From NCBI GenBank assembly GCA_963776275.1, contig CAVZMI010000037.1:1-60109 (forward strand): 60,109 nucleotides of DNA. The letters run 5' to 3'. The position numbers were made by a program, and so were the translations under genes. The DNA is from Ignavibacteriota bacterium. GTDB taxonomy: Bacteria > Bacteroidota > Ignavibacteria > UBA10030 > CAVZMI01. The notes under the pieces were generated by a model. It ran no database searches. It saw only the letters and a program-made list of their open reading frames with translations, and was not told the origin of the DNA. Of the stretch, positions 1 to 60,109 are shown one piece after another (the stretch's first letter is position 1; every line of letters begins with the position of its first letter).

Positions 1-84
1 CAGCCGGGCGCTCAGAGACGATAAGGTTCCACCGAATGAACCAATCGGTGTACGGCAAGCACTTGCAATGACGACGCTACGCAT
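1..84 (-). CDS. Acetyl-CoA acetyltransferase (thiolase), N-terminus; runs off the window edge
   Basis: Manual translation from ATG at 84 gives MRSVVIASACRTPIGSFGGTLSSLSA, the typical thiolase start (RTPIGSFGG). Confidence 0.85.
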   Translation of the reverse strand, partial: MRSVVIASACRTPIGSFGGTLSSLSARL

Positions 85-172
85 GATGTGGATTCCTTCT
101 CACGTTCTGTGTAAGGAACGCCATCGGGAAATGCTTCATATGAGAGGGTTCTCCTCTCATCCATTTCCCTCT

Positions 173-1428
173 TCAACTATTCATCGACTTCAAAAATTCT
201 TTATTTGATTTTGTACCACGCATTTTTTCAAGGACGAATTCCATTGCCTCGACGGCATTGAATTCGCTTAGTATCTTACGGAGCACCCAGACACGGCTGA
301 GCTCGTCGGTTTCAAGCAGGAGTTCCTCTTTTTCGTGTGCCGGATTTATTCACTTCGATTGCGGGGAAAATGCGCCTGTCGGCGAGCTTCCGTTCAAGGA
401 CAATTTCCATGTTTCCTGTTCCTTTGAACTCTTCAAAAATCACTTCGTCCATCCTGCTTCCGGTCTCAATCAAGGCCGTTGCAATGATGGTCAGACTTCC
501 ACCCTCTTCGATATTTCTGGCGGCACCGAAGAATCTTTTCGGTCGATGGAGAGCGTTAGCATCAACACCACCGGAGAGGATTTTTCCGCTATGGGGGACA
601 ACCGTGTTATGTGCGCGTGCAAGTCTTGTTATACTATCGAGAAGAACAACCACGTCCCGTTTTGCCTCTACAAGCCGTTTGGCTTTTTCAAGAACCATAT
701 CAGCGACTTGAACGTGCCTTTCCGGCGGTTCATCGAACGTTGATGCAATAACCTCGGCCTGGACTGGATCGCTCCATGTCCGTAACTTCTTCGGGACGCT
801 CATCTATCAGTAGTACGATCAGTTTGATTTCAGGATGATTACGCGTAATGCTATTGGCAATTTTTTGTAGAAGGATGGTCTTCCCGGCTTTGGGTGGCGA
901 TACAATCATTCCGCGATTACCTTTACCAATTGGGCTCAGAAGATCCATTATCCTCATCGAATACTCACCAGGTGAGGTTTCAAGGTGAATCCGGTCGTTG
1001 GCATACAATGGAGTCAGGTTATCGAAAAGGACCCTGTCGCGCATTGTATCAGGATTCTCGTCATTCACCGCCTCTACCCGGAGAAGCGCGAAAAATCGTT
1101 CCCCCTCTTTTGGTGGACGTACCTGACCGCTGACGGTATCACCCGTTCGAAGACTGAATTTTTTTATCTGAGATGGAGATACGTAGATATCGTCGGGTGA
1201 CGGCAGGTAGTTATAGTCGACTGAGCGGAGGAAACCATAACCATCAGGGAGTACTTCAAGCACCCCTTTGCTGAAGTTCAATCCGTCAGCCTCGGTCTGT
1301 GCTTCGAGGATTTTAAAAATCAGTTCTTGTTTGCGGAGATCGCTAAAGCCTGAAATGTTCAACTCTTTGGCGATCTTAGAGAGCTCAGATATCTTTTTTG
1401 ACTTGAGCTCGGCAATGTCCATCGGCAT
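173..1428 (-). CDS. rho: Transcription termination factor Rho (two apparent +1 indels, at ~765 and ~330)
   Basis: ORFs 730-1428 and 312-803 carry GYGFLRS, P-loop [28 protein letters not shown] and FKGTGNMEI. Removing one base at each break restores MERSVQAEV and [21 protein letters not shown]...KSMNS, ending at TGA 173-175. Confidence 0.97.
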
Positions 1429-1617
1429 AATTGTACTTCCTTTTTATTAGAAAAGATCCTCGCACAATCCCGTTCGCGTCAACATATCCACATCGATTAT
1501 ACTATTAGAAAATATTGGGTCGGATCCGTGAATTGTATTTTGATGAGTACTTCAGAGGTGGTGACAAAGTGACTTTTTAAGCAGCACACCTGCCTGCCCA
1601 TTTTCTTACCCGCTGTA

Positions 1618-1646
1618 AATATATGAGTTCTACAATACATTGTCAA
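1618..1646 (-). promoter_or_regulatory. Sigma70-type promoter for rho
   Basis: TTGACA (1646-1641), 17-nt spacer, TATATT (1623-1618). Confidence 0.7.
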
Positions 1647-2956
1647 GTTTTATAAGAATGAATTTTTTGAAATACCTCTCCTGCCAGGTAATGAGAACCG
1701 ATCACCAATACAGGACAATGGTGCTTTCGTGCCAGTCTGATTGCCCTTAAAATGGCTTTTTCAGTAGTTCCAGCGGGGAGAGCCCGAATTCCCGCCGCTT
1801 CAGCCTCCGCAATGATTCTCTCTACTGTCATAGCCCGTTCGATCTTCGGTCGAGCCGCCACGAGAAACCTTGTAATGGGTCTGAGATGTTTCAACATTTC
1901 CTTTACATTTTTGTCTGACATGACACCGAAAACGACTACACAATGCTGACATCCGTACATCGTCAGGGAATCCACCGTGCTTCGTATTCCCTGTGGGTTA
2001 TGCGCAACATCCACTATTGTAAGAGGCCGGTGTCTCAGAATTTGAAGACGACCTCGGAGTCCGCTGAATCGACAGGTTTGCCTGAGGCCTTTCCGAATTG
2101 CTTTTTTAGTGATCGAATAAAATTTCGATAGATATTCGGCCGCAAGAACGGCGGTGGCTGCATTGGTCACCTGGTGAATTCCAGATAATTCAACGGTCAA
2201 ATGACGATAGGAATGAAGCGGTGTTTCGAGTGAAAGAGTATTTCTCTCGAGACCGGACGATATAATGCTGGCATCGGTGAGTTCTCGCACAACCAGCATA
2301 GGAGCTCCCTGCTGACGGGCGGTGCGTGCAAGTACAGAGAGAACGCTATCTTTTGTTTCGGCAGTCAGACACGGTGTCGAGAACTTGATGATGCCGGCTT
2401 TTTCTTTTGCTATTGCAGATAATGTATTCCCGAGGTATTCCATGTGGTCATAATCGATCGTTGTGATTATAGACAGAAGAGGGGTGAGAATATTTGTTGA
2501 ATCGAGGCGTCCTCCCAGTCCGACTTCGACGATTGCGATATCGACATCCTCTTCAGCAAAATACATAAATGCTATTGCGGTGGTCGCCTCGAAAAATGTT
2601 GCATGGATTTTTTGGATCATCGGGCGAAGGAAATCGGTGTATCCGGCAATTCGCTGTTCAGGAATTGGTATACCATTAATACGAATGCGTTCGGAGAATG
2701 AAAGCATATGAGGTGAAGTGTACAGCCCGGTGCGGTAGCCCGCAGCGGTCATGATGGCGCTGAGCATTGAGGCAGTCGAACCCTTTCCGTTCGTACCGGC
2801 GATATGAACGGAAGAAAAATTATGATGGGGATTTCCTACACCTGCAAGAAGTAGAGCGATATTCTGAAGTCCGAATTTCATTCCGGACTTCTGAAGAGTG
2901 TAGAGATACCTAAGCGTCTCTGCTAAGCGAGATGAGTTGCGTACGGATGGAATCAT
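1643..2956 (-). CDS. folC: Bifunctional folylpolyglutamate synthase/dihydrofolate synthase
   Basis: HIAGTNGKGST, YTSPH, EVGLGGRLDSTN and DVAHNP motifs. Confidence 0.96.
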   Translation of the reverse strand: MIPSVRNSSRLAETLRYLYTLQKSGMKFGLQNIALLLAGVGNPHHNFSSVHIAGTNGKGSTASMLSAIMTAAGYRTGLYTSPHMLSFSERIRINGIPIPEQRIAGYTDFLRPMIQKIHATFFEATTAIAFMYFAEEDVDIAIVEVGLGGRLDSTNILTPLLSIITTIDYDHMEYLGNTLSAIAKEKAGIIKFSTPCLTAETKDSVLSVLARTARQQGAPMLVVRELTDASIISSGLERNTLSLETPLHSYRHLTVELSGIHQVTNAATAVLAAEYLSKFYSITKKAIRKGLRQTCRFSGLRGRLQILRHRPLTIVDVAHNPQGIRSTVDSLTMYGCQHCVVVFGVMSDKNVKEMLKHLRPITRFLVAARPKIERAMTVERIIAEAEAAGIRALPAGTTEKAILRAIRLARKHHCPVLVIGSHYLAGEVFQKIHSYKT

Positions 2957-3900
2957 TACAACCAGCTTTGAACGATCGAAACTTCCTTTCCACTTTTCAT
3001 TCTACCGACAAGATCTCCGACATCGGCAATTCCCCGGTCACGACAGAAGTTTTCGATTCCCAGAGCGATATAGATGGCCGTGGCAGGATCGATGAAGTTC
3101 GCTGTACCGATCTGAACCGCACTTGCACCGACGAGGAGAAATTCGACGGCATCTTTCCAGTTTGAAATTCCTCCAATACCGATAATCGGGATTTTCACCG
3201 ATTTTGCACACTCGTATACTTTTGCCAGCGCGATAGGTCTAATGGCAGGTCCTGAGAGTCCGCCAGTAACAGACGAGATTCTCGGCTCACGCGTATAGAT
3301 ATTTACGCTCATTCCGACAAGCGTATTGATGACCGACAGCGCGTCGGCCCCTTCCGCTTCACATGCACGTGCGAATTCCGAAATATGAGTGACATTTGGT
3401 GTGAGTTTGACGATCATGAGTCTCTTGGTGAGCGGACGTAGCCGTCGTGTAATCTCGGCGGTCATCTCGCATCGAATGCCAAAATTCATCCCTCCTTCGC
3501 GCACATTGGGGCATGACACATTAATTTCATATCCTGCAATCCCCTGTTCACCCTCGAGGATATCGAGAACAGTGCAGTACTCATCGATAGAACTCGCGGC
3601 GATATTTACGATAATCTTCGTTGTGAGTTTCTGGAGGAACGGAATTTTTTCCGATATGAACCGCCGGACACCAATATTGGCCAGACCAATCGAGTTGAGC
3701 ATTCCACTCGGCGTTTCTGCGATCCGGGGCGGTGGATTTCCATCTCTCGGTTTCAGTGATAACGATTTCGTGACAATGCCGCCGAGAGCATTAATATCGA
3801 CAAGATCACACACTTCATCACCATACCCGAATGTTCCCGAGGCGACAAGAACACGATTCTTGAATTCTACTCCTGCAATTGTTACAGCAGTACGTACCAT
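2956..3900 (-). CDS. pyrD: Dihydroorotate dehydrogenase B, catalytic subunit
   Basis: ASGTFGYG, NSIGLAN, EINVSCPN, VKLTPN and GGLSGPAI motifs; adjacent to pyrK. Confidence 0.96.
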   Translation of the reverse strand: MVRTAVTIAGVEFKNRVLVASGTFGYGDEVCDLVDINALGGIVTKSLSLKPRDGNPPPRIAETPSGMLNSIGLANIGVRRFISEKIPFLQKLTTKIIVNIAASSIDEYCTVLDILEGEQGIAGYEINVSCPNVREGGMNFGIRCEMTAEITRRLRPLTKRLMIVKLTPNVTHISEFARACEAEGADALSVINTLVGMSVNIYTREPRISSVTGGLSGPAIRPIALAKVYECAKSVKIPIIGIGGISNWKDAVEFLLVGASAVQIGTANFIDPATAIYIALGIENFCRDRGIADVGDLVGRMKSGKEVSIVQSWL

Positions 3901-3901
3901 G

Positions 3902-4684
3902 TTAAAGTCTTATTGATGTGATTGGGAAAACGGTACCATCATGACACACCAGCCGGTATTTTTTTTCATCATTCACCATTTCGACAGGACAGCCCTGACA
4001 CAGTCCGATACCGCATCCCATTTCTCCTTCAAGAGATGCCTCGCACGGAATCCCGGTTTCCTGAACGAATTTCGAAAGGGCTCTCAGCATCGGAGTCGGA
4101 CCACAGGCAAATATCTGTACCCCTTTTTTCACCGCATTCTTCAATTCTTTTTGAAGAAGTTCTATCACGGTTCCATGGTAACCCTGACTTCCATCATCGG
4201 TTGCGATGACTAAATTCTGAAGATGAGCAGTGACAAGATATTCTTTTGACCGGGCACCAAGAAAGGTTCGAATCTTCTTTCCGCTTTTACCGAGGTACTG
4301 CGTCAAAAAAGGCATCGGTGCAATTCCAACTCCCCCCGCTACAAGAATTGCCGTATCGTCAAGTATATCATAATGAAATGCATTCCCGAGCGAACCAAGA
4401 ATATCAAGCGTTTCACCCGGACGCTTGCATGCCATTACATTTGTCGCAAGACCAATTTTTTGGAAGAGGATTTCTATTCGTTCTCCATCGACACGAGAAA
4501 TAGAAAACGGACGACGCAGCAGCGGTGAAGTTGAGTTATCAACTTTGATATTCACAAATTGTCCCGGTCGTGCTGTCGAAGCAATACTCGCTGAATCGAA
4601 TGATAGGATAAATGCGTCTTTTGCCACACTAACGAGCGAAGTAATGGTGATCGTCTCGTCTACCCGCTTTGAAGATGGTGTCAT
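3902..4684 (-). CDS. pyrK: Dihydroorotate dehydrogenase electron-transfer subunit
   Basis: RRPFSI, AGGVGIAP, CGPTPM and the 2Fe-2S motif CGIGLCQGC...C. Confidence 0.93.
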   Translation of the reverse strand: MTPSSKRVDETITITSLVSVAKDAFILSFDSASIASTARPGQFVNIKVDNSTSPLLRRPFSISRVDGERIEILFQKIGLATNVMACKRPGETLDILGSLGNAFHYDILDDTAILVAGGVGIAPMPFLTQYLGKSGKKIRTFLGARSKEYLVTAHLQNLVIATDDGSQGYHGTVIELLQKELKNAVKKGVQIFACGPTPMLRALSKFVQETGIPCEASLEGEMGCGIGLCQGCPVEMVNDEKKYRLVCHDGTVFPITSIRL

Positions 4685-4699
4685 GGATTGAACAGTCTT

Positions 4700-7528
4700 C
4701 TAGTGTCTTAATGTATCCGGTTGTATACTATCCTTTTTTGACTGATTGAATTTAATCTCTTCATCGATAGTTTTTGATACTTTTTTCAAAAGTGAATCAG
4801 GAAGGACAGTTTTATTCGTGTCTTTTTGAATGTCAATATTCCCTGTCGGCCTTGTAAGTACATTGGGTTGAACTTTTTTTTCTTCAGGACGATTGAGCTG
4901 ATCTTCATCACCATCGAACCGCCGGCGGATCGCCGGACGTTTTAACAGTGAATCTTTAGTTGCAGTTGTCACAGAGTCAACCTGTTTCGGTACAGCCTGA
5001 CGCCGTGCGAGTGTATCTGTGATGGTTGTTCGAGCAGTATCGCCCCGTGCAGGCGTTTGAGCAGGTGCTTGCGATGGAGTTGTTACTTGCGATCGTTTCG
5101 GAGTCGCAGCGGTTGTATCCTGCTTCTTTTTCGCCGCCTCAACTTCATCGATTTTTCCCTTAATTTTCGCCGCATATGCCGATGTAGGAAAATTTTTTAC
5201 CAGAGTATTATACCAAGTAATGGCGCTGTCGATATTCTTGTAGGTGTTTTCATAAAACCATCCGATGGCATACCGGGCTTTTAATGCCTCTTCGCTTTTC
5301 GGATGCTTCTCGATAATTTTCTTGTACAGATGAAATGTAGTTTCACTATCATTTTTTGTCAGGGATTTTTCTGCTTCCAGAAGAAGCGTGTGTGGTTCTT
5401 CTTCCGCAGATATCTCAAGGAGCGGCAGCCCGCGCTGACGCCGAATTTCCTGTGCATATTTTGATGTCGGATATTTCACAAGAATACTGTCCGAGAGTGA
5501 ATCTGCCGTCTGTTTGCGATTCTTGAATGCTGTGAGATAGATTTGCCCGATGGTAAAGAGAGAACCCGCAGCGATATCATCCGGCGGAGAATTACTTATG
5601 ACATCCTTTAAAATCTGCATTGCCGAATCGGGTTCGTCAAGCTCTAAATAGAGCAATGATCCAAGCTCGTACAGTGCTGCAACCCTGTCACCAAGCACCT
5701 TTATGGAATCCTGGACAGCTGCCTTTATTATTGCGGTTGTATTTTTTTTCACTACAATCGAATCTCCCAATGCACGAGTACTGTCCGTTTCTTTCGTATT
5801 CCTGATTCCCCGGACAGCGGCCATCCCTGCTGCTTTGGCCGTCTTCATCTTCAAAGAATCTACTACCGTCTCCGGATTTTTTAATACTTTAGTTGTTGTC
5901 TTGGTCGTGTCTTTTTTAATTATAATTGAATCTATCAATGCACTAGTACTGTCCATTTCTTTCGTATTCTTGTTTTCCCCGACAGCAGCCATCCCCGATA
6001 CCTTGACTGTCTTCATCTTCAAAGAATCTACTACTGTCTCCGGATTTTCTAACGCTTTTGTCGTTATTTTAATCGCATCTTTTTTCACAACAATTGAGTC
6101 TTTCAATTCACTAGTACTGTCCGTTTCTTTCGTATTCTTGTTTTCCTCGACAGCGGCCATCTCTGCGGCTTTGACTGTTTTTATCTTCAAAGAATCTACT
6201 GCTGTCTCCGGATTTTCTAACCCTTTTATTATCTTAATCTTATTTTTGGCAGTGTCTACAGCCACAGTATCTTTATGTGTGCTGTCGGTTTTTTCCGAAT
6301 AATATCTCAGAAGCGAGTCGCAGCGAGCAATCCTGGTTCGGAGCTGGACATACTGTTTCATACTCTCGGCATATACAGTTGCCTTTTGCGTGATTGGAGA
6401 TTGCGGATATTCAGTACGTGCCTTTTCAAACATTGCCATTGCCGTCCGGTAGTTTCCCGAATCTTTTTGTTGTATCAACCCCCGTTGGAAGTAACTTTGT
6501 GCCGCCACATCGCTGCGAGAATAAAGCGAATCGATTTCGACATATCGCTCCCAAGCTTCTGTGATATCCCCTTTTTGATGGAATGCATATGCCTGTGAAT
6601 ATTTTATTTGCGCAGTGTATTCGCTGTACTCAGGACGGTCGAGAAGAAACTGCAGCTCGGATATCGCTTCATCGTACCGACCAATTTTTACCAAATATTG
6701 TGCAAACCTTAAGCGTGCCTTATATTCGGTCACAAGCTCTGCATTGAAATCACGGACCCTGGCGAAAGCCTTAAAGACATTTTCCTTTTCACCGTTCACG
6801 GCAAGGATCTCGGCGACGGAGAGTTGAGCCTGAGCTTTTAGAGCGTCATCGTGCGATTGATCTATCACTGTCTGAAAAGCCGATAACGCCCCGCTGCTGT
6901 CAGCAAGCTTGAGGCATATCTGACCGAGGAGCAGTCCGGCTTCTCCTCCGATATTTCTTTCTCCATTTTCATACGCACGGGGAATTAGGGCCACCAGTTC
7001 TTTTTGAGCATTCTGGAATTTATTCGCTGCATCCAGTGTACGCCCTAACCAGAGCGTCGCCGTATTCACATAATCACTCGACGGTATTGTAGTAATCAAC
7101 TCACGAAATTTATGCTCTGCACGAATAATATTACCTTCATAGTAATATGCTTTACCGATCATGACGAGAGATCGATCGACCCATTTGCTTGTTGGATAGA
7201 AGGTGAGCAATCGCGATAGTTTCTCAATGCTTATATCAAATTTCTGCTTTGCAGACGATGATATTTCTCCCAATTTGATCGGCTGGTCTTTCGCACGAAG
7301 AGTCTGTTGTTGTTTTATTACTTCGCTTTCTGCATCGTTAAATGCCGTTGATGCATTGTAATATGTGTTAAAGTATGCAACGGTATTTTCATACCGCTGG
7401 CCGATGAAATCACCAATCGGAGAAAAAACCGAACATCCTGTCACGCCGGTGACCACGATGATAACAGAAACAATGATGATAACAGGAAGACGCCGATTGG
7501 GATTATAGTGACCTGGGCTGGGATTCAT
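4700..7528 (-). CDS. Large TPR-repeat lipoprotein (SprE/PorW- or BamD-like) with internal 56-aa repeats
   Basis: Signal peptide with GVTG-C lipobox; YFNTYYNA near the N-terminus; many TPR helices with YPxS turns; Thr/Lys/Asp-rich insert and tail. Confidence 0.75.
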   Translation of the reverse strand: MNPSPGHYNPNRRLPVIIIVSVIIVVTGVTGCSVFSPIGDFIGQRYENTVAYFNTYYNASTAFNDAESEVIKQQQTLRAKDQPIKLGEISSSAKQKFDISIEKLSRLLTFYPTSKWVDRSLVMIGKAYYYEGNIIRAEHKFRELITTIPSSDYVNTATLWLGRTLDAANKFQNAQKELVALIPRAYENGERNIGGEAGLLLGQICLKLADSSGALSAFQTVIDQSHDDALKAQAQLSVAEILAVNGEKENVFKAFARVRDFNAELVTEYKARLRFAQYLVKIGRYDEAISELQFLLDRPEYSEYTAQIKYSQAYAFHQKGDITEAWERYVEIDSLYSRSDVAAQSYFQRGLIQQKDSGNYRTAMAMFEKARTEYPQSPITQKATVYAESMKQYVQLRTRIARCDSLLRYYSEKTDSTHKDTVAVDTAKNKIKIIKGLENPETAVDSLKIKTVKAAEMAAVEENKNTKETDSTSELKDSIVVKKDAIKITTKALENPETVVDSLKMKTVKVSGMAAVGENKNTKEMDSTSALIDSIIIKKDTTKTTTKVLKNPETVVDSLKMKTAKAAGMAAVRGIRNTKETDSTRALGDSIVVKKNTTAIIKAAVQDSIKVLGDRVAALYELGSLLYLELDEPDSAMQILKDVISNSPPDDIAAGSLFTIGQIYLTAFKNRKQTADSLSDSILVKYPTSKYAQEIRRQRGLPLLEISAEEEPHTLLLEAEKSLTKNDSETTFHLYKKIIEKHPKSEEALKARYAIGWFYENTYKNIDSAITWYNTLVKNFPTSAYAAKIKGKIDEVEAAKKKQDTTAATPKRSQVTTPSQAPAQTPARGDTARTTITDTLARRQAVPKQVDSVTTATKDSLLKRPAIRRRFDGDEDQLNRPEEKKVQPNVLTRPTGNIDIQKDTNKTVLPDSLLKKVSKTIDEEIKFNQSKKDSIQPDTLRH
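5735..6240 (-). repeat. Three in-frame 168-bp (56-aa) tandem repeats inside the TPR lipoprotein
   Basis: AGTACTGTCC recurs at 5777, 5945 and 6113 (period 168); NPET(A/V)VDSLK...DST occurs three times. Confidence 0.92.
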
Positions 7529-7558
7529 GAAAAGCTTGAATTCCTTTGATTTATATGT

Positions 7559-7587
7559 AATATAAGCACTCTTATTCCCATTTTCAA
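7559..7587 (-). promoter_or_regulatory. Sigma70-type promoter for the TPR-pyrK-pyrD-folC run
   Basis: TTGAAA-N17-TATATT about 30 nt upstream of the ATG at 7528. Confidence 0.6.
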
Positions 7588-7680
7588 GACTCTCGACAAT
7601 TAAACTTTGTTACAACAATATGCATCAAAAGGATGAAAAAGTTAAATACTCATCATGTCATAAATGGAAGGATATATATC

Positions 7681-8340
7681 ATGAGGAAGATCGTATACGC
7701 GCTCCTTACAGTTAGTCTTGTTCTTATCGGAACACTACCGCTCCAGGCGCAACCGGCTGCTCCCCGGCAAAAGCAAGAACAGGTAACACGCGAAAAAATC
7801 GGAGCTAAACTGAACCTTACCGACGCGCAGAAAAAACAACTCGATGAAATGCGAACCAGCATGAAGAGAAATGCAGTTCAACTTCGATGCAAAATTCAAC
7901 TTGCAAGAATTGATCTTCGCGAACTTCTCAAAGCGGACGAGCCGAACGAAGCTGTAATCGAGAAGAAGCTTAACGAAATTGGACAACTGCAGACAGAACA
8001 AAAAATATTGAGGATCAATCATTGGCTTAACGTGAAGAAGATGCTCACACCCGAACAACGTAAGATTATGAAAAGTGAGATTCGTGGAATGTGGCTCCAT
8101 GGCGGTAATATGAGAGGTAATCATCGAGGGATGATAAGACAGCGTCGGGAGTTGAGGATGAATCACAGGGATGAGATGGGAAATCCTCAGGGTTCGTTAG
8201 ATAATCGTGAGGATATAATCGGGAATCCTCTGAGTATACTGGAAGATGATGAGTATATAATGGACAATCCCCCGGGGACCATAGAAAATAATGATGATAT
8301 ATTGGGGAATCCAGAGGATCCAATGGAAAGCGGATGGTGA
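7681..8340 (+). CDS. Spy/CpxP-family periplasmic chaperone (heavy-metal-sensor-like) with acidic C-terminal repeats
   Basis: Signal peptide; two LTxxQ motifs (LTDAQ, LTPEQ); C-terminal 14-aa repeat x4. The likely start is MRKIV at 7681. Confidence 0.85.
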   Translation: MRKIVYALLTVSLVLIGTLPLQAQPAAPRQKQEQVTREKIGAKLNLTDAQKKQLDEMRTSMKRNAVQLRCKIQLARIDLRELLKADEPNEAVIEKKLNEIGQLQTEQKILRINHWLNVKKMLTPEQRKIMKSEIRGMWLHGGNMRGNHRGMIRQRRELRMNHRDEMGNPQGSLDNREDIIGNPLSILEDDEYIMDNPPGTIENNDDILGNPEDPMESGW

Positions 8341-8382
8341 AAAATCTGAAAAGTAATTTGTAAGCTGATATGAGTTTTGGGG

Positions 8383-8416
8383 AAGTGACCTTATTTATGC
8401 GGGTCACTTTTTTTTC
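8383..8416 (+). terminator. Intrinsic terminator after the Spy/CpxP gene
   Basis: AAGTGACC...GGTCACTT hairpin followed by a T-run. Confidence 0.8.
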
Positions 8417-8504
8417 GTCACCGAAAGAGTATAAAAGCTCCTATCCGGGTCGTTTCACCGTATAAATATCATGAATAGATTTAGAATCATGATGTGATCG
8501 TTCA

Positions 8505-9503
8505 TCATAGCGGATGTTTTTTAGCACTGCTGTGTCCTGGAAAATATTTTGCACGAGGGTCGATCGATACTTTAGCGCTGTTGACGGCAATTACACCCTC
8601 ACCGAAACCTGTAGCAATCAACTTGAGTTTTCCGACATACATCGCTATATCTCCAGCGGCGAATATCCCGGGGATATTTGTTTCCATAGTACGATTGACC
8701 TTAATATCATTTCGCTCCATTTCAAGCCCCCAATCCTTCAACGGACCGATATTTACGATAAAACCAAGGTTGGGGAGAACAAAATCAACGTCCAGCGTTT
8801 CTTCCACCCCTGTTTTTGTATTGATAATCGTCGCTCTTTCGATATGCTCATCCCCGTTTATATGCCGTATTTCGGAAAAAGTCTTTACAACTACACGAGA
8901 TGAATAAAGTTTTTTCACATTATCGTCGTGGGCACGAAATTGGTCTCGCCGGTGGATTAAAGTTATGGATTCCACTCTATCAATAAGATTCAATGCCCAA
9001 TCAATAGCACTGTCTCCTCCTCCAACAATGAGGAGTTTTTTCCCCTCAAGAAGATGGATATCATGGATAAAGTAGAGGATTCCTCTTCCCTCATACTGCA
9101 CAGCTTCGGGAAGCTCAAGCTTCTTCGGGGCAAAAGAGCCGACACCGGCTGTAATAAGTAGAGATCGAGTCCAATGATCGCTTCGCCGGTCCGTCGTCAG
9201 ATGAAAAACGGAATTTCCCCCTTCCTCGACCGTTCTGACGCTGATAACGTGCTCATTGAGACAGAGTGTAGGATGATACTGCATTGCCTGCTCGATAAGA
9301 TTGGCAGCAAGATCACGTGCGAGGATTTTGGGGAAACCCGCCACATCATAAATATATTTTTCAGGATAAAGGGCTGTTAATTGGCCGCCGAGTTCCGGGA
9401 ATGTATCGATGAGTTTCATTTTCATCCCACGCAGGCCGGCATAATAAGCAGAAAAAAGTCCTACCGGGCCGGCACCAATGATTGTGATATCGAAGATTTC
9501 CAT
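8505..9503 (-). CDS. Ferredoxin-NADP+ reductase (TrxB-like, YumC/Chlorobium FNR type)
   Basis: GAGPVG, GGQLTALYPEKYIYDVAGFP, GGGDSAIDWA and KLKLIATGFGE; no CxxC; C-terminal PGHSS. Confidence 0.9.
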   Translation of the reverse strand: MEIFDITIIGAGPVGLFSAYYAGLRGMKMKLIDTFPELGGQLTALYPEKYIYDVAGFPKILARDLAANLIEQAMQYHPTLCLNEHVISVRTVEEGGNSVFHLTTDRRSDHWTRSLLITAGVGSFAPKKLELPEAVQYEGRGILYFIHDIHLLEGKKLLIVGGGDSAIDWALNLIDRVESITLIHRRDQFRAHDDNVKKLYSSRVVVKTFSEIRHINGDEHIERATIINTKTGVEETLDVDFVLPNLGFIVNIGPLKDWGLEMERNDIKVNRTMETNIPGIFAAGDIAMYVGKLKLIATGFGEGVIAVNSAKVSIDPRAKYFPGHSSAKKHPL

Positions 9504-9532
9504 ATGATCGACAGATGCGCAGATTTATCGTT

Positions 9533-10243
9533 TTATAAATCTCCTCCGGGAGGGCGAATGATGATTTCTTCCACGCTCACTTCCGGGGATTGATGATAGA
9601 TCGTAAGGATTGTATCAGCAACGATTTGGGGCTGCAACATTTTATCCCTGTATTTTTCACGGACTTTCTGCGGCCATATTGCGGTATCTGTCGCACCCGG
9701 TATGATGTTGACTACTTTAATGCCGGTTCCCCGCACCTCCTCCCGGAGGACATCCATCGCAGTCGTGAGAGAAGCCTTTGAAGCAGCATAGGCAGCTGAA
9801 TTAATAAAGAGCTTGCGGGCAGTAATCGAAATAATATTAAAGATATGTCCTTTTTTCTGCTCGATCATAGAAGGAAGTACTGCCTTAGTCGCTATAACCG
9901 CACCACGAAAATTTGTATTAAGAATTGCATCAAATTCATCGATCGATGTATCGATGAATGATTTGAACACGGATATACCTGCATTATTGACAAGAACATC
10001 GATCGTTCCGATTTCCTGAACGATGTATGCATGCGCCGAATTTATTCCGGTGACGCTTGTCATATCACACGGAACCGCAACGGCACGGACGCCTTTCAGT
10101 GTAAGTTCTTTTTGAAGTGTGTCGAGATCTGTGCCGGAACGAGCGGTGAGAGCTACAATCGCGCCATCCCGTGCAAAATTAATAGCGGTAGCACGTCCGA
10201 TCCCCCGACTTGCCCCGGTAATCCATACAACGGCAGTACTCAT
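9533..10243 (-). CDS. SDR-family oxidoreductase (candidate sepiapterin reductase)
   Basis: [12 protein letters not shown] and YAASK; overlaps the folE stop. Confidence 0.85.
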
Positions 10244-10821
10244 TGCATTAAGGAATTTTTTATGAGATTGAGGAACTCTGCCCTTGTCTTATTGTCTTCG
10301 TGGAATTCTCCAAGCATTGCACTTGTCGTTGCAATGGAGTTTTGCTTTTCGACGCCCCTCATCATCATACATAAATGCCGGGCTTCAATCACCACCGCCA
10401 CGCCGGCCGGCTTCAGGGCAGTGTACAGAGTCTCAGCGATCTGTTGCGTCATTCGCTCCTGTACCTGAAGCCTCCTGGCAAAGACTTCGACAATCCGGGG
10501 AAGTTTGCTCAGTCCGACAATTTTGCCCTTTGGGATGTAGGCAATATGCACCTTCCCGAAAAATGGGAGAAGATGATGCTCACAGAGACTGAAAAAATCA
10601 ATGTCTTTGACAATCACCATCTCATTATATTTTTCCTTGAATATCGCCTTGCTGAGTATTGCATTGATATCCTGGGAATACCCTGATGTAAGAAATTGAT
10701 ATGCTTTTACCACGCGATGCGGCGTACGAAGGAGCCCTTCCCGTCTAGGATTTTCGCCGATGTGTACAAGCAGCTGTTCTATGGATTTTTCGAATTCCAC
10801 TTTCGAATGTTCGGTTGCCAT
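10240..10821 (-). CDS. folE: GTP cyclohydrolase I
   Basis: [26 protein letters not shown] and HLCMMMRG. Confidence 0.97.
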
Positions 10822-10824
10822 GGG

Positions 10825-11232
10825 TTATATACCCCGGTATTCTATGATATTATTTTCCGATTCCAGTAAACGGATACTGGTAAGTTTTCCTTTTGTGATT
10901 TTCGGTTCAAGTATTTTCCAGAACGCGCGTGCGATATTTTCGGCCGATGGGATAATTCCATCGAGAAAACCGACATCAAGATTAAGGTTCTTATGATCGA
11001 CCAGATCGATAATTTCCCGATCGATCAGAATCTTCAATTCTTTGAGATCCATCACCATCCCTGTTTGAGGATCAGGTTCTCCAGCGATTGTAACTTCCAT
11101 CGTGTAATTGTGTCCATGAAAATTCGGATTATTGCACTGACCGAAAATACGGGCATTTTCTTCATCGCTGAATGCCGGATTATGAAGCCGGTGTCCGGCA
11201 CAAAAATAAGCACGTCGTGTGAGATAAATCAT
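10825..11232 (-). CDS. 6-pyruvoyl-tetrahydropterin synthase / QueD family
   Basis: CNNPNFHGHNY (PTPS-type CxxxxxHGHNY), GMVMDL, DHKNLN and SAENIA. Confidence 0.92.
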   Translation of the reverse strand: MIYLTRRAYFCAGHRLHNPAFSDEENARIFGQCNNPNFHGHNYTMEVTIAGEPDPQTGMVMDLKELKILIDREIIDLVDHKNLNLDVGFLDGIIPSAENIARAFWKILEPKITKGKLTSIRLLESENNIIEYRGI

Positions 11233-11816
11233 TATTCTACTCCAAAATCATCAATAATCGAGGTACGAACAGCCAGCGGTATCTCGGCATCGTATTTATA
11301 TTTCGGGTGATTGATAACGACCGATGTAGGTTCATTAAAATTACCCATCTCGTGAATTTGCTGTGGAGTAAAGGGAAATCGTATATACTGCACTGCACTG
11401 ATCCGGAAATTTGAGAATTGCGCCTCATTAAAGTACGCAGAGATCAGATAACGACCAATCTTGAGAAATACGGAGTTCTCCTCAAGTCCCAGAAGCCTAT
11501 CCAATTCAGGTTTTATCTTTTCTTTTTCCGCGATTTCTATAAACAATGACGCACTAAGCTCATTGTCATTAGGTATGAGAGCGTTGTATGTTTCTATTTC
11601 ATGTTCGATGAGCTTTTCATCGACGATTCGTTCAATGCGGAGCATTTCCTGAATTTGAAATTTCACTGTTTCTTTGTTCTCAAACATCATGGTAATCTTT
11701 GGTCCCACGGCGACGCGGCGACGTTTTTTCAACTCAACGATTTTTTTTCTGATTTCAGGCCGTATTTTTTCGTACTCGAGAATATCCAGTATGTCTTTTC
11801 TGCTTATTTTCTGCAT
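11232..11816 (-). CDS. DUF3501 family protein
   Basis: KKRRRVAVGP, FENKETVKFQIQEMLRIER, EIETYNALIP and SAVQYIRF; typical partner of rubrerythrin and its Fe-S oxidoreductase. Confidence 0.88.
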   Translation of the reverse strand: MQKISRKDILDILEYEKIRPEIRKKIVELKKRRRVAVGPKITMMFENKETVKFQIQEMLRIERIVDEKLIEHEIETYNALIPNDNELSASLFIEIAEKEKIKPELDRLLGLEENSVFLKIGRYLISAYFNEAQFSNFRISAVQYIRFPFTPQQIHEMGNFNEPTSVVINHPKYKYDAEIPLAVRTSIIDDFGVE

Positions 11817-11822
11817 GCTTTC

Positions 11823-13091
11823 CTATCCTTTGCTGGCCATCCCGTATGCGGCGTGAACCACCTGAATTGGATGTTTGAAAGAATATCCGGTTCCCTGTTC
11901 GATCTGAAGTCCGGCAAGCGGGCAATCAGAGACGACCGTCGCCGGTTGAGCTTTTTCGATCCTCTCAAAAAGAGATTGGGCAACCTTCAATGAAAGCTCA
12001 TAATATTCCTTCTTCAATCCCCACGTTCCATCCATTGCGGAACACTTTTGGATCATCTCGATCTCTGTCCCGGGGATTAACGACATCAATTCTTTCGACT
12101 TGAATCCGATATTTTGCGCTTTAAGATGACACGCAAGGTGGTAAGCAATCTTTCCCTGCGGGGCAGAAAATGCCATATCGAGTTTCTTCTCTTTATGAAG
12201 TTTCATTAAATATTCACAAATGTCAAGCGTATTAGCCGAGATTCTCTTCGTTCCTTCGATTCTACCCAGATATGGATATTCTTGTTTCATCATATAGCTG
12301 CACGTAGGCCCCGGTACGACGATCGTATACCCCGCATCGACATACGATTGAAAGGACCGGGTATTAAAGTCGATCATTTCCTGCGCGGCAGCGATGTCAC
12401 CCCCGTCGAGTGCAGGCATTCCACAGCAACGCTGCTCGGGTACGATGACATCGATTCTATTTCGCTCGAGAACCTCTACAGTGGCAATGCCGATATCCGG
12501 ATTGTTGTAATTGACCGTGCATGTATAAAAAAGGGCTACTTTGCCGTTTGTGTAGTCCCTTTCTTCTGAACGTCTATGTTTTCGATACCATTCAATAAAT
12601 GTTACCCCGTGATACTTGGGAAGATTCCTATGCTTATGAATACCGACAGTCGCATGCATCAACGAGCGTGTGATTTGGTTCTCGTTTGCCCAATTCATAA
12701 TGCCGGGGAAAGTACTTCCGATTGCACCGATCAAGTCCGTTTTACCAAGGAATTTATCCTGAATATTTGCACCTTTTTCTCGTGCACGAATTGCACGTGC
12801 CCGAAGCATGAATCGTGGGAAATCAAGCTCATAGCGATGGGGTGGTGTGTAAGGGCATTTCGGGTAACAAAGTTTGCATTCATAACAAAGATCGATAACT
12901 TCGTTCTTTACATCGAGCGGGACTTTTGAAGCTTCTATATCCAATTCATCGATCTTTTTAAATAGCACTTCAAAAGAAGGACAAAGATTATAACAAAGCC
13001 GGCAACCGTTACAGATATCAAAAATCCTATCCAGCTCTTTTTGAAAAAGAGTATTATCCCAGAATTCTTGTTTCTGCGGATCGAAATTCAT
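11823..13091 (-). CDS. Rubrerythrin-associated Fe-S oxidoreductase (GlpC/HdrD-like, CCG domains)
   Basis: Two CxxCxxCxxxCP ferredoxin motifs; CCG domains (RCCGMP, CSAMDGTWG). Confidence 0.88.
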   Translation of the reverse strand: MNFDPQKQEFWDNTLFQKELDRIFDICNGCRLCYNLCPSFEVLFKKIDELDIEASKVPLDVKNEVIDLCYECKLCYPKCPYTPPHRYELDFPRFMLRARAIRAREKGANIQDKFLGKTDLIGAIGSTFPGIMNWANENQITRSLMHATVGIHKHRNLPKYHGVTFIEWYRKHRRSEERDYTNGKVALFYTCTVNYNNPDIGIATVEVLERNRIDVIVPEQRCCGMPALDGGDIAAAQEMIDFNTRSFQSYVDAGYTIVVPGPTCSYMMKQEYPYLGRIEGTKRISANTLDICEYLMKLHKEKKLDMAFSAPQGKIAYHLACHLKAQNIGFKSKELMSLIPGTEIEMIQKCSAMDGTWGLKKEYYELSLKVAQSLFERIEKAQPATVVSDCPLAGLQIEQGTGYSFKHPIQVVHAAYGMASKG

Positions 13092-13194
13092 CGATACATT
13101 TTCTCTGTATAAATATAAAATAAAAGGGTTGGACTGGACAGTTCAACCATTAACTCACTAGCACAACCCTACCCTCTACACTAAAATTTTTCAA

Positions 13195-13623
13195 CTATCC
13201 CTTAAGACTCTCCAACGCTTTTGTGAACCGTCCTGCATGTAATTTCTCTGCCCGGGCGAGAGTCTCGAACCATTCGGAAATTTCATCGAAACCTTCATCC
13301 CGCGCAGTCTTGGCAAATCCGGGATACATTTCGGTATATTCATATGTTTCACCCGCAATTGCTGATTTTAAATTCGCCTTTGTATCACCGACTGGTTCAT
13401 TTGTTACAGGATCGCCGACTTCTTCCATAAACTCGAAATGCCCGAATGCATGACCGGTCTCACCTTCCGCCGTATCCCTGAATACACCTGCGACATCAGG
13501 ATACCCCTCGATATCTGCTTTCCGTGCAAAATACATGTATCGCCGGTTTGCTTGACTCTCTCCGGCGAATCCCTCCTTCAGATTAAACAGCGTCTTTGAA
13601 TCCTTTAATGATGCCATAGACAT
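13195..13623 (-). CDS. rbr: Rubrerythrin, short form without rubredoxin domain
   Basis: [30 protein letters not shown] and EKLH di-iron ligands. Confidence 0.93.
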
Positions 13624-13664
13624 TCCTTTCAGTAAAAATTATAATTTGTTCTGATATTTAATAA

Positions 13665-14120
13665 TCATGATAACACTTCAAGTACTTTGTCGATATGTCC
13701 ATCGACTTTTACTTTTGTAAAGATATGTGTAATTACTCCGTTCTCATCGATAATAAAAGTAGTTCGTTCTGTTCCCATATACTTCTTTCCGTACATGTTT
13801 TTCTCTTTCCATACGCCATAAAGTTTTACAACTTCCTTCGATTCATCGCTCAGGAGTGGAAACGGAAGTGTATATTTTGTCTGAAATCTCTTATGCGATT
13901 GAACGCTATCGATGCTTATACCAACAATATTGGTTTTTTTCGATGTAACAAGTCTCATATTATCACGGAACGAGCAGGCTTCTGTTGTACACCCCGATGT
14001 ATCATCTTTTGGGTAGAAATAAAGTACGAGCTTTTTCCCTTTGAAGTCCTTCAGCGATACCTTTTTGCCTTCTTGATCGGGTAAGGTAAACGAAGGTGCT
14101 TTCTTCCCTACTGTCAGCAT
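13665..14120 (-). CDS. bcp: Thioredoxin-dependent peroxiredoxin Bcp/PrxQ
   Basis: YFYPKDDTSGCTTEACSFRD. Confidence 0.93.
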   Translation of the reverse strand: MLTVGKKAPSFTLPDQEGKKVSLKDFKGKKLVLYFYPKDDTSGCTTEACSFRDNMRLVTSKKTNIVGISIDSVQSHKRFQTKYTLPFPLLSDESKEVVKLYGVWKEKNMYGKKYMGTERTTFIIDENGVITHIFTKVKVDGHIDKVLEVLS

Positions 14121-14146
14121 GTAAGTGATCCCTATTTATTCCGGCA

Positions 14147-14617
14147 TTAGATAGAGCCGAGTATATTGTTGATTTCGCTGTAATTTGGTTCTACGCCTGG
14201 ATTTTCTGAAATCCAGACATATTTAATCACTCCCAGTGGATCAATCACAAATACTGCCCGCTTTGAAGCTGAGTATCCGGTTAGTCCAGCGAAATCTTTA
14301 TAAACTCCGCCGTATTGTTCCGAGACAGCACGTGTATAGTCGCTTAAGAGCGGGAATAGAAGGTTATTTTGTGCAGCAAAGGCCTTATTAGCGAACGGAC
14401 TATCGACACTGATACCGACAATTTGGGCATTGAGTGAACCCAAGTTCGTCATTGAATCGCGGAACGTACAGAATTCTTTTTGACATACACCGGTGAATGC
14501 TCCTGGATAGAAAGCCAGAACGAGTTTCTTCCCCTGGAATTCAGAGAGAGAACGAGGTTTTCGTTCCGTATCGATCAATGTGAATGATGATGCCTTATCC
14601 CCGATTTTGAGTGGCAT
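14147..14617 (-). CDS. Peroxiredoxin (AhpE/PrxQ-like)
   Basis: FYPGAFTGVCQKEFC, GISVDS and LLSD. Confidence 0.9.
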   Translation of the reverse strand: MPLKIGDKASSFTLIDTERKPRSLSEFQGKKLVLAFYPGAFTGVCQKEFCTFRDSMTNLGSLNAQIVGISVDSPFANKAFAAQNNLLFPLLSDYTRAVSEQYGGVYKDFAGLTGYSASKRAVFVIDPLGVIKYVWISENPGVEPNYSEINNILGSI

Positions 14618-14710
14618 TGTATACCTCGCTATAGATGTTGTGTGATAGATATGGCATTGAGTCCATGAAACGAGTATGTAATCCTAACATATAGAAAAAA
14701 AATCTCCCTT

Positions 14711-15031
14711 TCAAGATCGTTTCCTCCTTGTCTTTTTGCCGTTTTCGTTTATGGTCGTTGAATAATCAGACTCTCGAGAGTCTCTCTTACATACATAACA
14801 GATGCCAAAAAAGTCGACTCTATGTAAGAAAACGCTGCGCTTATATTTTCGTTCAATATATCGGTCTCTAATCCACCCTTCGACGATCTCAAGATCAAGA
14901 ATCGAATGGCATCGAGTACAGATAAAATGCTGGTAGTTTTCAAGCTGTGCATCATAACGCGTCCGAAAGTCTCCAATGTGAAGTTCGCGGACAATACCCT
15001 GAGCGCTCAAGAGCCGCAGATTCCCTCTCAT
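14711..15031 (-). pseudogene. Fur/PerR-family regulator lacking most of the N-terminal DNA-binding domain
   Basis: NLRLLSAQGIV (end of the winged HTH), RYD, HFICTRC and FFGICYVC (two CxxC). No in-frame upstream HTH was recognisable. Confidence 0.65.
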
Positions 15032-15121
15032 AAATAACAGAATTAAATACGTGTGAAGTTCCCTTTGCAGGGAATGAATTTAAAAAAAGTCTAATATGGG
15101 AAATCCGAGCTGTTATATTAC

Positions 15122-15150
15122 TTGTTTTTCGGAAGTGTAAGTAATATATT
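15122..15150 (+). promoter_or_regulatory. Promoter for tRNA-Ser(CGA)
   Basis: TTGTTT-N17-TATATT, ending 18 nt before the tRNA. Confidence 0.55.
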
Positions 15151-15168
15151 TATATGTTCTTTTTCAAT

Positions 15169-15258
15169 GGAGGGGTGCTAGAGTGGTCGATTAGGCCGGT
15201 CTCGAAAACCGGTGTACTCTTCTGAGTACCCAGGGTTCGAATCCCTGCCCCTCCGCCA
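15169..15258 (+). tRNA. tRNA-Ser(CGA)
   Basis: GGAGGGG/CCCCTCC acceptor; anticodon arm CCGGT-CTCGAAA-ACCGG; long variable arm; GGTTCGAATCC; GCCA end. Confidence 0.96.
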
Positions 15259-15533
15259 AACTACGCCAAGGCTTCGTTTGGCAGGCCCTCTTTATCAGCC
15301 TGACTGACGAAGCTCCGGGGAGGAGCGCAGTCCAGTCGCCAAACTACGCCAAGGCTTCGTTTGGCAGGCCCTCTTTATCAGCCTGACTGACGAAGCTCCG
15401 GGAGGAGCGTAGTCAGTCGCCAAACTACGCCAAGGCTTCGTTTGGCAGGCCCTCTTTATCAGCCTGACTGACGAAGCTCCGGGAGGAGCGCAGTCAGTCG
15501 CCAAACTGCGCCAAGGCTTCATTTGGCTAGCCC
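15255..15533 (+). repeat. Tandem array of ~81-bp units (3 full, 1 partial), each with two oppositely oriented REP-like hairpins
   Basis: Units start at 15255, 15338, 15419 and 15500: GCCAAACTACGCCAAGGCTTCGTTTGGC...GACTGACGAAGCTCCGGGAGGAGCGTAGTCAGTC. Confidence 0.93.
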
Positions 15534-15645
15534 AAATCGACTTCCATTTCTTTAAAATGAAACAGAAATTTGTGTGGTACACTATCCCATTGTAACCTCT
15601 TTTCGTTCTTATTATTAAAGCCCCCTCAAGAGATAGGACCAAGTT

Positions 15646-15930
15646 ATGTTAATTTGGAAAGTATATATTCTGAGAAATATCAGAAAGGGATTTATTTATA
15701 TAGGATCAACGAATAATTTGGATCGACGAGTCTTAGAACATAATAATGGTGTTGTTCAGTCGACCAAAGCATATCGACCTTTGGAAATAGCGGCCTACGT
15801 TGCTGTGGAATCGGAATCAAAGGCAAGAAAATTGGAGAACTATTCTAAGACAGGATCTGGGAAAGCAATATTGAAAAAAAGAATTTTAACCGATGAAGTT
15901 CCGCGGTCTGTCCACCGAAGTTCGCTGTAG
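15646..15930 (+). CDS. Small stand-alone GIY-YIG nuclease (UPF0213/YhbQ-like)
   Basis: VYILR...IYIGSTNNLDRRVLEHN...STKAYRP...ARKLE..KTGSG. Confidence 0.9.
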   Translation: MLIWKVYILRNIRKGFIYIGSTNNLDRRVLEHNNGVVQSTKAYRPLEIAAYVAVESESKARKLENYSKTGSGKAILKKRILTDEVPRSVHRSSL

Positions 15931-16419
15931 GCGAACGTAGGTGGAAACGGGACGTAGTCGTCCCTGCCCCTCCGCCAAACTGCGCCAAGGCTTCGTTTGG
16001 CAAGCCCTATACGTCAAACCTTACTGACGAAGCTCCGAAGGAGCGTAGTCAGTCGCTTGACTGCGTCCCTCGAGAAACATGTGGGACTTCGTCAAGCAGG
16101 CCTGTACTATGAAAAGGGACGGGACTTTTTATTCAACGAATTTCATTACCTACCCGCTCTGACGAGCCCGTCTCTCCCGACTAGTCCACCGATTCATCCG
16201 CCGGTCTATCCGCCTTAGTGGAACGGAGGCGGAAGTTCCGTTTTTCGTAACGAAAGCGGAAGGTGAACGTAGTTGAACGTTTGGCAGCTTATTACCAGAG
16301 AAGCGTGATTGTATAAAATAAAGTCCGGATATCGATATAGCTTATATCGTTCGAAACTATGTCGTATACTGTAATGAGAACGGTTATGAAATATTGAGAA
16401 TAAGAGAGGCGGTAGTAGT

Positions 16420-16893
16420 TTATTTTTTCTTAATACCCGGTAAAATTTTTATAAGATTGGAAATATGTGATCTCCCGTTTAGATTCAAGTAGGGATTTGG
16501 TTCATAAGCGGTAGAGCCGAGAAAAATTACTGCAGCACTTTCATCTTCGGTATATGCAAGATCGCCGGATAAAGGCAATAATATCTTTTTAATTTTCAAT
16601 TGTTCGAATTCTTTTGAGTTGAATTCAATTTCATTGTCGAATACGATTTCCAGCGCTTCATCGTTCTTTCTTAATTCATCCATTCTCTCTTCATCAACGA
16701 CAAGACGTGCCACGTCGTTGATTCCTTCAATCAAATTCTTTAATTCATCAAATACTTTTTTTGAATTATCCTTATTGAGTTCGACAATTTCAGATTGTCC
16801 GCTATTGAAATATTTTATTTTCATTCGATGCGTATCCTCTACGCATGTTGTAGAACAGAAAAAAAGTAGTAATAGAATGGCCGATAATTTCAT
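16420..16893 (-). CDS. Hypothetical exported protein (possible lipoprotein)
   Basis: 157-aa ORF with a short hydrophobic N-terminus containing Cys; AT-rich. Confidence 0.7.
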   Translation of the reverse strand: MKLSAILLLLFFCSTTCVEDTHRMKIKYFNSGQSEIVELNKDNSKKVFDELKNLIEGINDVARLVVDEERMDELRKNDEALEIVFDNEIEFNSKEFEQLKIKKILLPLSGDLAYTEDESAAVIFLGSTAYEPNPYLNLNGRSHISNLIKILPGIKKK

Positions 16894-16903
16894 TAGTAAA
16901 GTA

Positions 16904-16931
16904 GAGGATGGGCTTTTGAAAGCCCATCCTC
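16904..16931. other. Perfect intergenic hairpin (terminator or processing stem)
   Basis: GAGGATGGGCTT-TTGA-AAGCCCATCCTC between two co-directional genes. Confidence 0.65.
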
Positions 16932-16940
16932 AAGTCTTTG

Positions 16941-19043
16941 TTATTGTATTGTAATATCGTCAAGTAAAATTGCGGTATCATAAATACTATCGCCAACATC
17001 TCCGGCGGCCAGTATAAGGGTAATACGTTTCCCTTTAAACGCACTCACATTGAATATATCCGTCTGCCAACCGGTCATGTATACATCACCTTTATCGAAG
17101 ACAATTCCGGGGGAAACATAAACAAGGTTACCCGGTTGCGGTACTTCGCCGGGCTGTTTGTTGAATTTTTGTGCACCGAAATCGGCAGCGATACCGTCAA
17201 TGTTTTTCCTTAATAATTCCGTTTCCGTTCCATTGGCTTCTTTGATTATTATCGTGTAATAATCCATGTAAGCAGAATTGATATATTCCAGGAACTCTTC
17301 CGACAAAAAATTCCATTTTACCGTCAATGAAGATTGATTTTGTCGGATGGTGAACGTTTGAAAGATTTTTCCGGTAGTGGTCGTATAACCGAGACCCGTA
17401 GAAATAATTCCCATATATTTCCCGCCCGTAGGACTTTGACCGCCGAGTTTGCTGATGACTCTTCCATCCCCCGATTTTGTCCAGCCTTGCAGTTTTCCGA
17501 ATTCAAAGTCTCCGTTGATTAAATCATCCGGATAGTGGATATCGTTTTCACCTTTCATCTGGAAGTTTGCATGATGCGAACCGGGGTCGCTGCCGGCCAT
17601 GAATGATTCGCCAGTAGTCTTCATATCTTTAGCCAGTCTTTTCACCAGTGTATCTGCATTTGTAACGCAGAAACCGCTGCTTACAATTTTATCATATCCG
17701 TAATATGTCTTTGCCCCTTTGCCGGTGAAAGCATTCTGCAAGTCGGCGCTTTTCGTGCTTTCGCATGAATTGTTCAAGATAACGCTGTTCGGGAAAGTGC
17801 CCGCAAGGTCGGAAATAAATGCTGCCTTTACGCCGTAAACGTTAGCTCTCGTTTTTACGCCGCCGTTATTAGCAATGACAATGTTTAGAGAAATTTTAAG
17901 TTTATTAGCTTTTAAAAGAGCCTTATAGGAATCCTTATAAGCAGTTGCGTTTGTATCAACAATTTCCCCGGTTAAAAATGAATTACCTCCGGAACCGTGC
18001 GTTGCCAATATGACCAACCCGTAGTTTGTCAAGTTATACAAAACGGCAACAGTAGCTTGTTGATTAATGTAGTAATCGATCTCATATTCGAAACCGGAAT
18101 TCTGTAAAATACTTTTTACACTAGGACCTTCATTGTTTGGTGCAAATGCCGCCTCGAAAGGAGCGTAGATCAAAACGTTCCTATTTCCGATTAATTTTGG
18201 ATCAGGTTCGCCGTTGTAGTTGGATACTTTCCTTATCATTTTACTGGGGGTTATTGTAGTTCCAACGGTCTGTCTGCTCAGAGGTATGCTCTTCTTTGAT
18301 CTTCTCTCATCATTACCGACAACTGAACCGCCGCGCGTTACACCACCAGTGGCGTCTTCAACCGATACGATTATTTCTCCGTTCAATCCGTTTTTGTATT
18401 GTATATCTATACTTGTGGATCCACTCATAGTTGCAGATTGAACTTCGGCTTTTGAGTTCAGCCATGTTGTTAATTGACTCATGGCATTATCGAGATTCTG
18501 AACGTTTCCGGCAAGGTATTGATCCAATTGTGTTGCTGCATTTGATTGAGTATTTAATACTTCGTTTAATTCTCCGGAAGTCAGTTGTGTATAGATTTTG
18601 ATCGACGCGGTTTCCGATTGTTTGTCGATTATTTGATCCCCACTCTTGATCTTTGCCTGAGCGGCAATGGTTATTGTTCCAGCTTGTGATTCATTAATAG
18701 TAACTTTACCGCTGTATATGTTGTCGCCAATTATTTCGTCGGCATTATAAAGATTGCCGTTATCAGCCAATTCTCCGATAGTGCCGCTCGAATTTCCGTT
18801 GGCATCCAGCTTTACGACCTGAACAAGCGAATCAGCAAGCTGAATTCCTGCCGGAACATTGAGGCGGATAATAAGAGTCGTGTAAGTATTTACAATAACT
18901 CCGGTAGGACTGATTGTTAGAGTACCAAGAGTGATGGTCTGATCATTGGGCCCTGTTGAACTTTCACTTTTTTTACAACTCTGGAAAAGAATTATAAAAG
19001 CAAAAAGAATTAAGAATATTCCTATTACTTTACCGATTTTCAT
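16941..19043 (-). CDS. 700-aa lipoprotein: choice-of-anchor X-like motif, clan CD peptidase-like central domain, C-terminal CBM-like domain
   Basis: FQS-C lipobox; LADNG...DNIYSG; LVILATHG and ILNNSCES; NGDFEFGKLQGW...LDDITI. Confidence 0.65.
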   Translation of the reverse strand: MKIGKVIGIFLILFAFIILFQSCKKSESSTGPNDQTITLGTLTISPTGVIVNTYTTLIIRLNVPAGIQLADSLVQVVKLDANGNSSGTIGELADNGNLYNADEIIGDNIYSGKVTINESQAGTITIAAQAKIKSGDQIIDKQSETASIKIYTQLTSGELNEVLNTQSNAATQLDQYLAGNVQNLDNAMSQLTTWLNSKAEVQSATMSGSTSIDIQYKNGLNGEIIVSVEDATGGVTRGGSVVGNDERRSKKSIPLSRQTVGTTITPSKMIRKVSNYNGEPDPKLIGNRNVLIYAPFEAAFAPNNEGPSVKSILQNSGFEYEIDYYINQQATVAVLYNLTNYGLVILATHGSGGNSFLTGEIVDTNATAYKDSYKALLKANKLKISLNIVIANNGGVKTRANVYGVKAAFISDLAGTFPNSVILNNSCESTKSADLQNAFTGKGAKTYYGYDKIVSSGFCVTNADTLVKRLAKDMKTTGESFMAGSDPGSHHANFQMKGENDIHYPDDLINGDFEFGKLQGWTKSGDGRVISKLGGQSPTGGKYMGIISTGLGYTTTTGKIFQTFTIRQNQSSLTVKWNFLSEEFLEYINSAYMDYYTIIIKEANGTETELLRKNIDGIAADFGAQKFNKQPGEVPQPGNLVYVSPGIVFDKGDVYMTGWQTDIFNVSAFKGKRITLILAAGDVGDSIYDTAILLDDITIQ

Positions 19044-19156
19044 TGCACCCTCCTCTTAGATTTAGTAATTCGACAATAATTCACGATATTGTTTAGTTTA
19101 TTTACCTAAAAAATATTTGAAAGATTTTTTCAATCCTCCAGGAAATCGAAAATATA

Positions 19157-19534
19157 TTATTTTTGTCTACGAGCCAGGACAGCTTGCACGCGTGCTATTA
19201 AATCGTTCGGACTGAACGGTTTTATAATGTAATCCTCGGCTCCTCGTGCCATTCCCTCATCAATTTCGTGTTGAAAACCTTTTGCTGTAAGCATGATGAT
19301 GGGTATGTTTTTTGTATCTTCATCTTTCCTGAGAATATCAAAAACTTCGTATCCATTCAGGTATGGCATCATCACATCCAGAAGGATGAGATCGGGATGC
19401 AGTGTCTGTGTAAGCTCAAGCGCTTTCTTTCCGTCGTCTGCAGGTATGACCGTATATCCTGCATCTCTCAACTTGAATTTGATGAGAGTCATGATATGAA
19501 CTTCATCTTCTGCGATAAGGATTGTAGTTGCCAT
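19157..19534 (-). CDS. Single-domain response regulator
   Basis: ILIAEDE, DLILLDVMMP, IIMLTA and YIIKPF. Confidence 0.93.
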   Translation of the reverse strand: MATTILIAEDEVHIMTLIKFKLRDAGYTVIPADDGKKALELTQTLHPDLILLDVMMPYLNGYEVFDILRKDEDTKNIPIIMLTAKGFQHEIDEGMARGAEDYIIKPFSPNDLIARVQAVLARRQK

Positions 19535-19542
19535 ATAATATA

Positions 19543-19830
19543 TTATCGGAGAAGATTCTCAATAACTTTAATGAGTTTATTTGTTGTATCCCGTACTCCT
19601 TCCCAGTATTCGGCCCTTGCCTCTTCTTCTAATTGTATGCCAAGTTTTGATATTTCGGGAAAACCGAACATTGCGCCGCTCCCCTTAAGGGTATGGCCAA
19701 AAATGGCAATATTGTTGGCCTCGCGGTTTTTTATTTTTGAATCGAGAGAATTTAATTGATTCAACATATCACGAAGAAAATCCTTAGTGAGCTGTCGAAG
19801 AAACTCATCTTCATTGACAACATCAGTCAT
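19543..19830 (-). CDS. Stand-alone Hpt phosphotransfer protein
   Basis: GHTLKGSGAMFGF...LE motif. Confidence 0.9.
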   Translation of the reverse strand: MTDVVNEDEFLRQLTKDFLRDMLNQLNSLDSKIKNREANNIAIFGHTLKGSGAMFGFPEISKLGIQLEEEARAEYWEGVRDTTNKLIKVIENLLR

Positions 19831-19836
19831 AGTAAA

Positions 19837-20210
19837 TCACGATGGTCCAAGCAGCGATTCAATTTTATTACGAATCATTTCTTCTGTAACAGGTTTTGTG
19901 ATAAAATCATCCGCTCCTACATTTATTGCCCGCGACCGAAACTCGTCGCCACTCAACGTCGTTACCATTATAATTTTGGCAGTATTGGCCCCGAGAGCTT
20001 CCGGAAACGCTCGATGAATTCAAATCCATCCATTTCCGGCATCATTGCATCGACCAGTACCACATCCGGTTGTTCAGTCGTAACCTGCTGGAGCCCCTCC
20101 CACCCATTTGTGGCTACAATAGCATCGTAACCAGCTTTTTGGACATAGAATTTTAATAACTGGACAATCTGTGGTATGTCGTCGATGATCAGTACTTTGC
20201 GCTTGGGCAT
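19837..20210 (-). CDS. Single-domain response regulator (apparent -1 indel in a G-run at ~19990)
   Basis: VLIIDD and DVVLVDAMMP; adding one G restores KIIMVT...GADDFITKP to TGA at 19837-19839. Confidence 0.85.
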
Positions 20211-20268
20211 AAGCTATTATTGTCTTATCGAAATGATACTACGAAAAAGTACAAGAAAAAGCAAGGAA

Positions 20269-20297
20269 TTGCTTTTCCTGATGAGAGTTAGTATATT
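20269..20297 (+). promoter_or_regulatory. Promoter upstream of the GIY-YIG/tRNA-Ser(GGA) duplication
   Basis: TTGCTT-N17-TATATT. Confidence 0.5.
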
Positions 20298-20349
20298 TAT
20301 GAAAATTATTCACTGAAAAACAACTTTTTCACAGGCTAATTGAAATATT

Positions 20350-20524
20350 TTAGAAGCTTAATGAACATTATCGCCCGAAAACACCATTCACTAGTACTAG
20401 AATCCCCTGAGTATTGATACATCAGGAAGAATTTACAGCGATATCTGAAGCTCGTAAAGGAGAAAGGTTCTTGAAAAGTGGTGCGGGTCGTTTCTGGCTT
20501 GATAAATTCTTAAAGAAAAGATAG
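20350..20524 (+). pseudogene. Degenerate GIY-YIG fragment (first copy)
   Basis: High similarity to 20910-21081 (TTGATACATCAGGAAGAATTTACA...AAGGTTCTTGAAAAGTGGTGCGGG); in-frame TGA; 5' part lost. Confidence 0.8.
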
Positions 20525-20536
20525 TCCGTATTAAAT

Positions 20537-20604
20537 GGAGAGATGCAGGAGTGTCCCGTCCCGTTTACATCGGGACGGGATGGCACGCCTGGAGAGCGTG
20601 TGTA
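20537..20604 (+). pseudogene. tRNA-Ser(GGA) 5' fragment with a palindrome in the D-loop
   Basis: GGAGAGATGCAGGAGTG-[TCCCGTCCCG-N7-CGGGACGGGA]-TGGCACGC-CTGGAGA-GCGTG; no adjacent T-arm. Confidence 0.7.
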
Positions 20605-20637
20605 TAAATAAATTGAGTGGATATTTCAAGAAAAACT

Positions 20638-20815
20638 GGAAGGGTGCGAGAGCGGTCTGAGCCGGAGGCTCATACGCCTCTGGCGTAGAATCGGCTCGCC
20701 TGGAAAGCGAGTTGGCGTCACAAGCGTCACGTGGGTTCTCAGCCACGCATTATGAATCGGTGAGGCTGATCCGCCTCCAAAGCTCAATCCAACGCGGCGG
20801 AGAATCCCACCCTCC
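20638..20815 (+). pseudogene. tRNA-Ser(GGA) copy interrupted by 30-nt (D-loop) and 63-nt (T-loop) inserts
   Basis: Matches 21195-21282 once inserts 20658-20687 and 20739-20801 are removed; the acceptor 3' strand is decayed. Confidence 0.85.
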
Positions 20816-20835
20816 TATTAAATTTAAATAAACCT

Positions 20836-21054
20836 ATGCACTATGTCTATGTATTGTGGAGTGAAAAGCTCAAAAAACGATATGTTGGTTCGGCAGGTAA
20901 TGTCTCTCAACGGCTCTATCAACATAATCATGGAAAAACACAATTCACTAGTCGCGGAATCCCCTGGGTTTTGATACATCAGGAAGAATTTACAACGACA
21001 TCCGAAGCACGTAAAAGAGAAAGGTTCTTGAAGAGTGGTGCGGGCCGTTTTTGA
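20836..21054 (+). CDS. Small GIY-YIG nuclease, possibly truncated by a Trp-to-TGA change ~9 codons from the end
   Basis: YVYVLWS...RYVGS...RLYQHN...FT....PW...EARKRERFLKSGAGR. The upstream copy has TGG where this one has TGA. Confidence 0.88.
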   Translation: MHYVYVLWSEKLKKRYVGSAGNVSQRLYQHNHGKTQFTSRGIPWVLIHQEEFTTTSEARKRERFLKSGAGRF

Positions 21055-21093
21055 CTTGATAAAATCTTAAAGAAAAGATAGCGAGTATTAAAC

Positions 21094-21160
21094 GGAGAGA
21101 TGCAGGAGTGTCCCGTCCCGTTTACATCGGGACGGGATGGTACGCCTGGAGAGCGTGTGA
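21094..21160 (+). pseudogene. tRNA-Ser(GGA) 5' fragment with D-loop palindrome (second copy)
   Basis: Near-identical to 20537-20604; offset 557 nt. Confidence 0.7.
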
Positions 21161-21194
21161 ATTAATAAACTAAGAGGATATTTCAAGAAAAACT

Positions 21195-21282
21195 GGAAGG
21201 GTGCGAGAGCGGTCGAATCGGCTCGCCTGGAAAGCGAGTTGGCGTCACAAGCGTCACGTGGGTTCAAATCCCACCCCTTCCG
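21195..21282 (+). tRNA. tRNA-Ser(GGA), intact
   Basis: GGAAGGG/CCCTTCC acceptor; anticodon arm CTCGC-CTGGAAA-GCGAG; variable arm; T-arm GTGGG-TTCAAAT-CCCAC. Confidence 0.92.
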
Positions 21283-21303
21283 CAATAGCGGATGAATATT
21301 AAC

Positions 21304-21392
21304 CGTGGGTTCTCAGCCACGCATTATAAATCGGTGAGGCTGATCCGCCTCCATCGCTAAATCCAACGCGGCGGAGAATCCCACTCTCTCCG
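21304..21392 (+). pseudogene. tRNA 3' fragment (T-arm and acceptor) with 63-nt T-loop insert
   Basis: GTGGGTTC-[21313-21375]-GAATCCCAC-TCTCTCC-G. TCTCTCC is complementary to GGAGAGA at 21094. Confidence 0.75.
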
Positions 21393-21454
21393 CTATGAAA
21401 AAGATTTTCATTGTTCCTTTTCTTACTGATCTCTTTTAAAAACGAAGGTAATAG

Positions 21455-22795
21455 ATGGTCTGGAATATCATGAGATTATCGCCGTATCATAGACATATCA
21501 AATCATTCAGATTTTTTATCTTTATTTGGATGCTCTTGTTTGGACTTCATTCTTCACTGTTTGCTGAAAAACCGACTGTCTATATCCTACGAATCGACGG
21601 AGCGATCAATCCTGCTGCGGCCGACTATATTCACTCAGCAATCGAAAATGCTTCAAAATCCGGCGCAGAAGCAATTCTGATCCAACTGAATACACCCGGT
21701 GGATTGTTGAAATCAACCCGCGTAATTGTTACAGATATTCTCACTTCTTCGATTCCGATTATTGTATATGTTGCACCAAGCGGTTCCCAGGCTGCTTCCG
21801 CCGGTGTTTTTGTAACACTTGCAGCACATGTTGCTGTCATGGCTCCGGGAACAAATATTGGTGCCGCCCATCCGGTCGGTGGTCAAGGAGAACAACCGGA
21901 TTCAATTATGATGGGAAAAGTTACAAACGACGCTGCTGCGTTTATCCGCACTATCGCTGAAAAACGGCATCGTAATGTCGCCTGGGCCGAGGACGCCGTT
22001 CGAAAAAGTCTTTCAATCACAGAAACCGAGGCATTTCAGAAAAACATCATCGACCTGATAGCCCGCGACCGAAAATCATTGCTGGACTCGGTCAATGGCC
22101 GTGAAATCGATGTGAACGGCCATGAACATGTTCTCCAAACAGCAGGAGCAGTCGAAATTATACATGAGATGAATTGGAGGCAGAAATTTCTGGATCTCCT
22201 CTCGAATCCAAACTTTGCATACATATTTTTGATGCTGGGATTCTACGGACTCTTATTTGAACTCTACAACCCCGGATCGATCTTTCCAGGAATCGTAGGT
22301 GTGATTAGTCTGATCTTGGCCTTTTATTCACTTCATACATTACCTGTAAATTACGCCGGACTCGGACTTATAATATTTTCCATCATTCTATTTATAGCTG
22401 AAATCAAAATTGTAAGCCACGGCCTTCTGGCAATTGGAGGAATAATATCGCTTATTCTTGGATCGCTAATGCTTATTGAAACGGAGCCTGGTATGGAGTT
22501 TCTTTCGATCTCATGGCAAGTTCTTATTCCGACTATCATCTTTACAGTTCTCTTTTTCCTGTTTATCATTGGTTTGGGCTTGAGAGCTCAACTTCGTAAA
22601 CCGACAACGGGAGCAGAGGGTCTTATCGGCGAAATCGGTACAGTCATGACACGCCTCGACCCTGACGGCAGGATACAAATTCATGGTGAACTCTGGTTTG
22701 CTCGAACTGATTCTCCGCCTATTGGTGAAGGGGCTCAAGTAAAGGTCACGGCCGTAAAAGATCTTGTATTAACGGTTGTTCCACAGCAACACTAA
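21455..22795 (+). CDS. nfeD: NfeD-family membrane-bound serine protease (ClpP class)
   Basis: LNTPGG, AASAG, MAPGTNIGAAHP; transmembrane block; C-terminal OB fold (GELWFA). Confidence 0.93.
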   Translation: MVWNIMRLSPYHRHIKSFRFFIFIWMLLFGLHSSLFAEKPTVYILRIDGAINPAAADYIHSAIENASKSGAEAILIQLNTPGGLLKSTRVIVTDILTSSIPIIVYVAPSGSQAASAGVFVTLAAHVAVMAPGTNIGAAHPVGGQGEQPDSIMMGKVTNDAAAFIRTIAEKRHRNVAWAEDAVRKSLSITETEAFQKNIIDLIARDRKSLLDSVNGREIDVNGHEHVLQTAGAVEIIHEMNWRQKFLDLLSNPNFAYIFLMLGFYGLLFELYNPGSIFPGIVGVISLILAFYSLHTLPVNYAGLGLIIFSIILFIAEIKIVSHGLLAIGGIISLILGSLMLIETEPGMEFLSISWQVLIPTIIFTVLFFLFIIGLGLRAQLRKPTTGAEGLIGEIGTVMTRLDPDGRIQIHGELWFARTDSPPIGEGAQVKVTAVKDLVLTVVPQQH

Positions 22796-22816
22796 TCTTT
22801 CTGAAAGGAGTTATTC

Positions 22817-23584
22817 ATGGAAGGTACAGTATTCGGAATGTTCGTTGTTGCCTTTTTCGTTCTGATCATTATTGCTAATGCGATCAAAATATTACGAGAG
22901 TACGAACGGGCAGTTATTTTTCGACTCGGTCGTCTCATTGCCGCAAAAGGCCCCGGCTTAATTTTACTCTGGCCGGGAATTGATCGGATGGTTAAAGTCA
23001 GCCTCCGCACGGTGGTCATGGATGTTCCACCCCAGGACGTCATCACGCGGGATAATGTCACGTTGAAAGTGAGTGCAGTGGTCTATTTCCGCGTGATTGA
23101 TCCTGTCAAGGCAATCGTAGAGGTGGAAAATTTCCTTTTTGCGACATCACAGATTTCTCAGACGACACTGCGGAGTATCCTAGGTCAAATGCAGCTTGAC
23201 GATCTTCTTTCCGAACGGGAAAAAATCAACCGGGAATTACAGGTTATCATCGACCGTTCAACGGAACCATGGGGCATCAAGGTCTCGAATGTCGAATTGA
23301 AGCATATCGATCTTCCGCAGGAGATGCAGCGTGCAATGGCCCGTCAGGCCGAAGCCGAGCGTGAACGACGCGCAAAGGTTATTAACGCCGAAGGAGAATT
23401 GCAGGCCTCTGAAAAACTCTCTCAGGCTGCTAAGGTCATTGGTGAATACCCGACAGCGATTCAATTGCGATATCTGCAGACGCTCGTTGAGGTGGCATCG
23501 GAAAATAATTCGACAACCATTTTCCCTATCCCGATCGATTTATTGACCCCATTTATAGCTAAAGAAAAGGACAATAAGAAATAA
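22817..23584 (+). CDS. Stomatin/slipin SPFH-domain protein
   Basis: [31 protein letters not shown] and QLRYLQTL; follows nfeD. Confidence 0.95.
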
Positions 23585-23590
23585 CGTTAA

Positions 23591-23620
23591 ACGCCCCGGT
23601 GATTCTCCCGGGGCGTGTTG
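23591..23620 (+). terminator. GC-rich hairpin after stomatin
   Basis: ACGCCCCGG-N8-CCGGGGCGT; weak U-tail. Confidence 0.6.
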
Positions 23621-23657
23621 TATATAGCTCTTATCGTCAACTTGACGACTGTGACGT

Positions 23658-26004
23658 ATGGATCCACTCCTCTATGGACATAACCCTGACGAACGAATCG
23701 TTGCTGTCCATCCGGCTGGCGATTCAAAGATGAACGTCTATTATCGCCAGGCCGACCAGGTGAGGTGTGAAACAGTCGATTTCTATCCTTTCTTCTATCT
23801 TGCCGACGGACATTACATTGATGGATTCGAGGCAAAGCATTGGTTGAAGGAACTCTCCGGCTCGAATTATTACAGGCACCTCGTCGCCTGCATGAAATGG
23901 TCGGATACCTGGGAAGCCATGCGTTGTGTACTCCGGAATGCCGCACGGGAGCTACAAGCCCCATTGAAAACCTATACCGATACCGACCTCATTCATTTCA
24001 TTGCCGATCCCACGACACAATTTCTTATGCAAAGCGGACGAACTCTCTTCAAAGGGATGGGATTTACAGATCTTCGACGAATGCAAATCGATATCGAAAC
24101 ATATTCTCTGGCAGGATTCAGCAATGCCGCTCGTGAGGAAGACCGTATTATCCTTATTGCATTAGCAGATTCTACGGGATGGGAATATCTGATAAACGGA
24201 AAACAGCTTTCCGAAGAGAAAATGCTGAACGAGCTGATCACGATCATCCGGGATCGAGATCCCGATATCATTGAAGGACATAACATATTTGGCTTTGATC
24301 TCCCCTATATTCTCCGGCGATGCGATCTGCATCATATTGAATTCGGAATCGGGCGCGATGAAAGCGCGCCCCGTTCGTTCTCTCCCCGCAGAACCCACAC
24401 CGAACGCGAAAGCGAACCGTCGGGCTATGAAATTCACGGCAGGCATATTATCGATACCATGCATCTTGTCCAGTCGTACGATGCATCAAAAAGAGTAATG
24501 GAAAGCTACAGTCTGAAATATGCCGCACAATTCTTTGGCTTCGCTTCATCAGATCGCATCTATCTTCGTGGGAACCGCATTTCTTGGTATTGGGATCACG
24601 ATCCTGAAATCGTCATGAAATATGCCCAGGACGATATCCGTGAAACCCGCAAATTAAGTGAACATCTTTCACAGACGACATTCTATCTTACACAAATGCT
24701 GCCGGCAAATTATGGTCTGGTTTCACGACTCGGATCAGCGGCAAAAATCGAAATGCTATTGCTCCGTGAATATCTTCGTCAACGACATTCAATTCCACTC
24801 CGCCGAGAAGGATCACAGACCACAGGAGGATATACGGATATCCTGGTGACCGGCGTTGTACGGACCTATAGTTTATGCCGATGTGGAATCATTGTATCCT
24901 TCGATCATAACGACAATGAACATTGCGCCTTCATCCGATGCTTTGGGCGTATTCTCCAGGATACTCAGTGAGCTCACCACTCGACGTTTGGAAGTAAAAC
25001 GTTTGATGAAGGAATGCGATGATCCTCAGCACCGATCAATGCTCGATGCAATGCAATCATCGCTGAAAATTCTCATTAATTCATTCTACGGATATTTGGG
25101 ATACAGCAGAGGATTATTTAACGACTTTGCCCAGGCCGATAAAGTAACAACAACGGGTCGGGAAATTCTTCGCTCTGCGATAGCTGCAATCCGTGCAAAA
25201 GCCGGACGTGTCATAGAAGTTGACACCGATGGCATTTATTTTGTACCTCCATATGGTATGAAGGGAGAAGAATCCGAACGTGTTTTTGTAGCTGAAATTT
25301 CTGAAGCGCTCCCAGAAGGAATTAACCTTTTATTCGAAGGACGTTATAAGAAAATGCTCAGCTACAAAAAGAAAAATTATGCTCTTTTACGGTATGATAA
25401 TAAAGTTGATATAAGTGGTTCGTCGCTCATTTCGCGCGGCATGGAACGTTTCGCACGCAACTATGTGAGGCAGGCAATTGACTGCCTTCTTCAAAATAAA
25501 ATCGGGGCGCTGCATAAGCTCTATACTACACTCAGGCACGATATCATTGAGCATAGGTTGGATATTCACGATTTCGCCCGAACGGAACAGCTCAAAGATT
25601 CTCTTGAAGAGTACAAACGCAATATAGAAACCGGAAAACGTAATCGTCATGCGGCGTATGAACTTGCACTCGCAGCCGAAGGAAAATATCGGAAGGGAGA
25701 TCGGATCTCATATTACATTATTGGTACCGACCCCGATCCGCGTGGTTTTGAACAGTGTAAGCTTGCCGAAGAATGGATTCCAAGCAGCCCGGACGAAAAT
25801 GTGGCATACTATCTGAAACGTCTTGACGAGCTTTCGGAAAAGTTCGAGGTTTTTTTCACACCAGCCGATTACCAGGCGATCTTCACTGCGGAGGATCTGT
25901 TCGGATTTTCACCCGACACGATTGTAGTAATGACGCGGGATGTTACAAGCGCACTTGATGAGCGTGAGAGTCCTGATCCGCAGATCTGGCTTGCGGAAGA
26001 ATAA
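23658..26004 (+). CDS. Family B DNA polymerase with 3'-5' exonuclease (apparent +1 indel at ~24856)
   Basis: ExoI DIET, ExoII HNIFGFDLPYI, ExoIII YAQDD; polymerase motifs DVESLYPS, KILINSFYG and DTDG; KKNY. Confidence 0.9.
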
Positions 26005-26014
26005 GGGAAAGTGC

Positions 26015-26596
26015 TTACATTGACAAAAATTCTTGAAGCGTCACAAAGAATTTTGTCAATGGAAATCCTACGACGTTGTAAAAACATCCCGTGATTGATT
26101 CAACAAATACTGCTCCGTAATCATCCTGGATACCATATGCCCCGGCTTTGTCCATAGGTGAACCCGAAGCGACATAAGAAGCAATCTCATCATCGTGAAG
26201 GTGCCGGAATCGAACGAGTGTTTTTTCATAGGAGCTGACTTCCTGCATACTCGGAGTATCAAGGAGCGTGAATCCTGTGTAGACTTCATGTTCCCGGCCG
26301 CTCAAGCTATGTAACATCGTGATGGCTTCAGTGGGAGTTACGGGTTTTCCAAGAATTTTTCCGTCCAGTACAACAACGGTATCAGCACCGATAATGATTG
26401 CATTCTGAACGCTCTGGGCTATTTCGTAAGCTTTCGCCCGTGATAGCGTCAGAACAATTTCATGCGGTTGACGATCATTGACATGATCCTCGGAGATATG
26501 ACTGGGGATGATATCGAATGTGAGTCCGATCTGACGAAGGAGAGAAGCCCGTCGCGGAGATTGTGATGCAAGAACTAATCGTTTTGGGATATTCAT
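26015..26596 (-). CDS. maf: Maf-family nucleoside-triphosphate pyrophosphatase
   Basis: LASQSPRR, GADTVV, ILGKP and DKAGAYGIQ. Confidence 0.95.
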   Translation of the reverse strand: MNIPKRLVLASQSPRRASLLRQIGLTFDIIPSHISEDHVNDRQPHEIVLTLSRAKAYEIAQSVQNAIIIGADTVVVLDGKILGKPVTPTEAITMLHSLSGREHEVYTGFTLLDTPSMQEVSSYEKTLVRFRHLHDDEIASYVASGSPMDKAGAYGIQDDYGAVFVESITGCFYNVVGFPLTKFFVTLQEFLSM

Positions 26597-26610
26597 AACA
26601 TGATGGATAA

Positions 26611-26637
26611 TAAAAAAGCGACATTTAAAGTGTCGCT
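26611..26637 (-). terminator. Intrinsic terminator
   Basis: Minus strand AGCGACA-N7-TGTCGCT followed by a T-run. Confidence 0.7.
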
Positions 26638-26670
26638 CCTTTTATCGGTAAAAATAAATTTAACCTCGTT

Positions 26671-27093
26671 TCATCGGAACATAGCTTTGATACTTCCCCA
26701 TGTTCGTTTGACACCGGAGAGAGAGCTATTCCCGGGCGATGCCGAGCCTGCAAAGTACTGTACTCCCTGACTTCCGTCTTTTCCAATAATCACCAATCGA
26801 TATTGATATCTTGCCGTACTTGTTTTCTGCGCCGATTGATCCTGATATCGATAAGTTGTTCCGGGGCCCTGTGGAGAAATTTTATTCTGAAGAATCGAGT
26901 TATACTGCTGGTAATTTGCGATGGATCGTTCGATATCGAAAGCAGAAAGGTTATCTTCCTGGGATGTAGTCCATTCAAGTGTGATGAAGCCGTTTTCCGT
27001 ATCCAATTTCATGTTTTGGATAATAACTCCGGCCATCACAATAGAAATAGCACTGACAAAAAATACCAAAATGAGGAGAGAAGTTCGTTTCAT
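26671..27093 (-). CDS. Secreted FN3/Ig-like small protein ending in TWGSIKAMFR
   Basis: Signal peptide; ITLEWTT..E....FDIERS...YRYQD...YQYRL pattern; terminal TWGxIK motif. Confidence 0.7.
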   Translation of the reverse strand: MKRTSLLILVFFVSAISIVMAGVIIQNMKLDTENGFITLEWTTSQEDNLSAFDIERSIANYQQYNSILQNKISPQGPGTTYRYQDQSAQKTSTARYQYRLVIIGKDGSQGVQYFAGSASPGNSSLSGVKRTWGSIKAMFR

Positions 27094-27119
27094 GGAGATT
27101 ATAACCCTTCGTAACCGAA

Positions 27120-27148
27120 AATATACACTTCGAGAATGAGAAAGTCAA
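27120..27148 (-). promoter_or_regulatory. Promoter of the TWGxIK protein gene
   Basis: TTGACT-N17-TATATT. Confidence 0.65.
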
Positions 27149-27220
27149 GTCTTTCATGAACTCATGAAGGACTAACCGACTATTGAACAAAAAACCCCAA
27201 AAAGATGCGGAATTTACGTG

Positions 27221-27303
27221 TGCGGAAGGCGGGACTTGAACCCGCACGCCTTTTGGGCGCCACCCCCTCAAGATGGTGTGTCTGCCAATTCCACCACTTC
27301 CGC
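27221..27303 (-). tRNA. tRNA-Leu(GAG)
   Basis: Reverse complement GCGGAAGTGGTGGAATTGGCAGACACACCATC-TTGAGGG-GGTGG...GGTTCAAGTCCCGCCTTCCGCA. Confidence 0.95.
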
Positions 27304-27309
27304 AAAAAG

Positions 27310-27382
27310 TGATCGCGGATGGACTCGAACCATCGACCCTCTGCTTAAAAGGCAGATGCTCTACCTGCTGAGCTACGCGATC
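27310..27382 (-). tRNA. tRNA-Lys(TTT)
   Basis: Reverse complement GATCGCGTAGCTCAG...TCTGC-CTTTTAA-GCAGA...GGTTCGAGTCCATCCGCGATCA. Confidence 0.95.
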
Positions 27383-27401
27383 ATATATTCGCTATTATTC
27401 T

Positions 27402-27494
27402 GTGGATATCTCTTCACCGGCTCAGCACCCGGCCTTGTAACACAAAAATTTTAATAAAACCGGGCCAGGAATAGTCATCATCGGGTGATTCCAC
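27402..27494 (-). ncRNA. Candidate structured ncRNA in the leader of the tRNA-Lys/Leu transcript
   Basis: Nested stems GTGGA/TCCAC, CACC/GGTG and CCCGG/CCGGG, with ATGATGA and CTGA in the internal loop; promoter just upstream. Confidence 0.4.
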
Positions 27495-27510
27495 GATCAA
27501 TTACACAGTG

Positions 27511-27539
27511 AAATTACTAAAAATTACCATTATTTGCAA
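27511..27539 (-). promoter_or_regulatory. Promoter for the candidate ncRNA and tRNA-Lys/Leu
   Basis: TTGCAA-N17-TAATTT. Confidence 0.55.
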
Positions 27540-27556
27540 GTGCTTTTTATTGCCAT

Positions 27557-27835
27557 TCAAGGCTGGGGTGGTTCTTGCTGCGTAGGAATTTCCTTTTTTC
27601 TGTAAAAAATAGCTATCGGGATAATGATACAGTACCCGATTACCAGCAAAATTGGCGCTACAACAAGCGGTATCGCAGAAAACACCGGCATCTGAGCTAG
27701 CGCGATGTCTCCAAGTAGTAGAAGCAGAACACCTGCCACAAGGAGTAAATAGTTCGTTTTTGTAAAGGCTAAGGGAAGTTCTTTACGGCTTTTTTTCTTT
27801 CGAAATTTCAATCGTTGATTGATTTCCATTGTCAT
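27557..27835 (-). CDS. Small membrane protein (DUF3098-like)
   Basis: F.KTNYLLL..G...two transmembrane helices...APILLVIGY...AIF pattern. Confidence 0.75.
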   Translation of the reverse strand: MTMEINQRLKFRKKKSRKELPLAFTKTNYLLLVAGVLLLLLGDIALAQMPVFSAIPLVVAPILLVIGYCIIIPIAIFYRKKEIPTQQEPPQP

Positions 27836-27853
27836 GCTTCTCCTTCTTCTTAT

Positions 27854-27936
27854 AAAAAAAGCCCAGCGGTTGGGGGGAACGCCGGGCTCGACCCTTTTTT
27901 CTGCAACAGTCAGGGGAGAAGCTGTTGCAAGGTCAC
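27854..27936 (-). ncRNA. Candidate sRNA or attenuator leader with two C-rich loops, ending in an intrinsic terminator
   Basis: TGCAACAG-CTTCTCCCCTGA-CTGTTGCA inside GACC/GGTC, then GCCCGGCG-TTCCCCCCAAC-CGCTGGGC-T7. Confidence 0.55.
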
Positions 27937-27940
27937 AGCT

Positions 27941-27969
27941 ATTTTAAGAAAAAAGATTCCTTTTGTCAA
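27941..27969 (-). promoter_or_regulatory. Near-consensus sigma70 promoter
   Basis: TTGACA-N17-TAAAAT. Confidence 0.75.
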
Positions 27970-28012
27970 GGAAAAAAATAAAAAAATATTAATAAATATG
28001 ATAGAAGAAAAA

Positions 28013-28702
28013 TTATTGCGAATTTCCCCAATCTATAAGACCATCTATCAGTTTGATGATTTTGTTGGCTTTTGCTGCTAATTCAGCATTATGGGTGACT
28101 ATCACAAGCGTGATGCCGTGTTGGGTATTCAGATCATGAAGCAACGTGTGCAGTTGAGCAGCATTTTTTGAGTCGAGATTTCCCGATGGTTCGTCTGCAA
28201 GAATTATTGAGGGCTGATTGATCAGTGATCGGGCCACTGCGACACGTTGTTGTTCTCCGCCTGAAAGTTCAGATGGATGATGATCACTCCTGTGTGCAAG
28301 TCCCACTTCATCCAGAAGCTCGCGCGCTCGTTGAAGCGCTTTTGTCAACCGTTCACCATGGATGAATGCAGGCATCGCGACGTTTTCTGCTGCTGTGAAT
28401 TCAGGAAGAAGGTGGTGAAATTGAAAAATAAAACCGACTTTTTTATTACGAAATTCTGCCAGCGCTGTATCAGACATCGTAGCAATATTGACTCCTCCAT
28501 ATGTTACACTTCCTTCCGTCGGTCTATCCAATCCACCAAGGATATGCAGAAGAGTACTTTTCCCCGCACCCGAAGGTCCGATAATTGCAATCATCTCTCC
28601 TTTCAGAATACTGAGAGAAATTCCTTTCAGGACATAAACACCATGTTCATTCCCTCCCGTCCTGTACACCTTGTGAATATTTTCTGCGCGTAAGATCGTC
28701 AT
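28013..28702 (-). CDS. lolD: Lipoprotein-releasing ABC transporter ATP-binding subunit
   Basis: GPSGAGKST, FQFHHLLPEF, LSGGEQQR and DEPSGNLD; likely start MTILR at 28702. Confidence 0.93.
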   Translation of the reverse strand: MTILRAENIHKVYRTGGNEHGVYVLKGISLSILKGEMIAIIGPSGAGKSTLLHILGGLDRPTEGSVTYGGVNIATMSDTALAEFRNKKVGFIFQFHHLLPEFTAAENVAMPAFIHGERLTKALQRARELLDEVGLAHRSDHHPSELSGGEQQRVAVARSLINQPSIILADEPSGNLDSKNAAQLHTLLHDLNTQHGITLVIVTHNAELAAKANKIIKLIDGLIDWGNSQ

Positions 28703-28706
28703 AATA

Positions 28707-29931
28707 TTATTCCCATTGTACAGCTTCTGCCGGTAGGAGTACCGCTGCACGACGTGCCGGATACCATGCTGCAATAGTTGAGAGCAGTATTGCCGTCAAC
28801 CCGACAAGAATAAAATCGGCAATATGAACTTCAACGGGTATCGCTGGAATGATATAGACTGTCGGGTCCAGTGGAAAGAGGTGATACTTCTGTTGAAGAA
28901 TACACATAATATATCCTATACCACTCCCTGCAAGAGTTCCGATAATACCGACATATGCTCCCTCGAAGAGAAATATCGCCGCAATATTTCGATGACTCGC
29001 ACCCATACTCTTGAGAATTCCTATATCGCGTGTTTTTTCTATAACAGACATCGTTAACGAACCCAGAAGGTTAAACGTAGCGACCGCTATGATTAAACAA
29101 AGGATTATGTATGCAGCCCAACGTTCGACATTCATCATGGTATAGAGATCTTTATGCATATCATACCAAGTGCTGACCGATGTCTGTGGAAATTGTCCCT
29201 CGATTCTGCGCTTCATAATTTCGGTATTCTCGAATATATTCAATCTGACTTCAATCCCGTGAATATCGTTTTCCATATCGAAGAGCCGTTGTGCTGCTTT
29301 GAGCGAAATAAATCCGTATAAGCCGTCATAGTCTTTGTTATTTGATTCGAATATACCGGAGACTATATACTTCCTGACGTTCTGGTTGTACCATTTGCGT
29401 GAGGGTTGCCTGGATACCCCCCGGACTGACAACTGCAATCGTATCTCCCACCATTGCATTCAACCGATCGGCAAGTGCCATCCCTATGATAATGCCATTT
29501 TCTTCATTTTCACCAAATCCATATTTTCCGAGGACAATTTTTTCTTTGACACCTGAAACAGATTCGAATAAAGATGGGACAATACCTTTCAGGAAAATCA
29601 CATGGTTGTGATCGCGTGACACGATCATTGCCTTCCCGGACACAAACGGTGACGCACCCTTTATTTCCGGATTATCCGAGAGATACGTCGTTATCTGAGA
29701 TGCTACCCTAAAAACCCCTCCCTGTCGTGACTCGATACGAAGGTGGGGATCGAAACCGATGAGAATCGACGATACTAATCCGTTAAATCCATTAAACACT
29801 GAAAGCACGATTATAAGTGCTGCAACGCCGACGGTAATTCCAATGATCGAAATCGATGTAATTACCGTAATAAACCCGGCGTGCTTTTTCGAGCCGAGAT
29901 ATCTCCGCGCTATGAATGAAGAAATTTGCAT
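28707..29931 (-). CDS. LolC/E-family permease (apparent +1 indel at ~29383)
   Basis: FIARRYL, VLSVFNGF, EKTRDIGILKSMGA and YPARRAA, split across ORFs 29338-29931 and 28707-29459. Confidence 0.9.
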
Positions 29932-29934
29932 TGT

Positions 29935-31152
29935 TCACACAAAACGAATTGCCTGAATGGGATCGACACGCGCCGCCAATCGAGCCGGAATCAGTGTCGC
30001 GAAAAAACACAATACTATGCTCAAACAGGAGACTATCACAAAATATTCCGGACGAAGCAATATAGGGACTGCTGTCATAAAATAAACATTCTCGGGGATT
30101 GCAAATGGATGATACTGAAGCTGGATCCAGCATAGTATAAATGCGAGCATATCTCCCAGGAGTGTGCCGATCAGGCCGACGAACAGCCCTTCATATAAGA
30201 ATATTTTCCGCACACCGGATCGCCTCGAACCCAGGGTCCGCAATACACCTATCGATCGGATTTTTTCAAGCACTACCATCAGTAGTGTTCCAATGATATT
30301 TACAACGGCAACAATTATAATCAGCCCGAGAATGATCGGTGTCGGTTTTTTCTGAAGTTCTACCCATGTAAAAAGATTTCGATATAGTTGAAATACCGAT
30401 TGTGGATAATACGGATAACCCAGCTGACCCTGTAATCGTGTAAGAACTTCCTGTGTTTTCCGGACGTCATGAAGCATGATATCTATCCCCGTGGCAAGTC
30501 CTTTGAGTTCAAAAAGACTCTGTGCTTGACTGATATCGGAATAGATATAGATATCGTCAAACTCGGCCATTCCAGTTTCATATATTCCCGTCACACGGAA
30601 TTGCTTCACGCGTGATTCTCCTGCAGACTGGACTTTACCCGTCAATCCGAAAACTACAACCTTATCACCTATATCAAGGCTGAGTTTTCGTGCCAATTTT
30701 CTCCCGACGATGAGCGACGCTATCCCCTCTCTTGTAGAAAATGAATATAAGCCCTGAACGATGTGACGCCGGATCATCGGGAGTTCAGAGAGAGTGTCTA
30801 TTCCTTTCAGGAATGCACCATCGACGCCGTTCCGGCTTCGGATCATTACTTCCCGTGCTACGTACACTGTGGCTGATGCGATCTCGGGATTTTCGGTGAC
30901 AATTCTCACTTTCGTCTCTTCAGCGTTCCTAAGGGGCTGATTTTGAAATCCTGAAAGTTGAATATGAGCAGTGAAGCCGATTACTTTCTCCCTGATCTCC
31001 TTTTCAAATCCACCGAGAATAGAGAGTGTTATGATCAGTGCAGCGACACCTATCATAATTCCAACGATCGAGATGATGCTGAGAAAAGAAATAACCCCGC
31101 CCCGATGGCGTGTACGGAGATATCGTCGTGCTATGAAGTAAGAATAATTCAT
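29935..31152 (-). CDS. LolC/E-family permease
   Basis: FIARRYL, SILGGFEKEI, EKIRSIGVLRTLG and PARLAA. Confidence 0.92.
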   Translation of the reverse strand: MNYSYFIARRYLRTRHRGGVISFLSIISIVGIMIGVAALIITLSILGGFEKEIREKVIGFTAHIQLSGFQNQPLRNAEETKVRIVTENPEIASATVYVAREVMIRSRNGVDGAFLKGIDTLSELPMIRRHIVQGLYSFSTREGIASLIVGRKLARKLSLDIGDKVVVFGLTGKVQSAGESRVKQFRVTGIYETGMAEFDDIYIYSDISQAQSLFELKGLATGIDIMLHDVRKTQEVLTRLQGQLGYPYYPQSVFQLYRNLFTWVELQKKPTPIILGLIIIVAVVNIIGTLLMVVLEKIRSIGVLRTLGSRRSGVRKIFLYEGLFVGLIGTLLGDMLAFILCWIQLQYHPFAIPENVYFMTAVPILLRPEYFVIVSCLSIVLCFFATLIPARLAARVDPIQAIRFV

Positions 31153-31158
31153 TACCCA

Positions 31159-32260
31159 CTATGCCGATGGAAATGCAAGGAGATATCCCTTGATAAAGGC
31201 GTCAAGGTCGCCGTCCATTACCGCCTGTACATTTGAGGTCTCGATATTCGTTCGATGATCTTTTATAAGATTATAGGGATGAAACACATACGACCGTATC
31301 TGGCTACCCCATTCGATTTTTTTCTTTGTGCCCTCAATTGCGGTCAGTCGTGTTTGCTCCTCCTCTTTCCTGATCTGATACAGGCGCGATTTCAACATTT
31401 TCATTGCCCGTTCTCTATTTTGAAATTGTGAACGCTCCTGCTGGCAGGCGACGATAATACCGGTGGGAACATGCTTGATCCGGACAGCAGTTTCCACCTT
31501 ATTGACATTCTGCCCGCCTTTTCCACCTGATCGATATGTATCAAACTCGATATCGGCTGGATTAATCTCGATTTCGACATCGTCTTCGACTTCAGGATAA
31601 ACAAACACGGAAGCGAACGATGTATGACGTCGTGCATTTGCGTCGAATGGTGAAATGCGGACAAGACGGTGGACGCCAACTTCGGCTTTCATGTATCCGT
31701 AGGCGAATTCCCCCGTTACTTCGATAGTTGCACTCTTAATTCCCGCACCTTCACCCTCCTGCTGATCAACCAGTGCTGTGACGAACCCATGTTGATCGCA
31801 CCAGCGAAGATACATTCGCAAAAGCATTTCAGCCCAGTCCTGTGCTTCGGTACCGCCTGCTCCCGCGTGGATCTGTAGGATCGCATTTCGCTGGTCGTCT
31901 TCACCGCTGAGCATATTTTTAAATTCCAGATCTGCAATTCCCTGTTCCAACGCTTTGATTTCTTTTGCTGCTTCAGCGGCAAAGGCCTCATCCTTCGATT
32001 CCTCTGCGAGGTCGATCATTGCATTTATCTCTTCCCTCTGGGAACGAAGTTTTTGCCATGCATCAACCCACAATTTTCTCTTACTGATCTCCTGCATGAT
32101 TTTCTGGGCCTTGATATTGTCGTTCCAGAAATCGCTTGCGTGGGTTTTTTCCTGAAATTCCTCTATTTCCTTTTCTTTTCGATCAAGGTCAAAGATAACC
32201 CCGGAGGGAAGTAATTCGCTCGGTAAGTGTGCGTAGTTGTTCAGTTATTTCTTCGAACAT
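31159..32260 (-). CDS. prfB: Peptide chain release factor 2 with programmed +1 frameshift
   Basis: GGQ and SPF motifs; the 5' ORF MFEEIT...RGYL ends in CTT-TGA-C at 32194-32188, preceded by SD-like CGGGGT. Confidence 0.97.
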
Positions 32261-32268
32261 TGTTTTTC

Positions 32269-34038
32269 CTATTTTATACGAATGTGCAGTTCTTCCAATT
32301 GTTTCGGATCCACTTCCGACGGGCACTCATCCATGAGCGACATTCCACTGCTCGTCTTGGGGAATGCAATGACATCACGGATGGACTTCTGTCCTGCCAG
32401 GATCATTGCTATCCTGTCAAAACCTAATGCTATGCCCCCATGAGGCGGGGCGCCGTATTTAAATGCATCGAGTATAAATCCGAATTTTCGATATGCTTCT
32501 TCTTCATTAATTCCAAGAAGGGAGAACATTTTCGATTGTAATTCACGGCTGAAAATTCGGATACTTCCGCCGGCGATTTCGTTGCCATTTAAAACCAGAT
32601 CGTAGGCTCGAGCCCGTGCTTTTCCGGGATCATTATCCAGCAGCGGCTCATCTTCAGATTTGGGCGACGTGAAGGGATGATGGACCGCAACATATCGTTT
32701 CTCTTCCTCACTGAATTCCAGAAGCGGAAAATCTGTTACCCAGAGGAATTTAAAATCCTGTTTCTCATTGTTGAGAAGATCCAGCCGTTGAGCCATCTCG
32801 AGTCTTAGACTACCAAGTATTGAATAAGCCTTATGCCATGAATCAGAAACGAGAAAGAATAAATCGCCGCTCTTTGCCTTCATCGCCTGTGCTATGGCCA
32901 GTAGGGTATTGCTACCGACAAATTTCTCAATCGGACATTCAACGCCGGTATCGGAGACTCTTGCATAGATTAATCCACCCGCCCCGAGTTTCTTTGTAAA
33001 ATCAACAATATTATCAAGCTGATTTCGGTTATAGGATGCACCCCCGGGTAGAACAAATCCCGCAACAACTCCGCCTCTGGCGATGTTATCGGAAAATACT
33101 TTGAAGGAAGTTGAAGCGACGATTTTTGTAACATCGGTCAACTCGAGTCCAAAACGTAAATCGGGCTTATCGCCCCCGTATTTTTCCATTGCCTCTTTGT
33201 ATGTCAGTCGTATGAACGGGGTTTGAATGTCGACACCCTTAATTTCTTTCATGAACCGGATAATAAGCCCTTCTGTCATGCTGTAAATATCTTCTTCATC
33301 AATAAACGACATCTCAACATCAATCTGAGTGAATTCCGGTTGCCGATCGGCACGCAGGTCTTCGTCCCTGAAGCATTTCACGATCTGAAAATATTTATCG
33401 AAACCGGCGACCATGAGAATTTGCTTGTAGGTCTGGGGTGACTGCGGGAGTGCATAAAACTTCCCCCGGTGAATGCGACTCGGTACAAGGTAGTCCCGCG
33501 CTCCTTCGGGTGTACTCTTCATGAGTACGGGGGTTTCGACTTCGACAAATTTATTTTCATCAAAATATTTACGCGCTATCTGATACATTGTGTGGCGCAT
33601 AAGAATATTCCGTTGAAGCGGTTCGCGGCGAAGATCGAGATACCTGTATTTCAGACGCAGTTCCTCGCTAGCTTCCACACGCTCTTCGATCGGGAATGGC
33701 GGCGTTTCGGCTTTGCTCAGTATCGTCAAAACATCGACGAGAACATCTATTTCACCCGTATCTAGATTCGGATTAGCGGTTCCGTCAGGACGTTTTTCGA
33801 CAACACCGGTCACCGATATCACAAACTCGCTCCGGATGTCCTTGGCAATCTGATAGACCTCTTCATTGCGCTGTGGTTGAAAGACGATCTGTGTTCTGCC
33901 GTAGCGGTCCCTGAGGTCGATAAAAATCACTCCTCCGAGATCCCGCCGTCGGTCCACCCATCCCGTTAATGTGATCATCTTTCCGACATGGTGAAGACGT
34001 AATTCGCCGCAGGTATGTGTCCGCTTATTGTACTGCAT
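32269..34038 (-). CDS. aspS: Aspartate-tRNA ligase
   Basis: RTHTCGEL, STPEGARDYLVPSR, CFRDEDLRADRQPEF and GAPPHGG. Confidence 0.98.
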   Translation of the reverse strand: MQYNKRTHTCGELRLHHVGKMITLTGWVDRRRDLGGVIFIDLRDRYGRTQIVFQPQRNEEVYQIAKDIRSEFVISVTGVVEKRPDGTANPNLDTGEIDVLVDVLTILSKAETPPFPIEERVEASEELRLKYRYLDLRREPLQRNILMRHTMYQIARKYFDENKFVEVETPVLMKSTPEGARDYLVPSRIHRGKFYALPQSPQTYKQILMVAGFDKYFQIVKCFRDEDLRADRQPEFTQIDVEMSFIDEEDIYSMTEGLIIRFMKEIKGVDIQTPFIRLTYKEAMEKYGGDKPDLRFGLELTDVTKIVASTSFKVFSDNIARGGVVAGFVLPGGASYNRNQLDNIVDFTKKLGAGGLIYARVSDTGVECPIEKFVGSNTLLAIAQAMKAKSGDLFFLVSDSWHKAYSILGSLRLEMAQRLDLLNNEKQDFKFLWVTDFPLLEFSEEEKRYVAVHHPFTSPKSEDEPLLDNDPGKARARAYDLVLNGNEIAGGSIRIFSRELQSKMFSLLGINEEEAYRKFGFILDAFKYGAPPHGGIALGFDRIAMILAGQKSIRDVIAFPKTSSGMSLMDECPSEVDPKQLEELHIRIK

Positions 34039-34181
34039 TTTTCTACATCAGTTCCTTTCCGAAGGTAAGAGAACCGGAATTCTCATTATACATTATAATG
34101 AAAAAAAGAAGCATCCGCAATTTTTCTCTGCTTGCTTCTCTCCATTTTAAAGCATACAACCTATACGGAATTCCGGAGTTT

Positions 34182-34505
34182 TTATGAGGTGTGTTTTAAA
34201 AGTTTCTCTACGATATGTTTCTTGGAAACGGCACCGACTATTTGTTCGACAACCTGTCCCTCCTTGAAGATAAGGAGTGTCGGAATACTCCTAATACCGA
34301 ATTGCATTGCTATCTTGGGATTATTATCAACGTCAACTTTGACAACTTTGATTTTCCCTTCATATTCACCCGCGAGTTCTTCAATGACGGGTGCAATCAT
34401 CCTGCATGGACCGCACCATACCGCCCAGAAATCGGCAATAACAGGAACAGACGATTGGAGTACTTCGGATACAAAATTGCTATCGGTGACTTGTAGTGCT
34501 TTCAT
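34182..34505 (-). CDS. trxA: Thioredoxin
   Basis: WCGPC and RSIPTL. Confidence 0.97.
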
Positions 34506-34523
34506 TGTGTCCCCTTTGTATGA

Positions 34524-37500
34524 TTAACCCGTTATCTTAACACCGTCAATGCCGGGCAGCTGACGAACTTCCGTGAAAAATTCTTCCGATGGTTGAACCG
34601 TATATAATTTTGAATAAAAAACACGTTTCTGTGATAGTGTTGAACCTACAAGATTAAAATAACAAGAGCACGAACCTCCCCTATAGCGTTCCATGATTTT
34701 TCGAAGCTGGGAGATTGTCTGTTCCCCAGCTACATCTATGTTGATTGTAAAGATAACACTTTTTCCGAAAGTTTCCTTAACTCTTTCAATCGGATAAATG
34801 TCGTTTGCGATGACCTTAAGATTGTTTCCGCTGGGTTCTCCTTTTCCAACCACCATGACCATTGCATCATTAACTAGGATCTGTTCATGCCGCCGGTATG
34901 CATCAGAGAACACGACACACTCGCCCTTTCCCGAAAAATCTTCGATTGTTATAAAGGCCATCGTGTTTCCACGCTTATCGATTTTCTTTTTCACCGATGT
35001 AACAATACCGCACACACGTACTGAACTCCCATCTTTGATACTCTCTCCATCTCCGAGACGGGCAGTTGCGAATGATTCAACGACGTCTTTAAACCGGTTC
35101 AGGGGATGACCCGAGACGTAAAACCCGAGTAGTGCCTTCTCCCGCCGAAGTTTTTCCATTTCTGTCCACGGCTCGACGGCCGGGAGTGAGGGTGTTCCGA
35201 AAACACCGTGATGTGACGATTTTCCGGCTTCGAACAGATTTGATTGATGGCGCCTTGCTTCCTCCTGGAAATTTTGACCGTATGTCGTTGCCAAATCGAC
35301 GCTTTCGAGGAGTTGTGCCCGATGACCGGGTATGGAATCGAATGCTCCTGCCTGAATAAGACTTTCGATCATTTTCTTATTGACAATTCGAAGGTCGACT
35401 TTCGAACAAAAATCGTATAACGAAGAAAATTTTCCCGCAGTATTTCGTACTTGAACGATTGTATCTACTGCTCCGGAACCAACATTTTTGATTGCGCTCA
35501 GTCCGAACCGGATACCACTCTTAGATACAATAAAATCGGCTTCACTTTCATTCACATCGGGTGGAAGTACCTCGATGCCGAGCGAGCGGCAGTCATCGAT
35601 AAATAATACAATTTTGTCGGTGTTGCCGATTTCACTCGAAAGTGTCGCGGCCATAAACTCGGCCGGATAGTGAGCCTTCAGAAATGCTGTCTGGTATGCA
35701 ATTATGGAGTACGCTACACTATGTGATTTATTGAAACCATATGATGCAAATTTCTCTATCAAATCGAAAATGTCGGATGCGACTTTTTTATCAATGTGAT
35801 TGCCGGCTGCACCATCGACAAATTCCTTTTTCAGTCTAGCCATCAATGCCTTGTCTTTTTTTCCCATTGCCCGGCGCATCATATCGGCGCGCGCAAGAGT
35901 GAATCCTGCAATCTCACTCGTGATCTTCATGACCTGTTCCTGATACACAATGATACCATAGGTCTCATGAAGAATCGATTCAAGTTTTGGATGAAGGTAC
36001 CCTATAATCTGGGTTCCATGTTTCCGGGCGATGAAATCATCAATCATCGACATCGGTCCGGGCCTGTAAAGCGCATTCATAGCAACGAGATCGGTTATCT
36101 TCGTCGGCCGGAGTTTACGCAGTGAATCCTGCATCCCCGAGCTCTCAAACTGAAATACGGCGACCGTCTGCCCTTTTGCAAATAATTCGAATGTGGCCGC
36201 ATCATCAATCGGGGTTGTATCAAGCTCGATATCGATTCCGTGACGTTGTTTGATCAACTGGAGTGTGTTTTCGATGACAGTAAGTGTCCGCAGACCCAGA
36301 AAATCCATTTTCAGCAAACCGGCTTCTTCAAGATCTTTCATGGCGTATTGCGTCATTGAATCTGTCTGGGGCGTTTTATAGAGCGGTACGTAGTCGCTGA
36401 TAGGACCGGGGGCAATGACGACACCAGCTGCATGCGTCGATGCGTTGCGATTCATCCCTTCGAGAACGAGTGAAACCTCTATCAACTGCTGGATTTTCGG
36501 ATCCTTGCTTTCTTTCACCCATTTCAGATCAGGAACATCATTCAGTGCCTCGGCAAGGGGTTTTACTTTCCCCTGAATGACAGGAATCTGTTTCGTAATC
36601 GAATCGATTGTGCTCAGGGGAACACCGAGAACACGGCCGACATCTTTCAAAACCGCCCGCGTGGCAAGACTTCCGAACGTTATGATTTGCGATACTGAGT
36701 CGGCCCCATATTTTTGGCGGACATAATCGATCACCCTTCCTCGCTTTGCATCCGAGAAATCAACGTCAATATCCGGCATGCTGATACGGTCCGGGTTCAA
36801 AAAACGCTCGAAAAGAAGGTCGTATTTTAATGGATCGATGTTCGTGATTCCGAGCGCGTAGGAGACGATGCTCCCCGCAGCACTTCCCCTCCCCGGACCA
36901 ACATAAACCCCCATCTCGCGTGCTTTGCTGATAAAATCGTGGACAATCAGGAAATATCCCGCATAATTCATTCGCGTAATAACTGAAAGCTCATGCTCTA
37001 AGCGTTCACTAATTTCCTGCGTTATATTTGGGTACCGATGTCCAATACCTTCATGTGCCAATTTCCTAAGATAGTCATTCAGCGTTGTAACGCCTGCCTC
37101 AGGAGGAATTGGAAACTCGGGCATATGGTTCGTATGGAGATCCAATTCCACATTGCACTTTTCTGCCACTTCAAGCGTTGATTCAAGTGCCTGTGGATAG
37201 TGATAAAACAATGCGGCCATTTCGGCGCTCGATTTGAAGTAGATTTGATCGGTTCCATACCGTAGTTGCGTATAATCCTGTATATTCGTACTGCTGGCCT
37301 CCGGGATCATAAGCAAGATATTGTGAGCAATAGCGTGCTCGTGTTTTATATAATGGCAATCGTTTGTCGCTATCAATTTGATCTCGAGCTCTTGAGCCAG
37401 CTTCGGCATGTTAGCAAGGATGATTTTTTCCCTTTCAAGACCATGATCCTGGATCTCAAGGTAGAAATCTTCGCCAAGTATTTCCTTGTAGAGAACAGCC

Positions 37501-38000
37501 GTTTCACGTGCCAGATCATATCGCCCATCCACAAGATGCGTCGCAACAACTCCTCCTGAACAGGCTGAGAGTCCAATGAGTCCTTCTGAATATTGCCGGA
37601 GTGTATCGAGATCGATTCGTGGTTTATAATAAAAACCTTCGATATGCCCGATCGTAGAAAGCTTGACCAGATTTTTATAACCTGTCTGGTTTTTTGCCAG
37701 AAGGACAAGGTGGTGATAGATTCCTCTTTTCCCAGCATTCGTGCGCGCTTCCGCCGGAGTGACTTTATCGAAACGAGATCCTTTTGTCACAATATAGACT
37801 TCACTGCCAATAATCGGTTTGATATTCGCTTTTTTTGCCTTCTGATAAAATTCAATCGCGCCGAATAATACACCATGATCGGTCAGTGCCACGGCGGGCA
37901 TCTTCTGTTCTACTGCAGCATTGATAAGATCTTCTACTGTGCAGGCACCATCCAGAAGACTGTAGTGTGTATGATTATGAAGATGAACGAAGTCGGACAC
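34524..38000 (-). CDS. dnaE: DNA polymerase III alpha subunit
   Basis: PHP domain HLHNHTHYSLLDG, GRGSAAGS, PDIDVD, YGFNKSH and OB fold; no intein seen. Confidence 0.98.
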   Translation of the reverse strand: MSDFVHLHNHTHYSLLDGACTVEDLINAAVEQKMPAVALTDHGVLFGAIEFYQKAKKANIKPIIGSEVYIVTKGSRFDKVTPAEARTNAGKRGIYHHLVLLAKNQTGYKNLVKLSTIGHIEGFYYKPRIDLDTLRQYSEGLIGLSACSGGVVATHLVDGRYDLARETAVLYKEILGEDFYLEIQDHGLEREKIILANMPKLAQELEIKLIATNDCHYIKHEHAIAHNILLMIPEASSTNIQDYTQLRYGTDQIYFKSSAEMAALFYHYPQALESTLEVAEKCNVELDLHTNHMPEFPIPPEAGVTTLNDYLRKLAHEGIGHRYPNITQEISERLEHELSVITRMNYAGYFLIVHDFISKAREMGVYVGPGRGSAAGSIVSYALGITNIDPLKYDLLFERFLNPDRISMPDIDVDFSDAKRGRVIDYVRQKYGADSVSQIITFGSLATRAVLKDVGRVLGVPLSTIDSITKQIPVIQGKVKPLAEALNDVPDLKWVKESKDPKIQQLIEVSLVLEGMNRNASTHAAGVVIAPGPISDYVPLYKTPQTDSMTQYAMKDLEEAGLLKMDFLGLRTLTVIENTLQLIKQRHGIDIELDTTPIDDAATFELFAKGQTVAVFQFESSGMQDSLRKLRPTKITDLVAMNALYRPGPMSMIDDFIARKHGTQIIGYLHPKLESILHETYGIIVYQEQVMKITSEIAGFTLARADMMRRAMGKKDKALMARLKKEFVDGAAGNHIDKKVASDIFDLIEKFASYGFNKSHSVAYSIIAYQTAFLKAHYPAEFMAATLSSEIGNTDKIVLFIDDCRSLGIEVLPPDVNESEADFIVSKSGIRFGLSAIKNVGSGAVDTIVQVRNTAGKFSSLYDFCSKVDLRIVNKKMIESLIQAGAFDSIPGHRAQLLESVDLATTYGQNFQEEARRHQSNLFEAGKSSHHGVFGTPSLPAVEPWTEMEKLRREKALLGFYVSGHPLNRFKDVVESFATARLGDGESIKDGSSVRVCGIVTSVKKKIDKRGNTMAFITIEDFSGKGECVVFSDAYRRHEQILVNDAMVMVVGKGEPSGNNLKVIANDIYPIERVKETFGKSVIFTINIDVAGEQTISQLRKIMERYRGGSCSCYFNLVGSTLSQKRVFYSKLYTVQPSEEFFTEVRQLPGIDGVKITG

Positions 38001-38162
38001 AATTATCCTTTTCGATTATTTCAATATTGCTGAAGGAACTGTAAGTGCACGGCTCGACACTCCTTCCTTCGATTCCCCGCAGCGTAGCTCGGTGTAAGTC
38101 ACCCAGAACAAGCCAGTGTGTTCACCATAAATCCGATAGTCTGGTTATTCATTAATTAATAA

Positions 38163-39597
38163 TTAAAATGACTTCGATAAATTTAGCACCATTAACTTTG
38201 GTTCCGTCATTTCTTCAATAGCATATCGAACGCCTTCCCGTCCCATTCCCGATTCTTTCACTCCGCCATACGGCATGTGATCAACCCTGTAAGTCGGATA
38301 ATCGTTGATCATTACACCGCCGACTTCCAGCGCTTCGTATGCCATAAAAGCATTATAGAGATCGTTTGTAAATATACCGGCTTGTAGTCCATACTGTGAA
38401 TCATTCAATTTCCTGAGTGCCTCGTTGAAAGAATCCACGGGCGTCAATGTGACAACAGGAGCGAAGACTTCGCGGCATTCTACTTTCATTGCATTTGTAG
38501 TTTCGACGAGAACCGTCGGTGCAAACACCGCATCCTGTCTTGTTCCTCCGATAAGGACTTTCGCTCCAAGATTCACAGCTTCTGTAATCCACTCTTCAGT
38601 TTTGATCGCTGCTGCTTCATCGATCATCGTACCGACAACTGTCGAATCATTGGTGGGATCCCCTACAACAACCTTGTGTGTTGCCTTGACGAATTTCTCA
38701 CGGAATTCCTCAAAGAGGCTGCGATGGACAAAAATTCTCTGCACGGCAATGCACGACTGCCCCGCATTTCCAAAGGATCCCTGGACGATACGCGGGATGA
38801 TCGGATCAAGGGCGACTTTTTCGTCGATAATAATGCCTGCATTTCCTCCGAGTTCGAGCGTCACTTTTTTCTTCCAAGCTTTTTCCTTCAATCGCCATCC
38901 GATTTTAGGGCTTCCTGTAAATGTCAACATAGCAATCCGTGGTTCTGTTGCCAGAACCTCCGCTTCCGCACCCGGACAAGTCACAAGATTGAACGCACCT
39001 TTCGGGAGCGATGATTCTGCAATAATTTCCGTGAATGCCGAAGCCGATGCGGCGGTACTTGAAGCTGGTTTCAATAAAACCGTGTTGCCTGCAGCGATGC
39101 ACGGCGCAACTTTATGCGCGATAAGATTGATTGGAAAATTGAATGGTGTAATAGCAGCAATCACGCCGATCGGAAAACGTCTGAGTATTCCAAGTCTTTG
39201 ATTAGACTGATGAGTCAGATCGAGTGGGAGTGTCTCTCCGTATATTCGTTTTGCTTCTTCCGAGGCTGTAATAAATGTGAATATCGAGCGATCAATTTCC
39301 GCACGCGAGAATCGAATCGGTTTTCCCGATTCGTCCGTTATCAATCGTGCAAGCTCCTCTTTACGGTTTCTCAGAGCATTGGCGATCTCAATCAGTATCG
39401 CGCTTCGTTCGTATCCCTGCAGTTTCTTTGTATTTTCAAATGCTCTGTGTGCAGCTGTAATTGCATCGAGGATATCTTTCGCCGATGCCTGGGCAACAGT
39501 ACCGATGGTCTCTCGAGTGTAGGGATTGACCACGGGGCGATGGCGTGATGACGACCGCCACCCACCGTCGATAAAAAACTTCCATTCGCGGTGCCAT
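38163..39597 (-). CDS. NAD(P)-dependent aldehyde dehydrogenase (apparent +1 indel at codon 3)
   Basis: ITPFNFP, FTGS, LELGGN, catalytic GQSC, EVFAP and PYGG. ATG at 39597 with an AAGGA SD gives MAREWKFFIDGGW if one C is removed. Confidence 0.92.
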
Positions 39598-39609
39598 TCT
39601 CTATCCTTA

Positions 39610-41307
39610 CTATACGCGAAGAAATGCCTTCACTTCTTCGACGACCTTCTCTGTTGCGACTAATTTTCTCTTATTTGTCCTGCGTTCCTTTAGCTCGATC
39701 TGACCATTTTTGAAATTTCGTTCACCGACAATGACCTGCAACGGCATTCCCAGAAGATCGGCATCTTTAAATTTAAATCCCGGAGAAGCATCTGCCCGAT
39801 CATCATATAAAACCTCGATGCCGACAGATTCGAACGTAGTGTGAAGAGTATCGGCTGTTTTTTTCAGTTGTTCGTTTCCCGGATTCACAGCGATAAGGTG
39901 AACGTGGAATGGGGCAATGACTTTATCCCAGATGATGCCGTTTTCGTCGTGATTCTGCTCAATATGACAGGCGACGATTCTTTCAACTCCGATTCCATAA
40001 CTTCCCATAATAATCGGCTTTTCCTTGCCATTTTCATCAAGAAATACAGCATGAAGGCTATCGGAATACTTTGTACCAAGCTTGAAAATGTGTCCGATTT
40101 CAATCGCTTTCGCAATCCGCAGTGGTTTATTGCAGGACGGGCAGGGCTCTTTCTCTTCGACAATTCTCAGGTCATGATACGCCTCGACATTCACATCGCG
40201 GTCAAAGTCGATATTCATCATATGGTAATCGTTCTTATTTGCCCCGCTGATCATTCCATTCGCGTTTTTCAATCTCCTGTCGGCAATGACGCGCATCGGG
40301 GATCGGAGATTGACCGGTCCGATTGAACCGGCATCTGCTCCCGTTAATTCTAATAATTCTTCAGGCCGTGCAGGTCTGAATTCACCCGTTAGAACAGCGG
40401 CGAGTTTTGCTTCGTTGAGCTGATCGTTCCCCATCATGAAGATTAGCACGGGCTTAGAGTTATGGATATAGACAAGCGATTTAGCGCAAGATCGTGTATC
40501 GACTTTCAGGAAATCAGCGAGTTCATCGATTGTTTTTATATTCGGTGTATGAATTTCTTTCGGCAAATCATTTGCGTCAGTCCTGGATGCACCTGCAATA
40601 TTTGATGCAGCGATCTCCAGGTTAGCCGCATATCCGCATTCATTGCAGAGTACAACGGTATCCTCACCAAAATCCGACTCGACCATAAATTCCTGTGACC
40701 CGGTCCCTCCCATTGCACCGCTTGAAGCGCCGACAACGAAGAATCTCAATCCCGAACGGGTAAAAATCTTTTTATATGCTTCAGCGTGAAGATTATAGCC
40801 TCTGTCCAATCCTTCCAATGTAGCGTCAAGCGTATAGGAATCTTTCATGATGAACTCGCGTCCGCGAATTACACCCGAGCGCGGACGTGGTTCATTTCGA
40901 AACTTGGTCTGAATCTGATACCAGATCTGAGGAAGTTCACGATACGAACTGATGTGATTTTTCGCAATCGAGCATATTACTTCCTCGTGAGTCGGCGCAA
41001 GAACGAGAGGTCTATTCTTGATATAAAAAATTATATCACCGAATGCCTGAAGACGACCGGTTTCCTCCCATAATTCCATGGGATTGAGCGCAGGAAGATG
41101 GAATTCCTGTCCACCGATAGCATCCATTTCTTCACGAATGATCTGCATGACTTTTTTCATAACCCGATAGCCAAGAGGGAGAAAACTATATACTCCCGCT
41201 ACGAGAGGCCGCATAAGACCTGCACGGAGCATCAGCTGGTGGCTGGGGATAGTCGCATCCGAAGGAATTTCTTTTACTGTCGGGATAAATAATTGATTGA
41301 TTCTCAT
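39610..41307 (-). CDS. proS: Proline-tRNA ligase (bacterial type with editing domain)
   Basis: SHQLMLRAG, PTHEE, FRNEPRPR, GHIFKLGTKYS and YGIGVER. Confidence 0.98.
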   Translation of the reverse strand: MRINQLFIPTVKEIPSDATIPSHQLMLRAGLMRPLVAGVYSFLPLGYRVMKKVMQIIREEMDAIGGQEFHLPALNPMELWEETGRLQAFGDIIFYIKNRPLVLAPTHEEVICSIAKNHISSYRELPQIWYQIQTKFRNEPRPRSGVIRGREFIMKDSYTLDATLEGLDRGYNLHAEAYKKIFTRSGLRFFVVGASSGAMGGTGSQEFMVESDFGEDTVVLCNECGYAANLEIAASNIAGASRTDANDLPKEIHTPNIKTIDELADFLKVDTRSCAKSLVYIHNSKPVLIFMMGNDQLNEAKLAAVLTGEFRPARPEELLELTGADAGSIGPVNLRSPMRVIADRRLKNANGMISGANKNDYHMMNIDFDRDVNVEAYHDLRIVEEKEPCPSCNKPLRIAKAIEIGHIFKLGTKYSDSLHAVFLDENGKEKPIIMGSYGIGVERIVACHIEQNHDENGIIWDKVIAPFHVHLIAVNPGNEQLKKTADTLHTTFESVGIEVLYDDRADASPGFKFKDADLLGMPLQVIVGERNFKNGQIELKERRTNKRKLVATEKVVEEVKAFLRV

Positions 41308-41414
41308 AAAGAAAAGAATATGTCAGCAATACATTGAATTAATAAAAATATAAGAAAAATCCGGTGGGAATCAATTGAAATACGATAGTCATTCCCCTTC
41401 AGTATATGCGTCCG

Positions 41415-42485
41415 TCATGGTAGATCCGGTTTAACACTTTCCTGCTCGAAAAATGAATTGATGTAATATCCTTTTGATTCAAAAACCGATTTATTTTTTC
41501 CCACAAATTCTTTTATTGTTTCCATAGAGATGGCTTGTGTCACGCCATACTTAATATTTAATTTTCGTCTGACATACACTTCACCGTGATACGGAATGTT
41601 TGCATCATACTCCATATCCGTATTTGCCGGCGTTGGTGTCAGCACATTCTCATAATCTGCAGGAACCGAGCTGACTATTCCAACGAGCTCAAAATTTGGA
41701 ATTCCATCGCGTATTGCAAGGATAACCCCCCCACTGAACCCCCGGTTAAACACGGCATCGAGCAAGAACGATCCGCGGGAATCTCTCTTGGGACTACTTA
41801 CAATTGCCTTTGTGACCATTTTATTCGCCAATGGATAACCGAACATATAGACAAACGTTCCCCATTCCAATTCTTTCGCACGACCGACGGGATAATTGAA
41901 CACGAGGACCGGCTTCGGTGTCTCAAATGTCTTTCCGAGAATGGCAATGTCGTTGATTTTATCAACGGCAAGGATTTCCATTTCTCCTCTTTCAGGCAGA
42001 TCGGCAATGTAATTCAGCAGTGATGCTCGGAATGCTATTGATTGTACATATTCGGTCGGTAATCCGTCACTATCAGGGAAATAGGAAATAATTGTATCCG
42101 GGAATGAGAAGATATGTGCACACGTCAGCACGGCCGACTTAAAACCCTGTGAGTAGATCACGGTAGCGGTTCCCGACGATGTATTGCTGATGTACTGCAC
42201 GTGCACAGCCTGTTTCTCGATTAAATCCATTGTAAGGTCGTTTTTCCGCAGCATAGAACCTGAAGGCAAAGTATAGCTTTTATACCCGGCAATACAATTA
42301 AGGAGCTTGATAGTTTCTCCGATTTTCTCAAGTTGTTCGGAACAACTTTTATATGGAAATTCCGAATCATATTTCCCATCTGAGAGCGTTGGATATGCGA
42401 CATGATAGATATGGGAAGTACATGAGGACAGGATCAGCGATATCAGGATGAGTCCGGGAATCGGACTTCTAAAGACACGGTTCAT
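41415..42485 (-). CDS. Trypsin-like (S1) serine protease lipoprotein
   Basis: LSS-C lipobox; LTCAH, DIAIL and NRGFSGG catalytic triad. Confidence 0.82.
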   Translation of the reverse strand: MNRVFRSPIPGLILISLILSSCTSHIYHVAYPTLSDGKYDSEFPYKSCSEQLEKIGETIKLLNCIAGYKSYTLPSGSMLRKNDLTMDLIEKQAVHVQYISNTSSGTATVIYSQGFKSAVLTCAHIFSFPDTIISYFPDSDGLPTEYVQSIAFRASLLNYIADLPERGEMEILAVDKINDIAILGKTFETPKPVLVFNYPVGRAKELEWGTFVYMFGYPLANKMVTKAIVSSPKRDSRGSFLLDAVFNRGFSGGVILAIRDGIPNFELVGIVSSVPADYENVLTPTPANTDMEYDANIPYHGEVYVRRKLNIKYGVTQAISMETIKEFVGKNKSVFESKGYYINSFFEQESVKPDLP

Positions 42486-42570
42486 AAGACCTCCAGGAGA
42501 AGGTTCACAACAAGGTAGAAAAACCGGTGCATTTGTTCAAGTAACATGAAGAGAATCGATACCTTGCCTG

Positions 42571-44577
42571 TCACTTCGTAATTGTCGATACATCACAATA
42601 GAATGATTGAAGAACTTCCCTGCTTTCCGGATCCTGAATCCACGCAACGATCGCGACATTCGACGGGTTGATCCTGTCAGGTCGTGTTTTCCAACCCGGG
42701 AAATTCGCAAATGAAGAACGCCAAGACGGATGTTTCGCAACATTGTCGAGATAATTCTGTAATTCACGCTCGATCTGTGAAAGTTCTACCGACTGTGTTA
42801 TTTTTTCTACACTGTTGGTCAGCTTTATGGGAGCCCCTTTTATTCCATCAAACAATTTCCTGAGAACGAAGGCATGTCGTGATATGCCGTTCCCTCCGGT
42901 GTAGTCTATCGATTTTTCAACAAGTGCTATATAGAGTCTTGTTAAAAGAGTGTCCTTTCGATTTTTTTTCGCCGTATGAAGCTGGATCTCGACGGCGATC
43001 TTCCCCCCTGTCAACTGTGCGGTACCTTCGATTGTCAGAGGTGGAGTCTTTCCCAAAGAGCGTTTGATGAAATGGTGATACACATTGAAACGATTCTGGC
43101 CGATATAGAGCGGACCTCCGCCAATAATTTTTTGAGTTCCATCTATGACGACGGTTGGAGTTCCAAAATTGCCTCCATACATCATATATCGGTCCCATGT
43201 ATCCGGATTCGTTATCGGATCCGGCTGGGGTATATGGAGATGATTCTCAAGGAGAACAACTGCCGTTCGAGGATAATATTCCGAGAGATAATCGAATGCC
43301 TTATCGGCCGACTGGCATGAACCGCATTCAGAGCCCGTAAAAAGTTCCACAAGGACGACTTTTCCAGTTTTCGATTTCTGTGCGGCAGCTTTTCCCGGAT
43401 AAAAATCTATAAGCGATTGTCGTTTTTTTTCTATTACGCTGTCAATCTGTGCAGGCGTACGCTCTCTTTCGCTTGCGATGGATGCATATGCACTGACGAG
43501 TCGAGGTACTTTCGATCCGATTAATGCGTTCAAATATGCGTCCTTTGCCATCTCATTTTTCCCGATTTTTTCATATGCCTGTCCGATCGTAAACCAGAAT
43601 CCATCATTCCATGGATCGACGAGATCGGTAACCGCACTCAAAATCGCCGCTGCCTCGGCATATTTTTTTTCCGCGAATGATACAAGAGCAAGATTTTGCT
43701 GATAGCTCACGAACTCTTCGATCGATTCTCCCTTCTCCGGAGATTTAGCTGCGCTTGTCGCCCACTCTCGTGCTTTTTTCAGATTGACTTCGGTGTGTGC
43801 CATTAATGCCGCTGCGGAGCTCCGTGCTTCGATAATTTTTTCCGGTTTCGTTGTATCGACATAGGCACGAATAATTTCGTTTACGATTGTTTCTTTTAGC
43901 TGCAGTGCTTCGGAATCGGATTTTGCATAGGTTATCAATGAATTAAATCCCTGAAGTGCCTCATCCGAGTATCCAAAAAGGATCGAGCGGCACAGATCGC
44001 GCAGTGCCATATCTTTTTTTCCATTATTCTCTTCGTAGCGGCCAAGTCTTAGGAGAAAATCCGGATTGTTCGATTCGCTTTGAAGTGCCTCCCGCTCGAG
44101 TTCCTCTGCCTTGAGAGTATTTCCTCTCTGGTAAAGAATATGTGCTTTAATGTGGAGAATCGATCCAATTTCCGGCCGTTTTCTTTCCCTAGCCCATTGT
44201 TCAGCTGCCGCGACATACGTTATGGCGGTATCAAGTCCGATACCTTTTTCAGCAAGAGCATCGGCGATCATCATTTGCATCTGACCACGTGCAGCATCTG
44301 GGAAGGACGCAACACACCGTGGTGCAGTGAGAAGGGCTGAGTCACTTTTATCTGTTTCCATATATGTATTGAATAGTCCATATAAGGCGCGTGAAGTCAG
44401 GCTATTCTGGGGATAGAGATGGAGAAACTCGTTTAGTGCATCGATTCGTTTCTGTGGATCAGTATACCGGAGTATGGTGCGAAGAGTTGCGGTCTCATCC
44501 TGGCAGAGCATTATCGCGGATAAGAATAGTGTGAGCGACAGCGTCATAATAGTAATGTATGTAAGACGAAATTTCAT
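42571..44577 (-). CDS. Exported TPR protein with C-terminal thioredoxin-like (CxxC) and Omp28/DUF1223-like domain
   Basis: Signal peptide at MKFRL (44577); TPR helices; VLVELFTGSECGSCQSAD, GTPTVVIDG and VAWIQ. Confidence 0.78.
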   Translation of the reverse strand: MKFRLTYITIMTLSLTLFLSAIMLCQDETATLRTILRYTDPQKRIDALNEFLHLYPQNSLTSRALYGLFNTYMETDKSDSALLTAPRCVASFPDAARGQMQMMIADALAEKGIGLDTAITYVAAAEQWARERKRPEIGSILHIKAHILYQRGNTLKAEELEREALQSESNNPDFLLRLGRYEENNGKKDMALRDLCRSILFGYSDEALQGFNSLITYAKSDSEALQLKETIVNEIIRAYVDTTKPEKIIEARSSAAALMAHTEVNLKKAREWATSAAKSPEKGESIEEFVSYQQNLALVSFAEKKYAEAAAILSAVTDLVDPWNDGFWFTIGQAYEKIGKNEMAKDAYLNALIGSKVPRLVSAYASIASERERTPAQIDSVIEKKRQSLIDFYPGKAAAQKSKTGKVVLVELFTGSECGSCQSADKAFDYLSEYYPRTAVVLLENHLHIPQPDPITNPDTWDRYMMYGGNFGTPTVVIDGTQKIIGGGPLYIGQNRFNVYHHFIKRSLGKTPPLTIEGTAQLTGGKIAVEIQLHTAKKNRKDTLLTRLYIALVEKSIDYTGGNGISRHAFVLRKLFDGIKGAPIKLTNSVEKITQSVELSQIERELQNYLDNVAKHPSWRSSFANFPGWKTRPDRINPSNVAIVAWIQDPESREVLQSFYCDVSTITK

Positions 44578-44697
44578 TCTATTCTCCTTGATATCAATAC
44601 GATGGATCGATCTGAATGGGATATAATGTACTAATTCTTTCACCAAGTTGAAAGGGGGACGGAGGAAAATCGATGAATGAATATTGCAATCTGAATG

Positions 44698-44772
44698 TGC
44701 CCCTGGGGTGATTCGAACACCCGACACACAGTTTAGGAAACTGCTGCTCTATCCATACTGAGCTACAGGGGC
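44698..44772 (-). tRNA. tRNA-Arg(CCT)
   Basis: Reverse complement GCCCCTGTAGCTCAG...GCAGT-TTCCTAA-ACTGT...GTTCGAATCACCCCAGGGGCA. Confidence 0.95.
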
Positions 44773-45120
44773 TGTATATTCGAATAGAAAATACGAAAAG
44801 TGCGATCAAGTTTCAAGGAGCGGAGATATCTCATTGGAGTATCTTCACTATCCTCGTGATATCAGCGCTTTGGATTATTCCTGATGTATCTCCGAATGAT
44901 GGTAAGTCTTTTATCACTACGAATAATGTGATCGTAGAATCGGGATTGCCAGGCGAAATCGCGAAACCCCTCCGCATGTATGTAATTTGTCACGGCAGAT
45001 TTAAATGACCGTACAATCGAACCCAATGATCCACCTTTGGGGGATATTGTTGACATAAAGTAGTTTTCCGGTTTTTCGGACATTTCAAAATCCAATTTTC
45101 CATTTAGAGAGACTCTCTTT

Positions 45121-45652
45121 TTTTCTGCACTATCTGGGGAGATCATCATTCTATCCTCACTATCTGGGGAGATTATCATCCTATCCTCACTATCTGGGGA
45201 GATCATCATTCTATCCTTACTATCTGGGAAGATCCTCATCCTATCCTCACTATCTGGGGAGATCATCATTCTATCCTTACTATCTGGGAAGATCCTCATC
45301 CTATCCTCACTATCTGGGGAGATCCTCATCCTATCCTCACTATCTGGGGAGATCCTTATCCTATCCTCACTATCTGGGGAGATCCTCATCCTATCCTCAC
45401 TATCTGGGGAGATCCTCATCCTATCCTCACTATCTGGGGAGATTATCATCCCATCCTCACTATCTGGGGAGATCCTCATCCTATCCTCACTATCTGGGGA
45501 GATTATCATCCTATCCTCACTATCTGGGGAGATCCTCATCCTATCCTCACTATCTGGGGAGATTATCATCCTATCCTCACTATCTGGGGAGATCCTTATC
45601 CTATCCTCACTATCTGGGGAGATCCTCATCCTATCCTCACTATCTGGGGAGA
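45121..45652 (-). repeat. In-frame 30-bp tandem repeat, ~18 copies (SPDSEDRMRI)
   Basis: CTATCCTCACTATCTGGGGAGATCCTCATC repeated head-to-tail with no spacers. Confidence 0.98.
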
Positions 45653-45673
45653 CGTTGCATGCAACGTCTCCCC
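45646..45673. repeat. Perfect 28-bp REP-like palindrome within the RAYT gene
   Basis: GGGGAGACGTTGCA|TGCAACGTCTCCCC. Confidence 0.85.
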
Positions 45674-46232
45674 TTTTGTCTCCCCACCCGTCTCCCCACT
45701 CATCTTCCAATTCACATCCTAAATTATTTTCTCCTTCATTTCCCCTTTTATATCCCCATCTTTCTCTACATTTGTCCACCCACCTGTCCCGCAATCTGTC
45801 TCTACTTTCTCCCCGACTATTCAACAATCCATGATTATACTTATCACCCAACACAATTATTCCATGTACATGATTCGGCATTATAATAAAATCATCCAAT
45901 CTGACATCTTTGTGATGGATCGGGATTTCTTTAAACATTTGATGTGCCATCTCTCCAATCTCATTCCGGATCATTTCCCCATCCACAATATCTCCAAACC
46001 ATTCTATCCGGTTTTTAGTACAAATGGTGATAAAATACAATCCGGGTGAATTATAATCCCAACCTGCAAGACGGATGGATTCAGTACGATAGATGCCTTT
46101 AAAGCGATCCATAGGATTCTCTATCATATAGAACGAAATTGGGTTACAACAAGATGAAAAAATCACTATAGAAGGAATAGAATAGTTGGGCGGTGTCGTG
46201 ATAACTCAGTCGTTATACACTGCATTGTGTAA

Positions 46233-46811
46233 TTACAGATACAACCGGTTGGAGCGTATATACTCCGCTACAGATTCAGGAACGAAATAGCGGATCGATT
46301 TACCCGTTTTTACCCGCAGCCGGATATCACTTGACGATATCCCAATCAGCATTAGCGACACAAAATTTGCGTGGCGTAGAAGATCACGCGGAACATCATC
46401 GCGTCGGAATCCGGGACGTTCGCAGACGATGAGTGTCGTCTTCGTCAGTAATTCTTCCTGCAATTTCCACGATTTAAAATCTATAAGGTTATCAATACCG
46501 ATAATGAGGAATAATTCACTGTTGGGATAACGTTGTTCAAACTCCGTTACTGTTTGAATGGTGTACGATGTTCCCCTCTTCCTAATTTCGATATCCGAGC
46601 ATTTAAAATACCTGTTTCCTGAAATAGCGCATTCGACCATTGCGAGACGGTCTTTTCCAGGGGCAAGGTGCTCGAGCTGTTTATGTGGAGGAATATATGA
46701 CGGAATGAAAAATATAGTGCTGAGATTGAATTGTTCCCGTACCGTCTCTGCGAGGAGCAGATGTCCGTTATGCGGCGGATTAAAACTGCCGCCAAAGAGA
46801 CCGATATTCAT
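46233..46811 (-). CDS. nadD: Nicotinate-nucleotide adenylyltransferase
   Basis: FGGSFNPPHNGH, PPHK, SYTIQT and ISSSDIR. Confidence 0.96.
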   Translation of the reverse strand: MNIGLFGGSFNPPHNGHLLLAETVREQFNLSTIFFIPSYIPPHKQLEHLAPGKDRLAMVECAISGNRYFKCSDIEIRKRGTSYTIQTVTEFEQRYPNSELFLIIGIDNLIDFKSWKLQEELLTKTTLIVCERPGFRRDDVPRDLLRHANFVSLMLIGISSSDIRLRVKTGKSIRYFVPESVAEYIRSNRLYL

Positions 46812-47626
46812 ATGGCTCTCGCGTTATTAAGGGTACTACCAAGTTGTCGGAGCAACGAAAGAGTTCTTTTCGGATAATCATGCCGTGTCTCGCAAAGTCG
46901 CTCCAATTTTTCCTTCAGGATCATAAGATCGCTTGTTGTTTGTATCACGGGAAGCGGGCATAGCGGACTGACAAGTCCGTTTATTGTACAGCATCGGCGA
47001 AGAAGCGAATCACTGTCATAAAACTCCTTATCGTCCAGCATCAGGAGCGATTCATGAAGATTTTTCATGCCAAGAAGATAAGGTATGTGGTTTGATAGTG
47101 TGCCGATTGCCACGCTTTCATCCTCAAAATTCAATACACGAAGTGTGTGTTCAATAACATGATAATTCACCAACGGATGAAGTGTTAGAAGGAGAAGAAG
47201 ATTTTTGCATCGTCCACTTCTGAACATCCTCTCGATGGCCGATGAGTAAAGCGGGCCTGTATCCTTTGGTACGACCAATCGAAACTCGGCGGGTGTCATG
47301 AAAAGATTCATCAGCATTTCATGCAGCGCAGGAACATAATAGTGAATCACAATGCGAGTTCTCGGATACCGGTTAACCTGTGCCACAACATCGACGAGAT
47401 ATGAGAGATAGAGTTCCTCGATAGTACGTACCGTAAATTTCCCGTCGAAAAGCGAAGCTGCCATTGCTTCGTCAATCTTCGGTAGCGTCGCCACGAGCAC
47501 GGTATTTTTTTGCACGACTGTCACGAAATACAACCTTTCCTGAACAATAGTATTACTTTTTGATAACAAACACAAGGCACATCTGCTATTCAAGTTCCCG
47601 GTAAACCTGCAGAGTCGCCCGGGCAC
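46808..47626 (-). CDS. Hypothetical protein, degenerate DUF2064/CofC-like nucleotidyltransferase fold (start uncertain, possibly GTG 47515)
   Basis: VAIGT....PYLLGM and LPVIQTTSDL echo VxGPxxDGGYYLIG and LxDIDTxxDL. Confidence 0.5.
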   Translation of the reverse strand: MPGRLCRFTGNLNSRCALCLLSKSNTIVQERLYFVTVVQKNTVLVATLPKIDEAMAASLFDGKFTVRTIEELYLSYLVDVVAQVNRYPRTRIVIHYYVPALHEMLMNLFMTPAEFRLVVPKDTGPLYSSAIERMFRSGRCKNLLLLLTLHPLVNYHVIEHTLRVLNFEDESVAIGTLSNHIPYLLGMKNLHESLLMLDDKEFYDSDSLLRRCCTINGLVSPLCPLPVIQTTSDLMILKEKLERLCETRHDYPKRTLSLLRQLGSTLNNARAI

Positions 47627-48680
47627 ACCGTTCCCATGAGAAGAATTTGATGCGGTCTGTTCCTTTTTTTATAAGTTGTTCACGGAGAAGAGTATCATTG
47701 GTAATTTTATCGATCGCTTCGATGATATTCTCTTCGTCAGTCGGATCGAAGAATAATGCTGCATCTCCAATGATCTCAGGCAATGATCCGGATGACGATG
47801 ATGCCACAGGAATTCCGGCAGCCATCGCTTCGACCACAATCGAACCGAATCCCTCATATAATGAAGGATGGATCATTGCAAAAGCTGCGCCATAAATCTT
47901 GATAACTTCATCAATGTGTAGTTTGCCGAGAACCCGAACCGATGAAAAGAGACGGTATCGTTCGAGCGCCCTTCGAACCGGTGCAGCATGCGTCAGATCA
48001 TCGCCAACAAGTACCAATTGAGGCCTGCGGCTTTCCGGAATTTTAGAAAGTGCCGACAGCAGGCGGGGAACGTTTTTATGAGGCTTCAGTGCACCGGAGT
48101 ATAGAAGATAAGATTCACTCAACGAATACTGCCGACGAACCAGAGATTTTTCCTGTTCATTCAGAGGATGAAACATTTCATTCACACCGACATGGATGAC
48201 CCTCAGCCGCTCATCGGAAATACTGAATTTTTCCTGAATGTCCCTGGCGCTTGTCATCGACACCGTCAGAACGCGATCGGCTTTCGTACAGCTTCGATTC
48301 ATTATCGTCCACGCATATAATCTCTTAAGAATGCCGAAATATTCCGGGAAAAGAAGCGGAATGACATCATGGATCGTGACAACGCTTCGCGCTTTCATGT
48401 TAAGCGGAAGAACATAGTGCGGTGTGTGAAAGATATCAACATGTCCGGCCTGTGCCTGCCGCCCGAGTGAAATCATCCCCCCCAATGAATACTGCTTTGT
48501 CGTGTTGTTGATTACAGTAAAACGATCACTCAATGAAAAGTCGCGCCTGACATCGGGGTGACCAAAAACAATAAACTGAATATCGCCGGGTGCATGTTCA
48601 AAGTGCCGGAGAAGATTGAAAATATACGTTCCGATACCGAGATGATCGATCTTCCGTATGTCGAGACCGACGACCATCAC
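47586..48680 (-). CDS. Glycosyltransferase family 4
   Basis: GIGTY, VTIHD, PHKN and PSLYEGFGSIVVEAMAAG. Confidence 0.93.
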   Translation of the reverse strand: MMVVGLDIRKIDHLGIGTYIFNLLRHFEHAPGDIQFIVFGHPDVRRDFSLSDRFTVINNTTKQYSLGGMISLGRQAQAGHVDIFHTPHYVLPLNMKARSVVTIHDVIPLLFPEYFGILKRLYAWTIMNRSCTKADRVLTVSMTSARDIQEKFSISDERLRVIHVGVNEMFHPLNEQEKSLVRRQYSLSESYLLYSGALKPHKNVPRLLSALSKIPESRRPQLVLVGDDLTHAAPVRRALERYRLFSSVRVLGKLHIDEVIKIYGAAFAMIHPSLYEGFGSIVVEAMAAGIPVASSSSGSLPEIIGDAALFFDPTDEENIIEAIDKITNDTLLREQLIKKGTDRIKFFSWERCARATLQVYRELE

Positions 48681-49594
48681 TCAGCCTTTCCCGATTCGTA
48701 CGAGTGCCGCATGATGTTTCTCTCAAGCAAGAGGGCTATAATCTTTCCCAGGATTTCCCTATTCTCTTTTGCGATAAGGTATTTCCCGAGATATTTTACT
48801 AAAAGATATATCCGAAGAATAATTCGTGCTGACAACATCCGGTGCTTTTGATAATATAAGAGCTGACTTCGCCTGTATTCATATGCCATGCGGCCGGGAA
48901 TAATGTCGATGGAGCATCCGTGAAGATGAATAAGCGATGGTCCGGGAAGATAAACAATTTCCGATCCTGCAGACCGGATACGGGCACAAAAGTCGGAATC
49001 TTCAAAATACATAAAATAATCTCCATCAAAACCGCCGACCAATTCAAACAACGACCTACGGACAAGCATTGCAGCTCCGGTGAGCCAGGGAAGCGAACGC
49101 TGTCTTCGCAGAGACCTTTCCATCGATGTGCGAATTCGCAGGTTCTTTGATCGAATACAGCGGTTCCAGTATCTTGTCTTCGCTTCTCCAAAAAGTCCCG
49201 GCTCTCCTCCGGTTGAGAGCTGATACGATCCATCGCTGTTTAACAACGTCGGTCCCACTATCCCGACGTTTGGATGTCTATCAAGAAATTCCACAAGCGG
49301 GTTCAAAACATCCTCATGCATTATCGTATCATGATTTAATAAAAACAGATATTCTCCACAAGCAATTTCGGCCCCACGATTGTTCGCCCGGCCATAACCG
49401 ATGTTATGCGACAGGCCGACGACTTCTATCCGGTCGCTCAGAGTCTTAAGACGCCGTTCATCGAAATCTTTCGATCCATTATCGACAACAATAATCTCAT
49501 ATTTTTCCTCTCTGATCCAGGGAAGAAGCGATTGAATACACTGAAGGACCAGATCGAACCGGTTGTAATTAACAATGATGATTGATACTTTCAT
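48677..49594 (-). CDS. Glycosyltransferase family 2 (WbbL-like)
   Basis: SIIIVNYN, VVDNGS, NIGYGRANN and GGFDGDYFMYFEDSD. Confidence 0.93.
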   Translation of the reverse strand: MKVSIIIVNYNRFDLVLQCIQSLLPWIREEKYEIIVVDNGSKDFDERRLKTLSDRIEVVGLSHNIGYGRANNRGAEIACGEYLFLLNHDTIMHEDVLNPLVEFLDRHPNVGIVGPTLLNSDGSYQLSTGGEPGLFGEAKTRYWNRCIRSKNLRIRTSMERSLRRQRSLPWLTGAAMLVRRSLFELVGGFDGDYFMYFEDSDFCARIRSAGSEIVYLPGPSLIHLHGCSIDIIPGRMAYEYRRSQLLYYQKHRMLSARIILRIYLLVKYLGKYLIAKENREILGKIIALLLERNIMRHSYESGKAE

Positions 49595-50722
49595 GCTTTT
49601 GGGAATTTTACCTGCATAAAAAATTCGTGCAGCTGTTTTGCAAAAATTGCATTTGTAAAGTGCTCGAGAACCCGTGCCCGGCCTTCTTCGGCTAACCGTT
49701 TCCGTTCTTCTTCATTGACAATGAGGTCATAAAGAATCTTCTGCAATGCATGGACATCGTTTTCTTTGAAAATCCAGCCGGCGGTTCCTATAACAGCCGG
49801 TATTGCCCCTGAATCCGATCCGACGGTACAGACTTCACACGCCATCGCTTCGATGAGTATTCGTCCGAATTGTTCTTTCCATGTTGCTGTCGTTCGTGAA
49901 GGAAGCACAATGATGTCAAGTGCCGACAACAACTCCGGCATTTGTTCATGAGGAACAGGGCCGATAAAATAAATATCCTGTGCGCGACGAAGTCGTGCCG
50001 CAAATTCTTTCAAAGAGTTCAATCCCGGGCCGCCCCCTGCGATAACGCATGTCGCGGGAATCGTTAGTTTCTCGAATGCTTGTAAGAGAAGACTAACCCC
50101 TTTTTCCGGAATGAGGCGTCCGGCATAACCGACTACCGGCCCCGACACACGCCACCCTTCTTTGAATCGTGAAGTCGTCCGGCGGTAAAAAAGAGCAGGA
50201 TCAACTCCGTATTGCGGCTGAATTAGCATAGGCGCCTTAAACGATCGCCGACGCAGAATCTCTGCTGCATCCCAGCTCCCAACGACGGCCGCAGCTGCCG
50301 AACGACGGACTATTCGAAAAAGCATCGCATGGATTAAGTTATACTTCCGGTCGATGTTTTCCCATGTATAAAAGACATACGGTATATTGTTGGAACGACA
50401 AAAAAGATGGACCTGAAAAGCACACAGACTCCGCGGTTCTTCTTCTATGTAGATAAGATCAGGACGCTGCTGGCGAAGATGCTTCCATAATTCCTTCCAT
50501 GAGTAATAATGACGATTAAGTTTATTGGGCCAATGGAACCGGAAGCGGCTTTACATTGAGTTCCGGATAGCAATGTATTTCGGCTATTACCTCGCGCCCC
50601 CCTTCAGTCCACGACGAAGGGGTGATTAGAGACAATTTATCGTGATACTGCCGATGCATCATGGCTAGTTTCTGTTGGTACAATCCAACAACGCTGCTAT
50701 GTGAAATTACTACTATATTCAT
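49591..50722 (-). CDS. Glycosyltransferase family 4 (apparent +1 indel at ~50535)
   Basis: The N-terminal ORF 50522-50722 joins PDLIYIEEEP...TWEN...GRLIPEKG...WKEQFGRILIEAMA if one C is removed. Confidence 0.88.
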
Positions 50723-50730
50723 CGGTTATC

Positions 50731-52309
50731 TCATATCAATCGTCGTATTGCTGCAATGCCACGTCGGATAATTTCTTCTGCAACAACAACTTTCATCACT
50801 GCTGCAAGTACGAGGTACAAAATTCCTGATAACAAACATGTTCCGGCTAGAATCCCAAAGCGGGCGCCCCATAATGTAATCGAACAAAATGGTGCGATCG
50901 AATGAACTCCAAGAAGGAATACTGCAAATAGAATGCACGGAAAAACAATTCTCAATGCCTGTATGCCCACAACAATCCATCGGAATTTAATTATGTCGCG
51001 AAGCCGAAAAAGAAGTATACATGCATGCAACATATAGGTGACAATGAACGATATAGGTATTCCAACCGGAACCGAATAGATATGGAAATACTATCAATCC
51101 TACAATATTCACCCCGACCATTGCAATACCGACACGCATAATGATTGTATTATTCCGGGTTGCCTGGAAAAAGCGTGGAAAAGTCATCACCACGGCATGG
51201 CCGAGAAGACCAAGAGCATAGTAACCGAGCATCGTCGATGTCGCGGCGGTTGCGTCCGGAGTGAATGCACCTCTTTCGAATAGAACCTGAATAAATTCAT
51301 TACGGAAAATGAGTAGAAAAATAATAAATGGAGTAACCAGGAGAATGATGAACGAGAGTAAGCGTTCTGCATAATTCCTTAACGATTGAGTATCACCTTC
51401 GACATTTTTCTCCGATAATGTCGGAAAGATCACAGTCGTTATCCCTACACCGAGAAAATTGATGAAAAAAACCGAGCTCTTTAACGCATAATCAAGAGCC
51501 GAAAGTGTTCCGGCGGGAAAATCGGCTGCAATCTTTTTTTCGAAAAGGACGTTCACCTGGTTGAAAAGAGAATAGATAATCAAGGGAGTGGCAAGTATAA
51601 TACACTGCTTGATTGCAGGATCTTTCCAAAAATTCCCTCTCACCGGTGTGAAATGATGCCGGCCAAGCCGCCAGAACACAATCATCGTGAAGACGATCAT
51701 TCCGATCACTGCTCCCCATGCGGCTGCTGCTATTCCGAATCTTGATACTCCAAAATACAATACCGGGATGATCATGGCAAACATGAATACTTTTTGAAGC
51801 GCCGGCAATCCAAATTCGTTACGGCTGTTCAGGACGTTTCCTGCAAACGTAGAGAGAATAGTGAGAACAACGAGTGACGACGTTACTGTAAGGAGTGAAA
51901 CAGCGAGTAATTGTCCATCAGGCGAAAAACCGTGCGCAATGAGAGCAATAAGAGGCGATGCACAGAGAAGAATCACAAGCCAGAGGGATATGCTTACAAC
52001 GATGAAGAACACAAGGAGTGCTGAAAAAATCCTTCTCTGTTCCTCGAATGTCTTCCCGGTGTAAAGGATAGGGATTACAACTGCGTTGATGATTCCGATC
52101 GATTCGGTCGAGAAGAGCGTCGGAACTGCCATTGACATTTTGTAGGCATCGGTTATCCAGGTTGTACCGAAATACGCAGCGATGAGCATCTCCTGGATGA
52201 TATTCACAACCTGCCCGAGAGCAACAAAAAATATCACGCTTCCTGCAGCGAAAAATCTTGAATAACCATCAGGCTGTTGTTTTTCTTCAGAAATTCCCAC
52301 GCGATTCAT
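50731..52309 (-). CDS. MurJ/MviN-like MOP flippase (apparent +1 indel at ~51068)
   Basis: AAYFGT...[17 protein letters not shown] and LFERGAFT; ORF 50731-51033 supplies the last transmembrane helices. Confidence 0.85.
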
Positions 52310-53520
52310 CGAGCTGAGTATTTCATTACAGTGTTGAGATCCTTATCACCCCGGCCAGAGAGATTTACGATAATCAACGTCTGCCGTGGAAGGGTTTTTG
52401 CGAGCTGTAGTGCATATGAAACAGCATGTGCCGATTCCAGAGCCGGGATGATCCCTTCCATCCTTGCCAGTATATGAAAAGCTTCAAGCGCTTCACTATC
52501 GGTGATTGCCACATATTCCGCGATGCCGGCATCCTTGAAGTAACAGTGCTCGGGACCGACCCCCGGGTAATCGAGACCGGCTGAAATTGAATGTGCTATT
52601 TGAATCTGACCGTCTTTATCCTGTAAGAGATATTGCATTGCACCGTGCAGAACGCCTTTTTTGCCAAGTACAAGCGATGCCGCATGTCTTCCGGACGTCA
52701 ATCCTTCACCCGCTGCTTCGACTCCAATCATTCTTACTGCAGGTACATGCTGAAGAAATGGATAGAACATCCCCATTGCATTGCTTCCGCCGCCGACACA
52801 GGCAATTAAAATATCCGGTAGTCGATTTTCATACTCTTTGAATTGATCTAGTACTTCTTTTCCTATAACCGACTGAAAATCTCGTACCATCATTGGATAC
52901 GGATGCATACCGACGACCGAACCGATGATGTAAAAAGTATCCTTGACGTTCGTTACCCAGTCGCGAATCGCTTCGCTAGTTGCATCTTTTAGTGTCCGGC
53001 TTCCGGAGCTTACGGGACGGACTTCGGCGCCAAGAATCTTCATGCGATATACATTGGGAGCCTGGCGCTCGATGTCTTCTTCTCCCATATACACAATGCA
53101 CTGGAGACCGAAAAGAGCGCATACAGTTGCAGTAGCAACCCCATGCTGCCCCGCTCCTGTTTCTGCTATAATACGCTTTTTCCCCATCCGCCGTGCTATA
53201 AGGACTTGCCCTACAGTGTTATTAATTTTATGAGCACCTGTATGACAGAGATCTTCCCTTTTCAGGTATATTGAAGCCCCACCGGCATACTCGGTCAGAC
53301 GAGATGCCTTATATAGCGGTGTCGGCCTCCCCGCATAATGCCTCAGTAAGAATTGAAGTTCCTGAAGGAACTCCTTATCATTCTTGAGTTTGCCATACCA
53401 TTCTTGAAGTTCTTCCGAGGCAGGTATTAACGTCTCAGGAATGAACTTACCTCCGAAAACACCGAAATGTCCGGTCTCATCCGGAAGCGCATAATCAGAA
53501 ATCTTGATCTGATTCATCAT
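52306..53520 (-). CDS. trpB: Tryptophan synthase beta chain
   Basis: [27 protein letters not shown] and [11 protein letters not shown]; likely start 53520 or 53517. Confidence 0.98.
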
Positions 53521-54142
53521 AAAAGGTCGTTGTTTTTGCTTTAATAATGAATTCCCGGACTTTTCCCGGGTCTTTTTTCCCTGGCGATTTCTCGACACCC
53601 GAGCTCACATCGACTCCGTAAGGCCTGACGAACCTTATTGCATCTTCGATATTCTTCGCTGTTAATCCGCCGGAGAGCAGTAATTTCCCATACTGCTTTG
53701 CCTGGACAGCAACATTCCAATCGAATGTCTCTCCGGTCCCTCCAGGTTTTCCGGGTCGCAGTGTATCAAGAAGAATTGCCTGTACTTCGAACAATCCCAA
53801 CTGGGTTAAATCAAAGTTTTCGCCTACACGAAATGCTTTAATGACTGCCACATCATATCCCGTGCAATCCTCAGGATGTTGATCTCCGTGCAACTGAATT
53901 GCACTCAGACTTGAAGATCTGAGAACCGCCTCTATCTCCCTTCGTGGAGAATCGACAAAAACTCCAATTTTTGTAATATGTTTTGGAAGTTCCTGCACTA
54001 TCAATGACGCATTTTCCGGCGATATATATCGTGGGCTCTCTTTATGAAAGATGAATCCTACGGCATCCGCGCCGTATTTTATGGCATCGAGTGCATCGTC
54101 AAGATTCGTAATTCCACATATTTTTACATAGATCGATTCCAC
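53495..54142 (-). CDS. trpF: Phosphoribosylanthranilate isomerase
   Basis: [20 protein letters not shown] and DVSSGVE. Confidence 0.96.
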
Positions 54143-54143
54143 T

Positions 54144-54923
54144 TCAACCTCGAAGTAAAGAACGCAATGCCGCAGTCCGGTCAGATGCAGTTATCAGTTG
54201 TTCACCGACGAGAATCGCCTGAAATCCTGCTTGAAATAACTGAAGCACCTGTCCATGGTTTTGAATCCCGCTCTCACTCACGCATATCCGTCCGTCCGGC
54301 ACACTCTCACGCAACCGGAAAGAGGTATCGAGATTCACGTTAAATGAATTAAGATCGCGATTGTTAATTCCGATGATCTCTGCACCTGCATCGACAGCCC
54401 TTCCGATTTCATCTTTCGTGTGACACTCGACAAGACATTGCAGCTTAAGATCATTGGCCTGTCGAAGGAATTGTCCAATCGATGCTGAATCAAGTATATT
54501 GACAATCAGCAGTATTGCATCGGCCCCAAGAGCACGCGATTCAAAGATCTGGTATTCATCTATAATAAAATCTTTTCGGAGAACCGGAAGTATACTCGCA
54601 TTTTTTACTTCTCGGATTGCTTCCGGATATCCCTTGAAATATTGTCGTTCGGTCAGGACCGATATTGCCGATGCCCCTCCGACTGTATAGTCAAAGGCGA
54701 TCGTTTGAGGATGAAAATCATTTATCAGAACGCCGCGCGACGGGGACGCTTTTTTAATTTCTGCAATGCAGGCAATATCATTTTTAAGTAAAGCCCCACG
54801 GAAATCTCGCGGCCGCTCGCTCTTTTCTGCTCTAAGCCTGATCTGCTTTAGAGAAATTTGTGCTTTACTATGCTCGATCTCTACTTTTTTATTCGCTACG
54901 ATATTTTCCAAAAATGTTGTCAT
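54144..54923 (-). CDS. trpC: Indole-3-glycerol-phosphate synthase
   Basis: IAEIKKASPS, SVLTE, LRKDF, GINNRDL and SESGI. Confidence 0.96.
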   Translation of the reverse strand: MTTFLENIVANKKVEIEHSKAQISLKQIRLRAEKSERPRDFRGALLKNDIACIAEIKKASPSRGVLINDFHPQTIAFDYTVGGASAISVLTERQYFKGYPEAIREVKNASILPVLRKDFIIDEYQIFESRALGADAILLIVNILDSASIGQFLRQANDLKLQCLVECHTKDEIGRAVDAGAEIIGINNRDLNSFNVNLDTSFRLRESVPDGRICVSESGIQNHGQVLQLFQAGFQAILVGEQLITASDRTAALRSLLRG

Positions 54924-54975
54924 TCATTCTCGCACGTACTATTCATCGCCGTTGTGAACTCTGCGCTCGAAACAA

Positions 54976-56322
54976 TCATGAGGGTTGTACTTCCGGGGAA
55001 GCCGTTTCAGCTTTTTTCCTGGCCTGATATTCTACAATTCCCTTTACCTTGATTTGCCATATTCGCCGTTGACTTTTCTTTGTGACGATGAATGAAAGTC
55101 CGCTGTAACGCACTTCATCGTTCACTTCCGGAATCTTTCCGAATATTTTCAGCAGAAATCCGCTGATCGATTCATATTCCGCATCCTCGGGTATCTCGAT
55201 ACCGAATCGTTTATTGAAATCGTCGATGCTTATTCGTGCGTCGACCACAACAGAGCCGTCGGCCGAAGCCTCGATTTCTTTCACTTCTTCATCGTATTCA
55301 TCATGAATTTCGCCGACGATTTCCTCGAGAATATCCTCCATCGTAATAATACCGTCGATCGTCCCAAACTCGTCTACAACGATAGCCATGTGGAGCTTCT
55401 TCGACTGCAGCTCGCGAAGCAGATGGCTGATTTTTTTCGTCGATGGAACGAACAGAACCGGCCGGATTATATCGTGCAATATGATCAGATCCCTGTGTTC
55501 AAGAAGTGTCAACAGATCTTTCGTATAAATCACACCGATAATGTTTTCAAGAGAATTCCGATACACCGGTAATCTTGAATATCCCTGCTCGGTCACGATG
55601 TGAATTAGATCCTCGCGCTTGGTATCTACATCAATTGCTACAACGTCTGGACGCGGAACCATGACCTCTTTCGCAATTGTATCTGTAAACTCAAATATGC
55701 TGGATATAAGTTCGTGTTCGGTTTTATCAAAAATTCCTGTTCTTGTTCCTTCATCGAGGATAAGTTTAAATTCCTCTTCGGAGATTCTCGATTCCGAAAA
55801 GCTTGTCTTGTCGTGAAGAGGTTTCAGAATAAGATTGCTTGTAAAGGTCAGCGATCTTATGAGGAAATGAAATAATTTGGACAACAATACGATCGGCGGT
55901 GCTATGATCATTGCAACACGGTCCGAGTATCGGAGTCCGATTGACTTTGGTACGAGTTCACCAAATACAAGCATCAAGAACGATAATACCAGAACAACGA
56001 TAACAAGCGAGATTGTTTCGGCCGAACCGGCGAATATGGGAATTGTAGCAATCAGGGGTTTCAGGTATTCAACCGCCGTGACACCGGCCAGCGCCGAGGC
56101 AAGAGATCCCACAACCGTCATTCCAATTTGCGTGGTCGCTATAAACGCATCTGGGGATGATTGAAGCTTTTCCACCCTCTTTGCCCGGTGAATTCCCTTT
56201 TCAATTAATTCCCTTATTCTGCTTTTTCGTGTCGCAACGACGGCGATTTCACTGCCGGCAAAGAATCCGTTGAGCATGATAAGGAAAAATATTAAGAGAA
56301 TATCAAGCCAAACGTCATTCAT
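54976..56322 (-). CDS. Hemolysin/CorB-type CNNM-CBS-CorC membrane protein
   Basis: NGFFAGSE, GELVPK, CBS pair, VDEFG and EDILEEIVGEIHDEYD. Confidence 0.92.
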   Translation of the reverse strand: MNDVWLDILLIFFLIMLNGFFAGSEIAVVATRKSRIRELIEKGIHRAKRVEKLQSSPDAFIATTQIGMTVVGSLASALAGVTAVEYLKPLIATIPIFAGSAETISLVIVVLVLSFLMLVFGELVPKSIGLRYSDRVAMIIAPPIVLLSKLFHFLIRSLTFTSNLILKPLHDKTSFSESRISEEEFKLILDEGTRTGIFDKTEHELISSIFEFTDTIAKEVMVPRPDVVAIDVDTKREDLIHIVTEQGYSRLPVYRNSLENIIGVIYTKDLLTLLEHRDLIILHDIIRPVLFVPSTKKISHLLRELQSKKLHMAIVVDEFGTIDGIITMEDILEEIVGEIHDEYDEEVKEIEASADGSVVVDARISIDDFNKRFGIEIPEDAEYESISGFLLKIFGKIPEVNDEVRYSGLSFIVTKKSQRRIWQIKVKGIVEYQARKKAETASPEVQPS

Positions 56323-56450
56323 AGTGTAAGTTCACCAACAATGTTTTGTCCAATTTTTCCCTTCCTGCTGATACTCTCTTCAATGCACACCGCTCGCTTT
56401 ATGCCATCGATTAAATATACGCACTTTGATATCGACCTTCCACGATACAT

Positions 56451-57461
56451 TTATTTTGTATGTTCACGGAGTTGATCAAGTTTTTTCAATGCGCTTCCAT
56501 CATCAATTGCCGATTGCGCACGTTGAATACCCTCTTTCACGGTTGATGCCAGTCCCGTGACCATCAATGCGGCACCGGAGTTCAGGACGGTGATATCCCG
56601 ACGGGGTCCCCGTTCTCCTTGAAAAATTTTAAGAAGAATATGCGCATTCTGCTCGGCATCGCCGCCAAGGAGATCGTGAAGCCTTGGAACTTCGAAACCG
56701 AATTCCTCCGGATTGATTTCATAGCTGAGTATATTTCCATCCTTGATTTCATTGACTTTCGTGGCTCCGAGCGTCGATATTTCATCGAAACCGCCTGCGC
56801 CGTGGACAACCAATGCATGTTCGACCCCGAGATTGAGTAAAACATCCGCAATCGGTCGTATCAATGATGCTTCATATACACCGATAAGCTGTCGTGTCGC
56901 TCCGGCCGGATTTGTGAGCGGTCCGAGGATATTAAATATCGTCCGGAATCCCAGTTCGCGTCTTATGGGAGCCGCATATTTCATTGCACCGTGAAGTAGG
57001 GGTGCAAATAGAAATGCAATGCCGATCTCATCCAGGCAGCGTTGCATTTTCTCGGGAGTGGTTTGATCGACATTAACTCCAAGGGCTTTCAGGACATCGG
57101 AGCTTCCGCACTTACTTGAGATTGCCCTGTTCCCGTGTTTCGCTACGACTGCCCCCGCTCCTGCGGCAACAATTGCCGCCGCGGTGGAAATATTAAATGT
57201 GTTGCCGCCATCTCCACCTGTCCCACACGTGTCAAGAATAACGGGATGTTTCGACTGGATACGCGTAACTTTTTCGCGCATTACCCTTGCACAGGCTGTG
57301 ATCTCCTCCACACTTTCCCCCTTCACTCGCAGAGCCGTGAGAAAACTGGCGATCTGCACGGGTGTTGCTTCACCGGAAAGGATCTGAAACATCGCACGAT
57401 AGGCGATTTCCTGCTGCAGATTTTTCCCCTGAGCAAGAAGAGTCATTGCTTGTGAGATCAT
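56451..57461 (-). CDS. trpD: Anthranilate phosphoribosyltransferase
   Basis: DTCGTGGDG, FNIST, KHGNR and FNILGPLTNP. Confidence 0.97.
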   Translation of the reverse strand: MISQAMTLLAQGKNLQQEIAYRAMFQILSGEATPVQIASFLTALRVKGESVEEITACARVMREKVTRIQSKHPVILDTCGTGGDGGNTFNISTAAAIVAAGAGAVVAKHGNRAISSKCGSSDVLKALGVNVDQTTPEKMQRCLDEIGIAFLFAPLLHGAMKYAAPIRRELGFRTIFNILGPLTNPAGATRQLIGVYEASLIRPIADVLLNLGVEHALVVHGAGGFDEISTLGATKVNEIKDGNILSYEINPEEFGFEVPRLHDLLGGDAEQNAHILLKIFQGERGPRRDITVLNSGAALMVTGLASTVKEGIQRAQSAIDDGSALKKLDQLREHTK

Positions 57462-57528
57462 CTTTCATTCCCTGTTGGTGCATTTTATTGAAATGTACAT
57501 TAATCCGGAGAGAGAATCAACGAATGCG

Positions 57529-58257
57529 TCAATAGCTCACTTCCCAGAGAAATAACCCCTGGGGTGGTGCTGCCATGCGTGCAGCCCGTCGATCGCGCTC
57601 ATTAAGGATATAAAGAAAATCTTCGACGGAGATGAATCCACGTCCAACGTCGACCATGGTACCCACCAACGTCCGTACCATACCATGGAGAAATCGGTCA
57701 GCAGTGATATCGAAGATAAAGCGATGCTCCTCGGCGATCCAGGCGGCATAGTAAACGGTACAGATGTGATTATTCACTTCGGACTTCGTCTTGCAGAAAG
57801 AGGCGAAATCGTGCTCGCCCTGAATGATTTCTGCACACCGGTTCATTCGATCGATATCCATTTTATATTTAATCCACCACTCGTATCGACGCTGAAGGGG
57901 ACTTCGCTGTGTAGAGATAAAATATTTATATCGCCTTTCAACGACTGAATACCGTGCATTAAAGGTTTCAGGAACTTCTTCGATGGCAATAATCGCCACA
58001 TCGTCAGGCAGTACGCTATTGAGGGAATGACAAAGACTGTCTACATCGACTGACGCCGTCACACGACAGTGCGCGACCTGACCGCGGGCATGAACACCGG
58101 CGTCGGTTCTCCCGGACCCGACAACCGAATGCCGTTCCTGGAGAATTTGATCGAGCGCATGCTCAATTTCAGCCTGTACGCTTCGTCCGTTCTCCTGGAT
58201 TTGCCAGCCGACGAAATCCGTTCCGTCGTATTCAATAGTCAGTTTTAGAGTTTTCAA
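57529..58257 (-). CDS. truA: tRNA pseudouridine(38-40) synthase
   Basis: YDGTDFVGWQ, GRTDAGVHA and FLHGMVR. Confidence 0.96.
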   Translation of the reverse strand: MKTLKLTIEYDGTDFVGWQIQENGRSVQAEIEHALDQILQERHSVVGSGRTDAGVHARGQVAHCRVTASVDVDSLCHSLNSVLPDDVAIIAIEEVPETFNARYSVVERRYKYFISTQRSPLQRRYEWWIKYKMDIDRMNRCAEIIQGEHDFASFCKTKSEVNNHICTVYYAAWIAEEHRFIFDITADRFLHGMVRTLVGTMVDVGRGFISVEDFLYILNERDRRAARMAAPPQGLFLWEVSY

Positions 58258-58271
58258 TGTAATAGCCGTAG

Positions 58272-58298
58272 AAGAAAAAGCCCCGAAGGAATCGGGGC
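58272..58298 (-). terminator. Intrinsic terminator-like hairpin
   Basis: Minus strand GCCCCGA-TTCCT-TCGGGGC-TTTTCTT. Confidence 0.6.
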
Positions 58299-58317
58299 CC
58301 TGGAGACGCTGCCATTC

Positions 58318-59085
58318 CTAAAAGTGGGTTTCGATTCCCACAGAAAAGCCGTCAGGGATACCCGAGGTCATCACAATCTGAGGACACAGGCGCCAGTGCC
58401 AGTTCCCTGATGTCCCTTCAAGTGCCTTGTTATAGTCAGAGGCTGCTTTCCCGGCGCTGATTGCACTAACAATATGATTTGCAATGACTGCCGCGACAAT
58501 AAATCGTGAATTATAGAGAATATTTCCCGATGATATTCGAAGATCGCGATAGCGCTGCCGTTCGACAGCGCTTTTCCACTCCCAGGCGTACCCCGCCGAA
58601 GGATTATAGAGAAGGTCAAGCCTTCTGTCCTGCAATTTCTTTTCATTATACTGATAAATATTATCGAAATTTCCAATATTAACAAAGTAGTCATCATCCT
58701 TCCCTTCACTCTGAACACCGGCATTCAGTGCGGCATAGAGGCGGGCATCGTTCTGGACGTGTCTTCCGTAAATCTGAAAACCTGCATACGTAAGCCATAA
58801 TCCCGCTTCTGCAATTGTAAAATATTTCCCCCTAGAATATTTCTCGGCATAGTACTCACCTGCCCCAGGAATAATCATCGAATAGAGTACAGCAAGAAAC
58901 ACCGATTTTCTTTGACTCCCCTCGATTTCTGTGAATGCCGGGTTGTAACCTGACTCATGCAATTTTTTTGGCATTGACATCCCCAGTAGTTGCTGATGAA
59001 TATCCTGTCGATTCGCTGACTGGGCACAGATACCTTCCGCAAAGATGATCGATCCTATTAATGCCAAAAAAAACAATTTTTTCAT
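58318..59085 (-). CDS. Hypothetical exported/membrane protein (DUF5683-like AxLxSxxxPGxG motif)
   Basis: Signal peptide MKKLFFL; AVLYSMIIPGAGEYY; C-terminal Phe. Confidence 0.65.
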   Translation of the reverse strand: MKKLFFLALIGSIIFAEGICAQSANRQDIHQQLLGMSMPKKLHESGYNPAFTEIEGSQRKSVFLAVLYSMIIPGAGEYYAEKYSRGKYFTIAEAGLWLTYAGFQIYGRHVQNDARLYAALNAGVQSEGKDDDYFVNIGNFDNIYQYNEKKLQDRRLDLLYNPSAGYAWEWKSAVERQRYRDLRISSGNILYNSRFIVAAVIANHIVSAISAGKAASDYNKALEGTSGNWHWRLCPQIVMTSGIPDGFSVGIETHF

Positions 59086-59156
59086 TATGCCTTCGTCTTT
59101 AAATGATTTTTGATATATGTCGGTCCTTTCAGAAGACGCCCGGAAGATTCTCTTCG

Positions 59157-60109
59157 TTACAGCGTAGCAACTGCGCCGATACATATCCCTTTTGTATGAT
59201 CGTACGATAATAACCGCACCGGTAGTATGTGATTCCCATACAAAGGATTTGCAGAAATCCGGACTTTTATATAATTATCTGTAAATCCCTCCATTCTTCC
59301 GTCGTGTGCTGTTTCTTCAACAAGCACCCGAACGCGCTGACCGATACGCGCAGTATAAAATTCTTGTTTTTTCTTCATCGAGAGAGTGCGGAGTGAGTTG
59401 CTCCGCCGCGTACATACTGCCGGGCTGACTTTACCCCTCAGTGCTGCTGCACTGGTATTCGGACGTTCCGAATAACTGAACACATGAAGATACGACACCG
59501 GAAGTCTGGCCAACAATGAATGAGTAGCTTCAAAATGTTCATCGGATTCTCCGGGAAAGCCGACTATCACATCAACGCCTATACCCGCATCCGGAAAAAG
59601 TGTGTGAATCGAACCTATAAGTTTCACAAAATCAGCTGTAAGATATCTCCGTCGCATTGCTTTCAGGATTTCATCATGACCGCTCTGCAGAGGAATATGA
59701 AAATGACGGCAGATCTTGGACGATTGTTTGATATACTGCAGAAGATTATCATCAAACAAGTTCGGTTCGATAGAGCTGATCCTGATCCGTTCGAGTCCCT
59801 TCACCGTTTCAAGTTTTTCGAGAAGAGATAACAGCGATGTCTGTACCGGCCGGCCGTAGTCTCCGACATTCACACCCGTCAGCACAATTTCACGGAATCC
59901 TTGCTGCACCAGTTTCTCCGCCTGTAAAACAGTCGTCGGGATATCCTGGCTTCTGTTTTCACCCCGGGCCATCGGGATTGTACAATAGCTGCATGTATAG
60001 TCACACCCATCCTGTATTTTCAGAAAAGCGCGTGTACGGTCTCCACGAGACGTTGAATACGCAGGTCCAAATTCATTTGCATCATCTATACAGCCGACAT
60101 GAATCCGGG
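59157..60109 (-). CDS. mtaB: tRNA t6A methylthiotransferase MtaB (5' end outside the window)
   Basis: Upstream of the listed ORF the frame reads RTRAFLKIQDGCDYTCSYCTIP (radical-SAM CxxxCxxC); also RISSIEP and HVFSYSER. Confidence 0.92.
   Translation of the reverse strand, partial: RIHVGCIDDANEFGPAYSTSRGDRTRAFLKIQDGCDYTCSYCTIPMARGENRSQDIPTTVLQAEKLVQQGFREIVLTGVNVGDYGRPVQTSLLSLLEKLETVKGLERIRISSIEPNLFDDNLLQYIKQSSKICRHFHIPLQSGHDEILKAMRRRYLTADFVKLIGSIHTLFPDAGIGVDVIVGFPGESDEHFEATHSLLARLPVSYLHVFSYSERPNTSAAALRGKVSPAVCTRRSNSLRTLSMKKKQEFYTARIGQRVRVLVEETAHDGRMEGFTDNYIKVRISANPLYGNHILPVRLLSYDHTKGICIGAVATL

Follow-up and report, generated by a model that had tools for sequence, protein, structure and literature searches.

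Candidate nuclease-hairpin cassettes with single-domain GIY-YIG genes at two tRNA-Ser loci of an Ignavibacteriota genome

Two loci in a 60,109-nt stretch (the window) on contig C37 of an Ignavibacteriota bacterium (GCA_963776275.1, CAVZMI010000037.1:1-60109) were found to share one architecture, as the initial annotation had observed. Loci A and B each contain an intact tRNA-Ser gene, a miniature GIY-YIG gene (72 to 94 aa), same-strand pieces of tRNA and significant hairpins. We lean toward the view that a selfish nuclease-hairpin cassette of Ssn-like type resides in tRNA genes and that both loci are copies of it. Such a cassette would consist of a single-domain GIY-YIG nuclease gene, at least one GC-rich hairpin and a spare tRNA copy, the last being partial, or complete at locus B; with a spare copy in the cassette, one working tRNA would always survive. 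Calling this an undescribed system was too strong, since single-domain GIY-YIG nucleases with associated hairpins have been known since 2025 under the name Ssn (PMC11893778). The initial annotation placed its candidate system at positions 15169 to 21392; this applied to the two loci, but the interval between them (16420 to 20210) carries unrelated genes, namely ORFs of 157 and 700 aa together with genes for two response regulators and one Hpt protein. The source genome, G000, is a metagenome-assembled genome of 3.7 Mb in 38 contigs, with 46 tRNA genes and 5.3% contamination. For comparison, G001 is a relative of the same genus, G002 a family-level relative and G014 a relative whose genome is 100% complete.

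Architecture of loci A and B

All features of the two loci lie on the plus strand. Locus A begins with an intact tRNA-Ser(CGA) at 15169 to 15258 (ARAGORN; 54.1 bits with the Rfam tRNA model). An 81-nt tandem array of 3.4 copies (15254 to 15527; TRF period 81, 96% matches; repeat families D2/D3) starts inside the last bases of this tRNA. Its unit is a set of hairpins that closes with CGCCA, resembling a tRNA 3′ end, and as DNA the array gave a fold z of −3.7 against shuffles. GIY-YIG gene A (15646 to 15930; PF01541, E value, 2.1e−14) encodes a single-domain protein of 94 aa. Nested hairpins identified from the sequence at 15910 to 15964 (DNA fold of 15900 to 15978, z −4.5) overlap the last codons at the 3′ end of this gene and occupy the place expected for the T-arm of a duplicated tRNA end; a 17-nt direct copy of the tRNA-Ser(CGA) 3′ end is located at 15961 to 15977 (repeat families D2/D3). 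The remainder of the locus (15969 to 16300) comprises a diverged fourth repeat unit (15969 to 16049, a 67% copy by repeat analysis) and a hairpin-rich tail, of which 15978 to 16125 had a DNA fold z of −2.4. In G001, units of the 81-nt type flank the GIY gene on both sides, and other sequence stands in place of the tail.

Locus B is divided into two units by a 557-bp direct duplication (20356 to 20655 against 20913 to 21212, 88% identity). The cassettes sit between the tRNA and a conserved, promoter-like upstream element of the tRNA-Ser(GGA) locus (20255 to 20300), recognized by alignment with G002 and G001. This element, which may act as a promoter, is now ∼900 bp from the working tRNA; in G002 it lies ∼10 nt before an intact tRNA. 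Unit 1 holds a 5′-truncated GIY remnant (20351 to 20521; profile match positions 27 to 83; repeat D1) interrupted by one TGA and one TAG. It is followed by a first copy of an ancestral-type tRNA-Ser(GGA) 5′ half (20537 to 20602; inverted repeat I1), assigned by comparison with the tRNAs of relatives, in which a 27-nt hairpin (20554 to 20580) takes the place of the D-loop. A broken copy of the working-type tRNA-Ser(GGA) then occupies 20638 to 20812 (D4/D5), with BLAST matches of 100% identity to tRNA positions 1 to 20 and 21 to 71. Its two inserts are a double mini-hairpin in the D-loop (20658 to 20687; fold z −4.2) and a 65-nt double hairpin in the T-loop (20739 to 20803).

Unit 2 carries GIY-YIG gene B (20836 to 21054; 72 aa; PF01541, E value, 8.5e−15). 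Its stop codon is TGA where the G001 counterpart has TGG, and readthrough would extend the product to 81 aa, ending at 21081. The second copy of the ancestral-type 5′ half (21094 to 21159; fold z −5.0) consists of an acceptor strand, a D-arm with a 27-nt hairpin (21111 to 21137) and an anticodon arm, and comparison with relatives' tRNAs showed that it is of the sequence type of the intact tRNA-Ser(GGA) of G002 and G009. The intact, working tRNA-Ser(GGA) (21195 to 21283; ARAGORN; Rfam, 53.8 bits) is of the other sequence type and is nested at the former variable arm of the ancestral gene, the 3′ piece of which follows at 21304 to 21392 (repeat D4) with a 65-nt double-hairpin insert exactly in its T-loop (21313 to 21377; fold z −2.3). 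BLAST placed this T-loop insert family in tRNA-fragment contexts on contigs C15, C21 and C5, that is, at every site inspected, a match at C6:30530 lying outside the inspected set. Judged by these sequence types, the ancestral tRNA-Ser(GGA) of locus B is broken and functionally replaced by the nested tRNA of a different type.

Proteins A and B share 31 to 32% identity and scored 54.0 and 55.3 bits against PF01541, for which the curated cut-off is 22.6. Residues Y7, Y18, R28, H32 and E64 were invariant in all nine aligned GIY-YIG proteins of this genome. Work on I-TevI and UvrC identified Y, Y, R, H and E as the catalytic GIY-YIG residues, and protein A keeps all five at these invariant columns. 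The miniature proteins (72 to 97 aa) matched PF01541 only, plus an overlapping weak T5orf172 match. Among solved structures the best matches were the UPF0213 proteins BH0048 (1zg2) and EF2693 (1ywl), with E values of 2.5e−12 and 3.3e−11, respectively; SLX1 was matched at 4e−6. Treated as single-stranded DNA, the hairpin segments folded better than shuffles in six of six cases (z −2.3 to −5.0). An RNA-intron reading of the hairpin inserts was dropped because no intron family was matched, Rfam searches with E values up to 1 over 14900 to 21600 returning the two intact tRNAs and chance-level matches only, and because bacteria are not known to have the archaeal splicing enzyme. Scans for sigma-70 promoters and terminators gave counts around shuffle levels, repeat units excepted, and no relative of protein A was found in the viral contigs scanned with it.

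Copy number and hairpin content vary within the genus. Locus B has one unit in both G001 and a relative from a peat metagenome, versus two in G000, and the pseudo-tRNA-Met hairpin inserts number four in G001 versus two in G000. For the comparison of filled and empty sites suggested in the initial annotation, G002 offers a tRNA-Ser(GGA) site that is empty and is preceded by the same gene and the same upstream element. However, rearrangement has affected the filled sites, where no junction attributable to a clean single event was seen. The peat sequences are contigs of a public run (X1; 0.20 of sampled words) and represent a relative at ∼90 to 99% identity, not this strain. One X1 joint, from 15559 to 16301, skips gene A and was considered as a further empty site; it was rejected, as gene A is present on another contig at comparable depth. 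Most simply, this joint is an alignment of repeat units that flank gene A in that strain, as in G001.

That the duplications were produced during assembly of the metagenome is very improbable. Such an origin would fit the 38 contigs and 5.3% contamination of G000, as well as the X1 contigs, which break inside the 81-nt array of locus A. However, the units of locus B are just 88% identical and structurally different, and the same layouts recur in G001, which is an independent genome, as well as in dozens of further ones.

Linkage to tRNA genes across the genome and phylum

Fifteen PF01541 matches, 13 of them small, were identified in G000. Eight small GIY genes at five loci are located 26 to 1087 bp from a same-strand tRNA (Ser-CGA, Ser-GGA, Pro-TGG, Pro-GGG or Met), the tRNA-Met locus being built of four tandem units of 349 bp. 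The tie to tRNA-Ser that had been proposed was therefore too narrow, since Met and Pro loci of this genome also carry such genes, as do many tRNA types in the phylum. Mutual identity among the five tRNA-linked paralogues is just 28 to 41%, so that no recent jump between tRNA loci of G000 is visible; hairpins and gene may nevertheless have spread by nicking and repair, as initially suggested. Within 1 kb of 11 of the 46 tRNA genes lay same-strand pieces (≥18 nt) of the respective tRNA gene.

The GIY subfamily was present in 20 of 21 genomes of the order and in 35 of 61 genomes of the phylum sample, with 0 to 14 matches per genome among relatives. At 52 loci from other genomes of the phylum, representing the best matches per genome out of ∼200 matches listed, a tRNA lay within 500 bp in 42 cases, on the same strand in 42 of 42. 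By our own arithmetic (46 tRNAs in 3.7 Mb) ∼2% would be expected by chance; tRNAs are strongly enriched near homologues, which supports the initial annotation on this point. In nearly all of the tRNA-adjacent loci, tRNA fragments also lay beyond the other end of the gene and were bounded at positions in the D-, anticodon and T-loops. Across the phylum the layout is found next to tRNAs of many types, always in the orientation of the tRNA, with junctions and inserts at tRNA loops and with whole arms of redundant tRNA copies swapped for hairpins.

Breakpoints of this kind raise the alternative that the loci are relics of integrase-mediated integration at tRNA att sites, in which case the GIY gene would be passive cargo and the tRNA pieces old attL/attR duplicates. 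Islands and prophages borne by integrases likewise duplicate part of a tRNA, keep the intact gene and break at the anticodon and T-loops, which Williams is said to have described in 2002 as the classic integrase crossover sites. A classical case is present on contig C29 of G000, where an integrase adjoins tRNA-Met and a 50-nt 3′ fragment lies 86 kb away. At the loci studied here, however, units are only 350 to 560 bp long, 5′-half duplications and breakpoints in the D-loop are frequent, arms have been substituted and not duplicated, tandem arrays are found, and the mini-gene recurs beside a tRNA at 42 of the 52 loci. The claim that no integrase is present also stood for tyrosine integrases: a PF00589 profile search gave no match on the window's contig, its seven matches in the genome were all elsewhere, and none lay within 50 kb of any of the five GIY-tRNA loci. 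We regard relics of integration as quite improbable.

Nuclease clades tracked the amino-acid type of the tRNA (20 label changes, versus a mean of 39.4 after shuffling; 0 of 200 shuffles as low), and a given clade recurred at one tRNA type in different families of the phylum; within Ser clades, isoacceptor switches were seen. In the three genes compared between G000 and G001, dN/dS was 0.13 (gene A), 0.11 and 0.15, values that indicate purifying selection on the GIY-YIG nuclease genes. The agreement of clades with tRNA type and the low dN/dS also fit old vertical inheritance and a host function, in which a small single-strand DNA nuclease has been domesticated and kept beside tRNA genes because it benefits the cell. 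Its task might be to police single-stranded DNA that enters the cell or recombines, as does SsnA, which modulates transformation in Neisseria (PMC11893778). Alternatively, it might guard tRNA genes, where integrating elements usually land, and the pseudo-tRNAs marked by hairpins would then serve as decoys or recognition sites; relatives with terminal inverted repeats (TIR type) lie inside tyrosine-recombinase genes at three of six loci, which would suit a host function. We nevertheless consider a host function somewhat unlikely. The subfamily is patchily distributed (35 of 61 genomes; 0 to 14 matches), many copies are truncated or have in-frame stops, and tandem arrays and dead copies occur, for example, at locus B in G001. 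In addition, a sister clade, with a conserved 13-bp terminal inverted repeat as its boundary and with gene-less miniature copies, sits inside other genes. These are traits of selfish DNA.

Hairpins and comparison with known systems

Hairpins of the TCC...GGA type are located 1 to 40 nt past the stop codon at many loci, and members of a nuclease clade have a hairpin type in common across families. It could be argued that the hairpins have nothing to do with the nuclease and are either REP-like elements moved by Y1 enzymes (RAYT/IS200 type) or RNA-level signals (terminators, mRNA 3′ stabilizers or RNase P/Z processing mimics) that accumulate in redundant tRNA copies. Nine Y1_Tnp matches in G000 might move hairpins, 17 of 21 relatives have such matches, and at two TIR-type GIY loci Y1 genes are no more than ∼1.5 kb away. 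Some tRNAs that lack a GIY gene have pseudo-tRNA and hairpin arrays as well, and the position just past GIY stop codons is where a stabilizer would be. However, all nine matches in G000 are on contigs other than the window's, and G014 has the cassette, hairpins and tRNA pieces with no Y1/RAYT match. Hairpins therefore do not track RAYT alone, an outcome that favors the proposal of the initial annotation. The hairpin types common within clades, the tRNA-fragment context of the T-loop inserts at every inspected site and the direct precedent that Ssn sets for nuclease-hairpin pairs (PMC11893778) also speak for a connection, and hairpins unrelated to the nuclease are in our view unlikely. REP/BIME-RAYT (Y1 HUH) and IS200/IS605 systems do resemble the cassettes in that small hairpin repeats flank a paired small enzyme gene, and in that the enzyme is proposed in each case to act on hairpins in single-stranded DNA. 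They differ in their enzyme, an HUH tyrosine transesterase there and a GIY-YIG hydrolase here; no Y1 gene is present at these loci, and REPs are not known to be tied to tRNA genes.

The closest known system appears to be the Ssn family and the hairpin repeats that belong to it (PMC11893778). In Chenal et al. 2025 (PMC11893778), Ssn proteins (CDD cd10448), among them SsnA of Neisseria meningitidis, are nucleases that cut single-stranded DNA site-specifically and are associated with NTS/SRM hairpin repeats. They bind the hairpin repeats flanking their own genes and cleave on the upstream side of the hairpin in single-stranded DNA, and a stem formed from two separate strands works too (PMC11893778). 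Both groups have single-domain GIY-YIG proteins devoid of a DNA-binding domain (∼72 to 97 aa here; Ssn criterion, ∼94 aa), GC-rich hairpin repeats that flank the gene and are also present elsewhere in the genome, and an IS-like hairpin-gene-hairpin layout. What sets the cassettes apart is that they lie within tRNA genes, in the orientation of the tRNA, and contain duplicated stretches of tRNA in which hairpins take the place of arms; "tRNA" has 0 occurrences in the main text of the Ssn paper (PMC11893778), and no description of tRNA-linked mini GIY-YIG genes was found in the literature searched. The predicted proteins also form a cluster of their own with a distinct C-terminal K-S/T-G-x-G-R/K motif.

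Hairpins of another sequence flank the genes here, and the published SRM motif was unmatched at these loci, with six sites in G000 versus 17 in a shuffled genome and none within 1 kb of a tRNA. Its 0 sites in 207,201 nt of retrieved loci were obtained with a strict pattern that also missed the near-canonical NTS hairpins flanking L036, a homologue from the same order. Using L036 as an NTS-flanked stand-in for SsnA, BLASTP gave E values of 1e−7 for protein A and 5e−6 for protein B; tRNA-linked proteins in general (1e−5 to 1e−8) were no closer to L036 than to UPF0213-like proteins. UPF0213 proteins (BH0048, EF2693; YhbQ type) and SLX1 have the same minimal GIY-YIG domain. The UPF0213-like genes of G000 (C8, C22:3672 and C26) are unlinked to tRNAs and sit in a different repeat family, and their C-terminal helix motif differs from that of the tRNA-linked proteins.

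Phage T4 SegB offers a second parallel, being described as a free-standing GIY-YIG homing endonuclease in a tRNA gene cluster that recognizes a conserved tRNA T-arm motif (PMC2330249). It is likewise a GIY-YIG enzyme tied to tRNA genes with a selfish logic of inheritance, and at the loci studied here the T-loop is a main point of breakage and insertion. SegB has a DNA-binding part beyond its catalytic domain, whereas the proteins here (72 to 97 aa) are a catalytic domain alone and reached 18 to 25 bits with TIGR01453 against a cut-off of 56. In addition, SegB cuts double-stranded DNA, and its homing leaves no hairpin-plugged tRNA fragments.

Possible modes of spread

For the nuclease-hairpin cassette, we infer a mechanism by analogy with Ssn. 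The nuclease would bind its own hairpin in single-stranded DNA and cut beside it, with heavy transcription, replication or DNA uptake exposing single strands at tRNA genes. Repair of the break by copying or template switching would spread hairpins, spread of the gene being rarer, and selection would retain only outcomes with one intact tRNA. Lying on the tRNA strand could let the nuclease gene use the tRNA promoter. Units multiply in tandem and collapse again via recombination between tRNA repeats. Hydrolases of the GIY-YIG type cannot join DNA, which leaves the insertion step of the cassette with no known enzyme.

A broader proposal is put forward tentatively, as a possibility we rate well below the cassette reading itself. 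The loci could belong to a minimal class of mobile DNA spanning the phylum, and maybe reaching beyond it, whose sole protein is a ∼90-aa GIY-YIG single-strand nuclease. Its movement would be an exchange of modules, each closed by a stem, at the loops that form when single-stranded tRNA genes fold, and would drive tRNA-gene turnover, as at locus B. The module exchanged could be a hairpin, an entire tRNA with the acceptor stem as its closure, or a nuclease gene closed by 13-bp inverted repeats. If true, this would be a new mode of transposing or homing that uses no transposase, integrase or intron.

If the nuclease-hairpin pairs work as inferred, the tRNA genes of many bacteria would host an overlooked minimal selfish element, and pseudo-tRNA debris and tandem tRNA-fragment arrays would be accounted for. 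Ssn enzymes would then be not only regulators of transformation but also agents that change genomes, and dozens of natural nuclease-hairpin pairs with differing specificities would provide the resource called for by the Ssn authors (PMC11893778). The cassette could swap a cell's tRNA gene for another, as at locus B. It also breaks assemblies, consistent with the many GIY matches in relatives that are located at contig ends.

Loci A and B and their surroundings

The mini GIY-YIG genes belong to a recurrent, selected cassette that is lodged at tRNA genes on the same strand, with loop-centered junctions, replacement of tRNA arms, tandem gain and loss of units, and an intact tRNA always kept. The source genome (G000) comprises 3.70 Mb in 38 contigs, of which the window is contig C37, and the closest named protein relatives were from metagenome genomes of Bacteroidota, Ignavibacteriales, and Melioribacteraceae. 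Locus A, on the forward strand, begins with an intact tRNA-Ser(CGA) gene (15169-15258), within the last bases of which an 81-nt tandem array starts (15254-15527; 3.4 copies, 96% matches). An AT-rich spacer of 118 nt leads from the array to GIY-YIG gene A (15646-15930; 94 amino acids; PF01541; E value, 2.1e−14). The last codons of gene A overlap nested hairpins (15910-15964). A 17-nt stretch (15961-15977) copies the tRNA 3′ end, and a fourth, diverged repeat unit and a tail rich in hairpins extend the locus to approximately position 16300.

At locus B, also on the forward strand, two units of 557 bp share 88% identity. The first carries a GIY remnant that is 5′ truncated and contains stops (20351-20521), a 5′ tRNA half with a 27-nt hairpin as its D-loop (20537-20602), and a copy of tRNA-Ser(GGA) that two inserts interrupt (20638-20812). 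The second carries GIY gene B (20836-21054; 72 amino acids; E value, 8.5e−15), which ends in a TGA that is TGG in the sister species, followed by the same 5′ tRNA half (21094-21159) and an intact tRNA-Ser(GGA) (21195-21283). Beyond it lies a 3′ tRNA piece (21304-21392) whose T-loop is the exact site of a 65-nt double hairpin. Folded as single-stranded DNA, the hairpin segments outperformed shuffled sequences in all six cases (z scores of −2.3 to −5.0). Proteins A and B share 31 to 32% identity, the genes between the two loci are unrelated, and no tyrosine-integrase match was identified on contig C37. The picture drawn in the initial annotation, of tRNA pieces, GIY genes, and hairpins without an integrase, therefore stands.

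Three open reading frames (ORFs) on the reverse strand lie near these loci. A 106-amino-acid ORF (14711-15031), immediately upstream of the promoter region of tRNA-Ser(CGA), matched the Fur family in its C-terminal half alone (profile positions 49 to 110 of 121) and is possibly a truncated regulator. A 700-amino-acid ORF (16941-19043) with a signal-peptide-like start had no Pfam match above the cutoff; a weak match to an ADP-ribosyltransferase family fell below it (16.7 versus 23.4 bits). At 19840-20210, a response-regulator gene is apparently frameshifted, with an 80-amino-acid ORF covering receiver-domain positions 1 to 68 and the remainder in another frame. A related strain in a public peat-metagenome run (X1) carries an additional G after position 19986, and the break may be genuine or may reflect misassembly.

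Linkage to tRNA genes in the source genome and the phylum

Of the 15 GIY-YIG matches in G000, 13 are small. A same-strand tRNA lies 26 to 1,087 bp from eight of the small genes, which are spread over five loci. The tRNAs at these loci are Ser (twice), Pro-TGG, Pro-GGG, and Met (four tandem 349-bp units), and tRNA-Ser as the specific target, as first proposed, was therefore not borne out. Redundant tRNA copies at the five loci have arms split or replaced by hairpins. The tRNA-Met copies carry a 15-nt palindrome in place of the D-loop, with the T-arm also replaced in the last copy, and in the Pro-TGG, Pro-GGG, and Ser-GGA pieces the T-loop halves are parted exactly by an insert. The Pro-GGG and Ser-GGA inserts form one family, which BLAST also located beside tRNA-Met and tRNA-Thr fragments, with a further match at C6:30530.

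A profile built from five tRNA-linked G000 proteins had matches in 20/21 genomes of the order (E values up to 1e−5) and, in a phylum sample, in 35/61 genomes (up to 1e−12), G000 being included in both. The best loci per genome, out of approximately 200 matches listed, were fetched from other genomes (28 and 25 loci, respectively), and ARAGORN identified a tRNA in 21/28 and 22/25. After removal of a duplicate (L044) and two G000 loci, 52 loci were left. The initial annotation had suggested testing for enrichment of tRNA fragments and hairpins within 500 bp of homologues. Among these best-listed matches, 42/52 loci had a tRNA within 500 bp of a GIY match, on the same strand in all 42, versus approximately 2% expected by chance (arithmetic from 46 tRNAs in 3.7 Mb). 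Where the tRNA comes first, it lies 5 to 100 bp ahead of the start codon; in the reverse order, also seen, the gene ends 0 to 80 bp before the first tRNA base or overlaps the tRNA. Nearly all linked loci have tRNA fragments on the far side of the gene, and these fragments are bounded at positions in the D-loop, anticodon loop, variable region, and T-loop.

The 10 loci without a tRNA call in this range comprised one in which tRNA-Met was masked in the sequence (L021), three from an outgroup clade (L036, L069, and L074), one other (L073), and five TIR-type elements (L022, L023, L028, L042, and L043). The last five, together with L007:813-1121 (G000:C22:10312-10620), form a clade that is sister to the tRNA-linked nucleases and has no nearby tRNA. 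Each gene is bounded by a perfect 13-bp terminal inverted repeat (TIR) that is conserved in five genomes from four families; of the six copies, three lie inside tyrosine-recombinase genes, and gene-less miniature copies of ∼60 to 110 nt occur near these elements. The unit looks like a minimal inverted-repeat element with a GIY-YIG nuclease as its sole gene.

Fragments of the same tRNA (at least 18 nt, same strand, within 1 kb) were found at 11 of the 46 G000 tRNA genes. Several of these sites are tandem pseudo-tRNA arrays with no GIY gene. Nuclease-less arrays (C18:93425-93928, C5:58890-59600, C26:44660-45000, and C29:2400-2760) include five 86-bp units made of the 5′ part of tRNA-Gly(GCC) plus a hairpin, a pseudo-tRNA-Thr stem enclosing an intact tRNA-Thr, and 3′ ends of tRNA-Lys and tRNA-Met that recur with hairpins filling their T-arms. 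On contig C29, a tyrosine integrase (88713-89411) and tRNA-Met are 175 bp apart, and 50 nt from the 3′ part of that tRNA recur 86 kb away (2704-2753); unlike the mini cassettes, this is probably a classical integrated island.

Nuclease clades, selection, and the history of locus B

A weakly resolved tree was generated from 62 proteins and 81 columns, with six identical rows merged and L044, matches of <65 profile positions, and matches with internal stops left out. Clades followed the amino acid type of the adjoining tRNA (20 label changes versus a shuffled mean of 39.4; 0/200 shuffles as low), and the Ser clades mixed the CGA, GCU, UGA, and GGA isoacceptors. Since related genomes share tRNA labels, this agreement shows clustering and leaves its cause aside. 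Between G000 and G001, a genome of the same genus, dN/dS was 0.13 for gene A, 0.11 for the Met-linked gene, and, over its shared part, 0.15 for gene B; the cassette proteins are therefore maintained by selection. Low dN/dS fits a domesticated role of the cassette as well as it fits a nuclease that spreads by nicking and repair.

Unit number and content differ between close relatives. Locus B has one unit in G001 and in the X1 strain versus two in G000, and the G001 copy lacks the 5′ end of the gene. The pseudo-tRNA-Met carries four hairpin inserts in G001, some nested, versus two in G000, and 81-nt units flank gene A on both sides in G001.

In sequence type, the outer broken tRNA halves of locus B correspond to the intact tRNA-Ser(GGA) in G002 (same family) and G009, the D-arm and anticodon stem of which are also common to G011 and G019. 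In G000 and G001, the inner working tRNA belongs to a different type, with an acceptor stem, D-arm, and T-arm matching tRNA-Ser(CGA) of G050 and the D-arm also matching that of G002. The G002 site is empty: an orthologous response regulator (67% identity) is followed by a conserved upstream element and, ∼10 nt on, the intact tRNA, and no GIY gene was found at this counterpart of locus B. As the element (window positions 20255-20300) adjoins the tRNA in G002 and is parted from it by the cassettes in G000 and G001, the cassettes inserted between the presumed promoter and the tRNA. The ancestral tRNA-Ser(GGA) was disabled, its D-loop becoming a hairpin, its T-loop being split by an insert, and its variable arm being replaced; the nested tRNA assumed its role, and the unit duplicated and the first copy decayed, probably in that order.

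Related nucleases and a putative mode of action

Ssn proteins are single-domain GIY-YIG nucleases of ∼94 amino acids (CDD cd10448), with genes flanked by NTS/SRM hairpin repeats (Chenal et al. 2025, PMC11893778). As described there, they bind the hairpin only when the DNA is single stranded and cut one strand upstream of it, and cleavage persists when the stem is formed of two separate strands. The authors point out an IS-like layout, with mobility unreported, and the main text of the paper contains 0 occurrences of "tRNA" or "Bacteroid" (PMC11893778). The cassette proteins resemble Ssn in size, single domain, and flanking hairpins, but the published SRM pattern did not fit at the tRNA-linked cassettes. 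A second precedent is SegB of phage T4, a GIY-YIG homing enzyme, the site of which includes the tRNA T-arm motif (PMC2330249).

In BLASTP comparisons, the tRNA-linked proteins formed their own cluster (E values of 1e−7 to 1e−18 among themselves), approximately equally far from NTS-flanked L036 (1e−5 to 1e−8) and the UPF0213-like genes of G000; the best solved-structure matches were UPF0213 proteins and SLX1. At L036:1440-1790 (G015, same order), hairpins almost matching the Neisseria NTS/dRS3 consensus lie on both sides of the gene, on the opposite strand. This order of Bacteroidota therefore has a canonical Ssn-type locus. Many stop codons in the fetched loci are followed, 1 to 40 nt on, by a short TCC...GGA-type hairpin. 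The hairpin variant is common to members of a nuclease clade from different families, with separate types in the Met, Arg, and Gly clades, a pattern that would be expected of cognate nuclease-hairpin pairs and is confounded with tRNA type.

The cassettes most likely act by nick and repair. The nuclease would bind its own hairpin in single-stranded DNA and nick alongside, with tRNA genes supplying a conserved target and folded single strands. Copying or template-switch repair could then add hairpins and duplicate tRNA parts, with gene transfer being rare, and arrays would grow and collapse via recombination between tRNA repeats. Expression of the cassette gene may be driven by the tRNA promoter. 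However, no recent transposition was seen within G000, the cassettes have no DNA-joining enzyme, hairpin arrays also occur without a nuclease gene, Y1 (HUH) transposases are present in most genomes, and the selection data suit a domesticated role equally well, all of which count against spread in this manner. The nuclease-plus-hairpin principle has been known since 2025; the literature searched held no description of tRNA-lodged mini GIY-YIG cassettes.

Three UPF0213-like GIY-YIG genes of G000 (L005, C8:55568-55786; L006, C22:3672-3887; and L008, C26:29335-29550) lie within a different repeat family, in which ∼55-nt units closed by a 7-bp stem occur together with a second unit. The start of some units resembles a class II tRNA 5′ end.

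Follow-up and report, generated by a model that had tools for sequence, protein, structure and literature searches.

Hairpin-pair inserts in a disabled tRNA-Ser(GGA) copy and a probable 30-bp mobile element of bacteria

The relevant passages of PMC10085805 and PMC2800124 report mitochondrial double-hairpin elements (DHEs) from Allomyces, other chytrids and Schizosaccharomyces; GC clusters and repetitive hairpin-forming elements are related to them. A second system is Ssn, a single-domain GIY-YIG protein of ~94 aa (CDD family cd10448). In the available text of Chenal et al. 2025 (PMC11893778) it cuts single-stranded DNA beside a genome-wide hairpin repeat (NTS/SRM) that flanks its gene, and is described there as a transformation modulator and not as a DNA inserter. 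The third is SegB, a free-standing GIY-YIG homing endonuclease of the T4 tRNA cluster, whose 27-bp site includes a conserved T-arm motif and which spreads together with neighbouring tRNA genes (available part of PMC2330249). In the literature no bacterial description of a DHE was found by keyword searches, which gave mitochondrial DHEs, Rickettsia palindromic elements (RPEs) and MITE reviews, and searches by sequence or peptide strings returned cloning primers and linkers only.

The window analysed here is a 60,109-nt stretch of an Ignavibacteriota genome (contig CAVZMI010000037.1), in which a disabled copy of a tRNA-Ser(GGA) gene, copy 1, carries two hairpin inserts (Table 1). These are probably (at a probability of about 0.65) copies of a non-autonomous, mobile, quasi-palindromic bacterial "double-hairpin element", also abbreviated DHE below, in a reading that includes insertion at TTY^RAA and a putative mobilisation by GIY-YIG nucleases.

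The tRNA-Ser(GGA) locus and its two inserts

Table 1. Coordinates of the features at the tRNA-Ser(GGA) locus, numbered from the first letter of the window
Feature	Position	Strand	Remarks
Decayed GIY-YIG gene remnant, unit 1	20369..20524	+	N-terminal part gone, in-frame stops
Pseudo-tRNA-Ser 5' half, D-loop with 27-nt hairpin	20537..20602	+	Hairpin at 20554-20580, 10-bp stem
Disabled tRNA-Ser(GGA), copy 1	20638..20814	+	5' part as in the intact gene, fused to a T-arm fragment; 3' acceptor degenerate
30-nt DHE in the D-loop of copy 1	20658..20687	.	At GGTC^GAATC
63-nt DHE with long loops (19 and 20 nt), in the T-loop of copy 1	20739..20801	.	At GTTC^GAATC
Small single-domain GIY-YIG nuclease ORF, 72 aa	20836..21054	+	PF01541, 54 bits
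Pseudo-tRNA-Ser 5' half, second copy	21094..21159	+	27-nt hairpin at 21111-21137
Intact tRNA-Ser(GGA), T-loop TTCAAAT	21195..21283	+	ARAGORN; RF00005, 53.8 bits
Displaced 3' tRNA fragment F, T-arm only	21304..21384	+	Bears the second 63-nt DHE, 21313-21375

The sequence-only reading had proposed two hairpin inserts in copy 1, and exact-string placement confirms that both are real and stand at the sites given in Table 1. The first 20 nt of the intact tRNA gene are found at 20638-20657 and its next 51 nt at 20688-20738, both with 100% identity; the 30 nt between them are unambiguously an insertion, with nothing duplicated. Further along copy 1, ...CGTGGGTTC (20730-20738) runs into the 63-nt insert, which is followed by GAATCCCAC (20802-20810), and a canonical T-arm is regained once the 63 nt are taken out. 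The two-stem layout claimed for the inserts is also found on folding. The 30-mer forms two abutting hairpins (-10.2 kcal/mol, z = -3.96), and the 63-mer folded with its T-arm forms two abutting hairpins within a three-way junction (z = -2.1).

The 63-nt insert does recur at 21313-21375, as had been noticed (59 of 63 positions identical), but this is not a second hit. Positions 20730-20810 and 21304-21384 are direct repeats (81 nt, 95%), and because the flanks are common to both, the two 63-nt copies are paralogues that arose by duplication and represent one event. Fragment F has an ortholog in a same-genus genome, G001 (L010 1575-1637), and a fourth copy lies at C15:149710-149772. Among 41 genomes searched, the long-loop form was detected in this genus only. 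In a global scan for long loops none of the at least 120 matches listed had the hairpin design; these were chance matches, mostly in GC-rich genomes.

Between the two units of the locus, 20378-20657 of unit 1 is 90.4% identical to 20935-21214. The 30-nt insert is missing from unit 2 and from G001, with identical flanks. The G001 locus was considered as an empty site for dating the insertion and rejected, because G001 has one chimeric unit, made up of units 1 and 2, which marks it as a deletion derivative. G000 has no identical donor of the 30-nt insert, the best match being 92% over 26 nt; the stems differ among copies, and simple copy-and-paste from a master copy in this genome is not evident.

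The translation of the unit 1 GIY-YIG remnant has internal stops, with the C-terminal ...GAGRFWLDKFLKKR and its terminal stop still intact; the 72-aa ORF stops at a TGA where the remnant has TGG. In the pseudo-tRNA at 20537-20602, the acceptor and D-stem are followed by the 27-nt hairpin and then by an anticodon arm with the GGA anticodon. This hairpin differs from the DHE, and its type occurs eight times in the genome (0 in the reversed control). Copy 1 itself receives no tRNA call from ARAGORN or Rfam. Its 3' acceptor strand reads CCTCCTA against CCCTTCC in the intact gene, and it lacks the 43 nt that separate two CGTGGGTTC repeats. Three tRNA-Met pseudo-copies on contig C10 have intact T-arms. 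A scan for T-arm-like hairpins outside tRNA genes was too loose (98 hits vs 44 in the control).

Inserts of this kind might be intron-like, removed from the transcript of an interrupted gene that stays functional, an alternative that had been rated the less likely one from the outset. The loop positions (D-loop 20a/20b, T-loop 56/57), the compact folds, the untouched tRNA helices and the canonical arms regained on removal would all suit an intron. However, copy 1 is left without a pairing acceptor stem, F is a T-arm fragment only, and an intact tRNA with the same anticodon lies 400 nt off. An Rfam search of the region at E <= 1 gave no intron or ribozyme family. In protein genes the reading frame continues through the same element (see below), and the element has an identical design on both strands, which points to DNA and not RNA. 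For 20300-21450 no RNA dataset was listed, and the only two runs listed were of DNA, each containing a small share of the sequence words. An intron is very improbable, and the DHE is read as a DNA-level selfish mini-insert.

Design, spread and target of the double-hairpin element

The double hairpins form a family of two abutting T-NN-GCC-loop-GGC-N'N'-A hairpins with a usual length of 30 bp, the loops being purine-rich in the first and pyrimidine-rich in the second, whichever strand is read. A structure-only scan (two perfect stems of 6 bp side by side, each closing a 3-nt loop) of the 3.7 Mb of this Ignavibacteriales genome, G000, returned 17 sites against an estimated chance expectation of ~0.2 and 0 in the control. 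All 17 have the T-NN-GCC-N3-GGC-N'N'-A design. A relaxed scan gave 19 sites (0 in the reversed genome), and there are 70 single hairpins of the same design (4 in the control). Compensatory changes, first claimed from the two inserts, were followed in all 102 distinct sequences that match the pattern with the NN positions left free. Watson-Crick pairing is seen at 3/13 in 86 of these, where 40.9 would be expected, and at 18/28 in 89, where 45.4 would be; four pair types occur at each. An orthologous DHE shows a compensatory flip from G:C to C:G between G000 and G001. At C27:77906-77916 the same two genomes differ by 41 nt, corresponding to a DHE plus an 11-nt target repeat; insertion and deletion between CCCTTC repeats are indistinguishable for this difference.

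The element is not confined to this genus. A global scan of 185,579 species genomes, with the pattern limited to 3-nt loops and GCC/GGC cores, found at least 125 stretches, which among the matches listed are mostly from Patescibacteria, Ignavibacteria, Kiritimatiellae, Omnitrophota and gammaproteobacterial MAGs. A 0.4-Mb Patescibacteria assembly has 24 DHEs, a Kiritimatiellae MAG 46, and three others 13, 8 and 2, with all controls at 0. Each genome examined has a dominant variant, and in the two richest of five non-Ignavibacteriales genomes many of the listed copies are identical in sequence. The DHE multiplies within genomes.

The flanks of 95 copies from many species, taken among the matches listed, have the consensus TTY^RAA: T is found at -2 in 77 copies, Y at -1 in 79, R at +1 in 77 and A at +2 in 69, while positions +4 and +5 are unconserved. 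In G000, TY^RA flanks are present in 14 of 25 copies, compared with 2.3% of genome positions. Seven of the 11 copies without them belong to one repeat family with longer common flanks, and because these are shared, some DHE copies travel as passengers of larger repeats. The DHE inserts exactly between the Y and R of the short, symmetric TTY^RAA and leaves the target unduplicated. The target first proposed, TC^GAATC, is correct for both inserts of copy 1 but fails as a general rule. Similarly, the T-loop of the intact tRNA does lack that motif, but it is not immune, as DHE copies are found at TTC^AAATCC (C5:59410 and C21:75334-75380). The target occurs naturally in tRNA T-loops (TTC^GAA, TTC^AAA) and in the tRNA-Ser D-loop (GTC^GAA); the T-loop is one such site and not the rule, because the 95 flanks read TTY^RAA.

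Proof of insertion comes from ahcY. In two Doudnabacteria this gene contains an in-frame DHE, each at a TTY^RAA site of its own (..CCGTTT^AAAAAT.. and ..GATTTC^AAAAAG..). The two sites are separated by 6 codons, and neither shows a target duplication. In other homologues (10 aligned of 80) the site consists of TTT followed directly by AAG, GAA or AAA, and 78 of the 80 homologous stretches are shorter by ~30 nt. The two inserts are independent insertions with empty sites in relatives. More broadly, the reading frame stays open for 100 nt or more to either side of 43 of the 95 copies (among the matches listed). Among 50 longest frames, nine have a Pfam match at E <= 0.001, four of them above the curated cut-off (AdoHcyase, tRNA-synt_2, tRNA-synt_1 and ADH_zinc_N_2); the AdoHcyase match spans 89 residues over 79 profile positions. 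Thirty bp correspond to ten codons, and the commonest stem, TCCGCC, is free of stop codons. No convincing genic copy was seen in G000 itself. The DHE may be retained only where it is harmless, i.e. in intergenic DNA, disabled tRNA copies and protein surface loops.

The sequence-only reading had inferred a sequence-specific, non-autonomous element of ~30 nt that makes no target duplication. The occurrence in many phyla, the covariation, the non-random flanks in G000 and in other genomes and the two ahcY insertions with empty sites all support it, and duplication is absent at the tRNA and ahcY sites alike. A MITE was also considered and rejected: there is no target duplication at either kind of site, and no longer parent element with DHE ends was seen.

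GIY-YIG genes and candidate modes of movement

G000 has 13 small GIY-YIG genes, eight of which adjoin tRNAs. Intact examples are the ORFs at 15646-15930 and C20:185309-185527. The GIY-YIG matches are single-domain PF01541 hits in open frames of ~80-170 aa, and NCBIfam and PDB sequence searches detected generic GIY-YIG similarity only. In six Ignavibacteriales genomes, a GIY-YIG match is found no more than 500 nt from 9 of 64 strict DHEs (0.32 expected, ~28-fold), and only 8 of 77 GIY-YIG matches have a strict DHE within that distance. The rank correlation of the counts is 0.61 (rho, relatedness uncorrected). Many GIY-YIG matches occur without DHEs: there are 10 matches and 0 DHEs in G037, and 8 and 0 in G030. 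GIY-YIG matches are present in each of the five DHE-rich genomes from other phyla (3-17 per genome). In these phyla a GIY-YIG frame was detected in 1 of 16 DHE-centred loci and DHE-type hairpins in 2 of 12 GIY-YIG-centred loci.

This association allows the double hairpin to be seen not as an independent element but as a built-in part of a GIY-YIG cassette that targets tRNA genes. It would be the end or attachment repeat of the cassette, or a plug by which the T-arm site recognised by the nuclease is destroyed in the displaced tRNA copy; it would spread by homing with the cassette only, and solitary copies would be leftovers. In the window, T-arm repeats with the two 63-nt DHEs (20739-20801 and 21313-21375) bracket the GIY-YIG gene (20836-21054) and the intact tRNA. 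A tRNA-Asn and a GIY-YIG gene are enclosed by two DHEs in the same way in a Patescibacteria genome (L278 1332-1361 and 1751-1780), and tandem GIY/DHE arrays are present in G019 and G012. In G000, wherever a tRNA fragment adjoins a GIY-YIG gene, the D- or T-loop of the fragment is interrupted by some hairpin. The ~28-fold enrichment also favours a cassette, as does the T-arm motif recognised by the GIY-YIG homing enzyme SegB (available part of PMC2330249). However, no GIY-YIG match lies within 500 nt of 55 of the 64 strict copies (86%) in the six Ignavibacteriales genomes, and in other phyla 15 of the 16 DHE-centred loci lack a GIY-YIG frame to a distance of 1.5 kb. In ahcY, in aspS-like and valS-like genes and in others, in-frame copies stand without any piece of tRNA nearby, and both ahcY insertions are bare 30-bp units at plain TTY^RAA sites. 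The intact tRNA adjoining the cassette has an unprotected T-loop. An origin of the double hairpin as a cassette part is therefore unlikely.

The hairpins could also be REP-like repeats moved by a Y1 tyrosine transposase of the IS200/IS605 or RAYT type, with single-stranded DNA inserted without target duplication. There are 9 Y1_Tnp matches in G000, and four of the five DHE-rich genomes of other phyla have Y1 matches. Hairpin ends and the absence of target duplication belong to Y1 chemistry, as is generally known and as the available text of PMC11893778 also has it. Among the eight Y1 loci inspected in G000, however, none is flanked by DHEs, and other, unrelated hairpin families flank them. At six of the eight no DHE lies within 2.5 kb; the two nearest are ~0.9 kb and 2 kb off, on one side only. 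The 0.4-Mb Patescibacteria assembly with 24 DHEs, an incomplete genome, has no Y1 match. IS200/IS605 elements require a 5' target only, whereas the DHE target is symmetric and extends to both sides; REPs typically have a GTAG head, which is absent from the DHE, and many DHE copies are genic and not extragenic. Movement by a Y1 enzyme is thus quite improbable.

The preferred reading is still that of a non-autonomous mobile DHE. In this window, a small GIY-YIG cassette lodged at tRNA-Ser(GGA) may have made disposable tRNA copies that tolerate the DHE. The element would move as folded single-stranded DNA, cut and rejoined in trans by a hairpin-recognising enzyme. The best candidate would be the multi-copy family of single-domain, Ssn-like GIY-YIG nucleases, with host ligation or repair finishing the insertion. 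GIY-YIG enzymes hydrolyse DNA and, to our knowledge, are not known to join it, so the insertion step is missing from this model.

A bolder version makes the DHE the smallest self-propagating DNA element known, moved without a transposase by bare single-domain, Ssn-like GIY-YIG nucleases that cut folded single-stranded DNA at TTY^RAA and at the element ends, with host enzymes closing the joints. This is rather unlikely to be correct. If it were, the DHE and its nuclease would form one parasite in two parts, present across phyla, which reshapes tRNA loci and adds linkers of ten residues to essential proteins of ultra-small bacteria.

If the preferred reading holds, a 30-bp insertion element with a defined target of 6 bp is common to bacteria of very different phyla, and it is far below described MITEs, REPINs and RPEs in size. 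It would account for "decorated" pseudo-tRNAs adjoining tRNA genes, for insertions of ten residues (Ser/Ala/Gly or Pro/Ala/Asp) that are so far unexplained in Patescibacteria housekeeping proteins, and for some of the stray hairpins at which assemblies break. DHEs would also be a natural substrate set for single-strand-specific GIY-YIG nucleases, which makes nuclease-driven DNA mobility testable. Masking the motif in annotation pipelines would improve tRNA and gene calls.

Comparison with described systems

REP/BIME repeats with RAYT and the IS200/IS605-derived PATEs are, like the DHE, small hairpin repeats with no target duplication and a presumed single-strand mechanism. The DHE differs from REP/BIME-RAYT in having no positional Y1 link, a symmetric target and genic copies. 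SegB is a larger protein with a DNA-binding part, whereas the proteins here are a bare domain of ~72-100 aa. In the available part of PMC2330249 the SegB GIY-YIG gene adjoins tRNA genes as here, and, unlike at the DHE loci, no hairpin element is described with it.

RPEs, in the available text of PMC10969869, are palindromic selfish repeats that insert in frame into unrelated housekeeping genes and leave a tolerated peptide, and the DHE is a comparable case in other phyla. RPEs have a length of ~100-150 bp and are restricted to Rickettsia, while the DHE is 30 bp long and is found in many phyla at a defined 6-bp target.

Mitochondrial DHEs, as presented in the passages of PMC10085805 and PMC2800124 concerned, are likewise short, GC-rich units of two adjacent stem-loops. 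They are dispersed in many copies, both intergenic and inside RNA genes, are thought to be mobile and have no flanking duplication. The mitochondrial elements are fungal and organellar and the host here is bacterial; the likeness is one of description. In addition, the bacterial element has a fixed length of 30 bp, the T-NN-GCC... design, the TTY^RAA target and a cross-phylum distribution, is found in frame in housekeeping genes, and is linked to tRNA-associated GIY-YIG cassettes.

For Ssn, the words "tRNA", "Patescibacteria" and "Bacteroid" do not occur in the available text of PMC11893778, and the Ssn repeats described there are single hairpins with oriented flanks, unlike the DHE. The published SRM consensus is not enriched in G000 (6 matches vs 15 in the reversed genome); no match overlaps any of the 19 DHEs, and the 13 small GIY-YIG genes have none within 1 kb. 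Both systems would combine a single-domain GIY-YIG protein with a multicopy hairpin repeat of ~30 nt. The Ssn gene has a repeat-gene-repeat layout as in an insertion sequence, and Ssn recognises a folded single strand (same text of PMC11893778). DHEs flank a GIY-YIG gene on both sides, as the Ssn repeats do, in the window and at L278, i.e. at a minority of the genes.

Anatomy of the tRNA-Ser(GGA) locus

The source genome (G000) is an Ignavibacteriales MAG of 3.70 Mb in 38 contigs, with 45% G+C. Three-way alignment with the same-genus genome G001, exact-string placement and a GIY-YIG search resolved the locus into two tandem units (table). The sequence-only reading had placed two inserts in the loops of a tRNA copy (copy 1), the longer one recurring downstream, and exact-string placement and alignment found it correct in every coordinate. 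The first 20 nt of the intact tRNA are found at 20638-20657 and the next 51 nt at 20688-20738, with zero mismatches. This makes the intervening 30 nt a clean insertion, with no target duplication, as had been noted. The T-arm of copy 1 reads CGTGGGTTC, then the 63-nt insert, then GAATCCCAC, and removing the 63 nt regains a standard T-arm. As single-stranded DNA, the two inserts are each predicted to fold as two abutting hairpins, and the T-arm with its 63-nt insert as a three-way junction.

Features of the tRNA-Ser(GGA) locus (window positions)
Feature	Position	Remark
Unit 1, decayed GIY-YIG gene	about 20369-20524	
Unit 1, tRNA-Ser 5' half	20537-20602	different 27-nt hairpin in D-loop
Unit 1, copy 1	20638-20814	holds both double hairpins
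30-nt double hairpin	20658-20687	D-loop of copy 1, GGTC^GAATC (^, insertion point)
63-nt insert	20739-20801	T-arm of copy 1
Unit 2, GIY-YIG ORF	20836-21054	72 aa; terminates at TGA where unit 1 has TGG
Unit 2, tRNA-Ser 5' half	21094-21159	same 27-nt-type hairpin as unit 1
Intact tRNA-Ser(GGA)	21195-21283	T-loop TTCAAAT; ARAGORN and Rfam
Unit 2, fragment F	21304-21384	bare T-arm with second 63-nt insert, 20 nt downstream of intact tRNA
Second 63-nt insert	21313-21375	59/63 identical to the first

Copy 1 joins a tRNA 5' part to a T-arm fragment; 43 nt are absent between two CGTGGGTTC repeats, and the acceptor 3' strand is degenerate. Flanks common to both 63-nt copies (81 nt at 95%) indicate that these were not separate insertions but a single one, duplicated later; the window inserts represent two events, not three. 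As direct repeats, the 63-nt copies enclose the nuclease gene and the working tRNA, and all inserts sit in a decaying GIY-YIG/tRNA-Ser cassette. A fourth copy in the 63-nt series lies on contig C15. In G001 the locus is one unit, which changes from unit-1-like to unit-2-like sequence within the GIY-YIG gene and also contains F with its insert. Judged by alignment, this unit is a deletion derivative, and as a chimera it was dropped as a reference for dating the 30-nt insertion.

Hairpin families and target site

A structure-only scan of G000 for two adjacent perfect 6-bp stems with 3-nt loops returned 17 sites. All 17 have the form T-NN-GCC-N3-GGC-N'N'-A twice, the double-hairpin element (DHE), and the purine-rich loop precedes the pyrimidine-rich one whichever strand is read. 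Looser rules added only two sites (reversed genome: 0), and single hairpins built this way occur 70 times (control: 4). Admitting longer loops gives 25 doubles, whose hairpins always abut directly, and 6 of these contain a conserved 19-nt loop. Across 41 Ignavibacteriales genomes, the long-loop form was found only in G000 (7 matches) and G001 (3), one likely chance match aside. Longer flanks are common to 7 G000 copies, which are part of a larger repeat, and another flank to 5 others.

The strict 30-nt pattern is present in 23 of the 41 genomes (0-17 copies each; every backwards-read control 0). A species-wide scan (one genome per prokaryote species) returned at least 125 stretches, and the hosts of the listed matches are mostly Patescibacteria, Ignavibacteria, Kiritimatiellae, Omnitrophota and gammaproteobacterial MAGs. 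Copy numbers in five genomes from other phyla are 24 (in 0.4 Mb), 46, 13, 8 and 2. Many of the copies listed for the two richest are identical, as amplification within each genome would produce. The DHE proliferates within genomes and survives only in harmless places.

The hairpin design is strictly kept, with compensatory changes as had been noticed in the window: across all 102 distinct sequences among the listed matches, the NN pairs, which the search pattern leaves free, show complementarity at about double the rate expected from independent columns, with four pair types each. An orthologous pair (G000 C6:51489-51518 and G001 C7:212919-212948, surroundings 92% identical) differs by one stem G:C to C:G flip, two transversions that keep the pairing.

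Insertion is precise, at a short symmetric site and without duplication. Flanks were profiled in those 95 listed matches in which both stems pair and the flank is at least 10 nt long. The flanks favor T at -3 (53/95) and -2 (77/95), T or C at -1 (79/95), A or G at +1 (77/95), and A at +2 (69/95) and +3 (60/95), and are flat further out. The target consensus is TTY^RAA. The proposed TC^GAATC is this site as realised in a T-loop or the tRNA-Ser D-loop, so that a specific target stands but a broader one than suggested. The G000 flanks are likewise non-random, with TC|GA in 12 of 25 copies and TY^RA in 14 of 25 (2.3% of genome positions), while 11 of 25 have no TY^RA fit. The T-loop TTCAAAT of the intact tRNA was thought to lie outside the target, but such loops are hit at C5:59410 and in a C21 fragment, so the sequence of the intact gene gives it no protection. 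It is more plausibly unhit because cells with an insert in the working copy are lost.

Other hairpins also occur in G000. One family (10-bp stem, T start, A end) has 8 copies (reversed genome: 0), at window 20554-20580 and 21111-21137 and at C5:59111, C5:59363, C7:81909, C12:65153, C18:196591 and C20:138806, several in D-loop, anticodon-stem or T-loop positions of tRNA pseudo-copies. Downstream of tRNA-Thr(CGT), C5:58900-59700 is a mosaic of tRNA-Thr pieces in ~252-nt repeats, the pieces being broken by at least four hairpin kinds, including two long-loop DHEs at TCC^AAATCC and TTC^AAATCC. A family of the same stem design with a 13-nt loop has 23 copies (control: 2), at C12:68240-69406 and 22 other sites. 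A Y1_Tnp match at C12:68627-68878 is flanked by two of these copies, a further copy sits next to C23:193133, and the arrangement resembles an ordinary REP/RAYT pair. At C23:248610-250274 a 38-nt hairpin occurs eight times at 156-nt spacing, on both sides of a Y1_Tnp match (C23:249303-249548).

Insertions in protein genes

Among the 95 listed copies, 43 lie in a frame that stays open for 100 nt or more to each side, with the DHE predicted to read SAxGGSAxGG or PPxADPPxAE. Of the 50 longest frames, nine have Pfam matches at E <= 0.001, which run across the DHE in 7 cases. Four score above the cut-off that Pfam itself sets (AdoHcyase, class II and class I aminoacyl-tRNA synthetase cores, zinc-type dehydrogenase). 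With the AdoHcyase fragment as query, 78 of 80 matches fall short of its length by about 30 nt. Twelve relatives (the 10 best and 2 archaeal) were aligned. One Doudnabacteria genome has a DHE between ..CCGTTT and AAAAAT.., and a second has one six codons upstream, between ..GATTTC and AAAAAG... The other 10 of the 12 have neither, TTT being followed directly by AAG, GAA or AAA. The alignment thus shows two independent clean in-frame insertions into ahcY at TTY^RAA, without duplication. They settle that the DHE is mobile DNA, neither tRNA-specific nor an RNA-level feature. Together with the flank consensus they support the sequence-specific ~30-nt mobile element first proposed, and the removable tRNA intron-like insert, then its less likely alternative, falls away.

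Candidate enzymes and known systems

G000 has 13 small GIY-YIG genes. Eight adjoin tRNA genes, and these same eight have T-NN-GCC-design hairpins within 500 nt; at each locus the D- or T-loop of a tRNA fragment or pseudo-copy is broken by some hairpin, not always double. The triad recurs in several further Ignavibacteriales genera, in a search biased to such contexts by a query that included tRNA flanks. In a Patescibacteria genome it occurs at tRNA-Asn: a pseudo-copy with DHE, the intact tRNA, a GIY-YIG gene, GTTC-DHE-GAATCC and a 3' end. In six genomes, 9 of 64 strict DHEs lie within 500 nt of a GIY-YIG match (0.32 expected), as do 8 of 77 GIY-YIG matches with respect to a strict DHE. Per-genome counts correlate across the 41 related genomes (rank rho 0.61, relatedness uncorrected). 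In other phyla, 1 of 16 DHE-centered loci holds a GIY-YIG frame and 2 of 12 GIY-YIG-centered loci hold such hairpins. No DHE was found in two genomes with 8-10 GIY-YIG matches, and most copies are solitary. The association is real but partial.

Several related loci were observed. In the window, tRNA-Ser(CGA) (15169-15258, locus 15169-16060) is followed by about four ~97-nt tandem repeats, each of which closes like a tRNA 3' end, by a 94-aa GIY-YIG ORF (15646-15930) and, last, by a 3' tRNA fragment (about 15945-15978) in which another hairpin sequence takes the place of the T-loop. At C10:40586-42050, tRNA-Met precedes four near-identical 349-nt units, in each of which a GIY-YIG ORF runs into a tRNA-Met copy in which a single 15-nt hairpin stands in place of the D-loop; the final copy has an extra hairpin in the T-arm. 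Beside tRNA-Pro(TGG), a T-arm fragment after a GIY-YIG gene (C20:153650-153720) carries a different 48-nt hairpin at TTC^GAATCC. In another genome (G045 C1:55134-55163, locus L265) a DHE lies within an open frame holding a GIY-YIG domain, and a second GIY-YIG frame adjoins.

The near-symmetry of element and target suggests either a symmetric protein, which would recognize duplex DNA, or a single-strand process, in which the DHE would fold and its TTY/RAA flanks would pair and hold the junction. The single-strand process appears more likely. Ssn proteins (bare ~94-aa GIY-YIG nucleases) are reported to bind a genome-wide hairpin repeat and cut ssDNA beside it, and the repeat-gene-repeat layout is noted there as insertion-sequence-like (PMC11893778). 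T4 SegB, a GIY-YIG homing enzyme, can recognize a T-arm motif (PMC2330249). Because of this ssDNA cutting and T-arm recognition, the multi-copy GIY-YIG genes would be the best candidates for mobilizing the DHE. The parallel with Ssn is limited: it offers no candidate for the joining step, and the SRM consensus published for Ssn was not found above chance in G000. Alternatively, Y1 transposases, which G000 possesses, could move the DHE, but DHEs flank none of the 8 Y1 loci inspected.

REP/RAYT, MITE, SRM and tRNA intron were each rejected as the identity of the DHE on a defining test. Literature searches by sequence, peptide string and keywords found no bacterial description, although subscription journals were mostly outside their coverage and absence from print is unproven. 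The window inserts are rated as tiny palindromic non-autonomous elements, a known kind. Fungal mitochondrial double-hairpin elements and GC clusters are closest in form and behavior, Rickettsia palindromic elements as regards in-frame copies within genes, and Ssn with its NTS hairpin repeats in possible enzymology.
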